Shown: positions 1 through 4,952 of the stretch, one piece after another
Numbering within the stretch: position 1 is the first letter of the stretch
Layout: the number at the start of each line of letters is the position of its first letter
IMG/VR virus record: IMGVR_UViG_2713896771_000019
Reading direction: 5' to 3' (one strand)
Length of the DNA stretch: 4,952 nt
From: a virus
Lineage: Duplodnaviria; Heunggongvirae; Uroviricota; Caudoviricetes
Notes under the pieces: generated by a model
Told to the model about the DNA's origin: nothing
The model's database searches: none
The model's input: only the letters and a program-made list of their open reading frames with translations
Translations under genes and position numbers: made by a program

Positions 1-1253
1 GAACGGATGCACCCCCATAAAGCCGTGTGATTTTCCGTCTTGTTCCCGGCCTCCTCTATGCGCTCCAGTTCAGCAGGGGCGCGGGGAACGTCAATCACCA
101 CCATGGACACAATCTCTTCGCCATCGGTATCGGTGAACACCTCCACGCTTTTAAGGTCGTATGCGCTCTCTTTTGGCTCCTCTGCGTCCTTCATCTTCGT
201 ACATGCCGCCACCAGTGCTGTAACGTCTGAATTTTCCCGGCCGATTCGGTACTCTGCATCAAGCGCGGCACGGAATGCGCTGGAACCACGCGCCCCCTTT
301 GTTTCATCCTTGCCGGAATGGTGAACCACCAGCACCGTGGCCCCTGTAGCCTGCTTTATCGCGTCACACCCCTGGATAAATGCGCCCATATCACGGGAAT
401 CATTTTCATCATTCCCACCAAAGCAACGGGCCAGCGTGTCGATCACAATCAGCCGCACATTTTCGCCCGTTCTGCTCTTAACAAGTCCGGCAGTCCTGAT
501 AACCTGCTCCACATAGTCAGGCGATGCGGGAAAGACAGGCGCGTTAACGATGCACAAATCTGTAACCTCTTTTCCGTATGTTATCTCCCACGCCTTAACG
601 CGGCGTTTTACGCCCATACTGCCTTCGCCAGCGATATAGATAACAGCGCCCTTACTTACCCTGCGGCCTCCCCATGCCATACCTGTGGCAACATGGCACG
701 ACCAGGAAATAGCCAGGAACGATTTATAAGAACCGCTGGCCCCGTAGGTGCTGCATAATGACTCAGCCGGAATAAGCCCCTTAATTACGTAGCTTTGCTG
801 CGCGTCGAATCCCTCAGAACCCCATGAGATGGGAAGTGTGATTTTTCGCTTTCCACCATTCATGACCAGACTTTCCCCGCGTTCCCAGGTTTCTTTAAGT
901 CGCGGTAGTTGCTCGCTCCAGTCCTCCAGCAGTTCGAAATTCTCTGAAAGTAACCGTGCTTCCTGAACACCTGCGATCGCCAGTTTGGTGGCAATGGTCA
1001 GCATCTGCATATCGTCCAGGTTTCCGGCGCGTATGACCTTTGCTCTGTATCGTCCTTCATCAACAATCTGTAAATTGTCCAGTTCGCTTAACTGATAACG
1101 GCCCAGGTAAACCGGAGGGATGGGATCGCCTGCTTTTTTGGCCTGTGCAATCATGTAATGTTCTGCAAAGGAGTGAGCATTATCACCCGCAAAAATAACC
1201 GCCTCAGTGTGTTTATCTTTCGGTAACAGTTTTACGTTCGGTGCCAGTTTCAT
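1..1253 (-). CDS. RepA-like (AAA_25 / RecA-fold) ATPase, probable replication helicase; 3' end truncated by the window edge
   Basis: Manual translation of the minus strand from ATG at 1253-1251 gives at least 417 codons with no stop before position 1 (not in the supplied ORF track, presumably because it is incomplete). SD-like GAGGT lies 5 nt upstream, and an in-frame TAA lies 2 codons upstream of the ATG. Motifs seen: Walker-A-like GASGSYKS, Walker-B-like LIVIDTL, and VVHHSGKDETKGARGSSAFRAALD, which resembles the H-x-GK / RGSSA signature of RepA/AAA_25 helicases. The N-terminal ~150 aa has no motif I recognise. Confidence 0.7.
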   Translation of the reverse strand, partial: MKLAPNVKLLPKDKHTEAVIFAGDNAHSFAEHYMIAQAKKAGDPIPPVYLGRYQLSELDNLQIVDEGRYRAKVIRAGNLDDMQMLTIATKLAIAGVQEARLLSENFELLEDWSEQLPRLKETWERGESLVMNGGKRKITLPISWGSEGFDAQQSYVIKGLIPAESLCSTYGASGSYKSFLAISWSCHVATGMAWGGRRVSKGAVIYIAGEGSMGVKRRVKAWEITYGKEVTDLCIVNAPVFPASPDYVEQVIRTAGLVKSRTGENVRLIVIDTLARCFGGNDENDSRDMGAFIQGCDAIKQATGATVLVVHHSGKDETKGARGSSAFRAALDAEYRIGRENSDVTALVAACTKMKDAEEPKESAYDLKSVEVFTDTDGEEIVSMVVIDVPRAPAELERIEEAGNKTENHTALWGCIR

Positions 1254-1549
1254 TTTTTACCTCTGGATGCGCTGAGCATGCTTTTTATTTTCTTAATATT
1301 TTCCCGTGCTTTTTCCCTGCTGGTGGGCTTACCGCGTGTTGCGTTCTGTACCAGAGAAAAATCACGCCGGAACTGATAAACAGGCATCACGCAGTCATAG
1401 CCGTACCCATCACGGCGGTAAGTAACACACCGTCCCGCCACGCTTTTAATCGTTACAGTGCCGCCGTATTTATCTTTGAAAATATCGCCGGGGCGGATTT
1501 CAGGCCGAGAGAGGCCGCTGGCAGTAAAGCCAGAATTTTTCTGTTTCAT
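1250..1549 (-). CDS. Hypothetical small basic protein (99 aa), possible small beta-rich domain
   Basis: Complete ORF in the track. SD-like GGAGAA lies ~8 nt upstream of the ATG at 1549. Its TGA stop overlaps the ATG of the downstream ATPase (ATGA, 1250-1253), which suggests translational coupling. The motif PEIRPGDIFKDKYGGTVTIKSV...VTYRRDGY resembles small phage-associated domains of unknown function; that assignment is tentative. Confidence 0.55.
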   Translation of the reverse strand: MKQKNSGFTASGLSRPEIRPGDIFKDKYGGTVTIKSVAGRCVTYRRDGYGYDCVMPVYQFRRDFSLVQNATRGKPTSREKARENIKKIKSMLSASRGKK

Positions 1550-1554
1550 GGTTT

Positions 1555-1782
1555 TTATTCTCCGGTGTGATGCGTTTTATTATTCTCGTGAATTGCCATC
1601 ACCGTATTTAATTCGTTAATTACTGGCGTTAATAATGTGTGCACGGCAGAAAACATCATGGGATATGATTCATCGCCATTTTCCGGCACTTCCATTAACT
1701 TAAGTAATAATGCCTCCATTTCCTTTGCGCGGATTAATGCGTTTTCAGAATGAATAAGAACATCAAAAGGTATTTTATGCAT
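1555..1782 (-). CDS. Hypothetical protein (75 aa from the ATG at 1782; the ORF extends to 1818)
   Basis: The track ORF 1555..1818 starts at an ATG with no SD. The internal ATG at 1782-1780 has GGGAGA ~8 nt upstream and overlaps the upstream gene by only 8 bp, so 1782 is the preferred start. No recognisable motifs. Confidence 0.45.
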   Translation of the reverse strand: MHKIPFDVLIHSENALIRAKEMEALLLKLMEVPENGDESYPMMFSAVHTLLTPVINELNTVMAIHENNKTHHTGE

Positions 1783-2005
1783 CACACAGTTTCTCCCTGA
1801 TTCTTTTAGTGTCCTCATTGAGGATGTCTGTAGCTTTTGTCAGTGAGTTTTTGGTAATTATTTTTATTGTTTTAAATTTTCTTTTGTCGTACTCCGACTG
1901 TGATTTCTTCTCCATAATCTCTACCATGCAATTTATATCCACAAGCGCATGTATCAGTACTTTCAATGCTTCGCCTGCTGCGTCCGGCGTGTTTTTATTG
2001 CACAT
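1775..2005 (-). CDS. Hypothetical protein (76 aa), Lys/Glu-rich
   Basis: Complete ORF in the track. A perfect AGGAGG SD lies 6 nt upstream of the ATG at 2005-2003. The start overlaps the 3' end of the upstream ORF by 11 bp. No recognisable motifs. Confidence 0.5.
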   Translation of the reverse strand: MCNKNTPDAAGEALKVLIHALVDINCMVEIMEKKSQSEYDKRKFKTIKIITKNSLTKATDILNEDTKRIREKLCDA

Positions 2006-2201
2006 GATGCACCTCCTGACGAATACGGGCGGCGAATACCATCACGCAGCCATCAGGAGATTGCTGGCGGGCTTCCTGTTCGCTGGTGGCCTCGATGGTA
2101 ATCACGCGCGGCTGTGCCGTGCTCAGGGCGATAAAACGCCAGATGTATTTATTCAGGTTGTGCGAGTCCCGCCCTTGCGGGTGTGTGGTATGATTTCTCA
2201 T
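1995..2201 (-). CDS. Small protein (68 aa), putative Icd-like (P4-type host cell division inhibitor-like), first gene of the minus-strand operon
   Basis: This is the C-terminal in-frame part of the 308-aa track ORF 1995..2921. The internal ATG at 2201-2199 is preceded by GAGGT. Manual translation: MRNHTTHPQGRDSHNLNKYIWRFIALSTAQPRVITIEATSEQEARQQSPDGCVMVFAARIRQEVHHVQ. The W-x-F-x-A ... EARxx ... FAAR pattern matches my recollection of Icd-like proteins in P4-like prophages; this is unverified. Confidence 0.45.
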   Translation of the reverse strand: MRNHTTHPQGRDSHNLNKYIWRFIALSTAQPRVITIEATSEQEARQQSPDGCVMVFAARIRQEVHHVQ

Positions 2202-2296
2202 AGCTACCTCGATACTTTCGCTATCGTTGGTGGTTAGAGGCTGCGAAAGGACGGCAATCCTTTCCAGCCTCGTTTGCATTGAGTGATAGTTACTCA

Positions 2297-2377
2297 ACTG
2301 GATTCCAGTATAATCACCAAGTGGAATCCACTTCAAGCATTTTGTTTTGGTCTTTTTCGTGTATACTGGATTCCAGT
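2297..2377. promoter_or_regulatory. Divergent switch region with three palindromic operator-like sites (consensus TGGAWTCCA)
   Basis: ACTGGATTCCAGT at 2297-2309 and again at 2365-2377 are identical 13-bp palindromes. GTGGAATCCAC at 2321-2331 is an 11-bp palindrome with the same half-sites. TATAAT at 2309-2314 and TATACT at 2362-2367 abut sites 1 and 3 on the plus strand. The region lies between the divergent 59-aa ORF and the minus-strand operon. Confidence 0.5.
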
Positions 2378-2397
2378 AATCACAAAGGAAACCAGAA

Positions 2398-2577
2398 ATG
2401 GAAAGAGACCATATCAATAACAAATCACAGAAATTACAGGCTCGCGCCCCGCATGAAGTTGTTGAGGCAATGGAGCAAGTCAAAGAAACGGGCGAGAGTA
2501 CTGCGCAGTTTATCGTTACAGCCATGCGTGGCGAGATCAAACGCCGCCAGCGGCGCAAGGCCAAAGAGCAGGAATAG
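2398..2577 (+). CDS. Small basic protein (59 aa), candidate DNA-binding regulator of the switch
   Basis: Found by manual translation (below the size cut-off of the ORF track): MERDHINNKSQKLQARAPHEVVEAMEQVKETGESTAQFIVTAMRGEIKRRQRRKAKEQE. AAGGAA SD lies 7 nt upstream of the ATG. A 7-bp stem-loop (2582-2600) follows the TAG stop, and a strong intrinsic terminator lies ~100 bp further downstream. It is transcribed divergently from the operon across the operator palindromes. Confidence 0.5.
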   Translation: MERDHINNKSQKLQARAPHEVVEAMEQVKETGESTAQFIVTAMRGEIKRRQRRKAKEQE

Positions 2578-2680
2578 CCCCACCGGAATTTTTTTCCGGT
2601 TACGCTTTGCCCACCAGCCGCAAATGTGGCATTGTTGGCTATGCTCATGCGTTGGGGATAACGCGCAATTAGTGTTGAAG

Positions 2681-2709
2681 GGCCACCGTAGCGGGTGGCC
2701 TTTGTTTTG
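2681..2709 (+). terminator. Rho-independent terminator (plus strand)
   Basis: Stem GGCCACC (2681-2687), loop GTAGCG, stem GGTGGCC (2694-2700), then TTTGTTTTG. No T-run on the opposite strand. Confidence 0.7.
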
Positions 2710-2746
2710 CCTGTTATCCGGCAATTGTGGCGCTTCGTCACACGGT

Positions 2747-2755
2747 TGATATAAT
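2747..2755 (+). promoter_or_regulatory. Extended -10 promoter element TGATATAAT (plus strand)
   Basis: TGnTATAAT is matched exactly at 2747-2755. The -35 is weak (TTGTGG at 2725-2730, 19-bp spacer). No protein-coding gene follows on the plus strand. Confidence 0.4.
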
Positions 2756-2761
2756 TTCCCT

Positions 2762-2832
2762 GCACTGATCCATTTTTTTCGCAGCAGGTTAATTGTTCAG
2801 AAAGGCGGCTCATTATCGGGGCCGCTTTTTTT
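2762..2832 (+). ncRNA. Candidate ~70-nt small RNA (orphan promoter-to-terminator unit)
   Basis: Predicted start ~7 nt after the extended -10; ends at the terminator 2801-2832. There is no ATG-initiated ORF in the interval. Purely structural inference. Confidence 0.25.
2801..2832 (+). terminator. Rho-independent terminator (plus strand; weak T-run on the minus side as well)
   Basis: AAAGGCGGC (2801-2809), loop, GCCGC (2821-2825), followed by seven T (2826-2832). The stem is 9-11 bp including G-U pairs. Confidence 0.65.
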
Positions 2833-2836
2833 ATGC

Positions 2837-2866
2837 CTGAAAAACACCAATTTTGTGGTTTTTCAG
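2837..2866. repeat. Perfect 9-bp inverted repeat CTGAAAAAC / GTTTTTCAG with a 12-nt spacer
   Basis: CTGAAAAAC at 2837-2845 and GTTTTTCAG at 2858-2866 are exact reverse complements. It sits immediately after the terminator. Confidence 0.5.
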
Positions 2867-2973
2867 TTTCACCAGGCCGAACGAAGCCCCGCCCCTGTAC
2901 GGGCGCATATCCAGTATTCATGGTTAGATCTCTGTATTAGTGGATGGGTGGCGGCTGTGTGCCGCCAGCCTGA

Positions 2974-3162
2974 TTAGTGAACTGCCTCGCAGCTGTCTTT
3001 CCATGCCAGAACTTCGGATAAAGACCAGCCAACGGAACGACCGCCGAGCTTACGCCGTGATGGGAATTGTCCGGCTTTTTCCAGGCGGTACCGACATGAG
3101 CGGCTCAGGCCTGTAAGTTGCTGACATTCTTTTTCACGTATAAAGCGATCTGTGCTTAACAC
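2974..3162 (-). CDS. alpA: AlpA/Vis-family phage transcriptional regulator (62 aa, MerR-like HTH)
   Basis: Track ORF; the start codon is GTG at 3162-3160, preceded by a strong SD AAGGGGG (4 nt spacer). The motif LTGLSRSCRYRLEKAGQFPSRRKLGGRSVGWSLSEVLAW matches the AlpA-family signature (HTH ... FP ... LG.RSVGW...E...W). It lies downstream of, and in the same orientation as, the integrase, as in P4-like elements. Confidence 0.8.
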   Translation of the reverse strand: MLSTDRFIREKECQQLTGLSRSCRYRLEKAGQFPSRRKLGGRSVGWSLSEVLAWKDSCEAVH

Positions 3163-3192
3163 AATTCCCCCTTTGTTGTTTCTTAAAGAGTC

Positions 3193-3240
3193 ATTGGGTG
3201 GGTTATTGGGTTGGGTTGTGTCGGATTGTGTCAGGGTGTT
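3193..3240. repeat. G/T-rich degenerate repeats (TTGGGT x3, TTGTGTC x2) in 10-bp register, upstream of the alpA start
   Basis: TTGGGT at 3194, 3206 and 3211; (G/A)TTGTGTC at 3215-3222 and 3225-3232. The region is 30-80 bp upstream of the alpA GTG on the minus strand, so it falls in the alpA promoter region. Confidence 0.45.
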
Positions 3241-3325
3241 TATGGAATGGCAAACAGTGATGTGGTGTTCGTCGCTGAAATAGGCGCAATTAGAAAAAAA
3301 CTATTTTGATTCATTTGGATACAAA

Positions 3326-3355
3326 GGCGTAAAATTCTGCATTTACGCCTTTTTT
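3326..3355. terminator. Bidirectional rho-independent terminator between int and alpA
   Basis: GGCGTAAA (3326-3333), 8-nt loop, TTTACGCC (3342-3349), then TTTTTT (3350-3355) on the plus strand. On the minus strand the same hairpin is followed by TTTGTAT. Confidence 0.65.
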
Positions 3356-3408
3356 ACATATTTTTAAGATTGATTCGCCAATGTACAAAAAAACAGTAAA
3401 CCACCAGA

Positions 3409-3456
3409 AAATCAGACTTATAGGGAGTTAATCAGAAATAATCATAGATAATCAGA
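3409..3456. repeat. Helically phased (W)AATCAGA repeats
   Basis: ATCAGA at 3411-3416, 3431-3436 and 3451-3456, exactly 20 bp apart, with ATCATA at 3441-3446 in the same 10-bp register. Confidence 0.55.
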
Positions 3457-3457
3457 T

Positions 3458-3517
3458 TTGTTCCAGATTGTTCGCCGTTGTTCGTCGTTGTGTCTCGTTG
3501 TTTCACGTTGTGTCCGT
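3458..3517. repeat. Six tandem 10-bp repeats TTGT(T/G)(T/C)CNCG directly downstream of the int stop
   Basis: Units: ttgttccaga, ttgttcgccg, ttgttcgtcg, ttgtgtctcg, ttgtttcacg, ttgtgtccgt, contiguous with perfect 10-bp register. The array ends ~20 bp from the int TAA (3539-3541). Confidence 0.7.
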
Positions 3518-3538
3518 TCTGAAAAATCGCGAAAAAAA

Positions 3539-4789
3539 TTATATTTCTCTGGCTATTGGCAGTGTGGTTACGTTTTCGTGAGCACCTGCCAGTATCTCTA
3601 ATCGCTCTGTCCACATATCCAGCGCATTACGTTTCGCATCGATATAACGGGAGTGGTTATAGACTCGTTGCATCCCTGGCATCTGGTGAGCGGTGAGTTG
3701 TTCGACAATATGTGGATCCACGCCTAAATCGTTCAGCATCGTGGTAAACGTGCGCCGTATATCGTGTAGTGACCAGTGCGGATGGTTTAATTTTTTGTGC
3801 GTGAATCTGCCGTATTGCGACACGCTGGCTTCCTGTTTCAGTTCCCCGAGTAATAGCCCTGTGTGCCTGTTCTGCTCCACCAGCTGTGTGACGAACGGCA
3901 AAATGCTTTCCGGTATTGGCCTGAATATGGCGACCTTCGTTTTGCTGTGCTCTTTCGGTACTGTCCAGAGCATTTCCTTAAAATCCCACTCCCTGATCTC
4001 CGACAGCCTCAGTTCTCCGGTCCGGCAGCCGAACACAATCAGGAGGCGGATTAGTGCGCTGTAGTAGGGCGGGAATATTTTTTTATCCAGCGCCTGTAAT
4101 AATTCGCTCAGTTCTTTGTTGCTCAGCACGCGTTCGCTTATGCCCGGCTTTTTGCCAACGTCCACCACGTTGAGATCATCCAGAACGTTACTGACTGCGT
4201 AGCGACGTTTACGGCAGAACTTAAGCGCCTGTTTACACGCCTGCATCATGTGGCCAGATGTTACGGGTGATTTTTTGCGTATCCGGTCAAAACAGGCCAG
4301 CCAGTGACGTAACTCGCATTTATCCAGTGGCATATTGCCAATATGCTGTATGACGTGATTATTAAGGCGGCTTTTCAGGCATACGTAATCGACACGGTTT
4401 TCCTTTACGTGCATTTCCAGCCAGTAGCTGATCGCATCGCCCACCGTTACCGGCTTTAGTGCTTCCTGTATGGAGTAATTAAGCTCATGGCGTGGATTTT
4501 TTCCTTCTGCCAGCCATGCGCGACACTGTGCTGCTTTTTCCCTGGCTGCTTTCAGGCTCAGATCAGGATAATTTCCCAGTTTCAGGCGTTCCGGTGATAC
4601 CTGGCGTCCTGTTCCTGCCCTGTAGGTGAAATACCAGGTTAACAGGCCGCTGGTGGAGTGTCTGATACTCAGATTTCCACCGTCATTAAGAAAGGTGGTT
4701 TTTTGGGCTGGTGTGCCGTTGATTTTTCTTAGCTGCGTGTCGCTCAGTTTGTTAAGTGCCCTGCTCATAATTTTGAATCCGGTCATCAC
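3539..4789 (-). CDS. int: P4-family tyrosine site-specific integrase (416 aa)
   Basis: Track ORF. The N-terminal arm-binding-like region (LSDTQLRK...FLNDGGNLSIR...YFTYRAGTGRQVSPERLKLGNYPDLSLKAAREKA) resembles P4-type integrases. The C-terminal catalytic region carries the tyrosine-recombinase signatures GCRTGELRLSE, HDIRRTF and a Tyr in RVYNHSRY. The first codon at 4789 is GTG; alternative ATG starts lie at 4786 and 4768, none with a clear SD. Confidence 0.9.
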   Translation of the reverse strand: MMTGFKIMSRALNKLSDTQLRKINGTPAQKTTFLNDGGNLSIRHSTSGLLTWYFTYRAGTGRQVSPERLKLGNYPDLSLKAAREKAAQCRAWLAEGKNPRHELNYSIQEALKPVTVGDAISYWLEMHVKENRVDYVCLKSRLNNHVIQHIGNMPLDKCELRHWLACFDRIRKKSPVTSGHMMQACKQALKFCRKRRYAVSNVLDDLNVVDVGKKPGISERVLSNKELSELLQALDKKIFPPYYSALIRLLIVFGCRTGELRLSEIREWDFKEMLWTVPKEHSKTKVAIFRPIPESILPFVTQLVEQNRHTGLLLGELKQEASVSQYGRFTHKKLNHPHWSLHDIRRTFTTMLNDLGVDPHIVEQLTAHQMPGMQRVYNHSRYIDAKRNALDMWTERLEILAGAHENVTTLPIAREI

Positions 4790-4790
4790 A

Positions 4791-4814
4791 ATTAACTACA
4801 CCATTAACTACACC
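4791..4814. repeat. Perfect 12-bp tandem duplication ATTAACTACACC x2, immediately upstream of the int start
   Basis: Copies at 4791-4802 and 4803-4814 are identical and abut the int start codon region (4786-4789). Confidence 0.7.
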
Positions 4815-4830
4815 GATCATTGCACAAGGG

Positions 4831-4860
4831 GGTACAACGTGGAACAAGCTGGAACAAGAA
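4831..4860. repeat. Three tandem 10-bp repeats GG(T/A)ACAA(C/G)NT upstream of int, the inverse of the array downstream of int
   Basis: Units ggtacaacgt, ggaacaagct, ggaacaagaa. Read on the minus strand they give CTTGTTCCAG / CTTGTTCCAC / GTTGTACC, sharing the 9-mer TTGTTCCAG (plus 3458-3466; minus 4857-4849) and CACGTTGT (plus 3504-3511; minus 4841-4834) with the 3458-3517 array. Confidence 0.65.
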
Positions 4861-4952
4861 AAATTGCAATAGACTTAAAAATCAAAAACATAATGAACAA
4901 CGTGGCACATTATGAAACAGCAAAAAACACTAATTTATAAAAATCCGCTATT

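Follow-up and report, generated by a model that had tools for sequence, protein, structure and literature searches.

The window, the whole stretch of 4,952 nucleotides that was analysed, carries at its left end a minus-strand run of five genes, the last of which encodes an ATPase cut by the window edge. The sequence-only reading had described an operon ending in a RepA-like ATPase with an unrecognised N-terminal region, seen against the background of P4. The locus thus raises two questions: to what kind of element does this replication operon belong, and what stands in the place of a primase?

Organization and coding status of the operon

The genes are as follows.

1995-2201, minus strand: Icd-like protein, 68 aa, first gene of the operon (NCBIfam NF033153, phrog_6196)
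1775-2005, minus strand: orf76, AT-rich accessory gene (GC 0.38; phrog_5146, E = 1.8e-10)
1555-1782, minus strand: orf75, AT-rich accessory gene (GC 0.37; phrog_2196, E = 3.3e-9, full length)
1250-1549, minus strand: DUF4222 protein, 99 aa, its stop overlapping the replicase start (Pfam PF13973)
1-1253, minus strand: replicase ('helicase RepA family protein' in RefSeq), first 417 of 468 codons, running off the left edge

Analysis of the junctions revealed, in operon order, an 11-bp overlap, an 8-bp overlap, a 5-bp gap and a 4-bp ATGA overlap, and these coordinates match exactly those described earlier. As had also been proposed, an SD-like sequence was found upstream of every ATG: GAGG with a 5-nt spacer for icd, AGGAGG (6 nt) for orf76, GGGAG (10 nt) for orf75, GGAG (10 nt) for the DUF4222 gene and GAGG (6 nt) for the ATPase. 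Judged by these comparisons all five ORFs are real genes, since identical CDS geometry is annotated in RefSeq relatives, every ORF matches a profile family and dN/dS is below 1 for all five against diverged copies. Purifying selection on the small ORFs, on which the earlier reading depended, was found in each case: dN/dS was 0.11-0.57 for icd (0.11-0.35 in most pairs), 0.44 for orf76 in a single pair, 0.18-0.20 for orf75 and 0.37-0.52 for the DUF4222 gene. Given packing this close, with overlaps of 11, 8 and 4 bp, the proposed translational coupling is likely. Contrary to what had been supposed, the operon probably extends past the ATPase. In a relative 97% identical to the window (L088) the same strand runs on past the replicase through ori, an 83-aa gene, SSB, ProQ, and capsid and packaging genes, and no intrinsic terminator was found 3' of its replicase gene.

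The three middle proteins had been described as unrecognisable. This does not hold for the 99-aa protein, which matches Pfam DUF4222 (E = 7.6e-25, 86.7 bits, gathering threshold 27); it is a small protein with a basic tail. orf75 gave no match in PDB, Pfam or PADLOC; the longer 87-aa alternative, starting at 1818, lacks an SD, and the 75-aa form is the one annotated in RefSeq relatives. orf76 was found in Escherichia only, in 16 protein clusters of 74-97% identity, the complete ones being 76-77 aa and the others partial or mis-started. The first gene of the operon is recognisable too, the 68-aa protein being Icd-like by family assignment (NF033153, 70.4 bits, cut-off 25).

Architecture of the replicase

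The C-terminal 51 aa of the replicase lie left of position 1, outside the window, and were read from L088 and L082. Full-length homologues of 468 aa (P0001-P0032) are 97-100% identical to the window replicase; P0001 is 99-100% identical to the window's 417 residues, and its last 64 aa are identical in L082 and L001. On the basis of the Pfam AAA_25 match, a structure match to RSF1010 RepA and AF2 domain confidences, the full replicase is modelled as three parts: an N-domain, a RepA/AAA_25 core and a C-terminal domain.

879-1253, minus strand: N-domain, aa 1-125, portable module with an alpha/beta Rossmann/TOPRIM-like predicted fold
303-818, minus strand: AAA_25/RepA-like RecA-fold ATPase core, aa 146-317 (Pfam PF13481)
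720-743, minus strand: variant Walker A GASGSYKS, aa 171-178 (translation, motif search)

Profile searches agree with the earlier assignment of the ATPase to the RepA/AAA_25 type. The core matches PF13481 with E = 5e-43 (147.5 bits, cut-off 27), and the profile of alignment A1 matched a single solved structure, RSF1010 RepA (1g8y; E = 2.4e-4, aa 155-326). We infer that the core is a RepA-like hexameric SF4 RecA-fold helicase; its AF2 model, built with a shallow alignment, is of low confidence. The C-terminal domain, beyond the window, has a predicted winged-helix-like topology (AF2) and is putatively of DNA-binding type. The RecA-fold AAA_25 core is common to the window replicase and RepA of RSF1010/R1162. 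RSF1010 RepA, however, is the core alone (279 aa) and acts together with two separate proteins, the initiator RepC and the primase RepB', whereas the core of the window replicase is flanked by the N-domain and the putative DNA-binding domain.

The Walker A motif is non-canonical, as had been noted: GASGSYKS departs from GxxxxGK[ST] and retains the Lys-Ser, and Walker B (IVIDTL) is also retained. In the profile alignment its Tyr aligns with the Gly before Lys in the GGAGKS of RSF1010 RepA. Among 81 relatives, 74 have G[AP]SGS[YF]KS and the other seven, mostly truncated ORFs, lack the motif; every relative keeping it has Tyr or Phe in place of Gly. The distribution in 74 of 81 relatives indicates that the Tyr is a clade signature and not decay.

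The N-domain and the priming of replication

No Pfam or NCBIfam match was found over aa 1-145 of the replicase, in agreement with the description of its N-terminus as unassigned. The N-domain, at about 125 aa, is too short for a full primase, and initiation and priming probably differ from those of P4 alpha; both points had been raised before. Neither Toprim nor Zn_Ribbon_Prim has a Pfam match in the window replicase, whereas relatives carry both. No recognisable primase domain was found in any of the N-domain replicases examined, the validated EcCICFT073 protein included, and none was found elsewhere in the island in the Pfam lists of L088 and L001.

Comparison of N-domain proteins revealed that the module was seen only in satellites and that it is fused to four helicase classes (AAA_25, VapE, D5-type and DUF927). 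Relatives of the AAA_25 class with 60-65% core identity have Zn_Ribbon_Prim and Toprim_3 where the N-domain would be. These primase-helicases, from islands of Xenorhabdus, Pectobacterium, Serratia and Morganella (L003, L028 and others), are 55-65% identical to the window replicase over the core and C-terminal domain and share its GxSGSYKS P-loop and the iteron family 3' of the gene, but their P4-alpha/DnaG-type primase (Zn ribbon, EGYATA Toprim motif) spans about 340-370 aa against 125 aa for the N-domain. An equivalent swap was found in the VapE type, between the N-domain and the primase of phage Arya. The Pri-Rep of EcCICFT073 consists only of the N-domain with D5_N, DUF5906 and Pox_D5, and its N-domain is 46% identical to that of the window (E = 5e-30). 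The 'allelic variants' of E. coli Pri-Rep would accordingly have one common N-terminal module and differing helicase motors. A DUF4222 gene with the 4-bp overlap lies directly 5' of N-domain replicases with AAA_25, D5_N and DUF927 cores; it is absent upstream of VapE-type replicases in the islands examined.

We tentatively propose, as a possible reading, that the N-domain is a satellite adaptor that took the place of a TOPRIM primase in two or more helicase lineages (AAA_25 and VapE), occurs also on D5-type and DUF927 cores, and couples the helicase to host DnaG or the replisome, mostly with a DUF4222 partner; and that the YlcI/YnfO protein encoded near the operon is the repressor that has long been sought in Gram-negative PICIs, its operator specificities being swapped between islands. 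If the adaptor proposal is true, PICIs and cf-PICIs need no primase of their own and 'Pri-Rep' is a misnomer.

Conservation within the N-domain bears on another reading, in which it is an active unconventional primase and the replicase a true primase-helicase that primes itself without DnaG. Purifying selection on the domain is strong (dN/dS 0.02-0.08), and D43, D65, E110, K8, K14 and R68 are invariant; with three invariant acidic residues (D43, D65 and E110) an unconventional active site is possible. The domain sits exactly where the closest relatives carry the Zn-ribbon/TOPRIM primase, and EcCICFT073 Pri-Rep, with this domain alone, supports phage-free replication. However, the positions matching the TOPRIM Glu and DxD, as set by predicted secondary structure and not by structural superposition, are the invariant Ala22-Gly23 and Ala76-Gly77. 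The domain also shows no profile similarity to Toprim_3 (hhalign probability 0.24), lacks the zinc ribbon and the N-terminal subdomain of the DnaG RNA-polymerase domain, and at 125 aa is far below any known DnaG-type catalytic unit, and the DnaG of the E. coli host is present and would be sufficient. Self-priming by the N-domain is hence judged unlikely.

Metazoan Twinkle keeps a catalytically dead primase-like domain, and it appears to be the closest functional analogy for the N-domain. The likeness to the primase-helicase fusions T7 gp4 and Twinkle is weak and at fold level only: the window replicase lacks the zinc-binding domain and the N-terminal subdomain of the RNA-polymerase domain, and its core is AAA_25 (RepA-like) rather than DnaB-like.

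Iteron origin

The origin lies just outside the window, left of position 1, and was seen in near-identical relatives. In the 234 bp after the replicase stop (L082, L001), RGTGGG occurs 11 times, against about 0.3 copies expected, and the copies are split around AT-rich stretches. Related iterons lie 3' of nearly all relatives of the window replicase. This origin layout is the published PICI layout, in which the ori of Gram-negative PICIs, two iteron sets around an AT-rich region, comes after int, alpA and pri-rep (PMC6092414). The pri-rep-ori of EcCICFT073 replicates autonomously in DH5alpha (PMC6092414); autonomy of rep and ori is demonstrated for EcCICFT073 only, and its helicase core differs from that of the window.

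The N-domain, perhaps with DUF4222, might instead be the origin-specificity determinant that reads the iterons. Many initiators do bind DNA via N-terminal domains, and the N-domain is modular and paired with the basic-tailed DUF4222 in three helicase classes. The distribution of iterons makes this very unlikely. AAGTGGG iterons also occur at loci without the N-domain (L028, L043 and L063, with a Zn-ribbon/TOPRIM region or a short N-terminus), N-domain replicases are found with other iterons (AAGTGAGG in L097, TGCCGCA in L002 and GTCTACC in CFT073), and the predicted winged-helix-like domain is C-terminal. Since iteron type does not track the presence of the N-domain, these comparisons indicate that the N-domain is not the iteron reader, and origin specificity is best attributed to the C-terminal part of the replicase.

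Island context

Two further genes of the window place the operon in an island.

3539-4789, minus strand: tyrosine integrase at the yifB/comM-proximal island end (Pfam Arm-DNA-bind_3, Phage_integrase)
2974-3162, minus strand: alpA, Gram-negative PICI activator (Pfam Phage_AlpA, E = 3e-18)

Over all 4952 nt the window is 97.3% identical to L088, a capsid-forming PICI of about 15 kb in yifB/comM. The order in L088 is yifB fragment, int, ylcI, icd, 76, 75, DUF4222, RepA (468 aa), 83 aa, SSB, ProQ, HK97 capsid, S78 protease, portal, HNH, TerS and TerL. L001 is built in the same way; both adjoin yifB (ChlI) fragments and the ilv operon, and no tail or holin genes were found between the island ends of either. 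With int, alpA, rep, HK97 capsid, protease, portal, connector, HNH, TerS and TerL and no tail or lysis genes, L088 resembles the cf-PICI EcCIEDL933 family, and AlpA-dependent induction is expected as in that family. Compared with a full cf-PICI the window is the left third only, of an element that sits in yifB/comM. By the SatelliteFinder model (PMC10085698) the integrase, AlpA regulator and AAA_25 primase-replicase component of a cf-PICI are all present in the window.

Classic PICIs (L082, L085-L087) at tRNA-Pro/yejM and at another site beside cspD/clpS match positions 1-2241 with 99% identity; this near-identity at other chromosomal sites shows that the module moves as a cassette. The cf-PICI capsid, protease, portal, head-tail connector and adaptor, TerS and TerL genes lie outside the window and are present in L088 and L001, but not in the classic PICIs with the same cassette. 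Consistent with this, the left halves of PICIs and cf-PICIs are reported to be shared (PMC10085698; bioRxiv 10.1101/2022.09.08.507074). The synteny comparison suggested earlier gave the same gene order in PICI and cf-PICI relatives, with P4 genes absent. Overall, the region is very likely a PICI replication module, most likely that of a capsid-forming PICI in yifB/comM, operating by the transcription and replication scheme proposed below. The ori, C-terminal domain and capsid genes belonging to this reading were seen in near-identical relatives and not in the window.

That the operon is instead the replication module of a decaying prophage, and not of a functional satellite, would be most surprising. 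Phage-like genes and an integrase are present, and some relatives contain pseudogenes (L091 has an internal stop in its replicase and a frameshift in its integrase). However, each of the five genes is intact and evolves under purifying selection, and hundreds of genomes keep an architecture of about 10-15 kb without tail or lysis genes, at several att sites, with matches in 1925-1940 of 5426 E. coli genomes. Furthermore, a 16.5-kb element (LR881103) whose replicase is of the same kind was recovered from induced particles.

The P4 frame of the sequence-only reading, in which this would be the left operon of a P4-like satellite with a primase-helicase of the alpha type, is scarcely credible and is contradicted by the island architecture of full-length relatives. 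In its favour are the nearby int and AlpA/Vis-like genes, the Icd-like first gene and the order of small genes then replicase, which resembles the P4 left operon. Against it, the full-length relatives lack psu, delta, sid and epsilon and carry HK97 capsid, portal and TerL, or PICI capsid-E, decoration and Nu1-TerS sets, the core is RecA-fold AAA_25 and not the D5-type SF3 helicase of alpha, and a search of 50,697 phage records gave no match covering at least 80% of P0001.

The window itself is a typical, already annotated member of its family, and nothing in it alters current understanding. Virulence, resistance and defence genes travel at very high frequency on PICIs and cf-PICIs. The replication module of these islands is one of the core markers by which they are detected, yet it is treated as a black box, 'pri-rep'. 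The cf-PICI papers (bioRxiv 10.1101/2022.09.08.507074; PMC10085698) contain no functional dissection of the RepA-type replicase or of the small upstream genes. The results on the N-domain and the origin give testable hypotheses on satellite priming and module exchange.

Leader, candidate promoter and probable regulators

Upstream of the operon the following elements were found.

2202-2306, minus strand: operon 5' leader, with a 15-bp hairpin at 2237-2271 and a small hairpin at 2206-2231
2307-2336, minus strand: candidate promoter P_icd (-35 TTGAAG 2336-2331, -10 TATACT 2312-2307; consensus scan)
2297-2378, no strand assigned: operator-like repeats, variant-specific, three copies (repeat search, families D7, I2 and I11)
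2297-2310: O1, ACTGGATTCCAGTA
2322-2333: O2, TGGAATCCACTT
2365-2378: O3, ACTGGATTCCAGTA
2398-2577, plus strand: YlcI/YnfO-family gene, 59 aa, divergent (NCBIfam NF041551, 72.3 bits)

The leader RNA folds with -35.2 kcal/mol (z = -3.55), and its small hairpin pairs part of the icd SD. Among relatives the position of the leader hairpin is kept and its sequence differs, with UCUAACCACCAAC invariant. The leader scored 28.8 bits against Rfam RF00043, below the gathering score of 55, and gave no match to Rfam C4 at E <= 1. The -35 box of P_icd is conserved (alignment A3); its counterpart in L088, TTGACG-18-TATAGT (10 of 12 matches), is the sole promoter-like site upstream of the operon on the operon strand.

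The operator-like repeats have fixed positions and differing sequences among relatives, and the repeat co-varies with the N-terminal strand of YlcI in 18 instances. The protein has a weak, sub-threshold Pfam match to the ribbon-helix-helix-type PSK_trans_fac (E = 0.027). From the covariation and this match, the YlcI-family protein appears to be a candidate regulator that binds the operators and controls the operon. The covariation suggests a candidate for the repressor called missing in the literature on Gram-negative PICIs. The role of AlpA as activator is established in EcCICFT073 and EcCIEDL933 (PMC6092414; bioRxiv 10.1101/2022.09.08.507074).

Proposed scheme of transcription and replication

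The scheme builds on observed gene geometry, families, island context, iteron array, domain shuffling and operator-regulator covariation, and we infer every biochemical activity in it. Transcription would start at a sigma-70 promoter near 2307-2336 and proceed leftward via the structured leader, through the Icd-like gene, two variable accessory genes, DUF4222 and the replicase, then ori, the 83-aa gene, SSB and packaging genes. The C-terminal domain would recognise the RGTGGG iterons flanking AT-rich DNA just 3' of the gene, and the helicase core would assemble there and unwind the origin. As neither the replicase nor the island has a recognisable primase, primers would be supplied by host DnaG. 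The N-domain may be a degenerate form of the primase domain or a module that took its place; it could act as a collar, structural or ssDNA-binding, like that of metazoan Twinkle, or offer a surface on which parts of the host replisome dock, with DUF4222 perhaps its co-expressed partner. The YlcI-family protein would bind three operators overlapping both promoters, and induction would be by AlpA, itself induced by the helper phage.

Comparison with known operons

The immI operon of phage P1 comprises c4 RNA, icd and ant. An Icd-family ORF as first gene of a packed operon, with a structured leader RNA before it, is common to P1 immI and the window, whereas the downstream genes are for replication here and for an antirepressor in P1.

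EcCICFT073 shares the module order: a divergent ylcI, the Icd-like gene, small ORFs, DUF4222 with its 4-bp overlap, a replicase beginning with the same N-domain, an ori of iterons around AT-rich DNA, a gene of about 85 aa, and SSB. It differs in having a D5_N/DUF5906/Pox_D5 (SF3) core in place of AAA_25 (SF4-like), GTCTACC iterons in place of RGTGGG, four small ORFs in place of two, and packaging of the classic PICI type, not capsid-forming.

Gene organisation of the replication operon

All five minus-strand ORFs placed by the sequence-only reading were found, with the junctions claimed for them (an 11-bp overlap, an 8-bp overlap, a 5-bp gap and an ATGA overlap) and with a purine-rich Shine-Dalgarno sequence (SD; GAGG, AGGAGG, GGGAG, GGAG, GAGG) of its own 5-10 nt before each ATG. 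The operon genes are probably translated in a coupled fashion.

Genes of the operon in the window
1995-2201, minus strand: Icd-like protein, 68 aa, first operon gene (NF033153)
1775-2005, minus strand: orf76, small AT-rich ORF
1555-1782, minus strand: orf75, small AT-rich ORF
1250-1549, minus strand: DUF4222 protein, 99 aa (PF13973)
1-1253, minus strand: ATPase (replicase), 417 codons, open at the left edge of the window

Judged by sequence comparison, the five ORFs are genuine genes and not chance, since an identical CDS geometry is annotated across many RefSeq genomes, and all five match profile families and have a dN/dS below 1 when set against diverged copies. The support is thinnest for orf76 (dN/dS = 0.44, a single informative pair), which belongs to a small, Escherichia-only family with complete members of 76-77 aa. 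For orf75 an alternative 87-aa form lacks an SD; the 75-aa form is annotated in RefSeq relatives. A 308-aa minus-strand ORF (1995-2921) arises when the reading frame of the 68-aa Icd-like gene is extended upstream through the promoter region and ylcI. Versions of 214 to 323 aa are called in some assemblies (L085, L086); this long ORF is an annotation artefact.

Island type and exchange of the replication cassette

By Megablast, about 1,900 of 5,426 complete E. coli genomes contain a match to the region. A related contig, L088, aligns with the window from end to end at 97.3% identity, and its gene order is yifB fragment, int, ylcI, icd-like, 76 aa, 75 aa, DUF4222 and the 468-aa AAA_25 protein, followed by 83 aa, SSB, ProQ, 82 aa, HK97 capsid, S78 protease, portal, HNH, TerS and TerL. 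No tail or lysis genes occur in this order, which is the architecture of a capsid-forming phage-inducible chromosomal island (cf-PICI) (PMC10085698; bioRxiv 10.1101/2022.09.08.507074). The related locus L001 (strain O177:H21) likewise sits in yifB and is built in the same way. P4, against which the operon had been read, was the wrong reference system: the operon is part of a replication module of the PICI/cf-PICI type. The finding is real and ordinary in kind, a typical replication module that had been annotated before, from a satellite family already described.

Positions 1-2241 showed about 99% identity to the replication modules of classic PICIs (L082, L085-L087), which carry only the capsid-E, decoration and Nu1-TerS set. 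Classic PICIs with a near-identical module are located at tRNA-Pro/yejM and at another site adjoining cspD/clpS. The replication module is thus an exchangeable cassette, and its right-hand breakpoint at ~2241 falls within the operon leader, inside the leader hairpin. Module exchange agrees with published work in which PICIs and cf-PICIs have their left halves in common and the replicase tree is paraphyletic (PMC10085698). At this recombination breakpoint the 99% identity to classic PICIs lies on the left and similarity to them falls off on the right, where the cf-PICI relative L088 differs from the window mainly in the operator region.

Architecture of the replicase

Full-length homologues of the replicase have 468 aa, and one of them, P0001, matches the 417 residues in the window at 99-100% identity. 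The proposed RepA/AAA_25-type ATPase was borne out by a Pfam match to AAA_25 at aa 146-317 (E = 5e-43), and aa 1-145 gave no Pfam match, in keeping with the description of an N-terminus of no recognised family. One solved structure, the RSF1010 RepA helicase, was matched by the family profile (E = 2.4e-4). The non-canonical Walker A (GASGSYKS) also held, with its Tyr aligned in the profile alignment to the Gly preceding the Lys of RSF1010 RepA. Of 81 relatives across Enterobacterales, 74 have the P-loop variant G[AP]SGS[YF]KS, which is therefore a conserved clade feature, not decay; the other seven, mostly truncated ORFs, have no P-loop motif.

Parts of the replicase, from AlphaFold models and alignments
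aa 1-125: N-domain, pLDDT 93 when modelled alone
after a low-confidence linker: AAA_25 core
aa ~405-468: C-terminal domain, three helices and a beta-hairpin, pLDDT 81-93

The full-length AF2 model, whose ATPase core was poor with a 24-sequence alignment, served for domain boundaries only. The C-terminal domain is predicted to be winged-helix-like.

A satellite-restricted N-terminal domain

An exhaustive HMMER search found the N-domain in only 69 clusters among 1.84 billion representatives. Three of 50,697 phage records contained it, at least one of which is a 16.5-kb cf-PICI-like element filed as phage (LR881103). The domain is fused to four unrelated helicase cores, namely AAA_25, VapE, D5_N/DUF5906/Pox_D5 and DUF927. 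The experimentally validated Pri-Rep of the PICI prototype EcCICFT073, with a D5-type core, carries it at 46% identity (E = 5e-30), and Pfam found no primase domain in that protein. At the position of the N-domain, the closest relatives in the AAA_25 lineage (55-65% core identity) have Zn_Ribbon_Prim and Toprim_3, and those in the VapE lineage (e.g. phage Arya) have Toprim_4, Toprim_3 and PriCT_2. Sequence homology of the N-domain to the Zn-ribbon/Toprim region of these relatives was rejected (hhalign probability 0.24), and the positions for the TOPRIM Glu and DxD are an invariant Ala-Gly. Foldseek gave no significant match in the PDB; in BFVD it gave one uncharacterised 112-aa phage protein. 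Our reading is that the N-domain is a degenerate form of the primase domain or a module that replaces it, without a canonical catalytic site. This satellite-restricted domain common to all 'Pri-Rep' variants, uncharacterised so far, is reported here as new, as is the absence of any recognisable primase.

In Pantoea, Kluyvera, Kosakonia and others (L022, L026, L031, L044 and other loci; replicases of 453-457 aa), the same AAA_25 core follows another ~125-aa N-terminal module, which is unrelated to the N-domain and has no Pfam match, and short replicase forms have only 24-42 aa ahead of the core. The AAA_25 replicase family has a hot spot of module exchange at its N-terminus.

Some N-domain islands, the VapE-type L093-L096 and the 16.5-kb LR881103 element (annotated 'DNA primase'), encode a ~757-765-aa PhageMin_Tail/tape-measure-like protein. 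Tail-type genes were located at L093:14342-15689, L094:11829-14102 and L099:2036-4333. A tape-measure-like gene is unexpected in elements thought to be without tail genes.

Replication origin

In L082 and L001, RGTGGG occurs 11 times (about 0.3 expected) in the 234 bp directly 3' of the stop codon, set around AT-rich stretches, the same layout as in the published PICI ori (PMC6092414). Since the C-terminal 64 aa of P0001 are identical in L082 and L001, the same ori should lie to the left of position 1. Whatever the N-terminus, the gene is followed across 80 relatives by iteron arrays of a related family, with motifs including AAGTGGG, GTGGGGA, GTGAGGA, TGGGGGA and TGCCGCA.

The N-domain was rejected as the iteron reader, since iteron type does not follow its presence: AAGTGGG iterons accompany replicases without it (L028, L043, L063), and replicases with it are followed by AAGTGAGG (L097), TGCCGCA (L002) or GTCTACC (CFT073). 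The C-terminal domain is the better candidate and may bind the iterons, after which the ring helicase would load and unwind at the AT-rich centre of the origin. Because no primase is encoded, priming would be supplied by host DnaG.

Small genes of the operon

In all the AAA_25, D5-type and DUF927 islands examined, DUF4222 lies directly before the N-domain replicase and overlaps it by 4 bp. It was not found in the VapE-type islands examined or in relatives whose replicase lacks the N-domain. A universal linkage was rejected, as an unrelated 93-aa gene occupies that place in VapE-type islands. This distribution suggests a partnership that is not obligatory; the N-domain may act structurally or in recruitment, possibly partnered by DUF4222. 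A lambdoid prophage of CFT073 carries another, shorter DUF4222 gene in its early region (L098:20192-20431), adjoining the excisionase and far from any replicase, so DUF4222 is not confined to satellite replication modules.

The slot between icd and DUF4222 holds one to four AT-rich ORFs, varying among islands. GC content of orf75 and orf76 (1555-2005) is 0.37-0.38 against 0.48-0.56 in flanking genes, as would fit an accessory slot with fast turnover within the replication operon, and both are regarded as accessory, not core, replication genes. They were rejected as paralogues, and no homologues of known function were detected for either. Nothing meaningful was found among PDB sequences for DUF4222, orf75, orf76 or YlcI, PADLOC gave no defence-system match for six window proteins, and the literature yielded no functional study of DUF4222 or of YlcI/YnfO.

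Transcription control and leader

On the operon strand, the sole good promoter-like site is immediately upstream of icd, and its equivalent in L088 is TTGACG-18-TATAGT. With no intrinsic terminator after repA in L088, transcription probably runs on into SSB and the packaging genes.

Control elements upstream of icd
2336-2331 (-35) and 2312-2307 (-10), minus strand: promoter-like site P_icd
2237-2271, minus-strand RNA: 15-bp leader hairpin, kept at the same place in relatives with a different sequence

In the 196-bp divergent region a 12-14-bp repeat occurs three times (2297-2310, 2322-2333 and 2365-2378), overlapping the -10 elements of both divergent promoters. This scaffold is kept in relatives and the repeat sequence changes from island to island, co-varying with residues 12-16 of the divergently encoded YlcI/YnfO-family protein (18 instances, about 12 repeat types).

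YlcI residues and the operator-like repeats paired with them
ALKAR: GGTGTGGCC
S[VL]TAR: GTCTTACAC
MTT[IV]R: GAAATACAC
LTTVR: GAAACACAC
KLQAR (window): TGGAATCCA

From this covariation we infer that YlcI is an operator-binding regulator and a candidate repressor. AlpA is the helper-induced activator of Gram-negative PICIs, and their global repressor has not been identified (PMC6092414); YlcI as a candidate for it is a further point new here. Operon transcription would be triggered by AlpA and gated by YlcI.

The operon leader has a stable predicted fold (z = -3.55). Its minus-strand RNA (2206-2271) contains the invariant UCUAACCACCAAC as well as a small hairpin in which part of the icd SD is paired. 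Rfam found no C4 or IsrK-type RNA; sub-threshold matches to R1162 antisense RNA (28.8 bits, gathering score 55) and MicX (18.9 bits) were set aside as probably chance.

A 396-bp spacer (2578-2973) separates the convergent ylcI and alpA, with terminator-like hairpins on the plus strand at 2678-2703 and about 2804-2832 (GGCGGCTCATTATCGGGGCCGC then T7); annotations of relatives place a partial second Icd-like pseudogene in the equivalent stretch. Direct repeats with a 10-12-bp periodicity flank int (3193-3232, 3429-3518, 4787-4863 and 4897-4926) and have a common ACAACG/GAACAA core in opposite orientation on each side of the gene. They probably serve as binding sites for Int (arm-type), AlpA or both, close to the att site and the alpA promoter.

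Follow-up and report, generated by a model that had tools for sequence, protein, structure and literature searches.

A nested Icd/Kil-family gene and a predicted cis-antisense RNA in the regulatory zone of a probable cf-PICI-type satellite

In bacteriophage P1, residues 12-51 of Icd form a 40-residue core that is sufficient for FtsZ binding and filamentation (PMC11897509). In P4, the short toxic gene kil is nested in the long translated frame eta, and immunity relies on the CI RNA (PMC10111431). In Gram-negative PICIs, AlpA is a helper-induced, self-activating activator (PMC6092414); published work on these islands leaves the global repressor unclear, with AlpA somehow activating the island. 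We found no mention of an antisense RNA for either cf-PICIs or Gram-negative PICIs. Here, we studied a possible icd gene in a 4,952-nucleotide stretch of DNA from a Caudoviricetes record (IMGVR_UViG_2713896771_000019). The whole stretch is referred to below as the window. A first-pass annotation of its letters had proposed an Icd-like cell-division inhibitor as the first gene of an operon.

The window contains int, alpA and the gene of a RepA helicase. It covers only 4.95 kb of the element and shows no packaging genes. A 93%-identical island is found in E. coli (O177:H21, NZ_CP016546), inserted in yifB. The genes of this island are int, alpA, ylcI, the icd-like gene, DUF4222, RepA and SSB, together with those for capsid, protease, portal, HNH and terminase. 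A cf-PICI is recognised as an island of about 15 kb in which int and alpA are joined by capsid, portal, protease and terminase genes of its own. On gene content, the element is probably a cf-PICI-type satellite, the capsid set being seen in the 93%-identical relative. The features discussed below are listed in Table 1.

Table 1. Features of the icd region, in window coordinates
Feature	Position	Strand	Evidence or remarks
Icd/Kil-like gene (icd)	1995..2201	minus	NF033153, BLASTP to P1 Icd, codon-position variation, PGAP call in relative H1
Eta-like long ORF, 308 aa	1995..2921	minus	in frame with and containing icd; frame open from 2936
alpA, 62 aa	2974..3162	minus	Pfam Phage_AlpA 65.8 bits; upstream of icd, same strand
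icd ribosome-binding region	2202..2214	minus	CGAGGTAGCT then ATG, right after 5-bp hairpin CGATA...TATCG
Next ORF (orf76), 76 aa	1775..2005	minus	phrog_5146 match; ATG overlaps last 11 nt of icd
Predicted cis-antisense RNA, ~75 nt	2200..2275	plus	fold stability, covariation, G.U excess, model R1, sub-threshold Rfam matches
Extended -10 TGgTATGAT of predicted antisense promoter	2186..2194	plus	inside icd codons 3-6; conserved position
Proximal icd-operon promoter with two overlapping palindromic operators	2297..2336	minus	consensus scan, palindromes
Divergent YlcI/YnfO-family gene, 59 aa	2398..2577	plus	NF041551 72.3 bits; weak Pfam PSK_trans_fac match

Translation of the minus strand from 2201 to 1995 gives a 68-aa product (MRNHTTHPQGRDSHNLNKYIWRFIALSTAQPRVITIEATSEQEARQQSPDGCVMVFAARIRQEVHHVQ) followed by a stop codon; the ORF list shows it as the C-terminal end of a 308-aa ORF (1995..2921). 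The pattern named in the first-pass annotation, W-x-F-x-A, EAR and FAAR, is indeed present, as W21-R-F23-I-A25 (WRFIA), E43-A-R45 and F56-A-A-R59. The HMM and BLASTP comparisons that it had proposed place the Icd-like identity far beyond chance. The NCBIfam model NF033153 (phage_ICD_like, 'host cell division inhibitor Icd-like'), whose cut-off is 25 bits, matches residues 19-62 of the product over profile positions 1-48 of 48 with 70.4 bits (E = 9.5e-20). The same model gives 52.6 bits with P1 Icd and 76.1 bits with P4 Kil (65 aa), in agreement with the proposed link to P4-type elements. Using BLASTP, residues 18-60 align with residues 11-50 of P1 Icd (37% identity over 43 aa, E = 3e-7), a stretch that is the FtsZ-binding core of P1 Icd (core as defined in PMC11897509). 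Identity to P4 Kil is 28%. In the alignment including P1 Icd, W21, R22, F23, E41, E43, A44, R45, P49, F56 and R59 are invariant, with R22, E41 and R59 corresponding to R15, E32 and R49 of P1 Icd. Tyrosine Y24 of P1 Icd, a predicted FtsZ contact, is not conserved. Because a tblastn search of 50,697 phage records with the 68-aa protein gave one match only, neither P1 nor P4, the link to these two phages needed the profile search. All named close homologues are annotated Icd-like, except five 'hypothetical protein' entries. An AlphaFold2 model built with 22 close homologues was too poor for a comparison of folds (pLDDT 65.7, pTM 0.34), and a Pfam match to DpnD/PcfM (E = 0.18) was set aside as noise. 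Overall, the 68-codon gene is almost certainly a genuine member of the Icd/Kil family, with P1 Icd and P4 Kil. The gene itself is ordinary, near-identical proteins being already named Icd-like in public annotation.

Judging from homology, the protein most likely binds FtsZ and blocks division when made. PHROGs gives the label 'transcriptional repressor' to the two families that match best, phrog_6196 (E = 5e-46) and phrog_1743; on this reading, the product would regulate transcription in the satellite and would not be a division inhibitor. However, this label is an inherited annotation, and neither Pfam nor NCBIfam detected a DNA-binding domain in the product. Among the characterised members of the family, P1 Icd targets FtsZ, with resistance in an ftsA* host, and P4 Kil is lethal to cells; moreover, a separate divergent YlcI/YnfO gene with matching operators is available in the window. 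A repressor function of the Icd-like protein therefore appears extremely improbable.

The first-pass annotation had left the start codon to be confirmed. A GAGGT sequence (GAGG Shine-Dalgarno, SD) sits 5 nt before the ATG at 2201. Both the ATG and the SD are found in 59/59 distinct leaders of close relatives, where point changes affect the GAGGTAGCT spacer only, and PGAP calls a 207-nt CDS at icd in the 93%-identical relative H1. In codons 19-62, the variable sites by codon position are 6/5/21, the third position dominating. The start at 2201 is therefore supported by its SD, by conservation in relatives, by the PGAP call in the closest relative and by this third-position variation; it is a real start. 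An in-frame ATG at 2279, which would give a 94-aa form of phrog_6196 length, was discarded as a proximal start: it has no SD and stands beside a hypervariable hairpin.

Translational coupling of orf76 to icd is likely since the ATG of orf76 overlaps the end of icd by 11 nt. The genes of the operon are all overlapping or 5 nt apart. Tightly coupled genes downstream of icd are orf76, orf87, DUF4222 and the RepA helicase gene. With such an arrangement, icd might mainly be a translated leader licensing the downstream replication genes through anti-polarity and coupling, its effect on division being incidental or lost. The annotation of P1, in which icd overlaps ant1 and is 'apparently required for expression of ant', points the same way, as does the logic of P1 and P4, where antisense control of the first-gene RBS is combined with polarity. 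However, codons 19-62 also show 300 synonymous versus 85 non-synonymous codon differences and are under strong protein-level purifying selection. Moreover, the core motifs stay unchanged all the way from P1 to P4, as would not be expected of a mere spacer peptide. We consider a role limited to leader translation to be quite unlikely.

The 308-aa ORF into which the track merges icd had been called implausible. The merging is true, from an ATG at 2921, but this verdict appears too simple, as the frame is conserved and resembles P4 eta, a long frame that encloses the short gene and is translated from transcripts starting upstream. No stop codon occurs in the icd frame from 2937 to 1995, as compared to 12 and 29 in the other two minus-strand frames; the chance probability of such a stop-free icd frame is about 4e-6. 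The long ORF lies antisense to ylcI/ynfO and also spans the operators and the leader. The frame is stop-free from after alpA to the icd stop in 69/81 close loci and in 13/20 loci of other genera, and about 15-30% of the relatives have no long open frame. These loci share mosaic segments and are not independent samples (clustering of upstream DNA links 93/98 loci); the independence of the open frame rests on P4, on the distant loci L020 and L021 and on heavily indel-diverged members. In the window, the alpA stop codon is at 2974-2976 and the first ATG of the long ORF comes 52 nt after it, with a weak SD. In other alpA lineages, the long-frame ATG follows the alpA stop by 8-11 nt and has a strong SD of the GGGGAG type. 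The short gene is thus contained in frame within a long ORF that starts by the alpA stop, upstream of the proximal promoter.

No Pfam domain was found in the 308-aa ORF, and substitutions in its upstream 240 codons (50/58/56 by codon position) show no codon-position bias. Of the 143 family representatives, 93 reach 150 aa or more and have the Icd domain C-terminally; the internal Met is kept in 83 of the 93. Some long relatives have a Pfam Phage_ASH domain ahead of the Icd-like domain. This domain order, the openness of the frame and the long proteins ending in an Icd-like domain that many gene callers predict could mean that only the long ORF is real, as a protein of about 308 aa with a C-terminal Icd-like domain whose 68-aa form is never made alone. 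Against this stand the lack of both codon-position bias and domain in the upstream part, its position antisense to a conserved gene and to promoter and operator DNA, and the internal ATG and GAGG kept in every distinct close-relative leader. In addition, P4 makes the short Kil separately (PMC10111431), and P1 Icd has no extension, only 11 codons being open upstream, while its residues 12-51 are fully active alone. A long protein as the sole product is very unlikely. The 308-aa ORF is nevertheless probably not an artefact, and we judge it rather probable that it is an eta-like frame translated in addition to icd. Avoidance of stop codons without amino-acid constraint gives indirect support to translation of the long frame as a means that may suppress Rho-dependent termination.

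A consensus scan predicted a promoter upstream of icd with a -35 TTGAAG (2336-2331), an 18-nt spacer and a -10 TATACT (2312-2307). Over it lie the palindromes ACTGGATTCCAGT (2297-2309) and AAGTGGAATCCACTT (2319-2333), and a third copy is found at 2365-2377, over the divergent promoter. No SD-bearing ORF is present within the leader between the predicted promoter and icd. The gene is the first SD-bearing ORF downstream of this promoter, consistent with the claim that it heads the operon, and it comes first in translation in an early operon under immunity control, with likely coupling to the following gene. It had been described as lying directly under the operator palindromes. The palindromes are indeed upstream, but at about 100-135 nt from the ATG, with a structured leader of about 99 nt in between. 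Tight repression through the palindromes, also anticipated in the first-pass annotation, agrees with their overlap of the promoter but is likely to be only a part of the control, which probably combines the operators with a cis-antisense RNA and an anti-termination that depends on translation. The Pfam family weakly matched by the YlcI/YnfO product, PSK_trans_fac, is the Rv0623-like transcription factor family. Two relatives with a 100%-identical YlcI (L094 and L101) have the operators of the window, and other relatives differ in both. YlcI/YnfO is therefore a candidate operator-binding repressor.

The predicted antisense RNA is complementary to the start codon, SD and leader of icd. Its 5' stem-loop has the anti-SD paired with GUUGGUGGUU; a GC-rich terminator-like hairpin (2237-2270) comes next and then GUUUGCAUU, which in the window is a weak U-tail. 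The minimum free energy is -36.3 kcal/mol (z = -5.46) for the antisense strand and -29.8 kcal/mol (z = -3.70) for the sense strand. The antisense strand is the more stable one in 66/67 distinct leaders (by 13.3 kcal/mol on average). In an alignment of 55 sequences, 93.4% of the cells pair and both partners have changed in 11 pairs. Covariation scores 0.201 as compared to 0.098 in shuffles, and 0/500 shuffles reach this value. The two helices contain 214 G.U versus 11 A.C cells, and are paired at 93.4% in the antisense reading versus 79.7% in the sense reading. A U-tract after the big hairpin is seen in the antisense reading only (median 5 of 9 versus 1). A covariance model built from satellite leaders (R1) finds relatives on which it was not trained, on the antisense strand, with E values from 6e-11 to 6e-4. 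The same model does not retrieve K-12 SymR, and homology between the leader and SymR is thus unconfirmed by R1.

The sequence TGnTATGAT, TATAAT or TATGCT occurs at a fixed distance from the start codon in all window-type variants but one, L089, which has TAG instead of TGn. This antisense -10 is kept in variants including those from Cedecea, Serratia, Pantoea, Klebsiella and Citrobacter. In icd codons 1-18, variable sites by codon position are 5/5/2, synonymous sites being nearly frozen. The predicted antisense promoter lacks a -35 element; the -35-like TTGCGG at 2175-2180 has a spacing of 8 nt and was set aside for this reason.

The only Rfam match in the window is RF00043 (R1162-like plasmid antisense RNA), on the sense strand, with 28.8 bits at 2200-2272 and below the gathering threshold of 55. 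SymR (RF01809) has no match in the window, and reaches 26-37 bits (26.5-36.7) in relatives, below its threshold of 61. The RF00043 consensus ends with GGAG...AUGGCUAC, which we take to be the repA start of RSF1010; if so, RF00043 follows the mRNA strand of a locus that makes a counter-transcript. A search of the window at E up to 1 found neither C4 nor isrK nor c4-a1b1, whereas such matches are obtained in P4, L020 and L021. In P4, P1 and the distant Icd-like loci L020 and L021, C4 is found about 50-55 nt upstream of the gene.

The conserved structure might instead act within the mRNA, by sequestering or exposing the SD, with no antisense RNA ever made. Such a sense-strand element would account for sense folding below shuffled controls, for the 5-bp hairpin abutting the SD and for the strand of the sole Rfam match. 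However, the excess of G.U over A.C cells, the higher paired fraction and the U-tract all favor the antisense reading, a correctly placed extended -10 is conserved within coding sequence whose synonymous sites are frozen, and the strand of RF00043 perhaps only reflects the way the model is written. We find the sense-strand element unlikely. With moderate confidence, we favor a cis-antisense RNA encoded on the strand opposite to the leader, SymR/IncQ-ctRNA-like in kind and covering the ribosome site of icd; we infer the expression of this RNA from these conserved signals.

These elements can be assembled in a model where the Icd-like gene heads the early (replication) operon of a cf-PICI-type satellite and would be expressed by two routes. 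By the first route, transcription would start at the proximal promoter (~2336-2307), overlapped by the operators, with icd as the first translated gene. A constitutive plus-strand cis-antisense RNA (~2200-2275) would pair with the icd SD and AUG and block translation, and polarity from the blocked icd would also keep orf76, orf87, DUF4222 and the RepA helicase gene silent. By the second route, a helper phage would turn on alpA, and upstream transcripts would be translated into icd through the long frame, which is unconstrained in sequence, begins right after alpA and is in phase with icd. With ribosomes moving along this frame, Rho would be kept off the transcript and the antisense RNA would be displaced, allowing read-through of the operon. 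The long ORF would be translated only from alpA-side transcripts, preventing their termination. For the package as a whole, an Icd/Kil gene heading the early operon, silenced by an antisense RNA and relieved by eta-like read-through, we see the chances as evenly balanced.

The value of the locus resides in the setting of icd more than in the gene itself. P4-like nested ORFs combined with a cis-antisense RNA would offer a concrete mechanism for the quiescence and induction of PICIs. More tentatively, and with slightly less than even confidence, we propose that a large class of enterobacterial satellites (PICI, cf-PICI) has replaced C4/CI by an undescribed cis-antisense RNA related to SymR/IncQ, with an anti-polarity ORF as the AlpA switch. 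If this is true, the RNA would silence the Icd/Kil gene, with polarity extending the silencing to the replication operon. The frame without stops between alpA and icd would be a translated 'anti-polarity' ORF without a protein function of its own, and would give the helper-induced AlpA a physical means to switch the island on. A common leader would then tie the symE/SymR and IncQ repA control regions evolutionarily to satellite immunity modules. The proposed mechanism would also explain why gene callers disagree at this locus, with products from about 50 to more than 600 aa, and suggests that the Pfam family Phage_ASH is in part a model of RNA genes that are read in the eta frame. Finally, the family offers candidate FtsZ inhibitors of about 40 residues with natural sequence variation.

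Compared with known systems, the locus combines traits of several. P1 Icd (73 aa, immI operon c4-icd-ant) belongs to the same NCBIfam family, with homology over the FtsZ-binding core. As in the window, P1 icd comes first among the translated genes of an operon under immunity control, an antisense RNA (predicted in the window) targets its RBS, and its stop codon overlaps the start of the next gene (ant1 in P1). In contrast, P1 uses C4, a trans-acting processed RNA encoded upstream on the same strand, which the window lacks; P1 has no long in-frame ORF upstream of icd, and an antirepressor gene downstream where the window has replication genes. P4, likewise a satellite, has an integrase as well as an AlpA-family gene on the same strand, and its short Icd-like gene, toxic in P4, is nested in frame in Eta. 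As with the long ORF of the window, Eta begins by the stop of an alpA homologue (vis/ORF88) and contains the proximal promoter. Unlike this ORF, Eta matches Phage_ASH (PF10554, 82.4 bits) and overlaps the isrK/seqA and C4/CI RNA genes, whereas the window ORF crosses a divergent YlcI/YnfO gene and palindromic operators and faces the predicted cis-antisense RNA. For replication, the window encodes a RepA-type helicase and P4 the alpha primase. SymR/symE of E. coli K-12 and the IncQ (R1162/RSF1010) repA counter-transcript are cis-antisense RNAs of about 75-77 nt that, like the RNA predicted here, start opposite the start codon, cover the SD and end in a GC-rich hairpin. The motif UAAYCACMAA (sense) / GUGRUUAG (antisense) is common to the window leader, SymR and the IncQ ctRNA; the SymR model is matched by relatives of the window and the R1162 model by the window, in all cases below the gathering thresholds. 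The genes protected by these RNAs, symE and repA, are unrelated to icd. Finally, cf-PICIs (EcCIEDL933 type) and Gram-negative PICIs show the same order as the window, with int, alpA, a regulatory zone and then replication genes, and cf-PICIs share with its closest relative the capsid, protease, portal, HNH and terminase genes.

Translation of the minus-strand ORF running from 2201 to 1995 gives a 68-residue product, MRNHTTHPQGRDSHNLNKYIWRFIALSTAQPRVITIEATSEQEARQQSPDGCVMVFAARIRQEVHHVQ. The ORF list has no separate entry for this gene, which forms the tail of a 308-aa ATG ORF (1995..2921). The motifs that the first-pass annotation linked with Icd-like proteins are present in the product (W21-x-F23-x-A25, E43-A-R45, F56-A-A-R59), and the proposed identity was confirmed by a profile search. 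NCBIfam model NF033153 ('host cell division inhibitor Icd-like protein') matched over its whole 48 positions with 70.4 bits (E 9.5e-20; cut-off 25), and the named entries among the best 120 database homologues are annotated Icd-like, except five called 'hypothetical protein'. Phage P1 Icd, translated from the icd gene in the P1 sequence, scores 52.6 bits on this profile and is 37% identical to the window protein over 43 aligned residues. In a 2025 study, P1 Icd was reported to bind FtsZ, to block the Z-ring and to induce filamentation, with residues 12-51 sufficient for activity and R15, E32 and R49 as predicted FtsZ contacts (PMC11897509). This core is exactly the stretch homologous to residues 18-60 of the window protein, where R22, E41 and R59, invariant in the alignment, are the counterparts of the three P1 residues. 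By homology, FtsZ would be the target of the window protein.

In phage P4, the last 65 codons of ORF 8168-8812 encode a peptide beginning with MATTLTPSHPEF, which scores 76.1 bits on NF033153 and which we take to be Kil, its length being that of the 65-aa kil gene. The 'P4 Icd' invoked earlier is thus right as to the family, which this peptide fits, and wrong as to the name, P4 having no gene called Icd. Since P1 Icd and the P4 peptide both fit NF033153, P1 Icd and P4 Kil belong to one family, of which the window protein is by sequence also a member. PHROGs families matching the window protein are labelled 'transcriptional repressor'; because no DNA-binding domain was detectable in NCBIfam and Pfam searches, this was treated as an inherited label. 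The Icd-like finding is correct and, as annotation, mostly ordinary.

The start at 2201, for which confirmation had been asked, is borne out by several observations. CGAGGTAGCT stands directly before the ATG, with GAGG 5-6 nt upstream. The 80 related viral-contig loci yield 59 distinct leaders; every one keeps ATG and SD, and the DNA farther upstream is hypervariable across them. In the closest relative from E. coli, 93% identical over 92% of the window, PGAP likewise annotates this 207-nt CDS. Among 57 distinct coding sequences, codons 19-62 have 6, 5 and 21 variable sites at codon positions 1, 2 and 3, with 300 synonymous versus 85 non-synonymous codon differences, indicating that the Icd-like domain is under protein-level selection. 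The pattern is reversed in codons 1-18 (2148-2201; 5/5/2), where position 3 is the least variable. A small hairpin, CCCGC-AAGG-GCGGG, is nearly invariant at codons 8-12.

The first-pass annotation had called the 308-aa ORF implausible. This view probably does not hold, since the long open frame is retained in most relatives and matches the P4 arrangement, more than would be looked for in an artefact. In the window, the icd frame is stop-free from 2937 to 1995, 245 codons upstream of the ATG, with 12 and 29 stops in the other two minus frames (scanned interval 1990-3200); at window composition, such a 245-codon run has a chance of about 4e-6. Close loci share this: 69 of 81 have the frame open, with a median of 290 codons versus 1 and 7 in the other frames. 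It recurs in Cedecea, Pantoea, Klebsiella, Enterobacter, Hafnia, Serratia and others (128-541 codons), staying open across genera despite differing operator sets and many indels. In related loci it typically opens 2-41 nt past the end of alpA. Several alpA lineages have its first ATG 8-11 nt past the alpA stop, preceded by a GGGGAG-type SD; in the window lineage the ATG is conserved 52 nt downstream of that stop. Substitutions in the alpA-ylcI spacer fall evenly over the codon positions of the long frame (50/58/56), and a Pfam search detected no domain in the 308-aa product. Openness is therefore conserved and sequence is not. Of 143 cluster representatives of the protein family, 93 reach 150 aa or more (median 303), the Icd-like domain forming their extreme C-terminus; in 83 of the 93, a Met is retained at the short start.

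Two strong terminator-like hairpins with U-tails, downstream of ylcI, fall inside the antisense long ORF and are spanned by a sub-threshold MicX match (18.9 bits). In an Escherichia ruysiae locus (L003; 3759-3835 and 4001-4195), the leader and predicted antisense-RNA module, with a diverged Icd-like N-terminus, precedes a second Icd-like domain of the same frame by about 170-240 nt; this may be a tandem duplication.

Features of the regulatory region and surrounding genes (window positions)
Feature	Position	Strand	Remarks
P4-type integrase	3539-4789	minus	
alpA	2974-3162	minus	
ylcI (YlcI/YnfO family)	2398-2577	plus	divergent from icd
Three 13-15-bp palindromes	2297-2309, 2319-2333, 2365-2377		ACTGGATTCCAGT twice, AAGTGGAATCCACTT once
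Leader	2237-2270 (large hairpin)		also invariant CTAACCACCAAC motif and small hairpin abutting the SD
Extended -10 element	2186-2194		icd codons 3-6
Terminator-like hairpins	2678-2703, about 2806-2834	plus	
GTTGTnnC-type repeats	3205-3239, 3469-3511		10-bp phasing; flank the int-alpA intergenic region
GTTGTnnC-type repeats, inverted	4824-4926		beyond the int 5′ end
ATTAACTACACC	4787-4810		twice

The leader between the proximal icd promoter and the icd ATG folds more stably on its antisense strand in 66 of 67 distinct leaders, by 13.3 kcal/mol on average; the window values are -36.3 kcal/mol (z -5.46) for antisense versus -29.8 (z -3.70) for sense. In a 55-sequence alignment, 93.4% of the cells of two antisense helices pair and 11 pairs are changed on both sides. 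Their covariation score is 0.201, compared with 0.098 in shuffles (0/500) and 0.02-0.13 when slid. G.U cells number 214 and A.C cells 11, so that the helices read as mRNA would pair at only 79.7%. A U-rich tract follows the large hairpin only in the antisense reading (median 5/9 U versus 1). In the window, the two conserved hairpins span 2200-2275 on the plus strand (antisense to icd), to which the structure is specific. Across genera, every window-type sequence variant except one has the extended -10 (TGnTATGAT, TATAAT or TATGCT) at a constant spacing from the start codon, and its position predicts an antisense RNA 5′ end at about 2200-2202.

When trained on window-type leaders, a covariance model (R1) matched the antisense strand of the leaders of one untrained subfamily (E 6e-11 to 6e-4). 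In Rfam, the window leader matched the R1162 plasmid antisense RNA region (28.8 bits), and SymR matched the antisense strand in five relatives (26-37 bits), where the match, like SymR itself, starts opposite the start codon. Because these Rfam matches are sub-threshold and K-12 SymR was not retrieved by the R1 search, we describe the predicted cis-antisense RNA as SymR/ctRNA-like by design and not as a member of either family. In the searchable literature, we found no paper tying SymR to Icd-like genes or treating antisense RNA in PICIs, which is absence of evidence.

The palindromes overlie both divergent promoters, icd and ylcI. Where relatives have another YlcI/YnfO variant, the inverted repeats at this place differ too, and this joint difference suggests repressor/operator specificity groups. 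Except for ylcI, all window genes lie on the minus strand, in the order integrase, alpA, regulatory zone, icd-like gene, two small ORFs, DUF4222 and the start of a RepA-type helicase; the operon genes all overlap or lie 5 nt apart. The closest relative, inserted in yifB, continues with SSB, ProQ/FinO, capsid, protease, portal, head-completion, HNH and terminase genes. The gene content of this relative's island is that of a capsid-forming PICI (10.1101/2022.09.08.507074). The AlpA of Gram-negative PICIs is switched on by the helper, stimulates its own promoter and is required for induction, and a global repressor was described as unclear (PMC6092414). The GTTGTnnC-type repeats and ATTAACTACACC probably serve as arm-type Int/AlpA binding sites close to the attachment site. 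Rfam int-alpA RNA RF02996 occurs in related islands L004, L007, L013, L016 and L018 (45-63 bits) and was undetected in the window at E up to 1.

Starting from the family membership, the conserved nested frames, the antisense-strand structure with its -10 element and the gene order, we propose the following mechanism. In the quiescent island, the proximal promoter would be held down by an operator-binding protein, probably YlcI/YnfO. On mRNA escaping repression, the antisense RNA would block the icd ribosome site; as the operon is tightly coupled, failure to translate its first gene would keep the genes downstream off. Once a helper turns on alpA, upstream transcripts would be translated along the long frame into icd, overriding the antisense block and, putatively, Rho. 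The Icd/Kil protein would then, by homology, arrest division during satellite replication.

The nested long and short frames are those described for P4. According to the summary of Forti et al. 1999 in PMC10111431, Kil is a truncated Eta made from a promoter internal to eta, and full-length Eta is produced only when transcription comes from the upstream late promoter, its translation being coupled to that of the alpA homologue. The P4 sequence agrees with this arrangement: the Kil-length peptide ends a 214-codon ORF, whose Met at codon 18 would give a product of 197 codons that begins 2 nt past the ORF88/vis stop. Phage_ASH (PF10554) spans P4 Eta residues 20-144 (8330-8704 in P4) and is found in family proteins P0161, P0162, P0236 and P0250; the same P4 DNA encodes an isrK/seqA-like element (8615-8692) as well as the C4/CI RNA (8420-8507). 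The conservation behind the 'Ash protein family' may for the most part be that of RNA genes, seen through the eta reading frame. Unlike P4 Eta, the window long ORF has no Phage_ASH region. The C4/CI antisense RNA lies about 50-55 nt upstream of the Icd-like gene in P4, P1 and two distant loci (L020, L021), and P4 and these two loci also have the isrK/seqA-type element, whereas an Rfam search found neither in the window. In place of C4/CI, the window has a divergent YlcI/YnfO-family gene, operator palindromes and a hairpin leader. Its control architecture thus appears to be a variant of the P4/P1 design that is worth testing.

Follow-up and report, generated by a model that had tools for sequence, protein, structure and literature searches.

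Three short palindromes lie between two divergently oriented transcription units in the DNA studied here, an arrangement that raises two questions: which protein reads these sites, and what would its binding control? A sequence-only reading of the window (the whole 4,952-nucleotide stretch analysed) had taken them for the operators of a repressor-controlled genetic switch and had left the cognate regulator unnamed. We find a candidate for that regulator in the adjacent 59-aa protein, because the core of the operators co-varies with its predicted DNA-reading strand across related loci. The switch reading itself is strengthened by 43 distinct related control regions, in which promoter hexamers and sites keep a fixed register.

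Palindromic sites in a satellite control region

The gene content of the window marks it as the integrase/alpA end of a Gram-negative (enterobacterial) PICI or cf-PICI satellite whose late genes lie beyond it, given that its closest complete relative carries the gene set of a capsid-forming PICI. This E. coli relative shares 93% identity over 92% of the window and encodes, further along, SSB, ProQ, capsid, protease, portal, connector, HNH and terminase proteins; this is the gene set described for capsid-forming PICIs (bioRxiv 10.1101/2022.09.08.507074). Genes within the window follow the PICI-type order, all on the minus strand: a tyrosine integrase (int, 3539–4789), the satellite activator gene alpA (2974–3162; PF05930, E = 3e-18) and an RSF1010-type RepA-family helicase ending at position 1253. 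The helicase (Pfam AAA_25) is cut by the left window end, and its relatives are annotated as 'helicase RepA family protein'. It belongs to a leftward operon headed by an Icd-like gene (1995–2201, minus strand; NF033153, 70.4 bits, with the same annotation in relatives), the remainder of which (1–1994, minus strand) also holds three small open reading frames (ORFs), one of them DUF4222. The sole plus-strand gene among the main genes is the 59-aa ORF (2398–2577). It is convergent with alpA and is followed on its own strand by a terminator-like hairpin and T-run (2678–2703). A survey of Gram-negative islands divides them into integration, Bro and replication zones and describes them as essentially unidirectional (PMC10111431).

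By similarity to a 451-bp region, 1331 of 5426 complete E. coli genomes carry the module. A search of a phage collection with the control region gave no match, which leaves the region without an annotated phage counterpart in that collection. The module is also carried by the locus of strain 'clone D i14', which, from its IS110 flank (a flank mentioned in PMC10111431), is probably the reference PICI EcCIDi14. The stretches that we examined in CFT073 and EDL933 for EcCICFT073 and EcCIEDL933 were lambdoid prophages.

Read directly in the sequence, the coordinates and lengths of the palindromes are as the earlier reading had given them: two copies of ACTGGATTCCAGT (2297–2309 and 2365–2377) and one of GTGGAATCCAC (2321–2331), with centre-to-centre spacings of 23 and 45 bp, as also claimed. 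None is a strict even palindrome: the arms of each are inverted about a single central base (6+1+6 or 5+1+5), and the symmetry extends to 7+1+7 at the second and third sites (AAGTGGAATCCACTT, 2319–2333; TACTGGATTCCAGTA, 2364–2378). We refer to the three putative operators as O1 (2297–2309), O2 (2319–2333) and O3 (2364–2378). Their common motif, TGGAWTCCA, has three exact matches in the window, all within one 81-bp region, and allowing one mismatch added no further site in the window. Dinucleotide-preserving shuffles of the window (n = 200) contained a mean of 0.06 matches and at most one.

The sites lie on promoter elements that point in opposite directions. A consensus scan returned one promoter-like site in the region, on the minus strand, facing the operon that runs from the Icd-like gene to the RepA-family helicase. 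Its −35 hexamer is TTGAAG (2331–2336) and its −10 hexamer TATACT (2307–2312), 18 bp apart. O1 overlaps the last three nucleotides of this −10 and the predicted leftward start (about 2300), and O2 occupies the −35-proximal part of the spacer, with a one-base overlap with the −35. On the plus strand, a TATACT −10 (2362–2367) would drive the 59-aa ORF, and O3 overlaps both this hexamer and the predicted start. No −35 could be recognised for this rightward promoter on reading the sequence, only a T-rich tract upstream. The 16-nt module TATACTGGATTCCAGT occurs as an inverted repeat (2297–2312 and 2362–2377), so that a '−10 plus operator' unit points in both directions. The sequence-only reading had set −10-like hexamers against the first and third sites. 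Its TATACT at site 3 stands, but the plus-strand TATAAT at site 1 (2309–2314) does not: it is a by-product of the near-symmetry and is not conserved in relatives, and the relevant hexamer there is the minus-strand TATACT paired with TTGAAG. Helical phasing is not obvious in the O1–O2 and O2–O3 distances.

Related loci show how constrained this layout is. The comparison set comprised 11 E. coli loci and 55 loci from other Enterobacterales genomes; an automated search found three related sites in 45 of them, and 43 distinct control regions were compared. Measured from the ATG of the ORF in the 45 loci, the sites lie at −31, at −76 and at about −98 to −111 (−98 to −101 or −111), in Escherichia, Xenorhabdus, Yersinia, Pectobacterium, Kosakonia and other genera. 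The site nearest the ORF overlaps a TATAnT −10 in all 43 control regions (TATACT in 35), and a minus-strand TTGA −35 directly follows the middle site in 41. The O2–O3 distance is 45 bp in 40 of the 43, and the O1–O2 distance takes a few values, being 35 bp in 18, 25 bp in 10 and 22–23 bp in 13. Cognate 9-mers reach 23 per kb in the 125-bp control region of the 45 loci, against 0.29 per kb elsewhere, an enrichment of about 80-fold.

Across these loci the general form of the site is GTG-N5-CAC. The core is often asymmetric, and the palindromes of most relatives are imperfect; the window represents a type with a symmetric core. The N5 core varies by element (GGAWTCC-type in the window; elsewhere TCAGC, AAATA, AATCG, TGGCC, TAAGA, TCGGA, GAACA, AACAC or TTGAA), and the change is shared by all three copies of an element. 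The −10 constrains the first base of the proximal site. For a single specificity class, drawn from many genera, column conservation was 0.92, 0.94 and 0.97 for O1, O2 and O3, against 0.70 for the O1–O2 spacer. These observations bear on the alternative that the palindromes have no protein partner and are either accidental or purely structural (hairpins or recombination scars, for example). Short palindromes are frequent in general, which is all that favours it, whereas none of the 200 shuffles reached three matches, the positions are fixed across genera while the three copies change in concert, and the sites exceed their spacers in conservation within a class. We regard its likelihood as negligible.

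Two further identities for the sites were tried and rejected. A CRP site is GTGA-N6-TCAC, and the arm spacing of the GTG-N5-CAC sites differs from that of such a host-factor site. Replication-origin iterons do not fit sites that lie on promoter hexamers and that co-vary with a regulator and not with the replicase.

Which protein reads the sites

The 59-aa protein falls into 14 classes according to its predicted β-strand motif, the eight residues after a conserved N-x-K-S, and these classes correspond one-to-one with distinct N5 cores. Among pairs of non-identical proteins with the same operator, strand identity was 0.95 and identity over the rest of the protein 0.78; among pairs with different operators, the values were 0.41 and 0.59. 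No strand motif was shared within any of 769 different-operator pairs. Within a class the strand thus exceeds the remainder of the protein in conservation, and between classes it falls below it, which is the signature of a specificity determinant.

The neighbouring proteins behave differently. AlpA, encoded 600 bp away, is a plausible reader of the three palindromes at first sight: it is a DNA-binding helix-turn-helix protein and, in EcCICFT073, it activates satellite genes and its own promoter (PMC6092414). However, AlpA is 100% identical in the window and in loci L001, L003 and L007, which have four operator types between them, the cores of the three loci differing from that of the window and among themselves. 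The converse also occurs, since the same operators and 59-aa protein are found with unrelated AlpA proteins (L007 and L010, whose integrases are also unrelated) or without a nearby AlpA gene (among L071–L073). Binding of the palindromes by AlpA is, on this evidence, extremely unlikely.

The Icd-like protein is the other neighbour that might act as the repressor binding these sites. Its gene is adjacent, 100 bp from O1, and two PHROGs entries of its family (phrog_6196 and phrog_1743) are labelled 'transcriptional repressor'. That label is an unverified annotation, though, and the protein remains 91–97% identical across seven operator types among the E. coli loci. In L007 and L010, by contrast, the operators and the 59-aa protein are the same, and over the part that matches the likeness of the two Icd-like proteins is only about 51%. 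We think it very unlikely that this protein recognizes the operators. As neither flanking protein co-varies with the operators, neither AlpA nor the Icd-like protein is the specificity determinant, and the 59-aa protein is very probably the cognate regulator.

The distribution of the window's exact 59-aa protein separates it further from its surroundings. It is found in three satellite backbones that differ in their integrases and late genes; the replicase is an AAA_25 helicase in one, a DUF927 primase in another and a D5_N/DUF5906 primase in a further one. Two of the three backbones have alpA genes and the third has a Bro-N gene. In every one of them the three TGGAWTCCA sites recur, with no further copy in 20 kb. 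Judging from these sequence comparisons, operators and gene move together as a cassette of about 250 bp, as the lambdoid immunity region does. Note that the gene and its operators are adjacent, and co-inheritance could explain part of their association. The case beyond co-inheritance is made by the near-invariant flanks and by the three sites changing together.

What kind of protein this would be is suggested by its predicted structure. It belongs to the YlcI/YnfO family (NCBIfam NF041551; 72.3 bits over residues 9–50, where the cut-off is 30), and its relatives are annotated likewise. The PHROGs entry for this family reads 'unknown function', and literature searches for YlcI/YnfO and DUF3950 returned no functional study. 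An AlphaFold model built on 32 homologues (pLDDT 84) has an extended N-terminal segment followed by helices at residues 19–28 and 35–58, and its closest structural matches are ribbon-helix-helix antitoxins. The predicted DNA-reading strand spans approximately residues 9–17 (K-S-Q-K-L-Q-A-R-A). A G-x-S/T/N turn between the helices is typical of the ribbon-helix-helix fold. In the 59-aa protein this position is held by G32-E33-S34, which is invariant in an alignment of 11 sequences (A1); all sequences of a 32-member alignment (A2) have E33, at least 90% have G32, and several carry T in place of S34. K-12 YlcI has G-S-G-N at the turn, matching the ribbon-helix-helix pattern.

We therefore assign the 59-aa protein to the ribbon-helix-helix fold by structure prediction and not by sequence membership, as no curated Pfam model of the fold reaches threshold. 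The one match among these models, PF07704, scores 15.8 bits where 28.3 are needed, and 8 of the 32 family members match it weakly. A profile search of PDB sequences gave chance-level matches only. The upstream region of K-12 ylcI does not obviously share the three-site architecture.

Rather than regulating the satellite life cycle, a ribbon-helix-helix protein that binds such sites could be a toxin-antitoxin system's antitoxin or a centromere binder like ParG. The antitoxins among its best structural matches point this way, as do weak matches to a ParB C-terminal ribbon-helix-helix model in four family members and a small ORF that lies 57 nt downstream of the 59-aa gene in some relatives. Against it, the window contains no ORF, and so no adjacent toxin gene, between the 59-aa gene and the terminator-like hairpin, and a ParA-type ATPase is encoded in none of the loci. 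The protein ends in a short basic C-terminal tail, with no toxin-binding domain, and two of the three sites lie on the divergent promoter of the replication operon instead of on its own. These features make either role unlikely, and they favor a regulator of the satellite life cycle.

Several classes hint at how strand and core might be matched. Those with Q12/N14, residues predicted to face outward, have the near-identical cores GTGAATCGCAC and GTGAATAGCAC, and their inward residues differ. In K12 classes, GTGG occurs at one arm in five of five. A recognition code written in outward-facing residues is suggestive only.

An antisense RNA candidate and the proposed control of the satellite

On the far side of O1 from the 59-aa gene, in a highly conserved stretch that reaches to the Icd-like start codon, the plus strand appears to encode a small RNA. 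An extended −10 element (TGgTATGAT, 2186–2194, plus strand; hexamer TATGAT at 2189–2194), the putative promoter of this RNA, lies inside codons 3–6 of the Icd-like gene, and the putative transcript of about 79 nt (approximately 2200–2280, plus strand) adjoins O1. Its complement in the Icd-like gene spans the leader, the Shine-Dalgarno sequence and the start codon. The predicted fold of the RNA comprises helix 1 (2201–2208 with 2229–2236), helix 2 (2210–2214 with 2222–2226) and a terminator hairpin (2237–2271) followed by GTTTGCATT, a T-rich tail found on the plus strand only. The plus strand of the window folds at −36.3 kcal/mol (z = −5.6). In relatives, the TAnnnT form of the hexamer is kept despite differing residues in the protein encoded there (TATGAT, TATGCT, TAGACT, TATCAT, TACTAT and TAAGAT).

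The structure is conserved, and on a definite strand. RNAalifold on 51 sequences gave −34.0 kcal/mol with 25 pairs for the plus strand, against −5.6 kcal/mol with 12 pairs for the minus strand, and 192 cells that are G-U on the plus strand become C-A mismatches if read on the other. In a 35-sequence alignment, 91.3% of cells were paired, compared with 36–48% when partners were slid; compensatory changes were present in 15 pairs, and the covariation score was not reached in 500 shuffles. We infer that a conserved, structured antisense RNA is encoded next to O1, its transcription being a prediction. The Rfam model of the R1162-like plasmid antisense RNA (RF00043) matches below threshold (28.8 bits, E = 0.053; the gathering score is 55), and none of 20 related loci reaches the gathering score. 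The conserved antisense RNA candidate is not in Rfam. P4-type immunity RNAs are known from some other Gram-negative PICIs (PMC10111431); the corresponding Rfam models (C4 / isrK) had no match in the window even at E ≤ 1.

Taken together, we propose a satellite control region with three operators, divergent promoters and a 59-aa repressor, with the antisense RNA as a second layer, and we give this reading a probability of roughly 0.7. Dimers of the 59-aa protein would bind the three 11–13-bp GTG-N5-CAC sites through paired β-strands; the stoichiometry of the sites is ambiguous, as most cores are asymmetric. Occupancy of O1 and O2 would occlude the leftward promoter and silence the replication operon, which in relatives runs on into capsid and packaging genes. 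Occupancy of O3, at the protein's own promoter, would give negative autoregulation. Residual transcripts would be met by the constitutive antisense RNA of about 79 nt, which is predicted to block translation of the first operon gene. Operators and β-strand would together form an exchangeable specificity ('immunity') cassette.

How such a switch might be released is a matter of speculation. Between alpA and the 59-aa gene the scan showed no canonical terminator on the minus strand; given this and the convergent orientation of the two genes, AlpA-driven read-through could act as an override, hindering repressor synthesis and bypassing the operators. Published work reports that satellite induction needs AlpA, that the helper phage triggers AlpA expression, and no repressor (PMC6092414). 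For this reason the 59-aa protein may be a modulator instead of a master switch. A bolder version casts the cassette of operators, ribbon-helix-helix gene and antisense RNA in the role of the master repressor or immunity system that Gram-negative PICIs and cf-PICIs seemed to lack. On this view it would hold off the operon for replication and packaging while the satellite is integrated, comes in 14 or more exchangeable specificities, and would be flipped once helper-induced AlpA drives convergent transcription across the repressor gene and on into the operon. We offer this only tentatively and think it doubtful as a whole.

Switches in which a small ribbon-helix-helix repressor acts on divergent promoters are well known; the interest here lies in where this one would be found. 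The founding paper on Gram-negative PICIs called a global repressor's presence in these elements 'unclear' and their contrast with the repressor-based Gram-positive islands 'a mystery' (PMC6092414). A later survey names Bro proteins and P4-type RNAs as immunity devices, and the present module is absent from it (PMC10111431). Literature searches combining PICI with ribbon-helix-helix or operator, or satellite with antisense RNA, found nothing on function. The widespread, divergently transcribed 59-aa protein offers a candidate, open to test, for a repressor thought to be absent from Gram-negative satellites. Sequence-specific operator binding, as predicted here, would be the first plausible function for the uncharacterised YlcI/YnfO (DUF3950) family. 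The natural pairs of protein and operator specificities could serve as a data set for a recognition code or as orthogonal repressor parts. If the proposal is true, the specificities, at least 14 in number, could represent immunity or incompatibility groups among co-resident satellites.

Comparison with known control systems

In the immI region of phage P22, the ribbon-helix-helix repressors Arc and Mnt act at the divergent promoters Pant and Pmnt. The likeness is close in general plan, with a ribbon-helix-helix repressor of about 50–60 residues, operators on back-to-back promoter elements and self-regulation, the last being a prediction here. Arc binds one 21-bp operator as a tetramer, whereas the present region has three separate sites of 11–13 bp that are 22–35 and 45 bp apart, and the family of the 59-aa protein has no Arc/Mnt Pfam match at E ≤ 1. 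The immI region controls an antirepressor gene; the region described here would control a satellite replication module.

Lambdoid immunity regions have three operators, OR1–OR3, between PR and PRM, each 17 bp long and bound in order and cooperatively by a helix-turn-helix repressor. The satellite region resembles them in having three operators between divergent promoters, and in a proposed repressor and operators that form an exchangeable cassette with many specificities. It differs in the predicted ribbon-helix-helix fold of that protein and in its sites of 11–13 bp.

Copy control of plasmid pMV158 combines the ribbon-helix-helix repressor CopG with the antisense RNA II on repB. As proposed here, a replication operon would likewise be governed by a small ribbon-helix-helix repressor together with a short, constitutive antisense RNA that covers a translation start. 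The two systems differ in that copG is co-transcribed with repB, whereas the repressor gene of the satellite is divergent from the operon; that the antisense target in pMV158 is the replication gene itself and here is the Icd-like gene heading the operon; and that pMV158 is a plasmid and the present element an integrated satellite. The IncQ plasmids R1162/RSF1010 have a 75-nt countertranscript over the repA leader (Rfam RF00043) and a RepA helicase. The satellite shares with them an RSF1010-type RepA-family helicase in the operon, a weak whole-length match to RF00043 (28.8 bits against 55) that includes the common CUAACCACCAAC motif, and the order of hairpin, small hairpin, Shine-Dalgarno sequence and AUG.

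The SaPI regulators Stl/Str and Rpr of Gram-positive PICIs offer a comparison in position, as there too a divergent regulatory pair lies between the integrase and the replication module. Stl and Rpr are helix-turn-helix proteins and are larger than the 59-aa protein, whose fold is predicted to be ribbon-helix-helix. They keep the island silent until they are inactivated by forming complexes with specific helper-phage proteins (PMC6092414). Unlike this inactivation of Stl or Rpr, the induction of Gram-negative satellites is reported to need the activator AlpA.

Different cassettes within one island or genome

An island can carry more than one cassette, that is, a gene of the 59-aa type with its three upstream operators. 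We found two complete cassettes in tandem within a single Escherichia coli island (locus L011, 1447-1626 and 2188-2367), and their specificities are unlike: one is of the QSVTARIA type with a TAAGA operator core, and the other is of the QMTTVRIP type with AAATA. Six genomes had at least two modules, and the types within a genome differed except in one probable duplicate contig. In this small sample, the pattern would be compatible with diversification into immunity groups.

RNA candidates and repeats from the Icd-like gene to int

A conserved and structured antisense RNA candidate of ~79 nt lies on the plus strand at 2186-2280 of the window. It has its own extended -10 and terminator hairpin, and spans the site where translation of the Icd-like gene would begin, including both its ribosome-binding site and its start codon. 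The candidate had no above-threshold Rfam match (its resemblance to RF00043 is weak), and our literature search found no publication on it. In the interval separating alpA from the 59-aa gene there is a second plus-strand hairpin (GGCGGC...GCCGC followed by TTTTTTT; 2810-2834), which could stop rightward transcripts ahead of alpA. It was detected only as the terminator portion of a MicX match at chance level.

Two clusters of direct repeats with 10-bp periodicity (3193-3239 and 3429-3518) lie in the alpA-int spacer and flank the alpA promoter region. Their units are GTTGTGTC-like and TAATCAGAAA, the latter at 2.8 copies. These repeats could be AlpA sites, arm-type binding sites for the integrase, or bent DNA. 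Further direct repeats occur at 4787-4926, on the upstream side of int and close to where the island ends. Here CACMATTAACTA is present in two copies spaced 12 bp apart and TGGAACAAGC in about two copies spaced 10 bp apart, and a related third copy of 30 nt lies at 4897-4926. These repeats are likely arm-type or attachment-site elements. Four related loci scored above the Rfam gathering score for int-alpA RNA (RF02996): L012 (5966-6038), L015 (5893-5961), L039 (5838-5906) and L052 (5451-5519). An Rfam search of the window gave no match to RF02996, even at E ≤ 1.

Longer and prophage-borne members of the YlcI/YnfO family

Some relatives of the 59-aa protein are 101 to 108 aa long (loci L002, 5976-6281; L069, 6250-6555; L028 and L049). 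Their extra ~42 residues, inserted before the conserved basic C-terminal tail, are probably helical and might form an added oligomerization or partner-binding module. Family members are also found in lambdoid prophages, namely DLP12 of K-12 (L067, 4252-4446) and an EDL933 prophage (L070, 23983-24168). There, the gene is divergent from adjoining HNH/small-terminase packaging genes, and the family may regulate packaging operons in these prophages.

Follow-up and report, generated by a model that had tools for sequence, protein, structure and literature searches.

The 59-amino acid protein encoded in the integrase-proximal end of an Escherichia coli phage satellite is probably a sequence-specific repressor and autoregulator, of the ribbon-helix-helix (RHH) type, of the Icd-like/replication operon of the satellite. 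The assignment is based on the reality of the gene, on DNA boxes that occupy fixed positions on two divergent promoters, on the covariation of these boxes with a short segment of the protein, and on neighbouring elements that are uncoupled from both; from these observations we infer the fold of the protein, its binding to the boxes and the sign of the regulation. The original prediction, which was made from the letters of the window alone (the window being the whole stretch of 4,952 nucleotides that was analysed), had put forward the open reading frame (ORF) as a candidate regulator of a divergent switch, and the comparison of related loci described below strongly supports that proposal.

A small gene conserved in phage satellites

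The window represents one end of a PICI or cf-PICI, a type of phage satellite, in E. coli, namely the end that bears the integrase gene. The minus strand of the window carries a tyrosine integrase gene, alpA and an operon that runs from an Icd-like gene to replication functions, and the integrase gene, alpA, a DUF4222 gene and a RepA-type helicase gene follow one another in the order of the PICI/cf-PICI layout (Table 1). The closest relative in complete E. coli genomes, L001, is 93% identical over 92% of the window and carries, beyond the region corresponding to the window, genes for SSB, ProQ/FinO, capsid, protease, portal, connectors, HNH and TerS/TerL; since these include capsid and packaging genes, L001 is a capsid-forming PICI. 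The classical PICI layout is found in a second relative, L002, and in the prototype EcCICFT073, and some part of the window is matched by 1925 of the 5426 complete E. coli genomes.

Table 1. Positions of features in the window and in the 59-amino acid protein
Feature	Position	Strand	Remarks
int (tyrosine integrase)	3539-4789	-	ORF and domain searches
alpA (Pfam Phage_AlpA)	2974-3162	-	upstream on the operon strand; uncoupled from box class
Intrinsic-terminator-like stem-loop with T-rich tail	2678-2713	+	end of the ORF transcript; folding z = -3.4
Hairpin directly 3' of the ORF stop codon	2582-2600	+
59-amino acid ORF, YlcI/YnfO family, proposed repressor	2398-2577	+	ATG start, TAG stop
Shine-Dalgarno sequence AAGGAA	2385-2390	+	7 nt before the ATG
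Box O3, ACTGGATTCCAGT	2365-2377		last 3 nt of the ORF -10 and start region
-10 TATACT of the ORF's own promoter	2362-2367	+	48/61 unique relatives
Operon promoter	2307-2336	-	-35 TTGAAG (2336-2331), 18-nt spacer, -10 TATACT (2312-2307)
Box O2, AGTGGAATCCACT	2320-2332		fills the spacer, abuts the operon -35
Box O1, ACTGGATTCCAGT, core TGGATTCCA	2297-2309		overlaps the operon promoter at its -10 and start region
Specificity block, boxes and codons 1-43	2288-2527		only segment exchanged as a unit between box classes
Structured 5' operon leader	2202-2272	-	hairpin 2271-2237, invariant UCUAACCAC, hairpin 2226-2210 beside the Shine-Dalgarno sequence
Icd-like gene (NF033153)	1995-2201	-	first in operon
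Small operon ORFs	1775-2005 and 1555-1818	-	after the Icd-like gene
DUF4222 gene	1250-1549	-	in operon
RepA-type AAA_25 helicase gene	from 1253 leftwards	-	operon
Predicted DNA-reading strand	residues 11-17
Predicted helix A	residues 19-29
Predicted turn G32-E33-S34	residues 32-34
Predicted helix B	residues 35-44
Invariant basic tail GEIKRRQRRKAK	residues 45-56

The ORF on the opposite strand is a real gene under purifying selection. The original prediction had stated that a reading frame not conserved among related islands would speak against it, and conservation is in fact clear. The comparison covered the window, two annotated E. coli loci, 80 loci from metagenomes and 12 from genomes, 95 in total; a single locus, truncated by the end of its contig, lacks the complete frame, and the other two frames contain stops in 56/62 and 57/62 sequences. 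The median dN/dS over 46 aligned codons is 0.039 within the specificity classes defined below and 0.196 between them, and between genera the synonymous differences are near saturation (pS 0.6-0.9) at pN values of 0.05-0.12. The features by which the ORF had first been singled out are all present: the Shine-Dalgarno sequence with its 7-nt spacing, which is replaced by a GGAG-type sequence at the same place in relatives; the Lys/Arg-rich C-terminus KRRQRRKAK, which corresponds to residues 48-56; a hairpin and terminator of its own, the latter consisting of a G+C-rich stem-loop at 2678-2703 followed by GTTTTG; and an orientation divergent from the minus-strand operon across three near-palindromic boxes.

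Two of the earlier statements about the ORF need revision. It had been called unannotated, which holds for the supplied ORF track only, since in relatives the RefSeq/PGAP annotation gives the orthologue the name “YlcI/YnfO family protein”, the prototype PICI EcCICFT073 being among the annotated elements. It had also not been assignable to a family from the sequence alone, but its score on the NCBIfam model NF041551 (YlcI/YnfO, N-terminal domain), all 42 positions of which are covered by residues 9-50, is 72.3 bits, with the cut-off at 30, and it matches phrog_949, a family without an assigned function, with 95.5 bits. A search of 5.8 billion proteins returned 108 close homologues of 59-64 amino acids across the Enterobacterales, in genera that include Escherichia, Salmonella, Klebsiella, Serratia, Yersinia, Xenorhabdus, Pantoea, Pectobacterium and Edwardsiella. 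When 1.84 billion cluster representatives were searched exhaustively with a profile, only 93 clusters emerged, so the family is small; tblastn of the satellite subfamily against 50,697 phage records gave no match.

Some members of the family depart from this plan. Proteins of about 100 amino acids (L002 11976-12281; P0113, P0117 and P0126) contain a helical insert of about 40 residues between GEIARRQ and the basic C-terminal end, and the position of this insert implies that the invariant tail can be set at a distance from the part of the protein that is predicted to bind DNA. A small extra ORF is found on the same strand just downstream of the repressor gene in CFT073 (L095 243-416) and in L002 (12339-12512); the CFT073 version encodes 57 amino acids with an RKRRRRK motif, and the ORF is absent from the window.

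Boxes on divergent promoters and their covariation with the protein

The sequence TGGAWTCCA occurs three times in the window where 0.06 occurrences are expected, and none of 200 shuffled sequences reaches three. Across the related loci the boxes take the general form NN-TG-N5-CA-NN, with three per locus that start at -33, -78 and -101 (in some classes -103 or -113) from the start codon, and the spacing between O2 and O3 is 45 bp in 58/61 unique regions. The boxes are positioned on the promoters in a regular manner: the operon -35, which is TTGAAG or TTGACG in 54/61 relatives, abuts O2; the operon -10, TATACT or TATAGT, has its last three bases in common with O1; and the -10 on the ORF strand has its last three bases in common with O3. 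The operon promoter elements hold their positions in all box classes, and when loci of the same class are compared across genera the islands of conservation are the boxes, the promoter hexamers and the Shine-Dalgarno sequence. O3 is a putative autoregulatory site, and in several classes it is consistently degenerate (for example TGTCCCCCA as compared with TGTGGCCCA in EcCICFT073), which suggests a lower affinity for this copy. No further boxes are found near the alpA or int promoters, and the one match with two mismatches, inside int, is at chance level.

The promoter of the ORF has no recognisable good -35, the stretch upstream of its -10 being T-rich, and the absence of a -35 is typical of promoters that depend on an activator. 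The protein bound to the boxes might therefore act mainly as an activator or in a dual capacity, for instance by stimulating its own weak promoter from O2, in the manner of CI of lambda at PRM, or by being needed to turn the operon on. The 45-bp distance by which O2 lies upstream of O3 is strictly conserved, and the control published for Gram-negative islands is positive only. O1 and O2, however, lie within the core operon promoter and O3 lies on the -10/+1 region of the ORF, which are positions at which a bound protein normally occludes RNA polymerase, and no box occupies the classical activator position for the operon. A predominantly activating or dual role is accordingly rated as unlikely, and repression remains the preferred reading of the box positions.

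The boxes fall into 16 classes, each of which has its own variants of residues 11-18 of the protein. In the class of the window these residues are QK(L/V/I)QARAP and the box is TGGA(T/A/C/G)TCCA, the window itself combining KLQARA with TGGATTCCA. Among the other classes, QKMSARVP goes with TGGCACCCA (two Xenorhabdus species, Proteus and metagenomes), QQLNARFP with TGAATCGCA (Citrobacter, Morganella and others), QALKARVP with TGTGGCCCA (EcCICFT073), QSVTARIA with TGTCTTACA (L001), QMTTVRIP with TGAAATACA (metagenomes) and KKLEARVP with TGTCAGCCA (metagenomes). When each position of the protein is scored by its difference rate between classes minus that within classes, the positions that track class most closely are Q14 (0.92), A17 (0.80), K12 (0.72) and E23 (0.71). 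Arg16 does not vary, and neither do the outer TG and CA of the boxes.

The distribution of the classes among genomes provides some side observations. The class of the window is present in 99/5426 complete E. coli genomes, each time in a single copy, and Xenorhabdus innexi DSM 16336 carries two elements (L006 and L009) that have different box classes. Both observations are compatible with exclusion of the immunity type, in a sample far too small for a test. The class of the window is also found in E. coli O157:H7 strain 3-5-1, in a prophage-embedded PICI (L097, 13107-13286; a helper-embedded PICI) that is inserted in the terminase large-subunit gene of the prophage; a Bro-N gene separates its repressor gene from alpA. 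This element has a primase instead of the RepA-type helicase, and the regulator at the position of AlpA is annotated with a different length.

Because the boxes adjoin the gene, lying within about 130 bp of the codons for the N-terminus, some co-inheritance is expected from linkage alone, and linkage could by itself mimic covariation. Recombination between such close neighbours is rare, and it must be asked whether the boxes are read by some other factor, provided by the host, by a helper phage or by another gene of the island, with the covariation due to hitch-hiking and the ORF serving an unrelated role; the labelling of the neighbouring Icd-like family as “transcriptional repressor” by PHROGs would fit such a reader. 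A host factor, however, could not follow 16 different box sequences, and factors encoded outside the block 2288-2527 (the Icd-like protein, AlpA and the leader hairpin) shuffle independently of class. Moreover, the covariation is not protein-wide but is concentrated at alternate positions of a short N-terminal segment beside the invariant arginine, and within a class the boxes and the strand are kept from genus to genus against a background of diverging synonymous and spacer positions. It is therefore very unlikely that the boxes belong to another factor.

The extent of the exchanged segment can be seen directly in 547 pairs of E. coli-type loci that differ in class. Identity in these pairs is 84-98% across the Icd-like gene and the leader, drops to 37-70% over approximately 2248-2527, and is 91-95% in the last 14 codons; the comparison of the window with L001 yields the same divergent block. 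The left part of the block, which contains the tip of the leader hairpin, is uncoupled from class, and the strictly coupled portion, which is what E. coli islands of otherwise about 90-98% identity exchange, consists of the boxes and codons 1-43. This repressor/box module is found in the backbone of a cf-PICI (L001, with its class swapped), in EcCICFT073 and in the prophage-embedded PICI.

Candidates outside the block were rejected individually. The Icd-like protein of the E. coli type, considered as a box binder on account of its PHROGs label, is near-identical across at least eight box classes. AlpA was rejected as a box binder since AlpA proteins 100% identical to that of the window occur with four classes and a single class occurs with AlpAs that are 31-66% identical to that of the window. 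The leader hairpin was rejected as a part of the specificity cassette, one hairpin type being found with three box classes.

The regions on either side of the module have features of their own. The annotations of the Icd-like protein conflict, phrog_6196 describing it as a “transcriptional repressor” (E = 5e-46) and NCBIfam as a host cell division inhibitor, Icd-like. In the hairpins of the leader that precedes its gene, 11 of the 15 predicted pairs display compensatory changes among 25 diverse relatives, and the leader could serve in attenuation or in RNA processing, or be bound by an RNA or by a ProQ/FinO protein. The known RNA immunity elements C4 and isrK were rejected for the window, where neither has an Rfam match at E <= 1; the sole Rfam match, at the leader, is a weak R1162-antisense-like one (28.8 bits, E = 0.053) that falls below the gathering score. 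Between the repressor gene and alpA there is a candidate small RNA gene (window 2747-2832, plus strand). Its extended -10, TGATATAAT (2747-2755), is invariant and is accompanied by a highly conserved stretch of about 70 nt (GCAGCAGGTTAATTGTTC); the terminator (2804-2832) occurs, among 13 relatives, as one or the other of two hairpins. This segment contains no ATG and has no Rfam match, and no duplex of the candidate RNA (2762-2832) with the window was better than those of shuffled controls; the RNA would be antisense to any transcript that reads through from alpA.

A second mosaic block is located within the operon at window 1551-2000, where the two small ORFs (phrog_2196 and phrog_5146, which have no function assigned there) are 42-78% identical to L001; L001 has three different small ORFs in this block, and both flanks are more than 90% identical. 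Upstream of alpA and int there are direct repeats with a phase of about 10 bp that are built on GTTGT(G/T)T, and the complement of these repeats (ACAAC/GGAACAAG) is found near the end of the island (3190-3240, 3465-3515 and 4824-4863 in all). The repeat runs are likely to be arm-type binding sites of the integrase and/or binding sites of AlpA.

The predicted fold and a proposed switch

The protein has an RHH-like order of elements, with an alternating strand (K12-L13-Q14-A15-R16-A17-P18), a helix at 19-28, a G-x-S turn (G32-E33-S34) and a hydrophobic helix B at 35-43, and a dimeric RHH fold is likely. This fold is predicted from the pattern of the sequence, because no Pfam family matches above its threshold and structure searches are uninformative. 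The search with HMMs that had been suggested for finding a helix-turn-helix (HTH) or RHH fold identified the family NF041551; every match to an RHH family of Pfam is sub-threshold and no HTH family of Pfam matches the ORF. The best RHH match of the protein of the window is to PSK_trans_fac, with 15.8 bits against a cut-off of 28.3; the best among 51 family members are to RHH_1 (E = 4.5e-4) and PSK_trans_fac (E = 2.9e-4), again below threshold, and the sub-threshold matches that recur are mostly of the RHH type (PSK_trans_fac, CB_ParB_C, HicB-like, RHH_1 and TacA1). A sequence-profile search of the PDB gave chance matches only. The AlphaFold monomer (pLDDT 76.7) has a short helix, not a strand, at residues 13-16, and the fold predicted for a natural tandem-repeat relative is poor (pLDDT 57).

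Pairwise alignment with hhalign sets KSQKLQARAPHEVVEAMEQVKE on KMPQFNLRWPREVLDLVRKVAEE of Arc, with Mnt in the same register, although the statistics of these alignments are weak (E = 0.0015 at a probability of 16%; probabilities of 5-16% in all). In this register K12, Q14 and R16 fall on Q9, N11 and R13 of Arc, which are the base-contacting residues in the structure of Arc with its operator. The covariation follows an alternate-residue pattern of specificity, with residues 12 and 14 (plus 17) tracking class.

The weak Pfam similarities of the family to antitoxin and centromere-binding RHH families, together with the small ORF that follows the repressor gene in some relatives, could be taken to indicate a protein of the VapB, HicB, ParG or omega-like type instead of a regulator of the satellite life cycle. 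Such a role is highly improbable, given that the ORF of the window is monocistronic, with its own terminator and with no toxin or ParA partner in the window, that the boxes lie on the promoter of a replication operon, and that the satellite family is confined to the junction between int/alpA and the replication genes of satellites.

If the protein is a repressor of the RHH type, the switch may be pictured as follows. The N-terminal strand (residues 11-17) of an RHH dimer would enter the major groove of a 9-bp TG-N5-CA box, one dimer per box, where the outer TG/CA, which is invariant, would be read by the likewise invariant Arg16, and recognition of the variable centre of the box would fall to the variable residues 12 and 14 (with 17). 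Protein bound at O2, against the -35, and at O1, on the -10/+1 region, would shut the strong leftward operon promoter and so keep the integrated island quiet, and protein bound at O3, on the -10/+1 region of its own weak promoter, would limit its own synthesis. Because different islands carry different matched pairs of protein and box, in at least 16 classes, these pairs would act as immunity types. AlpA overexpression alone is reported to induce EcCICFT073, in work that reported no repressor, so any repression must be overridable by AlpA. Read-through is one possible route of induction, since on the operon strand alpA precedes the operon and the repressor gene is situated between the two in antisense orientation: transcription from the alpA side might, speculatively, read through the repressor gene in the antisense direction into the operon and override the repressor.

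The regulation of Gram-negative PICIs has been described in terms of activation. Gram-positive PICIs have a master repressor that is inactivated by helper phages, while in Gram-negative PICIs AlpA is an activator whose expression is triggered by the helper phage; the founding paper called the global repressor of the Gram-negative islands “unclear” and the difference between the Gram-positive and Gram-negative strategies of induction “a mystery”. A later paper on genome organisation placed immunity RNAs and Bro proteins, and not a protein repressor of the present kind, in the same zone, and a 2026 survey did no more than include “YlcI/YnfO, prophage-associated protein” among the accessory genes of cf-PICIs. 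No repressor for Gram-negative PICIs is described in the literature searched. In EcCICFT073 the gene bears a locus tag that was added late (C_RS30120), beside an equally late-added Icd-like gene, and it may for this reason be missing from the maps used in the work on that island. A small repressor with cognate operators is a well-known kind of regulator, and the comparison of sequences supports the recognition of a putative one where none had been recognised.

A wider reading, which is offered tentatively and with somewhat less than even confidence, is that Gram-negative PICIs and cf-PICIs, EcCICFT073 included, have in this protein their missing master (immunity) repressor, that the 16 or more types are immunity groups that decide on coexistence and cross-repression, and that the tail GEIKRRQR, invariant irrespective of class, would serve as a handle by which the repressor is removed, through AlpA-driven read-through or by a factor of the helper phage. 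If this wider reading is true, a switch consisting of a repressor plus an activator replaces the “activator only” picture of control in Gram-negative PICIs. A repressor of the proposed kind would explain the silence of integrated Gram-negative islands, would predict immunity groups among satellites that are found in about a third of complete E. coli genomes, and would supply engineered PICI vectors and synthetic circuits with a compact set of natural repressor/operator pairs that are orthogonal and whose specificity residues can be read.

Relation to known regulatory systems

In protein architecture there is a parallel with Arc and Mnt of the immI region of P22. The likeness consists of the very small size of the protein (Arc has 53 amino acids), the predicted strand-helix-helix order, the hhalign register over R-x-P-x-E-V, the location of specificity, judged here from the covariation, in alternate residues of the strand, and operators that overlap divergent promoters. 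The 59-amino acid protein nevertheless has no significant sequence similarity to Arc or Mnt, and unlike them it possesses an additional invariant basic C-terminal helix and is encoded in a satellite, not in a phage. Arc binds a 21-bp operator as a tetramer, whereas the satellite gene is associated with three separate boxes of 9-13 bp.

The namesakes of the family in E. coli K-12 are YlcI of DLP12 and YnfO of Qin (NF041551/DUF3950), and the protein of the window lies well above the cut-off of this family. It has in common with the K-12 YlcI the pattern R-F-P...G-S...hydrophobic helix, but its identity to YlcI is only about 20%, with a BLASTP E value of 0.78. The contexts of the genes differ too: in DLP12, ylcI has ybcW and nohD as its neighbours, belongs to the late region of this lambdoid prophage and is not preceded by a TG-N5-CA triplet, whereas the gene of the window is flanked by alpA on one side and by the Icd-like/replication operon of the satellite on the other. 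No reported function for YlcI or YnfO was found in the literature searched.

In its genetic arrangement the locus resembles those of Stl and Rpr in SaPIs and other Gram-positive PICIs, in which the regulator is located next to int and is divergent from the excision/replication operon. Stl and Rpr keep the island silent until a helper phage acts, and are inactivated by binding proteins of the helper phage; they are much larger than the 59-amino acid protein of the window and probably unrelated to it. The RNA-based immunity of the P1/P7 immI region (c4 RNA-icd-ant) and the CI RNA of P4 also have a counterpart here, in that the operon begins with an Icd-like gene behind a conserved structured leader, and RNA-based immunity has been proposed for some Gram-negative PICIs. 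In contrast to these RNA systems, the element that is specific to each class in the satellites is the protein/box pair and not the leader hairpin.

The logic of the proposed switch resembles that of the lambdoid CI/Cro system with its operators OR1-3, in which three operators are common to two back-to-back promoters and, as is proposed here, the repressor is autoregulated. The satellites differ from lambdoid phages in that a single tiny non-HTH protein takes the place of the repressor, with no Cro-like partner identified and no cleavage domain of the LexA type, and in that the activator, AlpA, is encoded separately. As in lambdoid phages, matched cassettes of repressor and operator are swapped among otherwise similar elements, an exchange that gives rise to many immunity types in those phages and would do so in the satellites.

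Follow-up and report, generated by a model that had tools for sequence, protein, structure and literature searches.

A conserved candidate small RNA gene facing alpA in phage-inducible chromosomal islands of Escherichia coli

A short stretch between alpA and the switch region of a mobile element raises the question of whether it is a gene at all, as it opens with a promoter-like element and closes with a terminator, and an earlier note on this DNA had taken it for an orphan unit producing a small RNA (sRNA) of about 70 nt. We ask here whether such an RNA is likely to be made and what it might do in its setting. The window, i.e. the whole stretch of 4,952 nucleotides that was analysed (IMG/VR record IMGVR_UViG_2713896771_000019), is an E. 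coli phage-inducible chromosomal island (PICI) with int, alpA, a YlcI/YnfO-like gene, an Icd-like gene, DUF4222 and a RepA helicase. The stretch in question, called unit 2 below, and its surroundings comprise:

2398..2577, plus strand: YlcI/YnfO-family gene, 59 aa (NCBIfam NF041551, 72.3 bits)
2607..2708, plus strand: unit 1, a second promoter-to-terminator unit that adjoins unit 2 upstream
2704..2746, plus strand: conserved block 5' of the -10, with little variability among 57 distinct variants and in alignments
2747-2755, plus strand: extended -10 TGATATAAT (TG 2747-2748, hexamer 2750-2755)
2762..2832, plus strand: predicted sRNA of ~69-71 nt, with a probable start at G2762 or A2764 and a probable 3' end in the T-run 2826-2832
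2781..2800, plus strand: near-invariant core GCAGCAGGTTAATTGTTCAG, predicted to be single-stranded, a putative pairing region
2799..2832, plus strand: intrinsic terminator with a 13-bp stem, a 7-bp G+C core, a 7-nt loop and 7 U
2974..3162, minus strand: alpA (Phage_AlpA family, Pfam PF05930, 65.8 bits), convergent with unit 2

The perfect extended -10 described earlier is indeed there, and apart from TGATATAAT neither strand of the window has a perfect TGNTATAAT. Taken alone, a single perfect element of this kind is not significant, with 0.16 expected per window and at least one in 29 of 200 shuffles. By chance, a perfect extended -10 and, no more than ~90 nt further along the same strand, a terminator-like site would occur together roughly 0.008 times per window (0.16 x (5.7 x 90 / 9904)), a figure that is our own arithmetic from the promoter shuffle and the terminator-scan counts. 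Over ~40 distinct type-A variants GATATAA is constant and the neighbouring bases on both sides drift. Among the seed-anchored type-A loci, a sample gathered independently of the promoter and hence unbiased for the -10, TATAAT is found in all cores but one (TATAAC), and GG replaces TG once. A good -35 is absent upstream, where GTGGCG stands at 17-nt spacing. The conserved block in front of the -10 contains an inverted repeat, TTGCC-N8-GGCAA (2707-2724), and may be a regulatory site or the mere tail of the unit-1 terminator.

The strong intrinsic terminator with seven T likewise proved to be present, starting 43 nt past the extended -10. The hairpin occupies 2799-2831; its G+C core is formed by 2805-2811 pairing with 2819-2825 around a loop at 2812-2818, the seven T follow at 2826-2832, and the hairpin is predicted to be stabler on the plus strand, both in the window (-18.0 versus -9.8 kcal/mol on the minus strand) and in 36 of 36 variants (-19 versus -11 kcal/mol, a difference of ~8 kcal/mol). 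A simple terminator scan missed it because the A-rich 5' flank pairs with the T-run and leaves too few T. Two sequence versions of the terminator exist in the family, their registers offset by one, and each folds into a perfect hairpin with a U-run; paired cells amount to 97.2% and 99.1% in the two versions, versus 39-75% with the partner slid. Each version has one compensatory pair, most single changes are compatible with G-U, and the stem substitutions include the series C:G to U:G to U:A and C:G to A:U; the covariation is modest, its score being reached by 228/500 and 3/500 shuffles in the two versions. The earlier note would have given up the RNA if the promoter element and the stem were not conserved in related elements, and both are conserved, the -10 being fixed in ~40 variants and the stem having been kept through wobble and compensatory changes.

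Transcription from this promoter would start 7-9 nt past the -10. The predicted RNA (2763-2832) folds at -19.2 kcal/mol (z = -2.6), with its 5' two-thirds mostly unpaired and followed by the terminator hairpin, and its predicted layout is that of a variable 5' end, a U-run (2773-2779), the unpaired core GCAGYRGGUUAAUUGUUC, the hairpin and a U tail. Across ~40 distinct variants GCAGYRGGTTAATTGTTC is almost unchanged, and GGTTAATTGTTC is kept exactly in 37 of the 40 distinct RNA bodies obtained by promoter-anchored sampling; O157-type copies carry GGTTATCTGTTC in its place. A near-invariant short core beside a 5' end that varies is the pattern classically expected of a trans-acting seed, whereas a cis-antisense RNA has no need of it. 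As regards coding capacity, the statement that no ATG-initiated ORF lies between promoter and terminator holds for the plus strand, where 2756-2832 contains neither ATG nor GTG and a lone TTG at 2794 is without a convincing Shine-Dalgarno sequence, but it was incomplete for the minus strand, where a frame of 308 codons crosses the unit. The conserved -10, the two hairpin versions and the strand-specific folding support the proposed ~70-nt plus-strand sRNA, and on these sequence grounds we consider it probable that 2747-2832 is an expressed sRNA gene of E. coli PICIs and capsid-forming PICIs.

The description of the unit as an orphan does not hold, for a first promoter-to-terminator unit precedes it in tandem. 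The promoter of unit 1 consists of TTGCCC at 2607-2612, a 17-nt spacer and TGG-CATTGT (-10 at 2630-2635); its terminator, found by the terminator scan at 2678-2703, is followed by TTTGTTTT, and its stem exists in compensatory versions (GGCCACC/GGTGGCC versus GGCGACC/GGTCGCC). The same promoter box stands at 17-nt spacing before TATGAT in the locus L004 and before TATCAT in O157 and Nissle, and in the latter two it is directly fused to a predicted ~82-nt RNA whose 3' part is the unit-2 core and terminator. Some elements hold unit 1 alone. Of all parts, the 3' module of core and terminator has the widest distribution, and it is joined to two different promoters with different 5' parts.

A search of 5426 complete E. 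coli genomes located unit 2, or only its 3' half, in 1091 (~20%), and the family is also present on more than 120 IMG/VR contigs. Carriers of the unit or its 3' half include the prototype EcCICFT073, Sp7 of O157 Sakai (EcCIEDL933/Sp7) and Nissle 1917, with the following coordinates in CFT073 and Sakai:

NC_004431.1 complement(~1380008..1380081): CFT073 copy of unit 2
O157 Sakai 1,594,711-1,610,171: Sp7 island
O157 Sakai (NC_002695.2) ~1,596,821-1,596,902, minus strand: homologue in Sp7, antisense within the annotated ECs_1576

A scan of genome contigs with the core gave a single chance match, in Paenibacillus, and the family was absent from species-representative genomes; the unit used as a query had no match among 50,697 phage records. 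The RNA cassette is more conserved than the neighbouring genes and is combined with differing int, alpA and rep alleles between islands. Its position is constant, flanked by the YlcI-like gene on one side and by alpA or BRO-N on the other, and the YlcI/YnfO gene lies upstream of both RNA units in the same orientation, with an identical gene order in every annotated locus fetched.

The likely mechanism is changed by a long stop-free frame on the opposite strand, which the earlier note had missed. The relevant features are:

1995..2921, minus strand: stop-free frame of 308 codons, beginning 53 nt past the alpA stop
2201..1995, minus strand: Icd-like ORF, 68 aa, the end of the 308-codon frame, with the Icd domain at residues 259-302 only
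2336..2307, minus strand: promoter for the icd operon, predicted in the switch region by a window scan

The frame is antisense to both sRNA units, to the YlcI/YnfO gene and to the divergent promoter region. Among 122 distinct loci, 93% keep this frame open, with a median of 363 codons versus 12-13 in the other two frames, and in phase with Icd in 47 of 77 distance classes, a count that is partly confounded because indels within plus-strand genes must be multiples of three. Usually there is an ATG soon after the alpA stop, often with GAGG, and in two of the three main classes this leader ATG lies 48-51 nt upstream of the core, a few nt from the sRNA 3' end. Stop-creating substitutions number 7/31 versus 33% overall, a comparison too noisy to be used, as the alignment across mosaic segments is not a true one.

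AlpA of EcCICFT073 is an activator of its own promoter, reporters beyond the alpA stop and on ORF3 depend on it, island induction requires it, and no repressor that holds this positive loop off is known (PMC6092414). As the same island carries unit 2, the reported transcription past alpA faces the unit, and alpA is the likely source of such a read-through transcript. In the mechanism we propose, the extended -10, which needs no -35, would start transcription near 2762 and the intrinsic terminator would end it at ~2829-2832. Read-through from the AlpA-autoactivated alpA promoter would proceed toward the icd-replication operon, carrying the stop-free leader frame and apparently requiring its translation. 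The sRNA and its upstream twin, being perfectly complementary to the first part of the leader frame, would form a duplex that blocks or uncouples translation or invites RNase III cleavage, whereby leaky read-through would be aborted and the positive-feedback loop would stay off until a helper phage drives alpA strongly. An expressed sRNA gene combined with this cis-antisense brake is, as a whole statement, a tentative proposal that we regard as a serious possibility short of probable. In this window the first leader ATG (2921) lies 89 nt upstream of the sRNA 3' end, so that the initiation region would not be covered by the sRNA, and because the icd operon has its own predicted promoter in the switch region, read-through may not be the main route to the replication genes.

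It is conceivable, if unlikely, that both sRNAs, together with the unconstrained stop-free frame, are what provides Gram-negative PICIs with their missing device for immunity or for setting a threshold. Read-through would then reach the icd-replication operon only while ribosomes on the meaningless leader ORF prevent termination, and antisense sRNAs made constitutively would bind the beginning of this ORF and abort weak read-through, a helper-boosted alpA firing the island. If true, this would be an RNA-based, translation-coupled switch that follows the logic of P4/P1 immunity with different parts and on the opposite strand.

The conservation could also be ascribed to a minus-strand protein, the long 'Icd-like' ORF, with the plus-strand signals as by-products, and the persistently open frame, its ATG with GAGG and 1420 NCBI clusters of 'Icd-like proteins' of 280-420 aa that cover the sRNA region would suit such a protein. 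However, purifying selection on minus-strand amino acids was not seen over the sRNA part, either as a third-position excess (variability of 0.128/0.124/0.106 at codon positions 1/2/3, i.e. no codon periodicity) or in pN/pS, which is 0.58-1.14 in the sRNA part and 0.8-1.3 in the switch and leader versus 0.10-0.43 in the true Icd part, and synonymous positions within the -10 are invariant. No Pfam or NCBIfam domain was found in the 308-codon frame outside its last 48 residues, and the long Icd-like homologues all come from E. coli, with amino-acid identity dropping faster than nucleotide identity. A protein as the cause of the conservation is largely refuted, and we give it very little credence. 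For annotation, this means that the N-terminal extensions of hundreds of 'long Icd-like proteins' at NCBI are without protein-level constraint and largely antisense to regulatory RNA or DNA elements, and the stop-free frame from which they derive is in its own right a selectable feature in want of an explanation. An account without any RNA gene would have tandem terminators insulating the convergent YlcI and int-alpA, with TGATATAAT and the core as protein-binding DNA sites or chance. It draws on the location of the unit right at the convergence point, on the lone TGNTATAAT not being significant by itself and on TTGTTC-like motifs that cluster around alpA and int (7 versus 1.9 expected), from which the core could be a DNA site; but the YlcI transcript already has the strong unit-1 terminator, the -10 is fixed amid drifting flanks, and the hairpins make for weak termination in the minus-strand direction. 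The canonical TTGCCC-N17-TATCAT fused to the unit-2 core and terminator in O157 and Nissle would moreover be hard to explain if the core were untranscribed, and we consider this account improbable.

More weight attaches to a trans-acting Hfq-type sRNA, in which the core GGUUAAUUGUUC and its flanks would be a seed for host or helper-phage mRNAs and the position opposite alpA would be incidental; we find it somewhat doubtful, and nearly as likely as the antisense brake. Its layout would be typical of this class, with an invariant single strand between the variable 5' end and the terminator, a stable hairpin that has seven U behind it (UUUUUGUU in version 2) and an unpaired, U/A-rich UUAAUUGUUCAGAAA just upstream of that hairpin. 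The spread of core and terminator under two different promoters and 5' parts also speaks for it, as does the movement of the cassette between divergent islands, which is expected with a target outside the island. Against it, a consistent partner of the core was not found in the window or in ~140 island loci, and the search for trans targets of units 1 and 2 within the window gave none above shuffled controls and no initiation region that stands out, the best non-self duplex (-24.7 kcal/mol) lying among the values of shuffled seeds, which run from -20 to -32, and the icd initiation region reaching -13.9. The sole certain partner of the sRNA is the opposite strand, with its stop-free frame from alpA into icd. 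None of the 64 orphan Hfq-bound EcOnc RNAs of O157 Sakai (Tree et al. 2014) lies in Sp7, the nearest entries being at 1,577,126 and 1,735,063, although the Sakai homologue may have been excluded from an 'orphan' list on the ground that it is antisense within ECs_1576. By context, one might think of an immunity RNA of the P4 CI, P1 C4 or IsrK type, released by processing of the replication-operon leader and pairing with two sites there to cause premature termination, as a satellite with a vis-like alpA and an Icd-like first gene is where C4 and CI act, and RNA-controlled read-through into replication genes resembles the mechanism that we propose. Yet an Rfam cmscan with a cut-off of E <= 10, run on the window and on the homologous region of O157, gave no C4 (RF01695) and no IsrK (RF01394), consistent with the lack of homology to P4 CI noted earlier. 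The P4 CI RNA is described in PMC4825925. CI and C4 are encoded on the strand of the operon and cut from its leader, whereas unit 2 lies on the opposite strand and has a promoter and a terminator to itself, and complementary leader sites of the kind that they pair (seqA/seqC or a'/b') were not found for unit 2. Membership in the C4/IsrK/CI family is refuted, and such a reading is scarcely tenable.

Two further leads were dropped. The sRNA U-run can pair over 8-12 bp with the conserved region at the rep start, GGGGUAAAAAAUGAAAC, but the two show no coupling, as the site is unchanged where the sRNA is without a U-run. A segment at the int stop codon that resembles part of the sRNA gene in inverted orientation (2749-2805 versus 3514-3544) is probably a coincidental A/T-rich similarity; the arm at 3514-3544 is a feature of one integrase family and is kept alongside type-B sRNAs and mismatching variants.

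PICIs and capsid-forming PICIs of E. coli are widespread satellites that move virulence and defence genes. An sRNA cassette opposite alpA read-through, present in the tractable prototypes EcCICFT073 and EcCIEDL933/Sp7, thus represents a testable candidate for the missing control, and if its action is in trans, the RNA would enlarge the set of E. coli sRNAs by one that is encoded in the accessory genome and widely distributed, among others in Nissle 1917, CFT073 and O157:H7.

Compared with known RNAs, the ~70-nt sRNA is most likely previously undescribed and unannotated. The cmscan, at the same scope, found no Esr41 (RF02676), AgvB (RF02702), AsxR (RF02703) or STnc100 (RF02076), and the sole sRNA-type similarities in Rfam were confined to the terminator (STnc50, 19.6-23.1 against a gathering threshold of 55; MicX, 18.9 against 75). 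A literature search on PICI sRNAs, and for the core sequence as text, found nothing relevant. Identity with EcOnc33 (~71 nt) was rejected, as this RNA lies at 1,557,089 in the NanS-like gene region of the lambdoid Sp6 and not in the island. Identity with PasB (Zhu, Shabalina and Storz preprint) was likewise rejected on the description and distribution of PasB, which is reported from phage structural operons and phage genomes, whereas unit 2 is without a match among the phage records searched.

In their setting, P4 CI, P1/P7 C4 and Salmonella IsrK are nonetheless close to unit 2, all being found in satellites or prophages between excision or regulatory genes and an icd-headed or replication operon, and the proposed outcome, abortion of transcription into replication genes, would be common to unit 2 and CI/C4. 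Other sRNAs encoded by islands and prophages include Esr41, AgvB/AsxR, DicF and the Pas RNAs. Like Esr41/EcOnc14, AgvB, AsxR and PasA-D, unit 2 would give a short terminator-ended RNA from an acquired element that is patchy among E. coli strains, with variable 5' parts attached to conserved 3' modules; those RNAs belong to lambdoid prophages or SpLE1, whereas unit 2 belongs to PICI satellites (Sp7 in Sakai). The Spr sRNAs, reportedly described by Pichon and Felden in 2005 from pathogenicity islands of Staphylococcus aureus, are likewise located on phage-related chromosomal islands, but these are Gram-positive, the sequences are unrelated and the island position is different. Lambda OOP, an antisense RNA of 77 nt, is transcribed from a promoter of its own, pO, up to an intrinsic terminator, and it overlaps the 3' end of cII. 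Unit 2 differs from it in the lack of any sequence relationship, in overlapping an unconstrained stop-free leader frame after alpA rather than the 3' end of a protein gene, in its tandem pairing with unit 1 and in its seed-like invariant core. As in OOP, a short RNA would arise from its own promoter, end at a Rho-independent terminator and converge with a regulatory operon of a mobile element, and with full complementarity to the oncoming transcript it would act through duplex formation. The predicted promoter and terminator of unit 2 lie opposite a region for which transcription of the other strand has been reported in EcCICFT073 (PMC6092414).

The window is a phage-inducible chromosomal island, of the PICI or capsid-forming PICI type, and its gene order is the same in annotated relatives among complete E. 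coli genomes, where SSB, PerC and capsid genes come next.

Genes of the window, from the ORF listing and family scans
4789..3539, minus strand, tyrosine integrase (int)
3162..2974, minus strand, AlpA-family gene (alpA)
2398-2577, plus strand, YlcI/YnfO-family gene, 59 aa
2201..1995, minus strand, Icd-like gene, 68 aa
2005..1775, minus strand, small ORF, 76 aa
1818..1555, minus strand, small ORF, 87 aa
1549..1250, minus strand, DUF4222 gene
1253..3, minus strand, RepA-type helicase

The long ORF of the window (308 aa) is identical to an NCBI protein from E. coli, and the stretch 2704-2835 is matched at 100% in E. coli E423. The copy in O157 Sakai, adjoining roxA, is 'prophage Sp7', and the prototype island of CFT073, EcCICFT073, lies at the same site. 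A divergent promoter region with palindromic operators separates the YlcI gene from the icd operon; its palindromes (2298-2376), namely CTGGATTCCAG at 2298-2308 and 2366-2376 and GTGGAATCCAC at 2321-2331, are probably operators of the YlcI/YnfO-like protein, and both CTGGATTCCAG copies overlap TATACT -10 boxes (2307-2312, minus strand; 2362-2367, plus strand). Plus-strand clusters of RTTGTKYC repeats with ~10-nt spacing (3175-3232 and 3487-3514; 7 where 1.9 would be expected) border the alpA promoter region and come after the int stop, and are likely binding sites for AlpA, Int or another factor. Tandem direct repeats just outside the int start, ATTAACTACACC twice and GGAACAAG twice (4791-4814, 4841-4858), are likely arm-type or att-proximal binding sites.

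The unit at 2747-2832 on the plus strand (unit 2) had been noted earlier for a perfect extended -10, a strong terminator with a 7-T tail and the lack of an ATG-initiated plus-strand ORF between them, all of which were borne out. The -10 (TGATATAAT, 2747-2755) is the sole perfect one in the window on either strand, with 0.16 expected per window and at least one in 29 of 200 shuffles; it has no usable -35, and was for this reason not listed by the promoter scan. The terminator has a stem of 13 bp, 7 bp of which form a G+C core, and a loop of 7 nt, with seven T next at 2826-2832. Its folding energy is -18.0 kcal/mol for the plus strand and -9.8 for the minus strand, and a simple terminator scan missed it because the T-run is paired with the A-rich flank. 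Between the two elements the plus strand has no ATG or GTG start, and their joint occurrence is expected ~0.008 times per window by our own arithmetic from the scan and shuffle figures. An A/T-rich palindrome (CTGAAAAACACCAA / TTGTGGTTTTTCAG, 2837-2866) lies directly 3' of the terminator and is kept in islands with this alpA allele.

Of 5426 complete E. coli genomes, 1091 match a 132-nt query covering 2704-2835, and in 285 of these the coverage is at least 80%; most of the other matching genomes, O157:H7 and Nissle 1917 included, match at 2780-2835 only, comprising the near-invariant, single-stranded core (2781-2800) and the terminator. In IMG/VR, pattern scans yielded two sets of loci. Those anchored on the core (more than 120) carry no bias for the promoter, and those anchored on the promoter (80) carry none for the RNA body. 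Among the core-anchored loci, TATAAT is present in every two-unit variant but one (TATAAC), one variant (L002) has GG replacing TG, and the bases directly flanking the -10 vary freely on both sides. Downstream of the anchored promoter, the sequence is the RNA in 40 of 42 distinct cases, and GGTTAATTGTTC is exact in 37 of these 40 distinct RNA bodies, the first ~15 transcribed bases being the most variable part. The terminator occurs in two versions of equal length with pairing registers one base apart (GGCGGCUC...GGGGCCGC and GCGCUCCG-GNRA-CGGGGCGC), and pairing is 97-99% in each (18 distinct variants each) against 39-75% with slid partners. In each version one pair is fully compensated (C:G via U:G to U:A in one, C:G to A:U in the other), and single changes are mostly G-U compatible; covariation statistics are modest within a version because diversity is low. 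Owing to invariant G-U pairs, the plus-strand hairpin is the more stable by ~8 kcal/mol in 36 of 36 variants, and hence the constrained molecule is the plus-strand RNA. The -10 and the hairpin are both kept in related elements, the comparison by which the earlier note proposed to judge the unit.

Unit 2 is not the orphan that it had been called; it is the second member of a pair, with unit 1 (2607-2708, plus strand), probably a sibling sRNA, just upstream. Unit 1 comprises a TTGCCC box (2607-2612), 17 nt, TGG-CATTGT and a terminator (2678-2703) with its own compensatory versions. The same box, at the same spacing, stands ahead of TATGAT in one locus (L004) and of TATCAT in O157, Nissle and a further locus (L016); in the last three, this promoter directly heads a predicted RNA of ~82 nt with a 5' hairpin and the unit-2 core and terminator at its end. 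Islands with unit 1 only also exist. The fusion of two different promoters to one core and terminator is our strongest argument for transcription of the core. We consider an expressed sRNA likely.

The unit-1 promoter box TTGCCCACCAGCC has a far wider distribution than the other parts and is seen in three arrangements, namely two units, a hybrid single unit, or unit 1 alone. Several islands have, after the YlcI-like gene, a second small plus-strand ORF whose end lies just short of the TTGCCC box (3040-3230 in the O157 SS52 locus, L008; 3743-3916 in the CFT073 locus, L161), and in O157 SS52 PGAP has a minus-strand pseudogene where a plus-strand ribbon-helix-helix-like gene stands. Unit 1 also holds, at 2663-2672, a copy of a box (GCGCAATTAG) found ahead of a third plus-strand hairpin and T-run, between alpA and int (3284-3357; 3323-3333 / 3342-3352, then TTTTT). 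Kept in four related islands, with the stem re-registered in O157, this hairpin region may encode a further small plus-strand RNA, one antisense to the sequence upstream of alpA.

Both units, the YlcI gene and the promoter region are crossed in antisense by a 308-codon stop-free frame (2921..1995, minus strand) that starts 53 nt past the alpA stop and ends as the Icd-like ORF; the family match is limited to its last 48 residues. NCBI annotates such frames as 'Icd-like proteins' of 280-420 aa. Over 122 distinct loci the open length of this frame has a median of 363 codons and exceeds 150 codons in 93%, against medians of 12-13 for the other two frames. Of 77 distinct spacing classes, 47 keep it in frame with the Icd-like domain where one third would be expected, a comparison partly confounded by plus-strand genes. 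A third-position excess was looked for in this frame and none was found, and pN/pS, at 0.1-0.4 in Icd, reaches 0.6-1.1 in the sRNA part and 0.8-1.3 in switch and leader. The N-terminal extension is matched by 1420 protein clusters, with no named species but E. coli among the 120 matches listed and full-length identity down to 39% among the matches listed. By these sequence measures the frame does not evolve as a protein would, and selection on it seems to be for openness only. An ATG, often with GAGG, is usual after the alpA stop. In two of three main classes it is 48-51 nt upstream of the core and no more than a few nt from the sRNA 3' end; in this window it is 89 nt from that end. The leader of the Icd-like gene (2272..2200, minus strand) is structured and matches the model of the R1162-like plasmid antisense RNA over its full length with a sub-threshold score (28.8 bits, E = 0.053; the gathering score is 55), and a 33-nt stretch at 2873-2905 (CACCAGGCCGAACGAAGCCCCGCCCCTGTACGG) has 100% identity with part of annotated antA/antB antirepressor genes in other E. 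coli genomes.

Duplex scans of the core and unit 1 against both window strands gave nothing above shuffled seeds and no prominent initiation region, and exact-complement searches in ~140 island loci returned two recurrent sites only. One, a AAAAAAUG match at the conserved rep start, is present regardless of the U-run in the island's sRNA, and the other, in the primase gene, is also uncoupled from seed type. Three collinear inverted-repeat blocks (ATATAATTT, ATTTTTTTCGC and ATTGTTCAGAAAGG) are shared by the sRNA gene (2749-2805) and the int stop codon (3514-3544); the distal arm of this inverted partial copy tracks one integrase family whatever the sRNA type, and the copy is probably coincidental. 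As all other candidate sites are uncoupled or at chance level, the opposite strand is the sole certain complementary RNA. A trans-acting Hfq sRNA, which we regard as somewhat less likely than a brake acting in cis, would fit the seed-like conservation almost as well. Tree et al. list 64 orphan Hfq-bound RNAs, and the Sakai homologue (complement ~1,596,821..1,596,902) is not one of them; its antisense position inside annotated ECs_1576 may have hidden it.

EcCICFT073 carries the two-unit cassette. In that island AlpA is the activator of its own promoter, the expression of reporters after the alpA stop and on ORF3 depends on AlpA, AlpA over-expression leads to runaway replication, and no repressor is known for PICIs according to the PICI literature (PMC6092414). 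Given this self-activation, AlpA-dependent read-through and lack of a known repressor, we propose a cis-antisense brake as a real, if tentative, possibility: the sRNA and unit 1 would pair with the early leader frame of alpA read-through transcripts, this pairing would block translation or invite cleavage, and weak read-through would be aborted ahead of the icd-replication genes. The sequence itself shows the elements, their conservation, the strand-specific structure, the context and the open frame, from which we infer transcription, the RNA ends, pairing in vivo and the effect of that pairing. The position of unit 2 makes an open question on PICI control directly testable.

With regard to known RNAs, the earlier note had seen no homology to P4 CI and suggested an Rfam scan, which agrees with it: neither the window nor the O157 form matched a relevant family in Rfam 15 (E <= 10). 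No RNA is described at this site in the PICI literature, and the core sequence as a text string gave nothing relevant in the literature searched, strain-specific catalogues lying outside that search. The unit is real and conserved, a probable sRNA gene on a mobile element that, as far as can be told, was not described before. PasB, a widespread prophage sRNA, is described within phage structural operons and in phage genomes (Zhu, Shabalina and Storz preprint), whereas the unit query had no match in 50,697 phage records. Unit 2 also failed every test of membership in the CI/C4 family, and yet the outcome of the proposed brake would be like that of P4 and P1 immunity (P4 CI, PMC4825925), while in its way of working it would resemble lambda OOP.

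What the first reader, a model, noticed from the sequence alone, without database searches (positions are those of the whole stretch)
3193..3240. G/T-rich phased repeats in the alpA upstream region
TTGGGT x3 and TTGTGTC x2 in approximate 10-bp register lie 30-80 bp upstream of the alpA GTG on the template side. TTGTGTC also recurs in the decamer array downstream of int (units 4 and 6), hinting that one factor may recognise both the int-flanking arrays and the alpA promoter.
Basis: seen in the sequence. Interest (0 to 1): 0.35.

Follow-up and report, generated by a model that had tools for sequence, protein, structure and literature searches.

The report
Phased repeat operator at alpA promoter
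The G/T-rich repeats are one strand of a short array of 10-bp-spaced repeats on the alpA promoter of a phage-satellite island. The same motif recurs at both ends of the island and next to int, so they are most likely docking sites for the island's small excisionase-like master regulator AlpA, a familiar kind of control element not yet mapped for these islands.

Summary
TTGGGT occurs three times (3194, 3206, 3211) and nowhere else in the window. TTGTGTC occurs at 3216 and 3226, and again at 3488 and 3508. No shuffle reproduces the cluster.

The window is the int end of a PICI or cf-PICI phage satellite. Its AlpA is identical to the tested EcCICFT073 AlpA.

Read in the alpA sense, the repeats are 8+2 decamers: GACACAAT cc GACACAAC cc AACCCAAT. 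They overlap a conserved sigma-70-like promoter, TTGCCA-N17-(TG)CACAAT, and its early leader.

In 77 of 80 related loci scored, the promoter and the first two units are kept. The TTGGGT part is not: 61 loci have none, and copy number shifts in 5-nt steps.

The same decamer family (TTGTTC/TTGTGTC, 10-nt phase) marks both att arms, the array downstream of int, and the cf-PICI packaging operon. A separate 12-mer pair tracks the Int N-terminal domain.

The layout mirrors TorI sites in KplE1 attL.

Best reading: an AlpA operator that couples alpA autoregulation to excision. This rests on comparative sequence evidence; no binding has been shown. It is a new member of a known kind, of moderate interest.

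The parts
3193..3232 (-). Direct-repeat array at the alpA promoter, written in the alpA sense as 8-nt units separated by 2 nt: U1 GACACAAT 3232-3225, U2 GACACAAC 3222-3215, U3 AACCCAAT 3212-3205, U4 CACCCAAT 3200-3193 (12 nt after U3). This is the finding read on the other strand.
   Evidence: U1 and U2 are conserved in 77 of 80 loci scored; U3 and U4 vary by lineage. The weight-matrix score is second only to the int-flanking arrays.
3225..3253 (-). Predicted sigma-70-type alpA promoter: -35 TTGCCA 3253-3248, a 17-nt spacer, TG 3233-3232, and -10 CACAAT 3230-3225. The predicted start is near 3221-3217.
   Evidence: Consensus scans. TTGCCA-N17-(C/A)ACAAT is kept in all four promoter types. No transcript start has been mapped.
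2974..3162 (-). alpA, 62 aa, GTG start. It has a winged-helix excisionase-like fold.
   Evidence: Pfam Phage_AlpA 3e-18. 100% identical to EcCICFT073 AlpA. The AlphaFold model has pLDDT 86.7. The best PDB matches are the GIsul2 excisionase 8c3t (TM 0.83), RdfS and TorI.
3326..3349 (.). Hairpin GGCGTAAA...TTTACGCC with an A6 run on one side and a T-rich run on the other. It looks like a bidirectional terminator separating int from the alpA promoter.
   Evidence: The stem is kept through a G-C to G-U to A-U change across relatives.
3456..3515 (+). Array A: six decamers in 10-nt phase just downstream of the int stop (ATTTGTTCCA GATTGTTCGC CGTTGTTCGT CGTTGTGTCT CGTTGTTTCA CGTTGTGTCC). It has the same orientation as the alpA-promoter units.
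   Evidence: It is conserved as a 5-6 unit array in all relatives.
3539..4768 (-). int, a P4-type tyrosine recombinase with an N-terminal arm-binding domain. The start used here is the annotated ATG; the open frame extends to GTG 4789.
   Evidence: Pfam Arm-DNA-bind_3 4e-18 and Phage_integrase 7e-17. Annotated start in relatives.
4791..4814 (-). Tandem pair of 12-mers (GGTGTAGTTAAT twice in the int sense) immediately 5' of int. These are candidate Int arm-type sites.
   Evidence: The same pair lies in the far att arm of L001 and CFT073. Its variants track the Int N-terminal domain.
4820..4859 (-). Array B1: four decamers (TCTTGTTCCA GCTTGTTCCA CGTTGTACCC CCTTGTGCAA in the int sense), inverted relative to array A.
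   Evidence: (I1: 35 nt, 80% inverted repeat). Conserved in relatives that carry other alpA alleles.
4893..4922 (-). Array B2: three weaker decamers (TGCTGTTTCA TAATGTGCCA CGTTGTTCAT in the int sense) between B1 and the att core.
4941..4952 (.). Edge of the attachment-site core (AATAGCGGAT in the int sense). The window ends inside it.
   Evidence: The same sequence lies at both island ends in L001, inside the split yifB/comM gene.

Best explanation
The repeats are the + strand view of a 3-4 unit array of head-to-tail decamers (8-nt site plus 2-nt spacer; RACACAAY in the alpA sense, TTGTGTC on the + strand). The array sits on the alpA promoter of a phage-inducible chromosomal island and covers the predicted -10, the start site and the first ~25 nt of the leader. 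It belongs to one motif family with the arrays in both att arms, downstream of int, and upstream of the cf-PICI packaging operon. The most likely binder is AlpA itself, a 62-aa winged-helix protein of the excisionase (recombination directionality factor) type. AlpA would load cooperatively, one monomer per helical turn. At the att arms it would bend DNA next to Int bound at the 12-mer pairs and so drive excision. At its own promoter it would set alpA expression (positive autoregulation has been reported). At the packaging operon it would switch on late genes. What is shown: the motif, its phasing, its conservation and distribution, the AlpA fold, and identity to the tested EcCICFT073 AlpA. What is inferred: that AlpA binds these units, the position of the transcription start, and the sign of the effect at each site. 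The TTGGGT portion consists of degenerate, slippage-prone units in the leader and is probably not essential.
For: The motif cluster exceeds all shuffles. A weight matrix from the int-flanking units ranks the alpA-promoter pair next after the arrays in 10 of 10 loci. The promoter and units U1 and U2 are conserved in 77 of 80 loci scored, across four diverged promoter types. In whole islands, 3-unit phased scores above the shuffle maximum (19.7) occur only at the near att arm, the far att arm, downstream of int and upstream of the capsid operon; the alpA promoter scores 19.9 in CFT073. Replication-origin iterons are a different motif, ATAACCCGC. The 12-mer pairs change with the Int N-terminal domain, including in the unlinked far arm, whereas the decamers stay constant. 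This assigns the 12-mers to Int and leaves the decamers for another protein. AlpA has Pfam Phage_AlpA and an excisionase fold. KplE1 attL has the same layout: TorI sites with a GTTCG core, 8-nt sites separated by 2 nt, arranged in two blocks, then Int arm sites, then the int ATG (PMC2951348; sequence checked). Recombination directionality factors typically bind direct repeats one helical turn apart, at att sites and at promoters (PMC7498355, PMC11963761). AlpA of identical sequence activates a PalpA reporter and, when overexpressed, triggers excision and replication (PMC6092414; identity shown).
Against: There are no binding data for AlpA on any of these sequences. Sites that overlap the -10 and the start site normally repress, yet the published effect on PalpA is activation. 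In the same study AlpA did not change a Pint reporter, although arrays flank int. The decamer core stays the same across alpA alleles only 49-66% identical, and islands with the 74-aa allele keep att-arm decamers while having none at their alpA promoter. The promoter is only a consensus match. U3 and U4 are poorly conserved, and 5-nt length variants break the phase. The 80 loci are related and are not independent samples.
Confidence: 0.55

Rival explanations
1. The decamers are arm-type sites for the N-terminal domain of Int. On this view the copies at the alpA promoter let Int, not AlpA, regulate alpA.
For: The arrays lie on both att arms at arm-like distances from the core. Int carries an Arm-DNA-bind_3 domain. 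The decamers follow the int family whichever alpA allele is present. P4 Int represses its own promoter (PMC7286903).
Against: A second repeat, the 12-mer pair, sits on both arms directly next to int and co-varies with the Int N-terminal domain. In L001 the N-terminus is 80% identical to the window's while the rest of Int is 97% identical, and the 12-mers differ on both arms; in L032/33 and vB_KppS-Ant the 12-mers are different again. The decamers do not change through any of this. Six- to ten-unit arrays far from the core, and an array at the packaging operon, do not fit arm sites. In the KplE1 analogue the GTTCG repeats bind the directionality factor, not Int.
Confidence: 0.12
2. The resemblance is incidental. 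The conserved GACACAAT and GACACAAY are simply the -10 hexamer plus the initially transcribed sequence of the alpA promoter, and the TTGGGT copies are a slippage-generated C/A-rich leader with no binding role.
For: U1 contains the -10. The TTGGGT copies are missing from 61 of 77 loci and vary by 5-nt steps. Lag-10 identity is only 0.55. A two-unit match at this level is expected in roughly one in five to ten random 100-nt stretches, given the per-position rate of about 0.001.
Against: The two-unit match recurs in four promoter types that have diverged in the spacer and leader. In type III the array is shorter by exactly one 10-nt unit. L045-type loci restore a perfect third unit, AACACAAT. One of 2000 local shuffles reaches the score. 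Published AlpA-dependent control of this promoter requires a cis site somewhere nearby.
Confidence: 0.15
3. The decamers bind a factor that is not encoded by the island. One candidate is the still unidentified helper-phage inducer of alpA. Another is a host OmpR-family response regulator such as TorR, whose tor boxes are 10-nt-phased CTGTTCATAT.
For: Helper phages switch on PalpA by an unknown route (PMC6092414; PMC11773190). The decamer core does not change between alpA alleles. The tor boxes at torC were read directly and share TGTTC and the 10-nt phase. The vB_KppS-Ant array (CTGTTCATC, TTGTTCATC) is nearly a tor box.
Against: AlpA alone, without phage, activates PalpA and causes excision. 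The units at the alpA promoter are TGTGTC, not TGTTCA. A host respiratory regulator on both att arms has no obvious rationale. Nothing links any helper protein to this motif.
Confidence: 0.1
4. The G-rich + strand (GGGTGGGTTATTGGGTTGGG, 3196-3215) forms a G-quadruplex on the template strand and throttles alpA transcription.
For: The sequence fits G3-N1-7 repeated four times.
Against: Only this window has all four G3 tracts. Its closest relatives read GGGTGGA, and 61 of 77 loci have no such tracts.
Confidence: 0.03

Closest known systems
TorI binding sites in the attL of prophage KplE1 (CPS-53) and HK620
   Same: Both have 8-nt sites separated by 2 nt, giving a 10-nt phase. Both have a GTTCG-type core: CAGTTCGT, TGGTTCGC and CAGATCGT in KplE1, TTGTTCGY and TTGTTCCA here. 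Both have two blocks upstream of int, followed by Int arm-type sites and then the int ATG. In both the binder is, or is proposed to be, a ~65-aa winged-helix directionality factor that also regulates a promoter.
   Different: TorI is only 26% identical to AlpA and falls below the Pfam Phage_AlpA threshold. torI lies at the far end of its prophage. No TorI sites are reported at its own promoter or at a late operon. Here binding is inferred, not shown.
P4 Vis, the AlpA-family excisionase and regulator of satellite phage P4
   Same: Vis is a small AlpA-type protein needed for excision that also acts on promoters; Int and Vis both repress Pint (PMC7286903). Fillol-Salom et al. place PICI AlpA as a remote Vis homologue. 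From my own recollection, not checked here, Vis also binds its own late promoter PLL.
   Different: Vis is reported as a negative regulator, whereas PICI AlpA activates its own promoter. I could not retrieve the Vis site sequences, so the motifs and their positions were not compared.
Apl of phage 186, Cox of P2, and RdfS of ICEMlSymR7A: dual-purpose directionality factors
   Same: They bind direct repeats one helical turn apart. The sites lie both at att and at promoters, including the protein's own promoter. Assembly is cooperative and head-to-tail (PMC7498355, PMC11963761). RdfS is the second-best structural match to the AlpA model.
   Different: These are different protein families with different motifs. 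RdfS shows no clear consensus site. None of them is known to mark a packaging operon.
Pseudomonas aeruginosa AlpA and its binding element (ABE)
   Same: The protein name is the same, the DNA-binding domain is a winged helix, and the site lies inside a promoter (PMC7969949).
   Different: The ABE is a single GGGACG-N5-GGTA element between -35 and -10. That protein is a processive antiterminator that loads onto RNA polymerase. Here the element is a multi-unit phased array overlapping -10, +1 and the leader, and no canonical terminator was found downstream on the alpA strand.
TorR tor boxes at the torCAD promoter
   Same: Four direct decamers CTGTTCATAT in 10-nt phase share TGTTC with the island decamers.
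   Different: The binder is an OmpR-family response regulator, in a host respiratory operon. The alpA-promoter units (TGTGTC) fit poorly.

Membership tests
Operator arrays of winged-helix recombination directionality factors (Xis, TorI, Cox, Apl, RdfS type) | Three or more direct, head-to-tail repeats spaced about one helical turn apart | tested here: met
   U1-U3 start at 3232, 3222 and 3212 in one orientation. TRF finds period 10. The sister arrays have lag-10 identity of 0.70-0.72.
Operator arrays of winged-helix recombination directionality factors (Xis, TorI, Cox, Apl, RdfS type) | The same motif is present in an att arm, next to integrase arm-type sites | tested here: met
   Arrays B1 and B2 lie between int and the core. 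An identical module lies in the far arm of L001, CFT073 and EDL933. In each case the decamers adjoin the 12-mer pair.
Operator arrays of winged-helix recombination directionality factors (Xis, TorI, Cox, Apl, RdfS type) | The element encodes a cognate small winged-helix directionality factor | tested here: met
   alpA has Pfam Phage_AlpA at 3e-18. The model matches excisionases 8c3t, 8dgl, 1z4h and 4j2n. Excision on AlpA overexpression has been published for the identical protein.
Operator arrays of winged-helix recombination directionality factors (Xis, TorI, Cox, Apl, RdfS type) | Direct, cooperative binding of the factor to the repeats | not testable with these tools
   This needs gel shift, footprinting or ChIP. 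No such data were found in the searchable literature.
Sigma-70 promoter of alpA (PalpA) | -35 and -10 hexamers at 16-18 nt spacing, conserved in homologues | tested here: met
   TTGCCA-17-CACAAT with an upstream TG. It is kept in 77 of 80 loci scored, across four sequence types.
Sigma-70 promoter of alpA (PalpA) | A mapped transcription start | not tested
   No 5' end data were available. The published PalpA reporter covers the region, but its boundaries are not stated.
Integrase arm-type sites | The sequence co-varies with the integrase arm-binding domain | tested here: not met
   The decamer core is unchanged while the Int N-terminus ranges from 93% to 47% identity. The 12-mers change instead.
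P. aeruginosa AlpA-type antiterminator loading site (ABE) | A single site between -35 and -10, with an intrinsic terminator downstream to be bypassed | tested here: not met
   The units overlap -10, +1 and the leader rather than sitting in the spacer. No canonical terminator lies on the - strand between alpA and the next operon. The ABE motif GGGACG-N5-GGTA is absent from 3160-3260.
Replication-origin iterons | The same repeat lies next to the primase/replicase gene | tested here: not met
   The iterons after the primase gene in L001 are ATAACCCGC, which is unrelated to the decamers.

The most novel reading that the evidence does not exclude
One 62-aa protein, AlpA, reads a single decamer code at five places in the island: both att arms, downstream of int, its own promoter, and the packaging operon. 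It would therefore be the sole switch for excision, self-amplification and late gene expression. At its own promoter it would activate from sites that overlap the -10 and the start site. That geometry is not known for excisionase-type proteins, and it would imply an unusual mechanism such as remodelling or loading of RNA polymerase, or displacement of a silencer. The helper phage's unknown inducer might act through the same arrays.
Probability: 0.12. Interest if true: 0.7.

Novelty: new member of a known kind. Interest (0 to 1): 0.4.

Why it matters
AlpA is the master switch of Gram-negative phage-inducible chromosomal islands, including the capsid-forming family. How it recognises DNA, and how helper phages turn on its promoter, are stated open questions (PMC6092414; PMC10803314). 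This analysis gives a concrete and cheaply testable candidate operator: an 8+2 decamer of TTGTTC/TTGTGTC type, in 10-nt phase. It also gives a map of where that operator occurs in EcCICFT073 and EcCIEDL933, the two experimental model islands. Separating the decamers from the Int-linked 12-mers yields a working model of the excision complex. If confirmed, it would explain how one small protein couples excision, its own expression and packaging. It would also help in designing PICI-based delivery vehicles. If not confirmed, little is lost: phased repeat arrays for directionality factors are textbook.

Tried and rejected
1. A small + strand ORF over the repeats (3152-3283, 43 aa). It has no Pfam hit, and the 10-nt and 5-nt length variants in relatives break the frame. 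Rejected.

2. A structured RNA. Rfam finds nothing at 3150-3350. The leader folds no better than shuffles (z = -0.05). A Shine-Dalgarno-sequestering hairpin (CUCUUU pairing with AAAGGG) has a consensus energy of only -2.5 kcal/mol, and its covariation comes from one poorly aligned sequence. Left as weak.

3. A G-quadruplex. Only this window has four G3 tracts. Rejected.

4. Origin iterons. These are a different motif. Rejected.

5. A P. aeruginosa-type ABE or antitermination site. The geometry and motif do not match, and there is no downstream terminator.

6. A scan of species-representative genomes for AlpA relatives. It returned 20 loci, but 19 have a different alpA leader (a hairpin plus T-run), with no phased array flagged anywhere in the 19 loci at the lag-10/11 threshold used. 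They could not be used to test protein-site covariation.

7. The protein word-index search gave only 19 close hits.

8. Two guesses at the CFT073 coordinates returned unrelated regions before the island was found next to roxA.

9. The P4 Vis and Int site papers are not in the library, so P4 sites were not compared.

10. A literature search for mapped AlpA sites in satellites found none.

Full report
**What the window is.** The 4952-nt window is the integrase end of a phage satellite island, and all island genes lie on the - strand. The genes are:
- int, 3539-4768: P4-type, with Arm-DNA-bind_3 and Phage_integrase domains;
- alpA, 2974-3162: Pfam Phage_AlpA, 3e-18;
- several small ORFs, including a DUF4222 protein;
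- the start of a primase/helicase (AAA_25).

A 97.7% identical copy in E. coli O169:H41 sits in a ~15-kb island split across yifB/comM. That island also carries ssb, ProQ, major capsid, protease, portal, HNH and terminase genes, which is the gene content of a capsid-forming PICI. The window ends inside the att core, AATAGCGGAT. Similar alpA regions occur in 819 of 5426 complete E. coli genomes.

The AlpA protein is 100% identical to that of EcCICFT073, the experimentally studied PICI, which lies next to roxA in CFT073. From -35 to the start codon, the alpA promoter region differs at two bases only.

**The observation.** It is accurate.
- TTGGGT occurs at 3194, 3206 and 3211 and nowhere else on either strand.
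- TTGTGTC occurs at 3216 and 3226, and again at 3488 and 3508 in the decamer array downstream of int.
- Five TTGKGT within 50 nt was never reached in 500 whole-window dinucleotide shuffles or in 2000 local shuffles. The pattern was chosen after the fact, so this overstates the significance.
- The register is looser than in the int-flanking arrays. Spacings are 12, 5, 5 and 10 nt, and lag-10 identity is 0.55 against 0.70-0.72.

**Anatomy in the alpA sense.** Reverse-complemented, the region reads as follows:
- TTGCCA (-35, 3253-3248);
- a 17-nt spacer;
- TG-a-CACAAT (-10, 3230-3225);
- cc GACACAAC cc AACCCAAT aac CACCCAAT;
- GACTCTTTAAGAAAC, AAGGGGG (Shine-Dalgarno), and GTG.

The repeats are therefore 8-nt units with 2-nt spacers. 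U1 (GACACAAT) contains the -10. U2 covers the predicted start. U3 and U4 lie in the early leader. TTGGGT is the complement of ACCCAA, a one-mismatch variant of ACACAA.

**Conservation.** I compared 80 homologous loci: 10 from complete E. coli or Shigella genomes, 68 from IMG/VR, CFT073, and the window itself. They fall into four diverged promoter types.
- TTGCCA-N17-(C/A)ACAAT is present in all 77 loci that my script could anchor. Of the three it could not anchor, one search printed L104's upstream sequence and it shows the same promoter.
- U1 is GACACAAT (49 loci) or GGAACAAT (28 loci).
- U2 is GACACAxx in most loci.
- One type is exactly one 10-nt unit shorter.
- L045-type loci carry a perfect third unit, AACACAAT, where the window has AACCCAAT.
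- ACCCAA occurs three times in 14 loci, twice in 2 (5-nt slippage variants), and not at all in 61.

So the TTGTGTC pair is the conserved core, and the TTGGGT run is a lineage-specific, unstable part.

**One motif family across the island.** I built a weight matrix from the ten units of the two int-flanking arrays only; its consensus is CGTTGTTCCA.
- It finds the alpA-promoter pair as the next-best phased match in each of ten loci (top 0.03-0.12% of positions). One of 2000 local shuffles reaches that score.
- In whole islands, three-unit phased scores above the shuffle maximum (19.7) occur only at a few places:
  - the int-proximal att arm, in two blocks;
  - the far att arm, where the triple TCTTGTGTCT ATTTGTTCCA CGTTGTTTCA is identical in L001, CFT073 and EDL933;
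  - just downstream of int;
  - in the two cf-PICIs, directly after a terminator upstream of the capsid operon.
- The alpA promoter scores 19.9 in CFT073.
- The replication iterons are a different motif, ATAACCCGC.

**Who binds?** Each att arm carries two kinds of repeat in the same order: decamers, then a tandem pair of 12-mers (GGTGTAGTTAAT twice in the window, 4791-4814).
- The 12-mers change with the Int N-terminal domain.
  - In L001 the N-terminus is 80% identical to the window's, while the rest of Int is 97% identical. Its 12-mers read TCACT/TCATT on the near arm and TTACT/TCATT on the unlinked far arm.
  - CFT073 has TTAAT/TTAAT and TTAAT/TCAAT.
  - L032 and L033 have TGTGTGGTCAGT.
  - The 49%-identical vB_KppS-Ant element has TGTATAAACA pairs on both arms.
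- The decamer core does not change through any of this.

I therefore assign the 12-mers to Int as arm-type sites and the decamers to another protein.

AlpA is the obvious candidate, for these reasons:
- Its model (pLDDT 86.7) matches the GIsul2 excisionase (TM 0.83), RdfS, TorI, Pukovnik Xis and BldC.
- Proteins of this kind bind direct repeats one helical turn apart, at att sites and at promoters (PMC7498355, PMC11963761).
- The closest worked example is KplE1 attL. There, five TorI sites with cores GTTCG, GATCG and GTCCG lie in two blocks. The second block is three 8-nt sites separated by 2 nt, and it is followed by Int arm sites and the intS ATG (PMC2951348). I read the sequence directly: CAGTTCGTCA TGGTTCGCTT CAGATCGTTG.
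- The layout, phase and GTTCG-like core match the arrays here.
- AlpA of identical sequence activates a PalpA reporter, does not affect a Pint reporter, and on overexpression causes excision and replication. Helper phages induce PalpA by an unknown route (PMC6092414).

**Mechanism proposed.** AlpA assembles head-to-tail on the decamers. At the att arms it cooperates with Int on the 12-mers to make the excisive complex. At PalpA it autoregulates. In cf-PICIs it probably also turns on the packaging operon.

What is shown is the sequence architecture, its conservation, the protein fold, and the identity to the tested protein. Binding, the start site and the sign of regulation are inferred.

The main tension is that sites overlapping -10 and +1 usually repress, whereas published data show activation. 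Either the real start lies downstream, which would put the array at about -35 to -75, or the mechanism is unusual. I found no good -10 downstream. The conserved ACTCTTTAAGAAAC block remains unexplained. Its pairing with the Shine-Dalgarno sequence is weak.

**Rivals.**
- Int arm sites. The 12-mer covariation argues against this.
- An incidental promoter sequence plus a slippage-prone leader. This is plausible for the TTGGGT part and less so for U1-U3.
- An external factor, either the helper inducer or a TorR-like regulator. The tor boxes CTGTTCATAT were verified at torC, and the vB_KppS-Ant array resembles them.
- A template-strand G-quadruplex. It is unique to this window.

More distant AlpA relatives (49-69% identity) use a different alpA leader, a conserved hairpin plus T-run directly before the ATG. 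Protein-motif covariation therefore could not be tested.

**Verdict.** The feature is real and non-random. Its core is conserved and the TTGGGT part is not. It is best read as the promoter-proximal member of a family of AlpA operator arrays. It is a new member of a well-known kind of element. I found no published mapping of AlpA sites in these islands. Interest is moderate.

Noticed in passing
window 4791-4814 (and L001 1100-1125; L109 18104-18127): A tandem pair of 12-mers (GGTGTAGTTAAT in the int sense) lies directly 5' of int and again in the far att arm. Its variants follow the Int N-terminal domain across relatives, so these are probably the Int arm-type sites.
   Followed up: partly
L011-L028 about 3940-4000; L031 1612-1700; L032; L033: In AlpA relatives of 49-69% identity, a hairpin GCCCTCG-N12-CGAGGGC plus a T-run sits immediately before the alpA ATG. 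It shows compensatory changes between species and often has GTGATATCAC palindromes upstream. It looks like a leader terminator or attenuator and may be relevant to how helpers induce alpA. It is absent from this window.
   Followed up: partly
L001 8265-8294; L110 8649-8678: A decamer triple (ATTTGTTCGT GGTTGTTCCA G/CGTTGTTC..) lies just after a terminator, upstream of the major capsid gene, in two different cf-PICIs. This suggests that the same factor controls the packaging operon.
   Followed up: partly
window 3326-3349: The hairpin GGCGTAAA/TTTACGCC between int and the alpA promoter has A6 on one side and a T-rich run on the other. It is kept through a G-C to G-U to A-U change in relatives. 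It reads as a stronger terminator for + strand transcription than for int.
   Followed up: partly
window 2296-2380: Three palindromes (CTGGATTCCAG twice, GTGGAATCCAC once) lie in the divergent region between the ylcI/ynfO-like gene (2398-2577, +) and the icd-like/replication operon (-). A promoter-like TTGAAG...TATACT lies at 2336-2307 (-). This is probably an operator for another regulator.
   Followed up: no
window 2200-2272 (-): There is a sub-threshold Rfam match to the R1162-like plasmid antisense RNA (28.8 bits against a gathering score of 55; E = 0.053) in the leader of the icd-like ORF.
   Followed up: no
window 3429-3456: A second 10-nt-phased triple (TAATCAGAAA, 2.8 copies) abuts array A. 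It is present only in the window and L001, not in other relatives.
   Followed up: partly
L038 (vB_KppS-Ant) 7135-7335 and 11720-11950: A packaged Klebsiella-type cf-PICI has very long convergent arrays between int and its alpA-like gene: about 10 units of ATTCAACAGC type and 6 units of TTGTTCATC. It also has origin-like GTGTTCACC iterons after the primase gene. The arrays closely resemble E. coli tor boxes.
   Followed up: partly
L030 about 2330-2427 (int-alpA spacer, just after the int stop): An island with a different alpA allele has a different 10-nt-phased triple after int (GAATATCGGA AAATATCTGC AAATATCTTC). It also has CGAAC-type units about 100 nt upstream of alpA.
   Followed up: no
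L001 9641-9765 and 1379-1405: ATAACCCGC iterons lie after the primase gene (presumed origin), and a second cluster lies near the far end of the island.
   Followed up: no
window 3177-3191: The block ACTCTTTAAGAAAC between the repeats and the Shine-Dalgarno sequence is the most conserved part of the alpA leader, and it is unexplained. Pairing with the Shine-Dalgarno sequence is possible but weak.
   Followed up: partly

Follow-up and report, generated by a model that had tools for sequence, protein, structure and literature searches.

The sites bound by recombination directionality factors (RDFs, or excisionases) are degenerate direct repeats one helical turn apart, and the same repeats are used both at att and at the promoter of the RDF itself (PMC7498355, PMC11963761). 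In phage-inducible chromosomal islands (PICIs), AlpA activates its own promoter, PalpA, and is needed for island induction (PMC6092414). In the searchable literature, we found no report of a site for AlpA or Int in E. coli PICIs. Here we describe a window of 4,952 nt (the whole stretch of DNA that was analyzed), which is the int-alpA end of an E. coli PICI. An original prediction for this DNA singled out a series of ATCAGA motifs and read it as part of a composite, helically phased binding platform. The motif itself is of little importance. The analysis provides, for the first time, a sequence-level map of the control region between int and alpA in a very common E. coli PICI family, the alpA module of which is present in 889 of 5,426 complete E. 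coli genomes. The map lists a candidate AlpA operator, consisting of TTGTNNC decamers at three or four locations, together with a conserved IHF-type site at a fixed distance from the distal decamer array, probable Int arm doublets of the P4 kind, which co-vary with the N-terminus of Int, and a hairpin that is conserved in the leader (Table 1).

The island end and the features of its control region

Every real gene of the window is carried by the minus strand. In addition to int and alpA, these are small ORFs and the genes for a DUF4222 protein and a RepA-type AAA_25 helicase. The alpA product also matches an AlpA family protein of known structure (PDB 8c3t, E = 2.6e-6). The gene order is the layout of Gram-negative PICIs (PMC6092414, PMC10111431), and homologous regions in complete E. 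coli genomes have the same annotation, running on into capsid and terminase genes. The window ends inside the att core, and its relatives diverge past 4943-4952. Copies of the core, in the form ATCCGCTATT(n)ATAAT, are found at both ends of the island (L008 6297-6312 and L001 13797-13812 among related loci), and the insertion point is the 5' end of yifB (comM), beside ilvL. The Int of the window is 85-98% identical to integrases of islands at other chromosomal sites; those sites are beside abgR, roxA and allE, within tqsA, and near tRNA-Asp by IS elements. The ATCAGA series sits in the 376-bp intergenic region between int and alpA. This intergenic region must contain the alpA promoter that AlpA itself activates (PMC6092414).

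A similarity search of a phage database with the intergenic region gave no match, an Rfam search of the int-alpA region gave no known RNA family, and an AlpA-based scan of species-representative genomes returned 3 loci only. Some further repeats and one RNA-like match were seen elsewhere. Operator-like repeats (CTGGATTCCAGTATAATCACC, GTGGAATCCAC and ACTGGATTCCAGTAATCAC) lie at 2298-2380 of the window, in the divergent region between a YlcI/YnfO-like ORF (2398-2577, plus strand) and the leftward replication operon. Positions 2200-2272 on the minus strand give a weak Rfam match to an R1162-like plasmid antisense RNA (28.8 bits for a gathering score of 55, E = 0.053), which may be a relative of the small immunity RNAs reported in the Bro zones of PICIs, or chance. 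Five TGTCAC decamers at 10-bp spacing are found near the terminase end of a capsid-forming island related to the window (L008 7020-7080).

Table 1. Features of the int-alpA end of the island, in window coordinates
Feature	Position	Strand	Basis
alpA, 62-aa AlpA-family winged helix-turn-helix regulator	2974..3162	-	Pfam PF05930, E = 3e-18
Promoter-proximal decamers and degenerate TTGGGT units	3173..3243	+	Repeats, position weight matrix
Putative sigma-70 alpA promoter: TTGCCA, 17 bp, CACAAT, upstream TG	3225..3253	-	Consensus scan
Terminator-like conserved hairpin, between IHF-like site and alpA promoter	3323..3352	-	Inverted repeat I14
ATCAGA series: AATCAGA (3410, 3430, 3450) and AATCATA (3440), 10/20-bp register	3410..3456	+	Motif scan, Tandem Repeats Finder, simulations
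Degenerate IHF-like site AATCAGACTTATA, one mismatch to WATCARNNNNTTR (ATA for TTR)	3410..3422	+	Alignment of relatives
Distal array, six TTGTNNC decamers, one per helical turn	3458..3517	+	Repeat finding, alignment, position weight matrix
int, P4-type tyrosine integrase with N-terminal arm-binding, central and catalytic domains	3539..4768	-	Pfam PF13356, PF00589, PF22022
Tandem 12-bp doublet ATTAACTACACC, two copies, probable Int arm-type sites	4791..4814	+	Repeats, P4 layout, co-variation
Inverted att-arm decamers: four at 4821-4860, three at 4894-4923	4821..4923	-	Inverted repeat, position weight matrix
att core ATCCGCTATT, island boundary	4943..4952	.	Direct repeat at both ends of homologous island

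The ATCAGA series and the spacer that contains it

The three ATCAGA copies of the original prediction are exact plus-strand matches at 3411, 3431 and 3451, and its ATCATA copy is found within AATCATA at 3440. The register was said to continue into the decamer array, and it does: the TC of AATCA (3452/3453) lies exactly 10 bp before the TC of the first TTGTTC (3462/3463), and the other AATCA copies have their TC in the same exact register. The units at 3430, 3440 and 3450 have a period of 10 bp and thus form a run of at least three direct repeats one helical turn apart. By Tandem Repeats Finder, 3429-3456 is a tract of period 10 (2.8 copies, 83% matches), adjoined by further tracts of that period at 3453-3518. 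AATCAKA has 6 matches in the window against 1.21 expected, a count that was reached in 0 of 200 shuffles. A single hexamer present three times at such 10/20-bp steps turned up in 5 of 2,000 windows generated by a first-order Markov model, and simulations with the local AT-rich intergenic composition gave it in 27 of 20,000. The series is far beyond chance. A heptamer core, AATCA(G/T)A, is kept in its four copies, with differences at unit positions 8-9. That the core is intact in all four suggests selection of a motif more than a fresh duplication, three units being few.

The spacing was compared among intergenic homologues from complete E. coli genomes, IMG/VR contigs and metagenome contigs. 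These gave 56 distinct sequences, referred to as family F1, with AlpA 92-100% and Int 83-99% identical to the window. All 56 have the decamer array (5-7 TTGTNNC units), a GATTCGCYARTGTAYAAAAA block and an AAAATCA core (3407-3414), which is located at ATCAGA copy 1 and is invariant across all relatives. The spacer, measured between AAAATCA, or the IHF-site position, and the first decamer, falls into four classes. Class A (the window, L001, L019 and four metagenome contigs) has a 48-bp spacer with the ATCAGA series. Class B (for example, L002) has 39 bp, with AATCAAC followed after 20 bp by AGTCAGA and then, after a further 11 bp, by AATCAAG. Class C (for example, L005; 37-38 bp) and class D (O157-type, the majority; 37 bp) have spacers with hardly any detectable similarity, or none, to those of A or B (z < 1.6 versus shuffles). 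The spacers of classes C and D are about 54% identical to each other by a manual, ungapped count and are possibly homologous, so their equal length may be inherited rather than selected. In the O157-type islands of class D, a palindrome of 16 bp without mismatches, CAGTATGCGCATACTG, also lies between the int stop, ~20 bp to its 5' side, and the decamer array (for example, L012 3014-3029); the class of the window lacks it.

The site-to-array distance is 37 bp in 40 of the 56 sequences, 38 bp in four, 39 bp in eight and 48 bp in the four of class A, and a metagenome scan for more spacer lengths found none besides these four. The distance between the IHF site and the array is therefore kept at 37-39 bp, or about one helical turn more in class A. 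The distances from one ATCAGA to the next are not kept, with copies 2-4 (3428-3457) a period-10 micro-repeat present in class A alone. Loss of the spacing in relatives was named in the original prediction as a ground for its refutation, and this ground applies to the ATCAGA distances but not to the distance from site to array. The series is contained in 4 of the 56 distinct sequences and 14 of the 5,426 complete E. coli genomes. Because class A is rare and the spacers of classes B, C and D differ from it, neither copies 2-4 nor the 20-bp steps between them count as conserved. Nor is the motif retained among elements that encode the same presumed RDF, being absent from classes C and D, the AlpA proteins of which are 94-100% identical.

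Class A differs from its nearest relatives, class B, by a 9-bp indel inside the tract, the longer form being that of class A. Head-to-tail units and a unit-sized length difference between close relatives are what a tandem micro-repeat that arose by slippage or duplication would display. Class A copies are identical throughout the zone, with no copy-number polymorphism among them. The neighboring decamer arrays also vary by units: the array of the IMG/VR relative L061 has one extra exact TTGTTGCTCA unit, which shows unit gain within a decamer array, and arrays of the F2 family described below have 2-4 units. A one-unit insertion of 9 bp lengthens the distance from the IHF site to the array from 37-39 bp to 48 bp. 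Since this is about one turn, the IHF site and the array stay on about the same face of the helix; as the insertion is 9 bp and not 10-11 bp, the phase is kept only approximately. The lone deviation in distance is thus compatible with a phase constraint.

Two other accounts of the units were set aside. The position weight matrix of the decamers gives the ATCAGA units -1.9 to -9.9 bits, unremarkable among all 10-mers of the window, and these negative scores rule out that they are weak or degenerate decamers. The intrinsic curvature of phased AT-rich units, as a substitute for a lost IHF bend, is unsupported: a rough wedge model with parameters of the Bolshoy type, for which phased A-tracts served as a control, gives the ATCAGA tract only 2-8 degrees and class A no greater curvature than classes B-D.

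Candidate sites for IHF, AlpA and Int

The consensus used for IHF was WATCARNNNNTTR, that is, WATCAR-N4-TTR. At the position of copy 1, a perfect WATCARNNNNTTR is present in 52 of the 56 relatives, which are all those outside class A. In these 52, WATCAR and TTA are fixed, and N4 is any of seven tetramers (ATGG, CTAC, CAAC, CCAC, TAAC, TCAC and CTTT). Fixed WATCAR and TTR with a free N4 is exactly the conservation expected of an IHF site, and by this pattern copy 1, and copy 1 only, is a candidate. Both the mismatch to WATCARNNNNTTR at copy 1 and the 48-bp distance are confined to class A. The statement that the TTR half is unmatched is right for the window, which has 0 perfect matches to WATCARNNNNTTR. 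The noted resemblance to an IHF half-site survives for copy 1, a one-mismatch derivative of a true consensus site, and fails for copies 2-4, none of the three matching the TTR half. Thus, a set of several IHF sites is set aside.

The distal array begins 21 bp beyond the int stop codon, and its units score 6.8-11.9 bits with the position weight matrix that was built from them. Related decamers are present at the other end of the intergenic region, where those at 3173 and 3213 score about 10 bits and that at 3223 scores 9.1 bits. They overlap the putative alpA promoter and the 5' untranslated region, and the block at 3173-3253 is nearly invariant in alignment A1 of relatives. On the att arm the decamers are inverted (6.8-10.8 bits) and conserved in alignment A2; inverted repeat I1, of 35 nt, is 80% complementary to 3458-3492. 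The other att arm has decamers as well (L008 and L134; L002, L038, L071 and L074). The decamers are therefore found in the att arms and at the promoter of the presumed RDF, and are conserved in every F1 element, all of which encode this protein. The ATCAGA motif does not share this distribution: the att arm has no ATCAGA array and only a single AATCA, at 4880. We suggest that the distal array is probably a binding array for AlpA, as an RDF-type protein.

The probable Int sites are of a different kind. Tandem doublets are found on both att arms, at 4791-4814 of the window and at L008 6383-6404, L002 3007-3030 and, in reverse complement, L134 ~9497-9520. There are two variants, TAAC/ATT and TGAC/AGT, which co-vary between both arms and also with two variants of the Int N-terminus, VRHSTSGLL versus VKYLTSGKL. 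Across these doublet and Int variants, the decamers and AlpA are unchanged, AlpA being 92-100% identical throughout F1. Since the doublets co-vary with the Int N-terminus and the decamers do not, the doublets probably belong to the arm-binding domain of Int, and the decamers, by elimination, to AlpA. This assignment also agrees with the way in which RDFs use their repeats (PMC7498355, PMC11963761) and with the activation of PalpA by AlpA (PMC6092414). ATCAGA as an Int arm-type site of the P4 kind, on both att arms and co-varying with the N-terminal domain of Int, is absent.

A second family, F2 (L082; AlpA 57% and Int 76% identical), complicates this simple assignment. Its array beside int consists of GAATATCG, while its att arms keep the doublet and GAACAA decamers, and three CGAAC units lie upstream of alpA in L082. 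At L082 3505-3548 and in other F2 loci (L083-L132), 2-4 GAATATCG decamers just 3' of int replace the GAACAACG-type units, from which they differ at two core positions, and the copy number varies among F2 relatives. Because of these arrays, binding of Int to the decamers stays a live rival.

A sigma-70 scan from the IHF site to the hairpin, on both strands, found nothing conserved. TTGCCA-17-CACAAT near alpA is the sole conserved candidate, both of its hexamers being conserved in alignment A1. Across 27 variants, the changes in the hairpin at 3323-3352 are compensatory, and it usually folds more stably as the minus strand. A.C mismatches on the plus strand are G.U pairs on the minus strand, so the hairpin probably acts in the transcript that runs from int to alpA, as a terminator or attenuator. 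The plus strand of 3323-3352 has the appearance of a canonical terminator with a T6 tail.

Competing explanations and known systems

We favor, with some confidence, the explanation that the ATCAGA series is a lineage-specific period-10 micro-repeat, a spacer between the IHF site and the decamer array without a conserved recognition sequence. A composite platform, as originally proposed, does exist, conserved and apparently constrained in phase (decamers in all 56 relatives and the copy-1 IHF site in 52); ATCAGA is not its recognition unit. A lineage-specific role for the units, through either of the next two explanations, has a minor though real chance, since all four copies share the heptamer core and class A shows no variation in the tract. 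The units might be weak in-phase extension sites, over which an AlpA/RDF filament spreads from the decamers toward the IHF site and tunes autoregulation in this lineage. The TC dinucleotides keep an exact 10-bp register with the decamers, and class B has two roughly in-phase (A/G)TCA(G/A) units. However, the ATCAGA units receive negative scores from the decamer matrix and are missing both from classes C and D, which have nearly identical AlpA, and from the att arms, so that we consider this unlikely. A composite platform in which the units are specific sites of another protein, at several IHF positions or for a host or island factor, would explain the fourfold core, the count that no shuffle reached, and the WATCAR half in three copies (the fourth, AATCATA, has T at R). 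It is more doubtful still: besides the failure of copies 2-4 to match TTR and the lack of a perfect IHF site in the window, 52 of the 56 relatives do not conserve the motif, and no gene content co-varies with class A, in which the window has a RepA-type helicase and L001 a DUF927 primase-helicase. Hardly any weight falls on a replication origin, with the decamers as iterons and the AT-rich ATCAGA tract as unwinding element, like the P4 ori type I sequence TGTTCACC. Though both the decamers and the P4 type I iterons have a TGTTC core, P4 spacing is 10-11 bp and an AT-rich tract adjoins the array, the PICI origin has been functionally mapped downstream of pri-rep (PMC6092414), and the iterons at the corresponding place in L002 are CCCACTTTT, unrelated to the decamers. 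In addition, replication proteins of the RepA, DUF927 and primase types all occur together with these decamers, which also lie in both att arms, whereas iterons would be found beside rep and co-vary with the initiator; the ATCAGA tract lies 3' of int. The mapped origin, the unrelated iterons and the independence from replication protein type largely rule this candidate out.

The explanation that competes most seriously concerns the decamers rather than the ATCAGA units, which would again be spacer. The array could be bound by the arm-binding domain of Int instead of AlpA, with sequestration of Int or repression of alpA as possible purposes. Decamers on both att arms resemble arm-type sites in this respect, and the P'1-3 sites of lambda are likewise tandem and about 10 bp apart. 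In F2, moreover, the att-arm decamers stay GAACAA, with Int at 76% and AlpA at 57% identity, and the array near int changes to GAATATCG. However, the two N-terminal variants of Int track the 12-bp doublets and not the decamers, and the doublets match the annotated arm repeats of P4 attP in layout. The decamers are also degenerate, and an array has 3-7 of them, as is usual for the sites of RDFs (PMC7498355). On balance, we regard Int on the decamers as less likely, and we retain AlpA as the probable binder.

The favored explanation fits a mechanism in which AlpA, a small winged-helix protein, would polymerize head-to-tail on the decamers as RDFs do. The same decamers adjoin the probable Int arm-type doublets on both att arms and cover the likely alpA promoter, and IHF would bend the DNA between the distal array and this promoter. 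We infer the protein for each site from the architecture, conservation and co-variation that are observed here. By its sequence, the platform together with the hairpin at 3323-3352 is a conventional kind of integrase/RDF control region. We also put forward, as speculation, that the module 3' of int (array, spacer of ~38 bp or one turn more, IHF site and hairpin) is a distal, phase-dependent control of the PICI master regulator: an IHF bend would bring the distal AlpA filament to the decamers of the alpA promoter, and a loop/antitermination switch would couple excision to induction. If this were true, the ATCAGA insertion would be a naturally occurring variant, longer by one helical turn, that exposes the constraint on phase.

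Among the known systems, the decamers resemble the operators of the dual-function RDFs 186 Apl, P2 Cox, P4 Vis and lambda Xis, which are short degenerate repeats in arrays of 3-7 on att arms and at the distant promoter of the RDF itself (PMC7498355). AlpA shares the features of such a protein, being a small winged helix-turn-helix factor that regulates itself and is required for island induction (PMC6092414). In contrast to those systems, the island has decamers on both att arms rather than one, and an extra large array 3' of int, which lies upstream of the likely promoter of alpA by ~240 bp; AlpA is an activator instead of a repressor, the ATCAGA units mismatch the decamer motif, and the decamer binder is a proposed one. 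Compared with the IHF sites of att regions and of IHF-dependent promoters, copy 1 in 52 of 56 relatives is alike in its invariant WATCAR and TTR and in the A-rich tract upstream. It is different in that the site of the window has ATA for TTR, copies 2-4 have only the WATCAR half, and the island site lies between int and alpA, away from the att core.

The arm repeats of P4 attP (NC_001609, features 3942-3965 and 4151-4174) have the same layout as the doublets, with one tandem doublet of 12-bp units in the interval from int to the core and another, in the same orientation, on the other arm, and the integrase of the island is a P4-type tyrosine integrase. The doublet sequences differ (ACTACACC versus ATGCCCCC), and this comparison concerns 4791-4814, not the ATCAGA tract. 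Helper-embedded PICIs add a third variant with their doubled motif, TGTATTGC (PMC10111431). Iteron origins (P4 ori type I and that of PICIs) are similar in their ~10-bp direct repeats, TGTTC core and AT-rich neighbor, but differ in location; the decamers do not change along with the replication protein, and the iterons known from PICIs have no relation to them (PMC6092414).

Finally, the AlpA antiterminator of Pseudomonas aeruginosa belongs to the same protein family. Its motif, GGGACG-N5-GGTA, is unrelated to the decamers, and the ATCAGA tract has no counterpart there. Its binding element lies between -35 and -10 (PMC7969949), and the decamers likewise overlap the likely alpA core promoter, while the leader of the island has the conserved terminator-like hairpin at 3323-3352. 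The control region of the E. coli PICI possibly resembles AlpA antitermination in P. aeruginosa (PMC7969949).

Follow-up and report, generated by a model that had tools for sequence, protein, structure and literature searches.

The window, a stretch of DNA of 4,952 nucleotides, is the int end of an Escherichia coli phage-inducible chromosomal island (PICI), and its integrase gene is flanked by phased decamer repeats that are real and conserved among related islands. These decamers probably constitute operator arrays for the AlpA protein encoded by the island itself. The arm-type sites of the integrase are likely provided not by the decamers but by a separate doubled 12-mer located upstream of int, as judged from sequence comparison. 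The features are collected in Table 1.

Table 1. Coordinates of the genes, repeats and predicted signals in the window
Feature	Position	Strand	Remark
alpA, 62-aa winged-helix protein of the AlpA/Vis family, proposed decamer reader	2974-3162	-	PF05930, E = 3e-18
alpA-promoter decamers, 2-3 units TTGTGTCGGA TTGTGTCAGG GTGTTTATGG	3216-3245	+	co-oriented with internal array
Predicted alpA promoter, TTGCCA-17-CACAAT with TG extension	3225-3253	-	consensus scan
Hairpin AAAGGCGTAAA/TTTACGCCTTT	3323-3358		A run before, T run after on + strand
Three TAATCA units, 10-bp spacing, abutting the internal array	3429-3456	+	variable among relatives
Internal array, six contiguous decamers TTGT K Y C nnn	3458-3517	+	kept in relatives
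int, 409-aa tyrosine recombinase with N-terminal arm-binding domain	3539-4768	-	Pfam
Doubled 12-mer ATTAACTACACC x2, probable Int arm-type sites	4791-4814	+	23-46 nt upstream of int ATG
att-arm cluster B, four units pointing toward int	4818-4857	-	TTGTTCCAGC TTGTTCCACG TTGTACCCCC TTGTGCAATG
att-arm cluster A, TGT-phased, adjoining the core	4891-4930	-	GTGTTTTTTG CTGTTTCATA ATGTGCCACG TTGTTCATTA
att core identity block ATCCGCTATT	4943-4952		same 10-mer at both L001 island ends

The breadth of relatives was taken from complete E. coli genomes and IMG/VR. In the closest complete relative, L001, the island splits yifB/comM and carries the core block at each end, and since the window ends on this same 10-mer, positions 4790-4942 form the int-side att arm. 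The upstream decamer array is thus part of the attL arm, whereas in the initial annotation the arrays were thought to flank the int gene rather than a crossover core. The stretch 4790-4952 has the properties of a P4-type attP arm: the core block is found at both island ends, tandem 12-bp repeats flank it and int reads away from it. The target of the island is a protein gene, yifB, and a tRNA scan of the window found no tRNA genes; an Rfam search over the whole window gave two sub-threshold matches only, indicating the absence of known RNA families. A distant blastn search of a phage collection with positions 2900-4952 as the query returned no matches, and of two scans of genome contigs with Int the first gave nothing and the second, performed with an alignment, gave one Shigella locus.

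The internal array is located 22-81 nt 3' of the int stop codon, between int and alpA, and consists on the plus strand of the units TTGTTCCAGA TTGTTCGCCG TTGTTCGTCG TTGTGTCTCG TTGTTTCACG TTGTGTCCGT in a strict 10-bp register, just as it had been described initially; it is inverted relative to the decamers of the att arm. The proposed inverted array 5' of int is also present, although instead of three units at 4831-4860 it comprises the four units of cluster B, three of them well matched and the fourth weak. With the weak unit this cluster begins 4 nt from the doubled 12-mer, and without it about 14 nt. Compared with cluster B, cluster A is weaker and its units are more degenerate, and it has counterparts in relatives; this cluster, the decamers at the alpA promoter and the doubled 12-mer had all been missed. 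The words TTGTTCCAG and CACGTTGT, noted earlier as common to both arrays in inverted orientation, were indeed found in both; they belong to an inverted repeat of 35 nt with 80% complementarity. Phased TTGT runs of six and four units were observed; none of 2000 dinucleotide-preserving shuffles reached four, the longest shuffled run being three units (3 of the 2000). The earlier suggestion of phased cooperative protein-binding arrays is probably right. The two-unit pattern TTGTKYCNNNTTGTKYC (one mismatch at most) has seven matches against 0.07 expected, and within the window these fall only at 3216-3232, 3458-3514 and 4831-4857. The repeats are therefore direct, one helical turn apart, at least three in a row and degenerate in sequence, as in operators of recombination directionality factors (RDFs) and related regulators of the Xis, Cox, Apl, Vis, TorI and RdfS type.

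Among the relatives, the internal array is kept as 4-6 phased units, with five or six in 19 of the 20 unique versions. The 32 distinct units of this array show almost no variation in TTGT and no constraint at positions 8-10, and in one relative a unit has been duplicated. Cluster B is kept in the arms of Int alleles targeting at least five different chromosomal sites, and the units at 3216-3245 are conserved across variants of the alpA module. Complete relatives have the decamer motif at as many as five places, none of them outside the island: in the two att arms, on the 3' side of int, over the predicted alpA promoter and, if the relative forms capsids, at the capsid-operon promoter, where three units lie 13 nt upstream of the -35 element of a predicted TTTACA-16-TATGTT promoter before the capsid gene. 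When whole islands were scanned together with about 70 kb of the chromosome around them, the two-unit pattern turned up only in the island itself, some islands having one further intra-island two-unit match beyond the five places. The far arm has the same layout as the int-side arm, with decamers beside a doubled 12-mer; since this decamer copy is situated in a highly conserved stretch, its conservation says little. The location of decamers at promoters remote from att suggests a regulator rather than a recombinase.

As for the co-variation with int, alpA or the helicase, which the initial annotation had proposed to check, the arrays do not track the replicase, and the 3' array tracks both the Int clade of at least 83% identity and AlpA allele 1, which are confounded: allele-2 islands are without the array, and 87 loci yielded no recombinant separating the Int clade from the AlpA allele. 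Where the AlpA allele is 57% identical and the Int N-domain core is the same, the decamers shift to a TTGTTCG flavour at three unlinked sites, a covariation that is weak because allele-1 arrays also have TTGTTCG units.

The integrase contains the Pfam domains Arm-DNA-bind_3 and Phage_integrase, with Phage_int_M weak and below the cutoff. It is 83-98% identical to aligned relatives that use yifB (98%), roxA, allE and tqsA sites, 76% identical to the Int of the cspD site and 23% to P4 Int. Pairs of ACTACACC are co-oriented at 4795-4814 of the window and at 2580-2599 of L001, in its far arm. In both arms the 12-mer varies together with the Int N-domain: Int variants with RHSTSGLL have ATTAACTACACC in their arms, and in three strains those with GGNLSVKYLTSGKL have AGTGACTACACC in each of the two arms, which are about 14 kb apart. 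The decamers and AlpA are the same in the RHSTSGLL and KYLTSGKL variants, whereas the 12-mers of both arms differ. A second far arm of the KYLTSGKL variant was sought at another att site, and the two extra islands found were both again at tqsA. By position, the 12-mer is the counterpart of the pairs annotated in P4 as 'attP arm sequence repeat' and of the doubled motif of HE-PICIs. The co-variation with the Int N-domain and the P4-like position suggest that the 12-mers are likely the Int arm sites.

AlpA is 47% identical to P4 Vis and identical in 62 of 62 residues to AlpA of EcCICFT073, and it has a match to PDB 8c3t ('AlpA family'); the element thus encodes its own small winged-helix protein of an RDF family. 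The layout TTGCCA-17-NACAAT of the predicted alpA promoter is kept in relatives, and islands with the second AlpA allele have TTGCGT-17-CACGAT. The decamers at 3216-3245 cover the -10 element and the initial transcribed region of this promoter. Between it and the internal array, the hairpin looks like a bidirectional terminator, with a stem that is apparently kept via paired changes in relatives (alignment, by eye); it was not called by the terminator scan. The TAATCA units are found at the junction of the int and alpA modules (~3422), the 3' array being on the int side of that homology break. No convincing plus-strand promoter in the style of the capsid promoter was seen after the six-unit array; there is only a weak TTCTGA-17-TATATT, noticed by eye, which overlaps the int stop. 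A gene encoding a YlcI/YnfO-like small protein is accompanied by three TGGA(A/T)TCCA palindromes at 2297-2377.

Winged-helix proteins of the excisionase/regulator kind, for which the arrangement of the decamers is typical (P4 Vis, 186 Apl, TorI, RdfS), bind head-to-tail, one monomer per helical turn, on degenerate direct repeats, and about three or more adjacent units are needed for good binding. Degenerate direct repeats at about one-turn spacing have been described in exactly these terms for RDFs (PMC7498355), and for TorI attL contains five cooperative sites (PMC3509656). AlpA of EcCICFT073 activates a PalpA-lacZ fragment (PMC6092414), the primers of which enclose the entire spacer between int and alpA and with it the six-unit array, at 2186-2245 of the CFT073 locus; the AlpA-activated fragment thus contains the arrays, while the alpA and capsid-operon promoters themselves are predictions. 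AlpA is also required for PICI excision (PMC6092414, PMC11773190). AlpA would occupy up to five sets of sites, namely the int-side arm with its two clusters, the far arm with one, the capsid promoter, the alpA promoter and the internal array. In each att arm it would sit beside a doubled 12-mer bound by the Int arm domain and shape the excisive complex, and the three units just upstream of the capsid-operon -35 element would be suitably positioned for activation by AlpA. The six-unit array is the longest and should be the highest-affinity site, which would fill before the 3-4-unit sites used for excision and late expression; it may serve as a nucleation site or as an autoregulatory operator for the alpA promoter.

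Several observations run counter to this reading. AlpA of EcCICFT073 left Pint-lacZ unchanged (PMC6092414), despite the decamers abutting the int promoter region; the primers of that reporter had no match inside the CFT073 stretch examined. The internal array and the arrays facing promoters have opposite orientations, and units over the -10/+1 region of the predicted alpA promoter would predict repression, yet AlpA is reported to be an autoactivator. P4 Vis has been reported to repress Pint. The presence of decamers in both arms is atypical of RDFs, lambda Xis and TorI each using a single arm. It is conceivable, if rather doubtful, that the six-unit array is a dedicated high-affinity nucleation site which, with the shorter 3-4-unit arrays of the att arms and the capsid promoter, forms an affinity ladder leading from alpA autoregulation to excision and then to capsid expression or, alternatively, a docking site for a helper-phage Xis/Cox-like protein that first switches alpA on; if such docking were true, it would reveal the cis target, long sought, on which helper phages act to induce Gram-negative PICIs.

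The initial annotation had listed Int, AlpA/Vis and replication proteins as possible readers of the decamers, and AlpA, the favoured option, is the probable binder. The decamers might instead be arm-type sites for the N-terminal domain of Int, the 3' array autoregulating int through looping to the att arm or titrating Int. The Arm-DNA-bind_3 domain of Int, the occurrence of decamers in both att arms and the location of the 3' array within the int module, found only with the Int clade of at least 83% identity, would agree with this, as would the autoregulation of P4 Int via its N-terminus, reported as cited in PMC7286903. It is nevertheless improbable, since a 12-residue change in the Int N-domain is accompanied by altered 12-mers in both arms and untouched decamers, so that co-variation with this domain, expected of arm-type sites, is a property of the doubled 12-mer, which also holds the positions of the P4 arm repeats and of the HE-PICI doubled motif (PMC10111431). 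In addition, the decamers are not confined to the att arms: they occur 3' of int, where no 12-mer accompanies the array at 3458-3517, and at the alpA and capsid-operon promoters, where Int has no known role. Another unlikely candidate, a little less so, is a reader other than AlpA or Int: a helper-phage factor (Xis/Cox-like inducer), a host nucleoid protein or another regulator of the island. Helper phages switch on alpA transcription through some factor (PMC6092414, PMC11773190), cross-talk between an AlpA-like protein and phage Xis has been demonstrated (PMC11773190), the largest array is upstream of alpA, and the island also encodes the YlcI/YnfO-like protein. However, the flanking chromosome lacks the motif, which is restricted to the island; this speaks against a general host protein, and the ylcI/ynfO-like gene has distinct palindromes of its own. 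Moreover, the AlpA-responsive reporter worked in the laboratory cloning strain DH5-alpha with pBAD-supplied AlpA alone (PMC6092414), so a helper phage should not have been needed.

It is extremely improbable that the arrays are replication iterons related to the type I repeats of P4 alpha (TGTTCACC), and this explanation was rejected. Iterons are visible in P4 ori and crr, and TTGTTTCACG, the fifth unit, does resemble TGTTCACC superficially, as had been pointed out, but the identification as an iteron does not hold: identical arrays accompany three unrelated replicase types (RepA helicase, DUF927 and primase-family), and repeats that are unaffected by replicase swapping neither co-vary with an initiator nor lie close to one, being placed at att, int and promoters, with 2 kb or more between them and the replicase gene. 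The origins of PICIs have been reported downstream of pri-rep (PMC6092414), and a P4 alpha homologue is absent according to Pfam.

AlpA has been called the master regulator of Gram-negative PICIs and a master activator needed for excision and transfer (PMC6092414; bioRxiv 10.1101/2022.09.08.507074), while the literature searched gave neither a definition of its binding site, nor binding data for any PICI AlpA, nor an account of the way in which a single small protein sets off autoactivation, excision and late gene expression. The TTGT-phased motif at up to five island-confined positions provides a concrete candidate operator map that is cheap to test, as the proteins and reporters already exist owing to the identity with EcCICFT073 AlpA. 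The probable Int arm sites, indicated by covariation of the 12-mer, are now separated from the accessory-protein sites, and this helps to explain how near-identical arms serve Int alleles with at least five different target genes. The design is familiar from P4, P2/186, KplE1 and ICEs, and what is new is the mapping of the proposed sites in this phage satellite; since the principle is well known, the result fills a gap and overturns nothing.

P4 Vis reportedly bends DNA and has two binding boxes in the interval from int to the core. As in this island, int of P4 reads away from the core, a tandem 12-bp pair precedes the int ATG, a co-oriented 12-bp repeat pair is found beyond the core and Vis is annotated as an excisionase and transcriptional regulator (NC_001609); the region from the int-side pair to the core contains four TCC-phased 10-bp units. 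Unlike the window, P4 has 12-mers of GGGGGCAT and TCC instead of TTGT phasing beside its distant Int, no phased array was seen by eye in the ~65-nt spacer 3' of its int, and vis is far from int, whereas alpA directly follows int here. For Apl of phage 186, direct repeats with 10-11 bp spacing, 3-7 per cluster, are found at att and promoters and are bound with low specificity and high cooperativity, affinity rising with unit number (PMC7498355); the same paper cites P2 Cox as belonging to the same class of dual-purpose RDF/regulator. Apl differs in protein family and repeat sequence, and its array is located between face-to-face lytic and lysogenic promoters, while the extra array of the window is between co-directional genes.

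TorI of KplE1 (CPS-53), treated as an AlpA-family winged-helix excisionase (PMC11773190), has its five cooperative sites in attL, the int-side arm, where they overlap the int promoter and are found with Int arm sites (PMC3509656, PMC2951348); these sites are described only in attL, and neither an internal array 3' of intS nor late-promoter sites are reported. RdfS of ICEMlSymR7A is likewise a winged-helix RDF, forms filaments, binds attP upstream of intS as well as its own promoter and couples excision to transcription (PMC11963761), although no consensus motif could be defined for it, in contrast to the clear TTGT-phased motif of the window. EcCICFT073, with its identical AlpA, has the same decamer clusters and 12-mers, and the module and the capsid-promoter array are common to islands of the EcCIEDL933 type (cf-PICI); the Int allele of the window is directed at yifB/comM instead of roxA. 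HE-PICI attP sites carry a doubled 12-bp motif, tgTGTATTGCa x2, once on each side of the centre and in the same orientation, for which binding by either the Int arm domain or AlpA has been proposed; its sequence is different, and phased decamers and an internal array are not reported there (PMC10111431). The AlpA antiterminator of Pseudomonas aeruginosa, with DNA contacts at residues 128-142 and a single GGGACG element (PMC9371919), was rejected as a model, as it is a much larger Q-like protein that shares only the name. For CP4-57, a strict k-mer phasing scan was empty; TCC phasing and a doubled TAGGCCCA motif were seen by eye only.

All genes of the window except one lie on the - strand. The nearest complete E. 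coli relative, L001, is 93% identical and represents a capsid-forming phage-inducible chromosomal island (PICI) of about 15 kb within yifB/comM, with the gene order int-alpA-...-RepA-SSB-ProQ-capsid-protease-portal-...-TerS-TerL. Each end of this island carries the 10-mer ATCCGCTATT, and the window terminates exactly on the same 10-mer (4943-4952), indicating that 4790-4942 is the predicted int-side att arm.

Predicted genes of the window
Gene	Position	Strand	Remarks
int	4768..3539	-	409 aa; Arm-DNA-bind_3 + Phage_integrase
alpA	3162..2974	-	PF05930
several small ORFs		-	including a DUF4222 gene
AAA_25/RepA-type helicase gene		-	truncated in the window
YlcI/YnfO-like gene	2398-2577	+	59 aa; sole + strand gene

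The int alleles that are mutually 76-98% identical (window 3539-4768; A1; relative loci L002-L005 and L095) use at least five chromosomal loci, located within yifB and tqsA and beside roxA, allE and cspD. Their att arms are near-identical despite these different integration loci, so small differences that lie outside the Int arm-binding system seem to be what alters target choice.

The initial annotation placed six + strand TTGT-phased decamers at 3458-3517, and these were present on re-reading of the sequence; the inverted decamers 5' of int were also found, but as four units (4857-4818) instead of the three claimed. The longest phased TTGT run in 2000 dinucleotide shuffles was 3 units, against runs of 6 and 4 in the window, and the two-unit pattern TTGTKYCNNNTTGTKYC has 7 matches in the window versus 0.07 expected, limited to three sites (3216-3232, 3458-3514 and 4831-4857). 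A second, more degenerate TGT-phased cluster adjoins the core (4891-4930).

At the int/alpA module junction, three TAATCA units with 10-bp spacing (3429-3456) abut the array; they occur in a few relatives only, and unrelated sequence takes their place elsewhere. At 3323-3358, the interval from the array to the alpA promoter contains a hairpin with an A run on one side and a T run on the other, similar to a bidirectional terminator. Judged by eye, its stem in relatives shows paired substitutions (GGCGT/ACGCC versus GGCAT/ATGCC) that apparently preserve it.

In about 730 E. coli genomes, the homology of the alpA module ends at window position 3422, just before the array, so the array 3' of int is co-inherited with int. 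Int alleles 83-98% identical to that of the window, which target yifB, roxA, allE and tqsA and are accompanied by three different replicase types, all have 4-6 phased units 3' of int; the possibility, raised initially, that the arrays are replication iterons is regarded as highly improbable. Of the 20 unique array versions, ten have 6 units, nine have 5 and one has 4. TTGT hardly varies among the 32 distinct units, K-Y-C is preferred at positions 5-7, and positions 8-10 are free. What is conserved is a periodic motif under selection, not simply an inherited sequence. The decamer arrays are real and conserved, and they look functional.

In one relative, the IMG/VR locus L056, the unit GAGCAACAAT is exactly duplicated within the first 140 nt past the int stop, giving 6 units versus 5 in close relatives; the copy number of the array changes by whole units. 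A sister clade (Int 75-77% identity, 57%-identical AlpA allele) is without the array 3' of int and keeps the decamers and 12-bp repeats in its att arms. In the first ~100 nt past the int stop, the loci of this clade (L063-L086) show a terminator hairpin and then three 10-bp-phased AATATC units or, in some members, a palindrome; these units are a different phased repeat from the decamers.

The int-side arm also holds the doubled 12-mer ATTAACTACACC x2 at 4791-4814, 23-46 nt 5' of the int ATG, and the far arm of L001 contains a co-oriented copy of the same ~55-bp module, in which the 12-mer pair is followed by GAAACAACGT GGAACAAATA GACACAAG. Int alleles with RHSTSGLL have ATTAACTACACC as the 12-mer and those with GGNLSVKYLTSGKL have AGTGACTACACC in both arms, ~14 kb apart (three strains), the decamers and AlpA being constant between these variants. 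Similar repeats are known in P4, where the GenBank "attP arm sequence repeat" consists of tandem 12-bp pairs directly 5' of the int ATG and across the core, and in the attPs of HE-PICIs, where a doubled 12-bp motif, like the doubled 12-mer here, is found at -81 and +132 (PMC10111431). The covariation with Int, the unchanged decamers and both parallels make the 12-mers the putative sites of the arm-binding domain of Int, which would leave the decamers to something else; the alternative that the decamers, which also lie in the arms, are Int arm sites is unlikely. By eye, the stretch upstream of intA in CP4-57 of E. coli K-12 (L096 2640-2745) has the layout of P4 and the window island: a doubled TAGGCCCA 12-bp motif, with an inverted copy close to the ATG, and TCC-phased units in the direction of ssrA.

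Complete islands and their flanking chromosome were scanned with the two-unit pattern, and zero matches were obtained in the flanking chromosome. An extra site was found at the capsid promoter: 13 nt separate the end of the decamers TTGTTCGTGG TTGTTCCAGG TTGTTCGGTG (L001 10077-10106, - strand) from a predicted TTTACA-16-TATGTT promoter, ~200 nt 5' of the major capsid gene. These decamers are kept in 6/6 capsid-forming islands examined (L001, L088, L089, L090, L093 and L094) and absent from the EcCICFT073 island, which has a different capsid module; one more intra-island match occurs in two islands. The alpA-proximal units overlap a conserved predicted promoter, TTGCCA-17-(TG)CACAAT, and in islands with the sister-clade AlpA (allele 2) the counterpart predicted promoter TTGCGT-17-CACGAT is followed by three phased CGAAC units. 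Being located at both att arms and at predicted promoters of regulatory and late operons, the motif resembles a set of operators for a regulator of the island. The alpA leader also contains a 12-bp tandem repeat, ATTGGGTTGGGTT x2 (3193-3217), partly conserved in relatives, that follows the promoter-proximal decamers and precedes the ribosome-binding site.

The decamers are probably operator arrays of AlpA. Winged-helix recombination directionality factors (RDFs) occupy direct repeats spaced by one helical turn in head-to-tail fashion; about three adjacent units are required, sequence discrimination is weak, and the proteins are often promoter regulators too (186 Apl, PMC7498355; RdfS, PMC11963761). 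TorI binds cooperatively at five attL sites that overlap PintS (PMC3509656, PMC2951348). The decamer arrays match the site pattern of such factors. The window AlpA is 47% identical to Vis, the P4 excisionase/regulator, and four TCC-phased units occupy the part of the P4 arm corresponding to that of the decamers here. In allele-2 islands the decamers change to TTGTTCG at three sites, one in the int arm, one in the far arm and one near alpA, with no change in the 12-mers or in the core of the Int N-domain; the shift of the motif with the AlpA allele is suggestive only, because TTGTTCG units occur also in arrays of the window-type allele. The window AlpA is that of EcCICFT073 (62/62 identical), whose island has the same arrays, and the mapped primers of the AlpA-activated PalpA-lacZ construct (PMC6092414) delimit a fragment covering the whole int-alpA spacer, including the six-unit array. 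Excision and transfer of PICIs both depend on AlpA (PMC6092414, PMC11773190; bioRxiv 10.1101/2022.09.08.507074).

Several points speak against AlpA. In EcCICFT073, AlpA left Pint-lacZ unchanged; RDFs do not usually have sites in both arms, as the decamers do; and units over -10/+1 of the predicted promoter imply repression, yet AlpA is reported as an autoactivator. For the presence of the internal array, Int clade and AlpA allele are confounded. There is a small though appreciable chance that the decamers are read by another phage, host or island protein. If AlpA is the reader, the excisive complex would be shaped by AlpA filaments on the arm clusters, beside 12-mers occupied by Int, and the three units 5' of the capsid promoter might serve AlpA activation of late genes. 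The six-unit array would be the tightest AlpA site because it is the longest, by the Apl precedent; it may fill first and, jointly with the promoter-proximal units, control alpA. Such an arrangement follows an established design, in which operator arrays of an RDF/regulator are combined with a P4-type att arm, in an element for which the literature searched gives no map of these sites; the result, only moderately surprising, is useful to PICI researchers.

The ~400 bp that separate the end of alpA from the YlcI/YnfO-like gene (2578-2973) are non-coding and contain several GC-rich hairpins, e.g. 2681-2701, and Rfam gave just a sub-threshold MicX-like match there (2665-2834). Directly upstream of the YlcI/YnfO-like gene, three 13-bp palindromes (ACTGGATTCCAGT, AGTGGAATCCACT and ACTGGATTCCAGT at 2297-2309, 2320-2332 and 2365-2377) look like candidate operators for another small regulator and are distinct from the decamers.

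Follow-up and report, generated by a model that had tools for sequence, protein, structure and literature searches.

A tandem 12-bp repeat upstream of int in a capsid-forming PICI-like island as the probable int-proximal half of the arm-type sites of a P4-family attP

What is a perfect 12-bp repeat doing between an integrase gene and the end of the island that carries it? The window analysed in this work, a stretch of 4,952 bp, had been examined before from its letters alone, and this sequence-only reading had reported a 12-bp tandem duplication abutting the int start codon, for which it proposed an operator, a translational control element or a recent slippage product. The duplication itself is borne out exactly by the sequence and by TRF, with two units ATTAACTACACC at 4791-4802 and 4803-4814 (in int sense, GGTGTAGTTAAT twice; hereafter the A pair). 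Each unit contains the core ACTACACC, which reads GGTGTAGT in int sense and is invariant among relatives selected by similarity. TRF run on the window returns 2.3 copies of period 12 with a score of 49 over 4787-4814, and no further copy of ATTAACTACACC with up to two mismatches is present in the 4,952 bp. By our own arithmetic, a random sequence of this length would contain about 4952/4^12 = 3e-4 perfect 12+12 tandems, so chance is no explanation for the A pair. A match with three mismatches inside int (4472-4483), lying at about the distance of the intragenic repeat of P4, was taken as fortuitous since four such matches were found for 3.4 expected and its orientation is wrong.

The window corresponds to the int end of a 15.4-kb island of E. 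coli TUM9757 (locus L001), which interrupts yifB next to ilvL, with yifB fragments annotated on either side. The island combines a regulation and replication module (int, alpA, an icd-like gene, a DUF4222 gene, RepA helicase, SSB and PerC) with a packaging module (major capsid, prohead protease, portal, head-tail connector, HNH, small and large terminase). Such a gene content is that of capsid-forming PICIs (bioRxiv 10.1101/2022.09.08.507074) and, as known here from its genes, the island is a cf-PICI-like element of ~15 kb. The crossover identity block, or core, is the 10-mer ATCCGCTATT, found at both ends of the L001 island and located in the window at 4943-4952, i.e. at the island/yifB junction and the window end. 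The alpA gene (2974-3162, minus strand), downstream of int, encodes an excisionase-type regulator of 62 aa (Phage_AlpA, PF05930, 3e-18). Short direct repeats (GACACAA twice and a CCCAAC-type sequence; 3193-3232) are found 30-70 nt upstream of its start at 3162 and possibly belong to the alpA promoter/operator.

The position of the A pair relative to int depends on which start codon is considered. Based on Pfam, the PGAP start and relatives, int is assigned to 3539-4768 on the minus strand and encodes a tyrosine integrase of the P4 family with an N-terminal arm-binding domain (PF13356, Arm-DNA-bind_3, 4.1e-18, residues 15-102 of the long ORF) and a catalytic domain (PF00589, Phage_integrase, 7.4e-17); no sequence relative of Int was found in the PDB. 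The longest possible ORF would start at GTG 4789, then ATG 4786, only 1-4 nt from the repeat end at 4791. RefSeq/PGAP places the start at ATG 4768 (MSRALNK...) in the 99.8% identical TUM9757 locus. Moreover, in the clpS/cspD relatives the upstream ATG and int are in different frames, and the tqsA relatives lack the upstream codons and display a GGGGG Shine-Dalgarno sequence before the start aligned to 4768. As judged from these alignments, the conserved start of int is ATG 4768, rather than GTG 4789 or ATG 4786, and the A pair ends 22 nt upstream of it. The earlier view of a repeat abutting the start is thus valid for the longest ORF only. Similarly, the statement that no room is left for a Shine-Dalgarno sequence does not hold for ATG 4768, since 22 nt are sufficient for one, while the remark that none is clearly visible stands for the window, where the only candidate is a poor GGA at -14 to -12.

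Two side observations concern the same interval. In the segment that separates the repeat from the int start, the block CCGGTCATCA (window 4780-4789, CGGTCATCAC) is conserved between yifB-type and clpS/cspD-type islands, although the ATG within it is out of frame in the latter. It may act at the level of DNA instead of being translated. Besides, a hypothetical protein of ~60 aa (WP_001364171.1) is annotated over the att arm, antisense to int, in some RefSeq genomes (20017-20199 in L005, equivalent to window ~4756-4938 on the plus strand, where the window has an ORF at 4626-4940). Given the repeat architecture, this is probably a spurious call.

The most telling feature of the A pair is that it is present in the other arm as well. 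An identical and co-oriented 24-mer occurs at both ends of the L001 island (distal, 170-193; int-proximal, 15292-15315) and no further copy exists in the 30-kb locus beyond these two arms. In that orientation, the distal pair does not precede any gene. Once attP is reconstructed, the distance from the start of the proximal pair to the core is 149-152 bp, and the distal pair begins 66-74 bp past the core. The resulting pair-to-pair spacing is 232-233 bp in all of the 11 islands bounded at both ends, which together use six different cores (232 bp in L016), and 233 bp in vB_KppS-Ant. The copies thus sit in both arms around the core with a position and an orientation that are fixed irrespective of the core sequence. 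The attB cores are ATCCGCTATT (yifB), TCACGATATT (smrA/abgR), AAATATGTCC (phoQ/roxA), TGCTGTTAT (tqsA), ATAACTATCAT (clpS/cspD) and ATACGGGTATTTCT (thiM leader). Arm repeats are near-identical in five of the six core groups (islands L001-L010 and L016 considered), the thiM-site group having a different 12-mer at unchanged spacing. Members of this clade (L012, 9700-9800; L016, ~20000-20100) integrate in or beside an annotated riboswitch upstream of thiM, presumably a TPP riboswitch by its position, and their identity block includes GAGAAATACCCGTAT.

Conservation was evaluated at two evolutionary distances. Ten related E. coli islands, fetched by BLAST similarity and not by motif, occupy five attB sites (yifB, smrA/abgR, phoQ/roxA, tqsA and clpS/cspD), and in all ten each arm has two copies of N4-ACTACACC. 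The 8-mer shows no change among them and the 4-nt spacer varies (ATTA, ATTG, AGTG, AATA or AATG). More distant lineages were collected through Int protein homology (49-68% identity) and the contigs encoding these proteins, and a scan of genome contigs with an Int alignment gave a single locus. Every distant lineage displays two to three tandem 12-bp units at the same place, built on a different unit. At the thiM riboswitch site, L012 and L016 carry ACTGACCACACA (three proximal units in L012, two in L016, and two distal units in L016). The Salmonella islands exhibit two copies of ACTGACCTCACA (L013), or two (L014) or three (L015) copies of CACTGACCGCAC. The packaged fis-site PICI vB_KppS-Ant has two copies of TGTATAAACAYW in both arms, its proximal pair being 16 nt from the int ATG, and three further lineages show two copies of GTGTAGT-type units. 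Where the far arm could be read, i.e. in three lineages including P4, the unit is changed there too. The two arms therefore co-vary, as both switch to ACTGACCACACA in L016 and both carry TGTATAAACA in vB_KppS-Ant, the independent lineages being few.

Could this duplication be a neutral and recent accident of replication slippage? In its favor, slippage does alter the copy number in this family, since L014 and L015 differ by one unit (two versus three, at ~9915-9950) with an identical Int protein (P0041), and L012 has three proximal units versus two in L016. Against it, the pair keeps its 12-bp register exactly throughout the lineages examined, P4 among them, and in both arms where these were read. 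In addition, the window's arm was altered to carry one or three copies and queried against 5,426 complete E. coli genomes, and the best matches were all two-copy loci with a 12-nt gap, none of which reached 99% identity. Single-copy relatives, the observation that the sequence-only reading had named as evidence against a function, were not encountered, the copy number being two or three throughout and never one. All of the 26 PICI-context arms in IMG/VR also have exactly two copies, in a set that was selected for at least two; as column conservation pooled with these motif-selected matches is circular, it was left out of the evidence. A slippage product devoid of function consequently has next to no probability, and the idea of a recent duplication finds no support in these data. 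Nor does the proposal of a translational control element fare better, since its premise was the wrong start codon. A role at the RNA level in the 5' leader of int, for instance in binding a regulatory protein as suggested for P4 Vis, would be compatible with an A pair located in the leader if transcription starts upstream, and Vis is reported to bind the P4 int mRNA (as cited in PMC2951348). However, the leader folds no better than its shuffled versions (MFE of -13.9 versus a shuffle mean of -15.9, z = +0.75), an Rfam search of the window gave no match, and the identical distal pair is not part of any leader, which makes control of translation highly improbable.

The organization described above closely resembles an annotated precedent. 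In the part of the P4 record NC_001609 that covers attP, 12-bp "attP arm sequence repeat" features are annotated as tandem pairs (after Pierson & Kahn 1987). One pair (3942-3965) lies 15 nt before the int ATG, the core occupies 4078-4097, and a co-oriented pair follows at 4151-4174. Both systems share back-to-back 12-bp pairs of which one is upstream of the int start (15 nt in P4, 22 nt here), a second co-oriented pair beyond the core, an integrase with an Arm-DNA-bind_3 domain and an RDF of the AlpA/Vis type. They differ in the unit itself, which is unrelated (TTGGGGGCAT in P4 versus GGTGTAGTTAAT here), in the pair-to-pair distance (209 versus 232-233 bp), and in two additional P4 copies, of which one is inverted over the start codon and the other lies within int, and for which no convincing equivalent exists here; furthermore, the two Int proteins are only 23% identical. 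Whereas the attB of P4 is a tRNA gene, the related islands studied here use protein-coding or intergenic attB sites. A "doubled motif" that occurs twice was also described in the attP of HE-PICIs, where it was called unique to these elements and its binder was left open between Int, whose arm domains were proposed as one possibility, and AlpA (PMC10111431). The likeness extends to a tandem 8-mer core with a 4-nt spacer (tgTGTATTGCantgTGTATTGCa), to PICIs that carry int and alpA, and to two copies with a common orientation, each at a set distance from the attP center. In contrast, the spacing is ~213 bp in HE-PICIs versus 233 bp here, the same layout is found here with a different unit in cf-PICI and other PICI lineages, and the covariation reported here favors Int over AlpA. 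With this anatomy, this conservation, a fixed geometry, covarying arms and a match to the P4 annotation, the A pair is probably the int-proximal half of four arm-type Int sites in a P4-family attP, which would also serve to repress int.

Which protein recognizes the A pair is a separate matter. Since the A motif and a second motif discussed below (the GAACAA or B motif) are each found in both arms, anatomy alone gives no answer to which protein binds which, and the informative observations are limited to the exclusion of AlpA and a single-residue correlation in Int. Proteins of the excisionase type typically recognize direct repeats arranged in tandem within att arms. AlpA, as an excisionase/RDF and activator that would oligomerize on such repeats, is thus an obvious candidate, all the more that alpA adjoins int and that AlpA was kept as a possible binder of the analogous HE-PICI motif (PMC10111431). 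However, natural swaps speak against this assignment. Between islands L007-L010 and L012/L016, AlpA is 98% identical (local alignment) and the 12-mers are different; conversely, AlpA is only 59% identical between L001-L006 and L007-L010, which have the 8-mer ACTACACC in common. As the unit does not track AlpA in either comparison, a sequence-specific AlpA site is unlikely. A site for an RDF would follow its cognate protein, which the A pair does not do; it is the GAACAA family, also present in both arms and near alpA, that follows the AlpA type. A third possibility is that another factor, either the host proteins IHF or Fis or another island protein, binds the A pair to shape the intasome. The fixed spacing is in line with this view, insofar as it reveals architectural sites and not their binder. 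Nevertheless, the unit differs among islands within one host species, which is difficult to reconcile with a host factor, and by eye it is unlike the IHF consensus WATCAANNNNTTR. Regarding island proteins, int and alpA are the only genes of this module common to P4, vB_KppS-Ant and the islands studied here. An architectural factor of this kind seems very improbable to us.

Int is then most likely the protein that binds the A pair, whose units would be putative arm-type sites for its N-terminal domain. At the position of Int Thr48, which sequence prediction places in β-strand 3 of the arm domain, T, S or A is found in all seven GTAGT lineages and K or R in all three G-N-GGT lineages. Residue 48 is therefore a possible specificity determinant, a lead rather than a proof. 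This correlation may reflect one evolutionary event, as all K/R lineages are at the thiM site and are perhaps one clade. In addition, vB_KppS-Ant has a threonine at that position with a very different unit, indicating that one residue is not the whole code, and the identity of the entire N-terminal domain of Int fails to separate the motif classes cleanly.

If Int occupies the A pair, what are the neighboring repeats for? At 4840-4858, 25 nt core-ward of the A pair, lies the B pair (TGGAACAAG twice with a 10-bp period), a candidate for AlpA sites (RDF/activator). The distal arm repeats the same order, with the A pair followed by the B-family sequence GGAACAACTTGGAACAAA, and the gap between the A pair and the B family is 16-25 nt across the two arms. 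The B variant follows the AlpA type, with TGGAACAA accompanying the 62-aa AlpA and NCGAACAA the AlpA of 69-74 aa. Weaker B-like units (ACAACGTGGCAC and ATGAAACAGC; repeat search, family D1) are found between the B pair and the core (4897-4926), and the clpS/cspD islands have CGAACAC twice at the equivalent position. Just 3' of the int stop codon, TRF and the repeat search detected about six TTGTTC/TTGTGT units with a 10-bp period (3458-3513), inverted with respect to 4840-4858 and conserved in L001-L006. The two inverted arrays bracket int (35 nt, 80% complementary, 1330 nt apart; families D2 and I1) and are possible AlpA sites through which int and alpA would be looped or regulated. Finally, both arms contain ATAATCAAA-type sequences (window 4879-4892; 99-112 in L001), the distal one being near the core. 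Conserved between island groups, these sequences bear a weak likeness to IHF sites (WATCAA...).

The remaining issue is whether the int-proximal pair acts on int expression. The int start is 175 bp away from the core and the gene is directed outward from it, a geometry by which its promoter would have to lie inside the att arm. A scan of 4600-4952 for sigma-70 consensus promoters and terminators found nothing. By eye, a weak candidate promoter can be proposed on the minus strand, with a -35 TTGTTC (4847-4842, in the B site; 3/6 matches), a 17-nt spacer and a -10 TGCAAT (4824-4819; 4/6 matches), whose predicted transcription start falls at the first A unit. An equivalent element (TTGTTC-17-TACGAT) exists in the clpS/cspD islands. 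Several -10 candidates within the repeat itself were discarded for want of a -35 at a usable spacing.

Autorepression of this kind has precedents. Among studied systems, the two nearest are P4 Pint and KplE1 PintS, where Int and IntS, respectively, are described as binding within the att arm close to the transcription start and thereby repressing their own genes (PMC2951348, in which the regulation of Pint in P4 is credited to Piazzolla et al. 2006), and IntI of PAI-I(536) also represses its own promoter (PMC7286903). The attL/PintS region of KplE1 (CPS-53) has int transcribed away from the core from a promoter inside the att arm, with the IntS arm-type sites P'1-P'2 and the TorI sites overlapping the intS promoter (PMC2951348). 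There, as is also proposed for the present island, the arm-type sites are close to the -10/+1 region, the RDF sites are further upstream, and the outcome is negative autoregulation. The two systems differ by their RDF (TorI versus AlpA) and by the fact that promoter and sites were mapped experimentally in KplE1 and are inferred here. By analogy, the A pair is probably also an operator for int autorepression, a step that rests on these precedents because the promoter candidate is weak and the consensus scan empty. The initial suggestion of an operator for int therefore keeps part of its value, since a protein-binding site just upstream of int is likely, although the primary role of the pair appears to be that of an arm-type att site, which the sequence-only reading had left aside. 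We put this role first since an identical pair is located ~15 kb away in the other arm.

How could such sites work together? In lambda attP (P1, P2 and P'1-P'3), the N-terminal domain of Int contacts sites on either arm and links them with the core. The principle of arm sites bridged to the core would be shared by the present islands, with differences in the family of the N-terminal domain, in site number and spacing, and in the expression of int, which in lambda does not originate within the arm. On the excised circle, the two co-oriented pairs would flank the crossover core at a distance of 232-233 bp from each other. Each 12-bp unit would bind one PF13356 N-terminal domain of an Int tetramer whose C-terminal domains hold on to the core, resulting in an intasome for integration. 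The excision intasome would comprise Int together with AlpA bound at the neighboring GAACAA repeats. In the integrated island, the proximal pair would be located at or just downstream of the likely int promoter, 22 nt upstream of the start codon, and its occupancy by Int would repress int transcription as in P4 and KplE1.

To conclude, a conspicuous repeat is accounted for as part of the integration machinery, as an ordinary functional element of a mechanism already described for P4, and the start of int is corrected to ATG 4768. Besides, the attP with doubled repeats at fixed spacing, known from P4 since 1987 and from HE-PICIs since 2023, extends to capsid-forming and other enterobacterial PICIs, its geometry of ~233 bp is constant across six cores, and the comparison of natural swaps points to the arm domain of the integrase rather than to AlpA. 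Going further, the doubled 12-bp motif at ~233 bp might be a general scaffold of PICI/cf-PICI integrases, in which a few residues of β-strand 3 confer specificity and AlpA loops or switches int through the GAACAA arrays. We find this extension rather doubtful. If true, T/S/A at Int residue 48 would go with GTAGT and K/R with G-N-GGT, and the loop or switch formed by AlpA would act on int expression upon induction. These islands would then possess a modular and re-targetable integrase, with constant arms and a changing core specificity. In any case, islands with the same arms and six cores offer a useful natural series for how these integrases change their target site.
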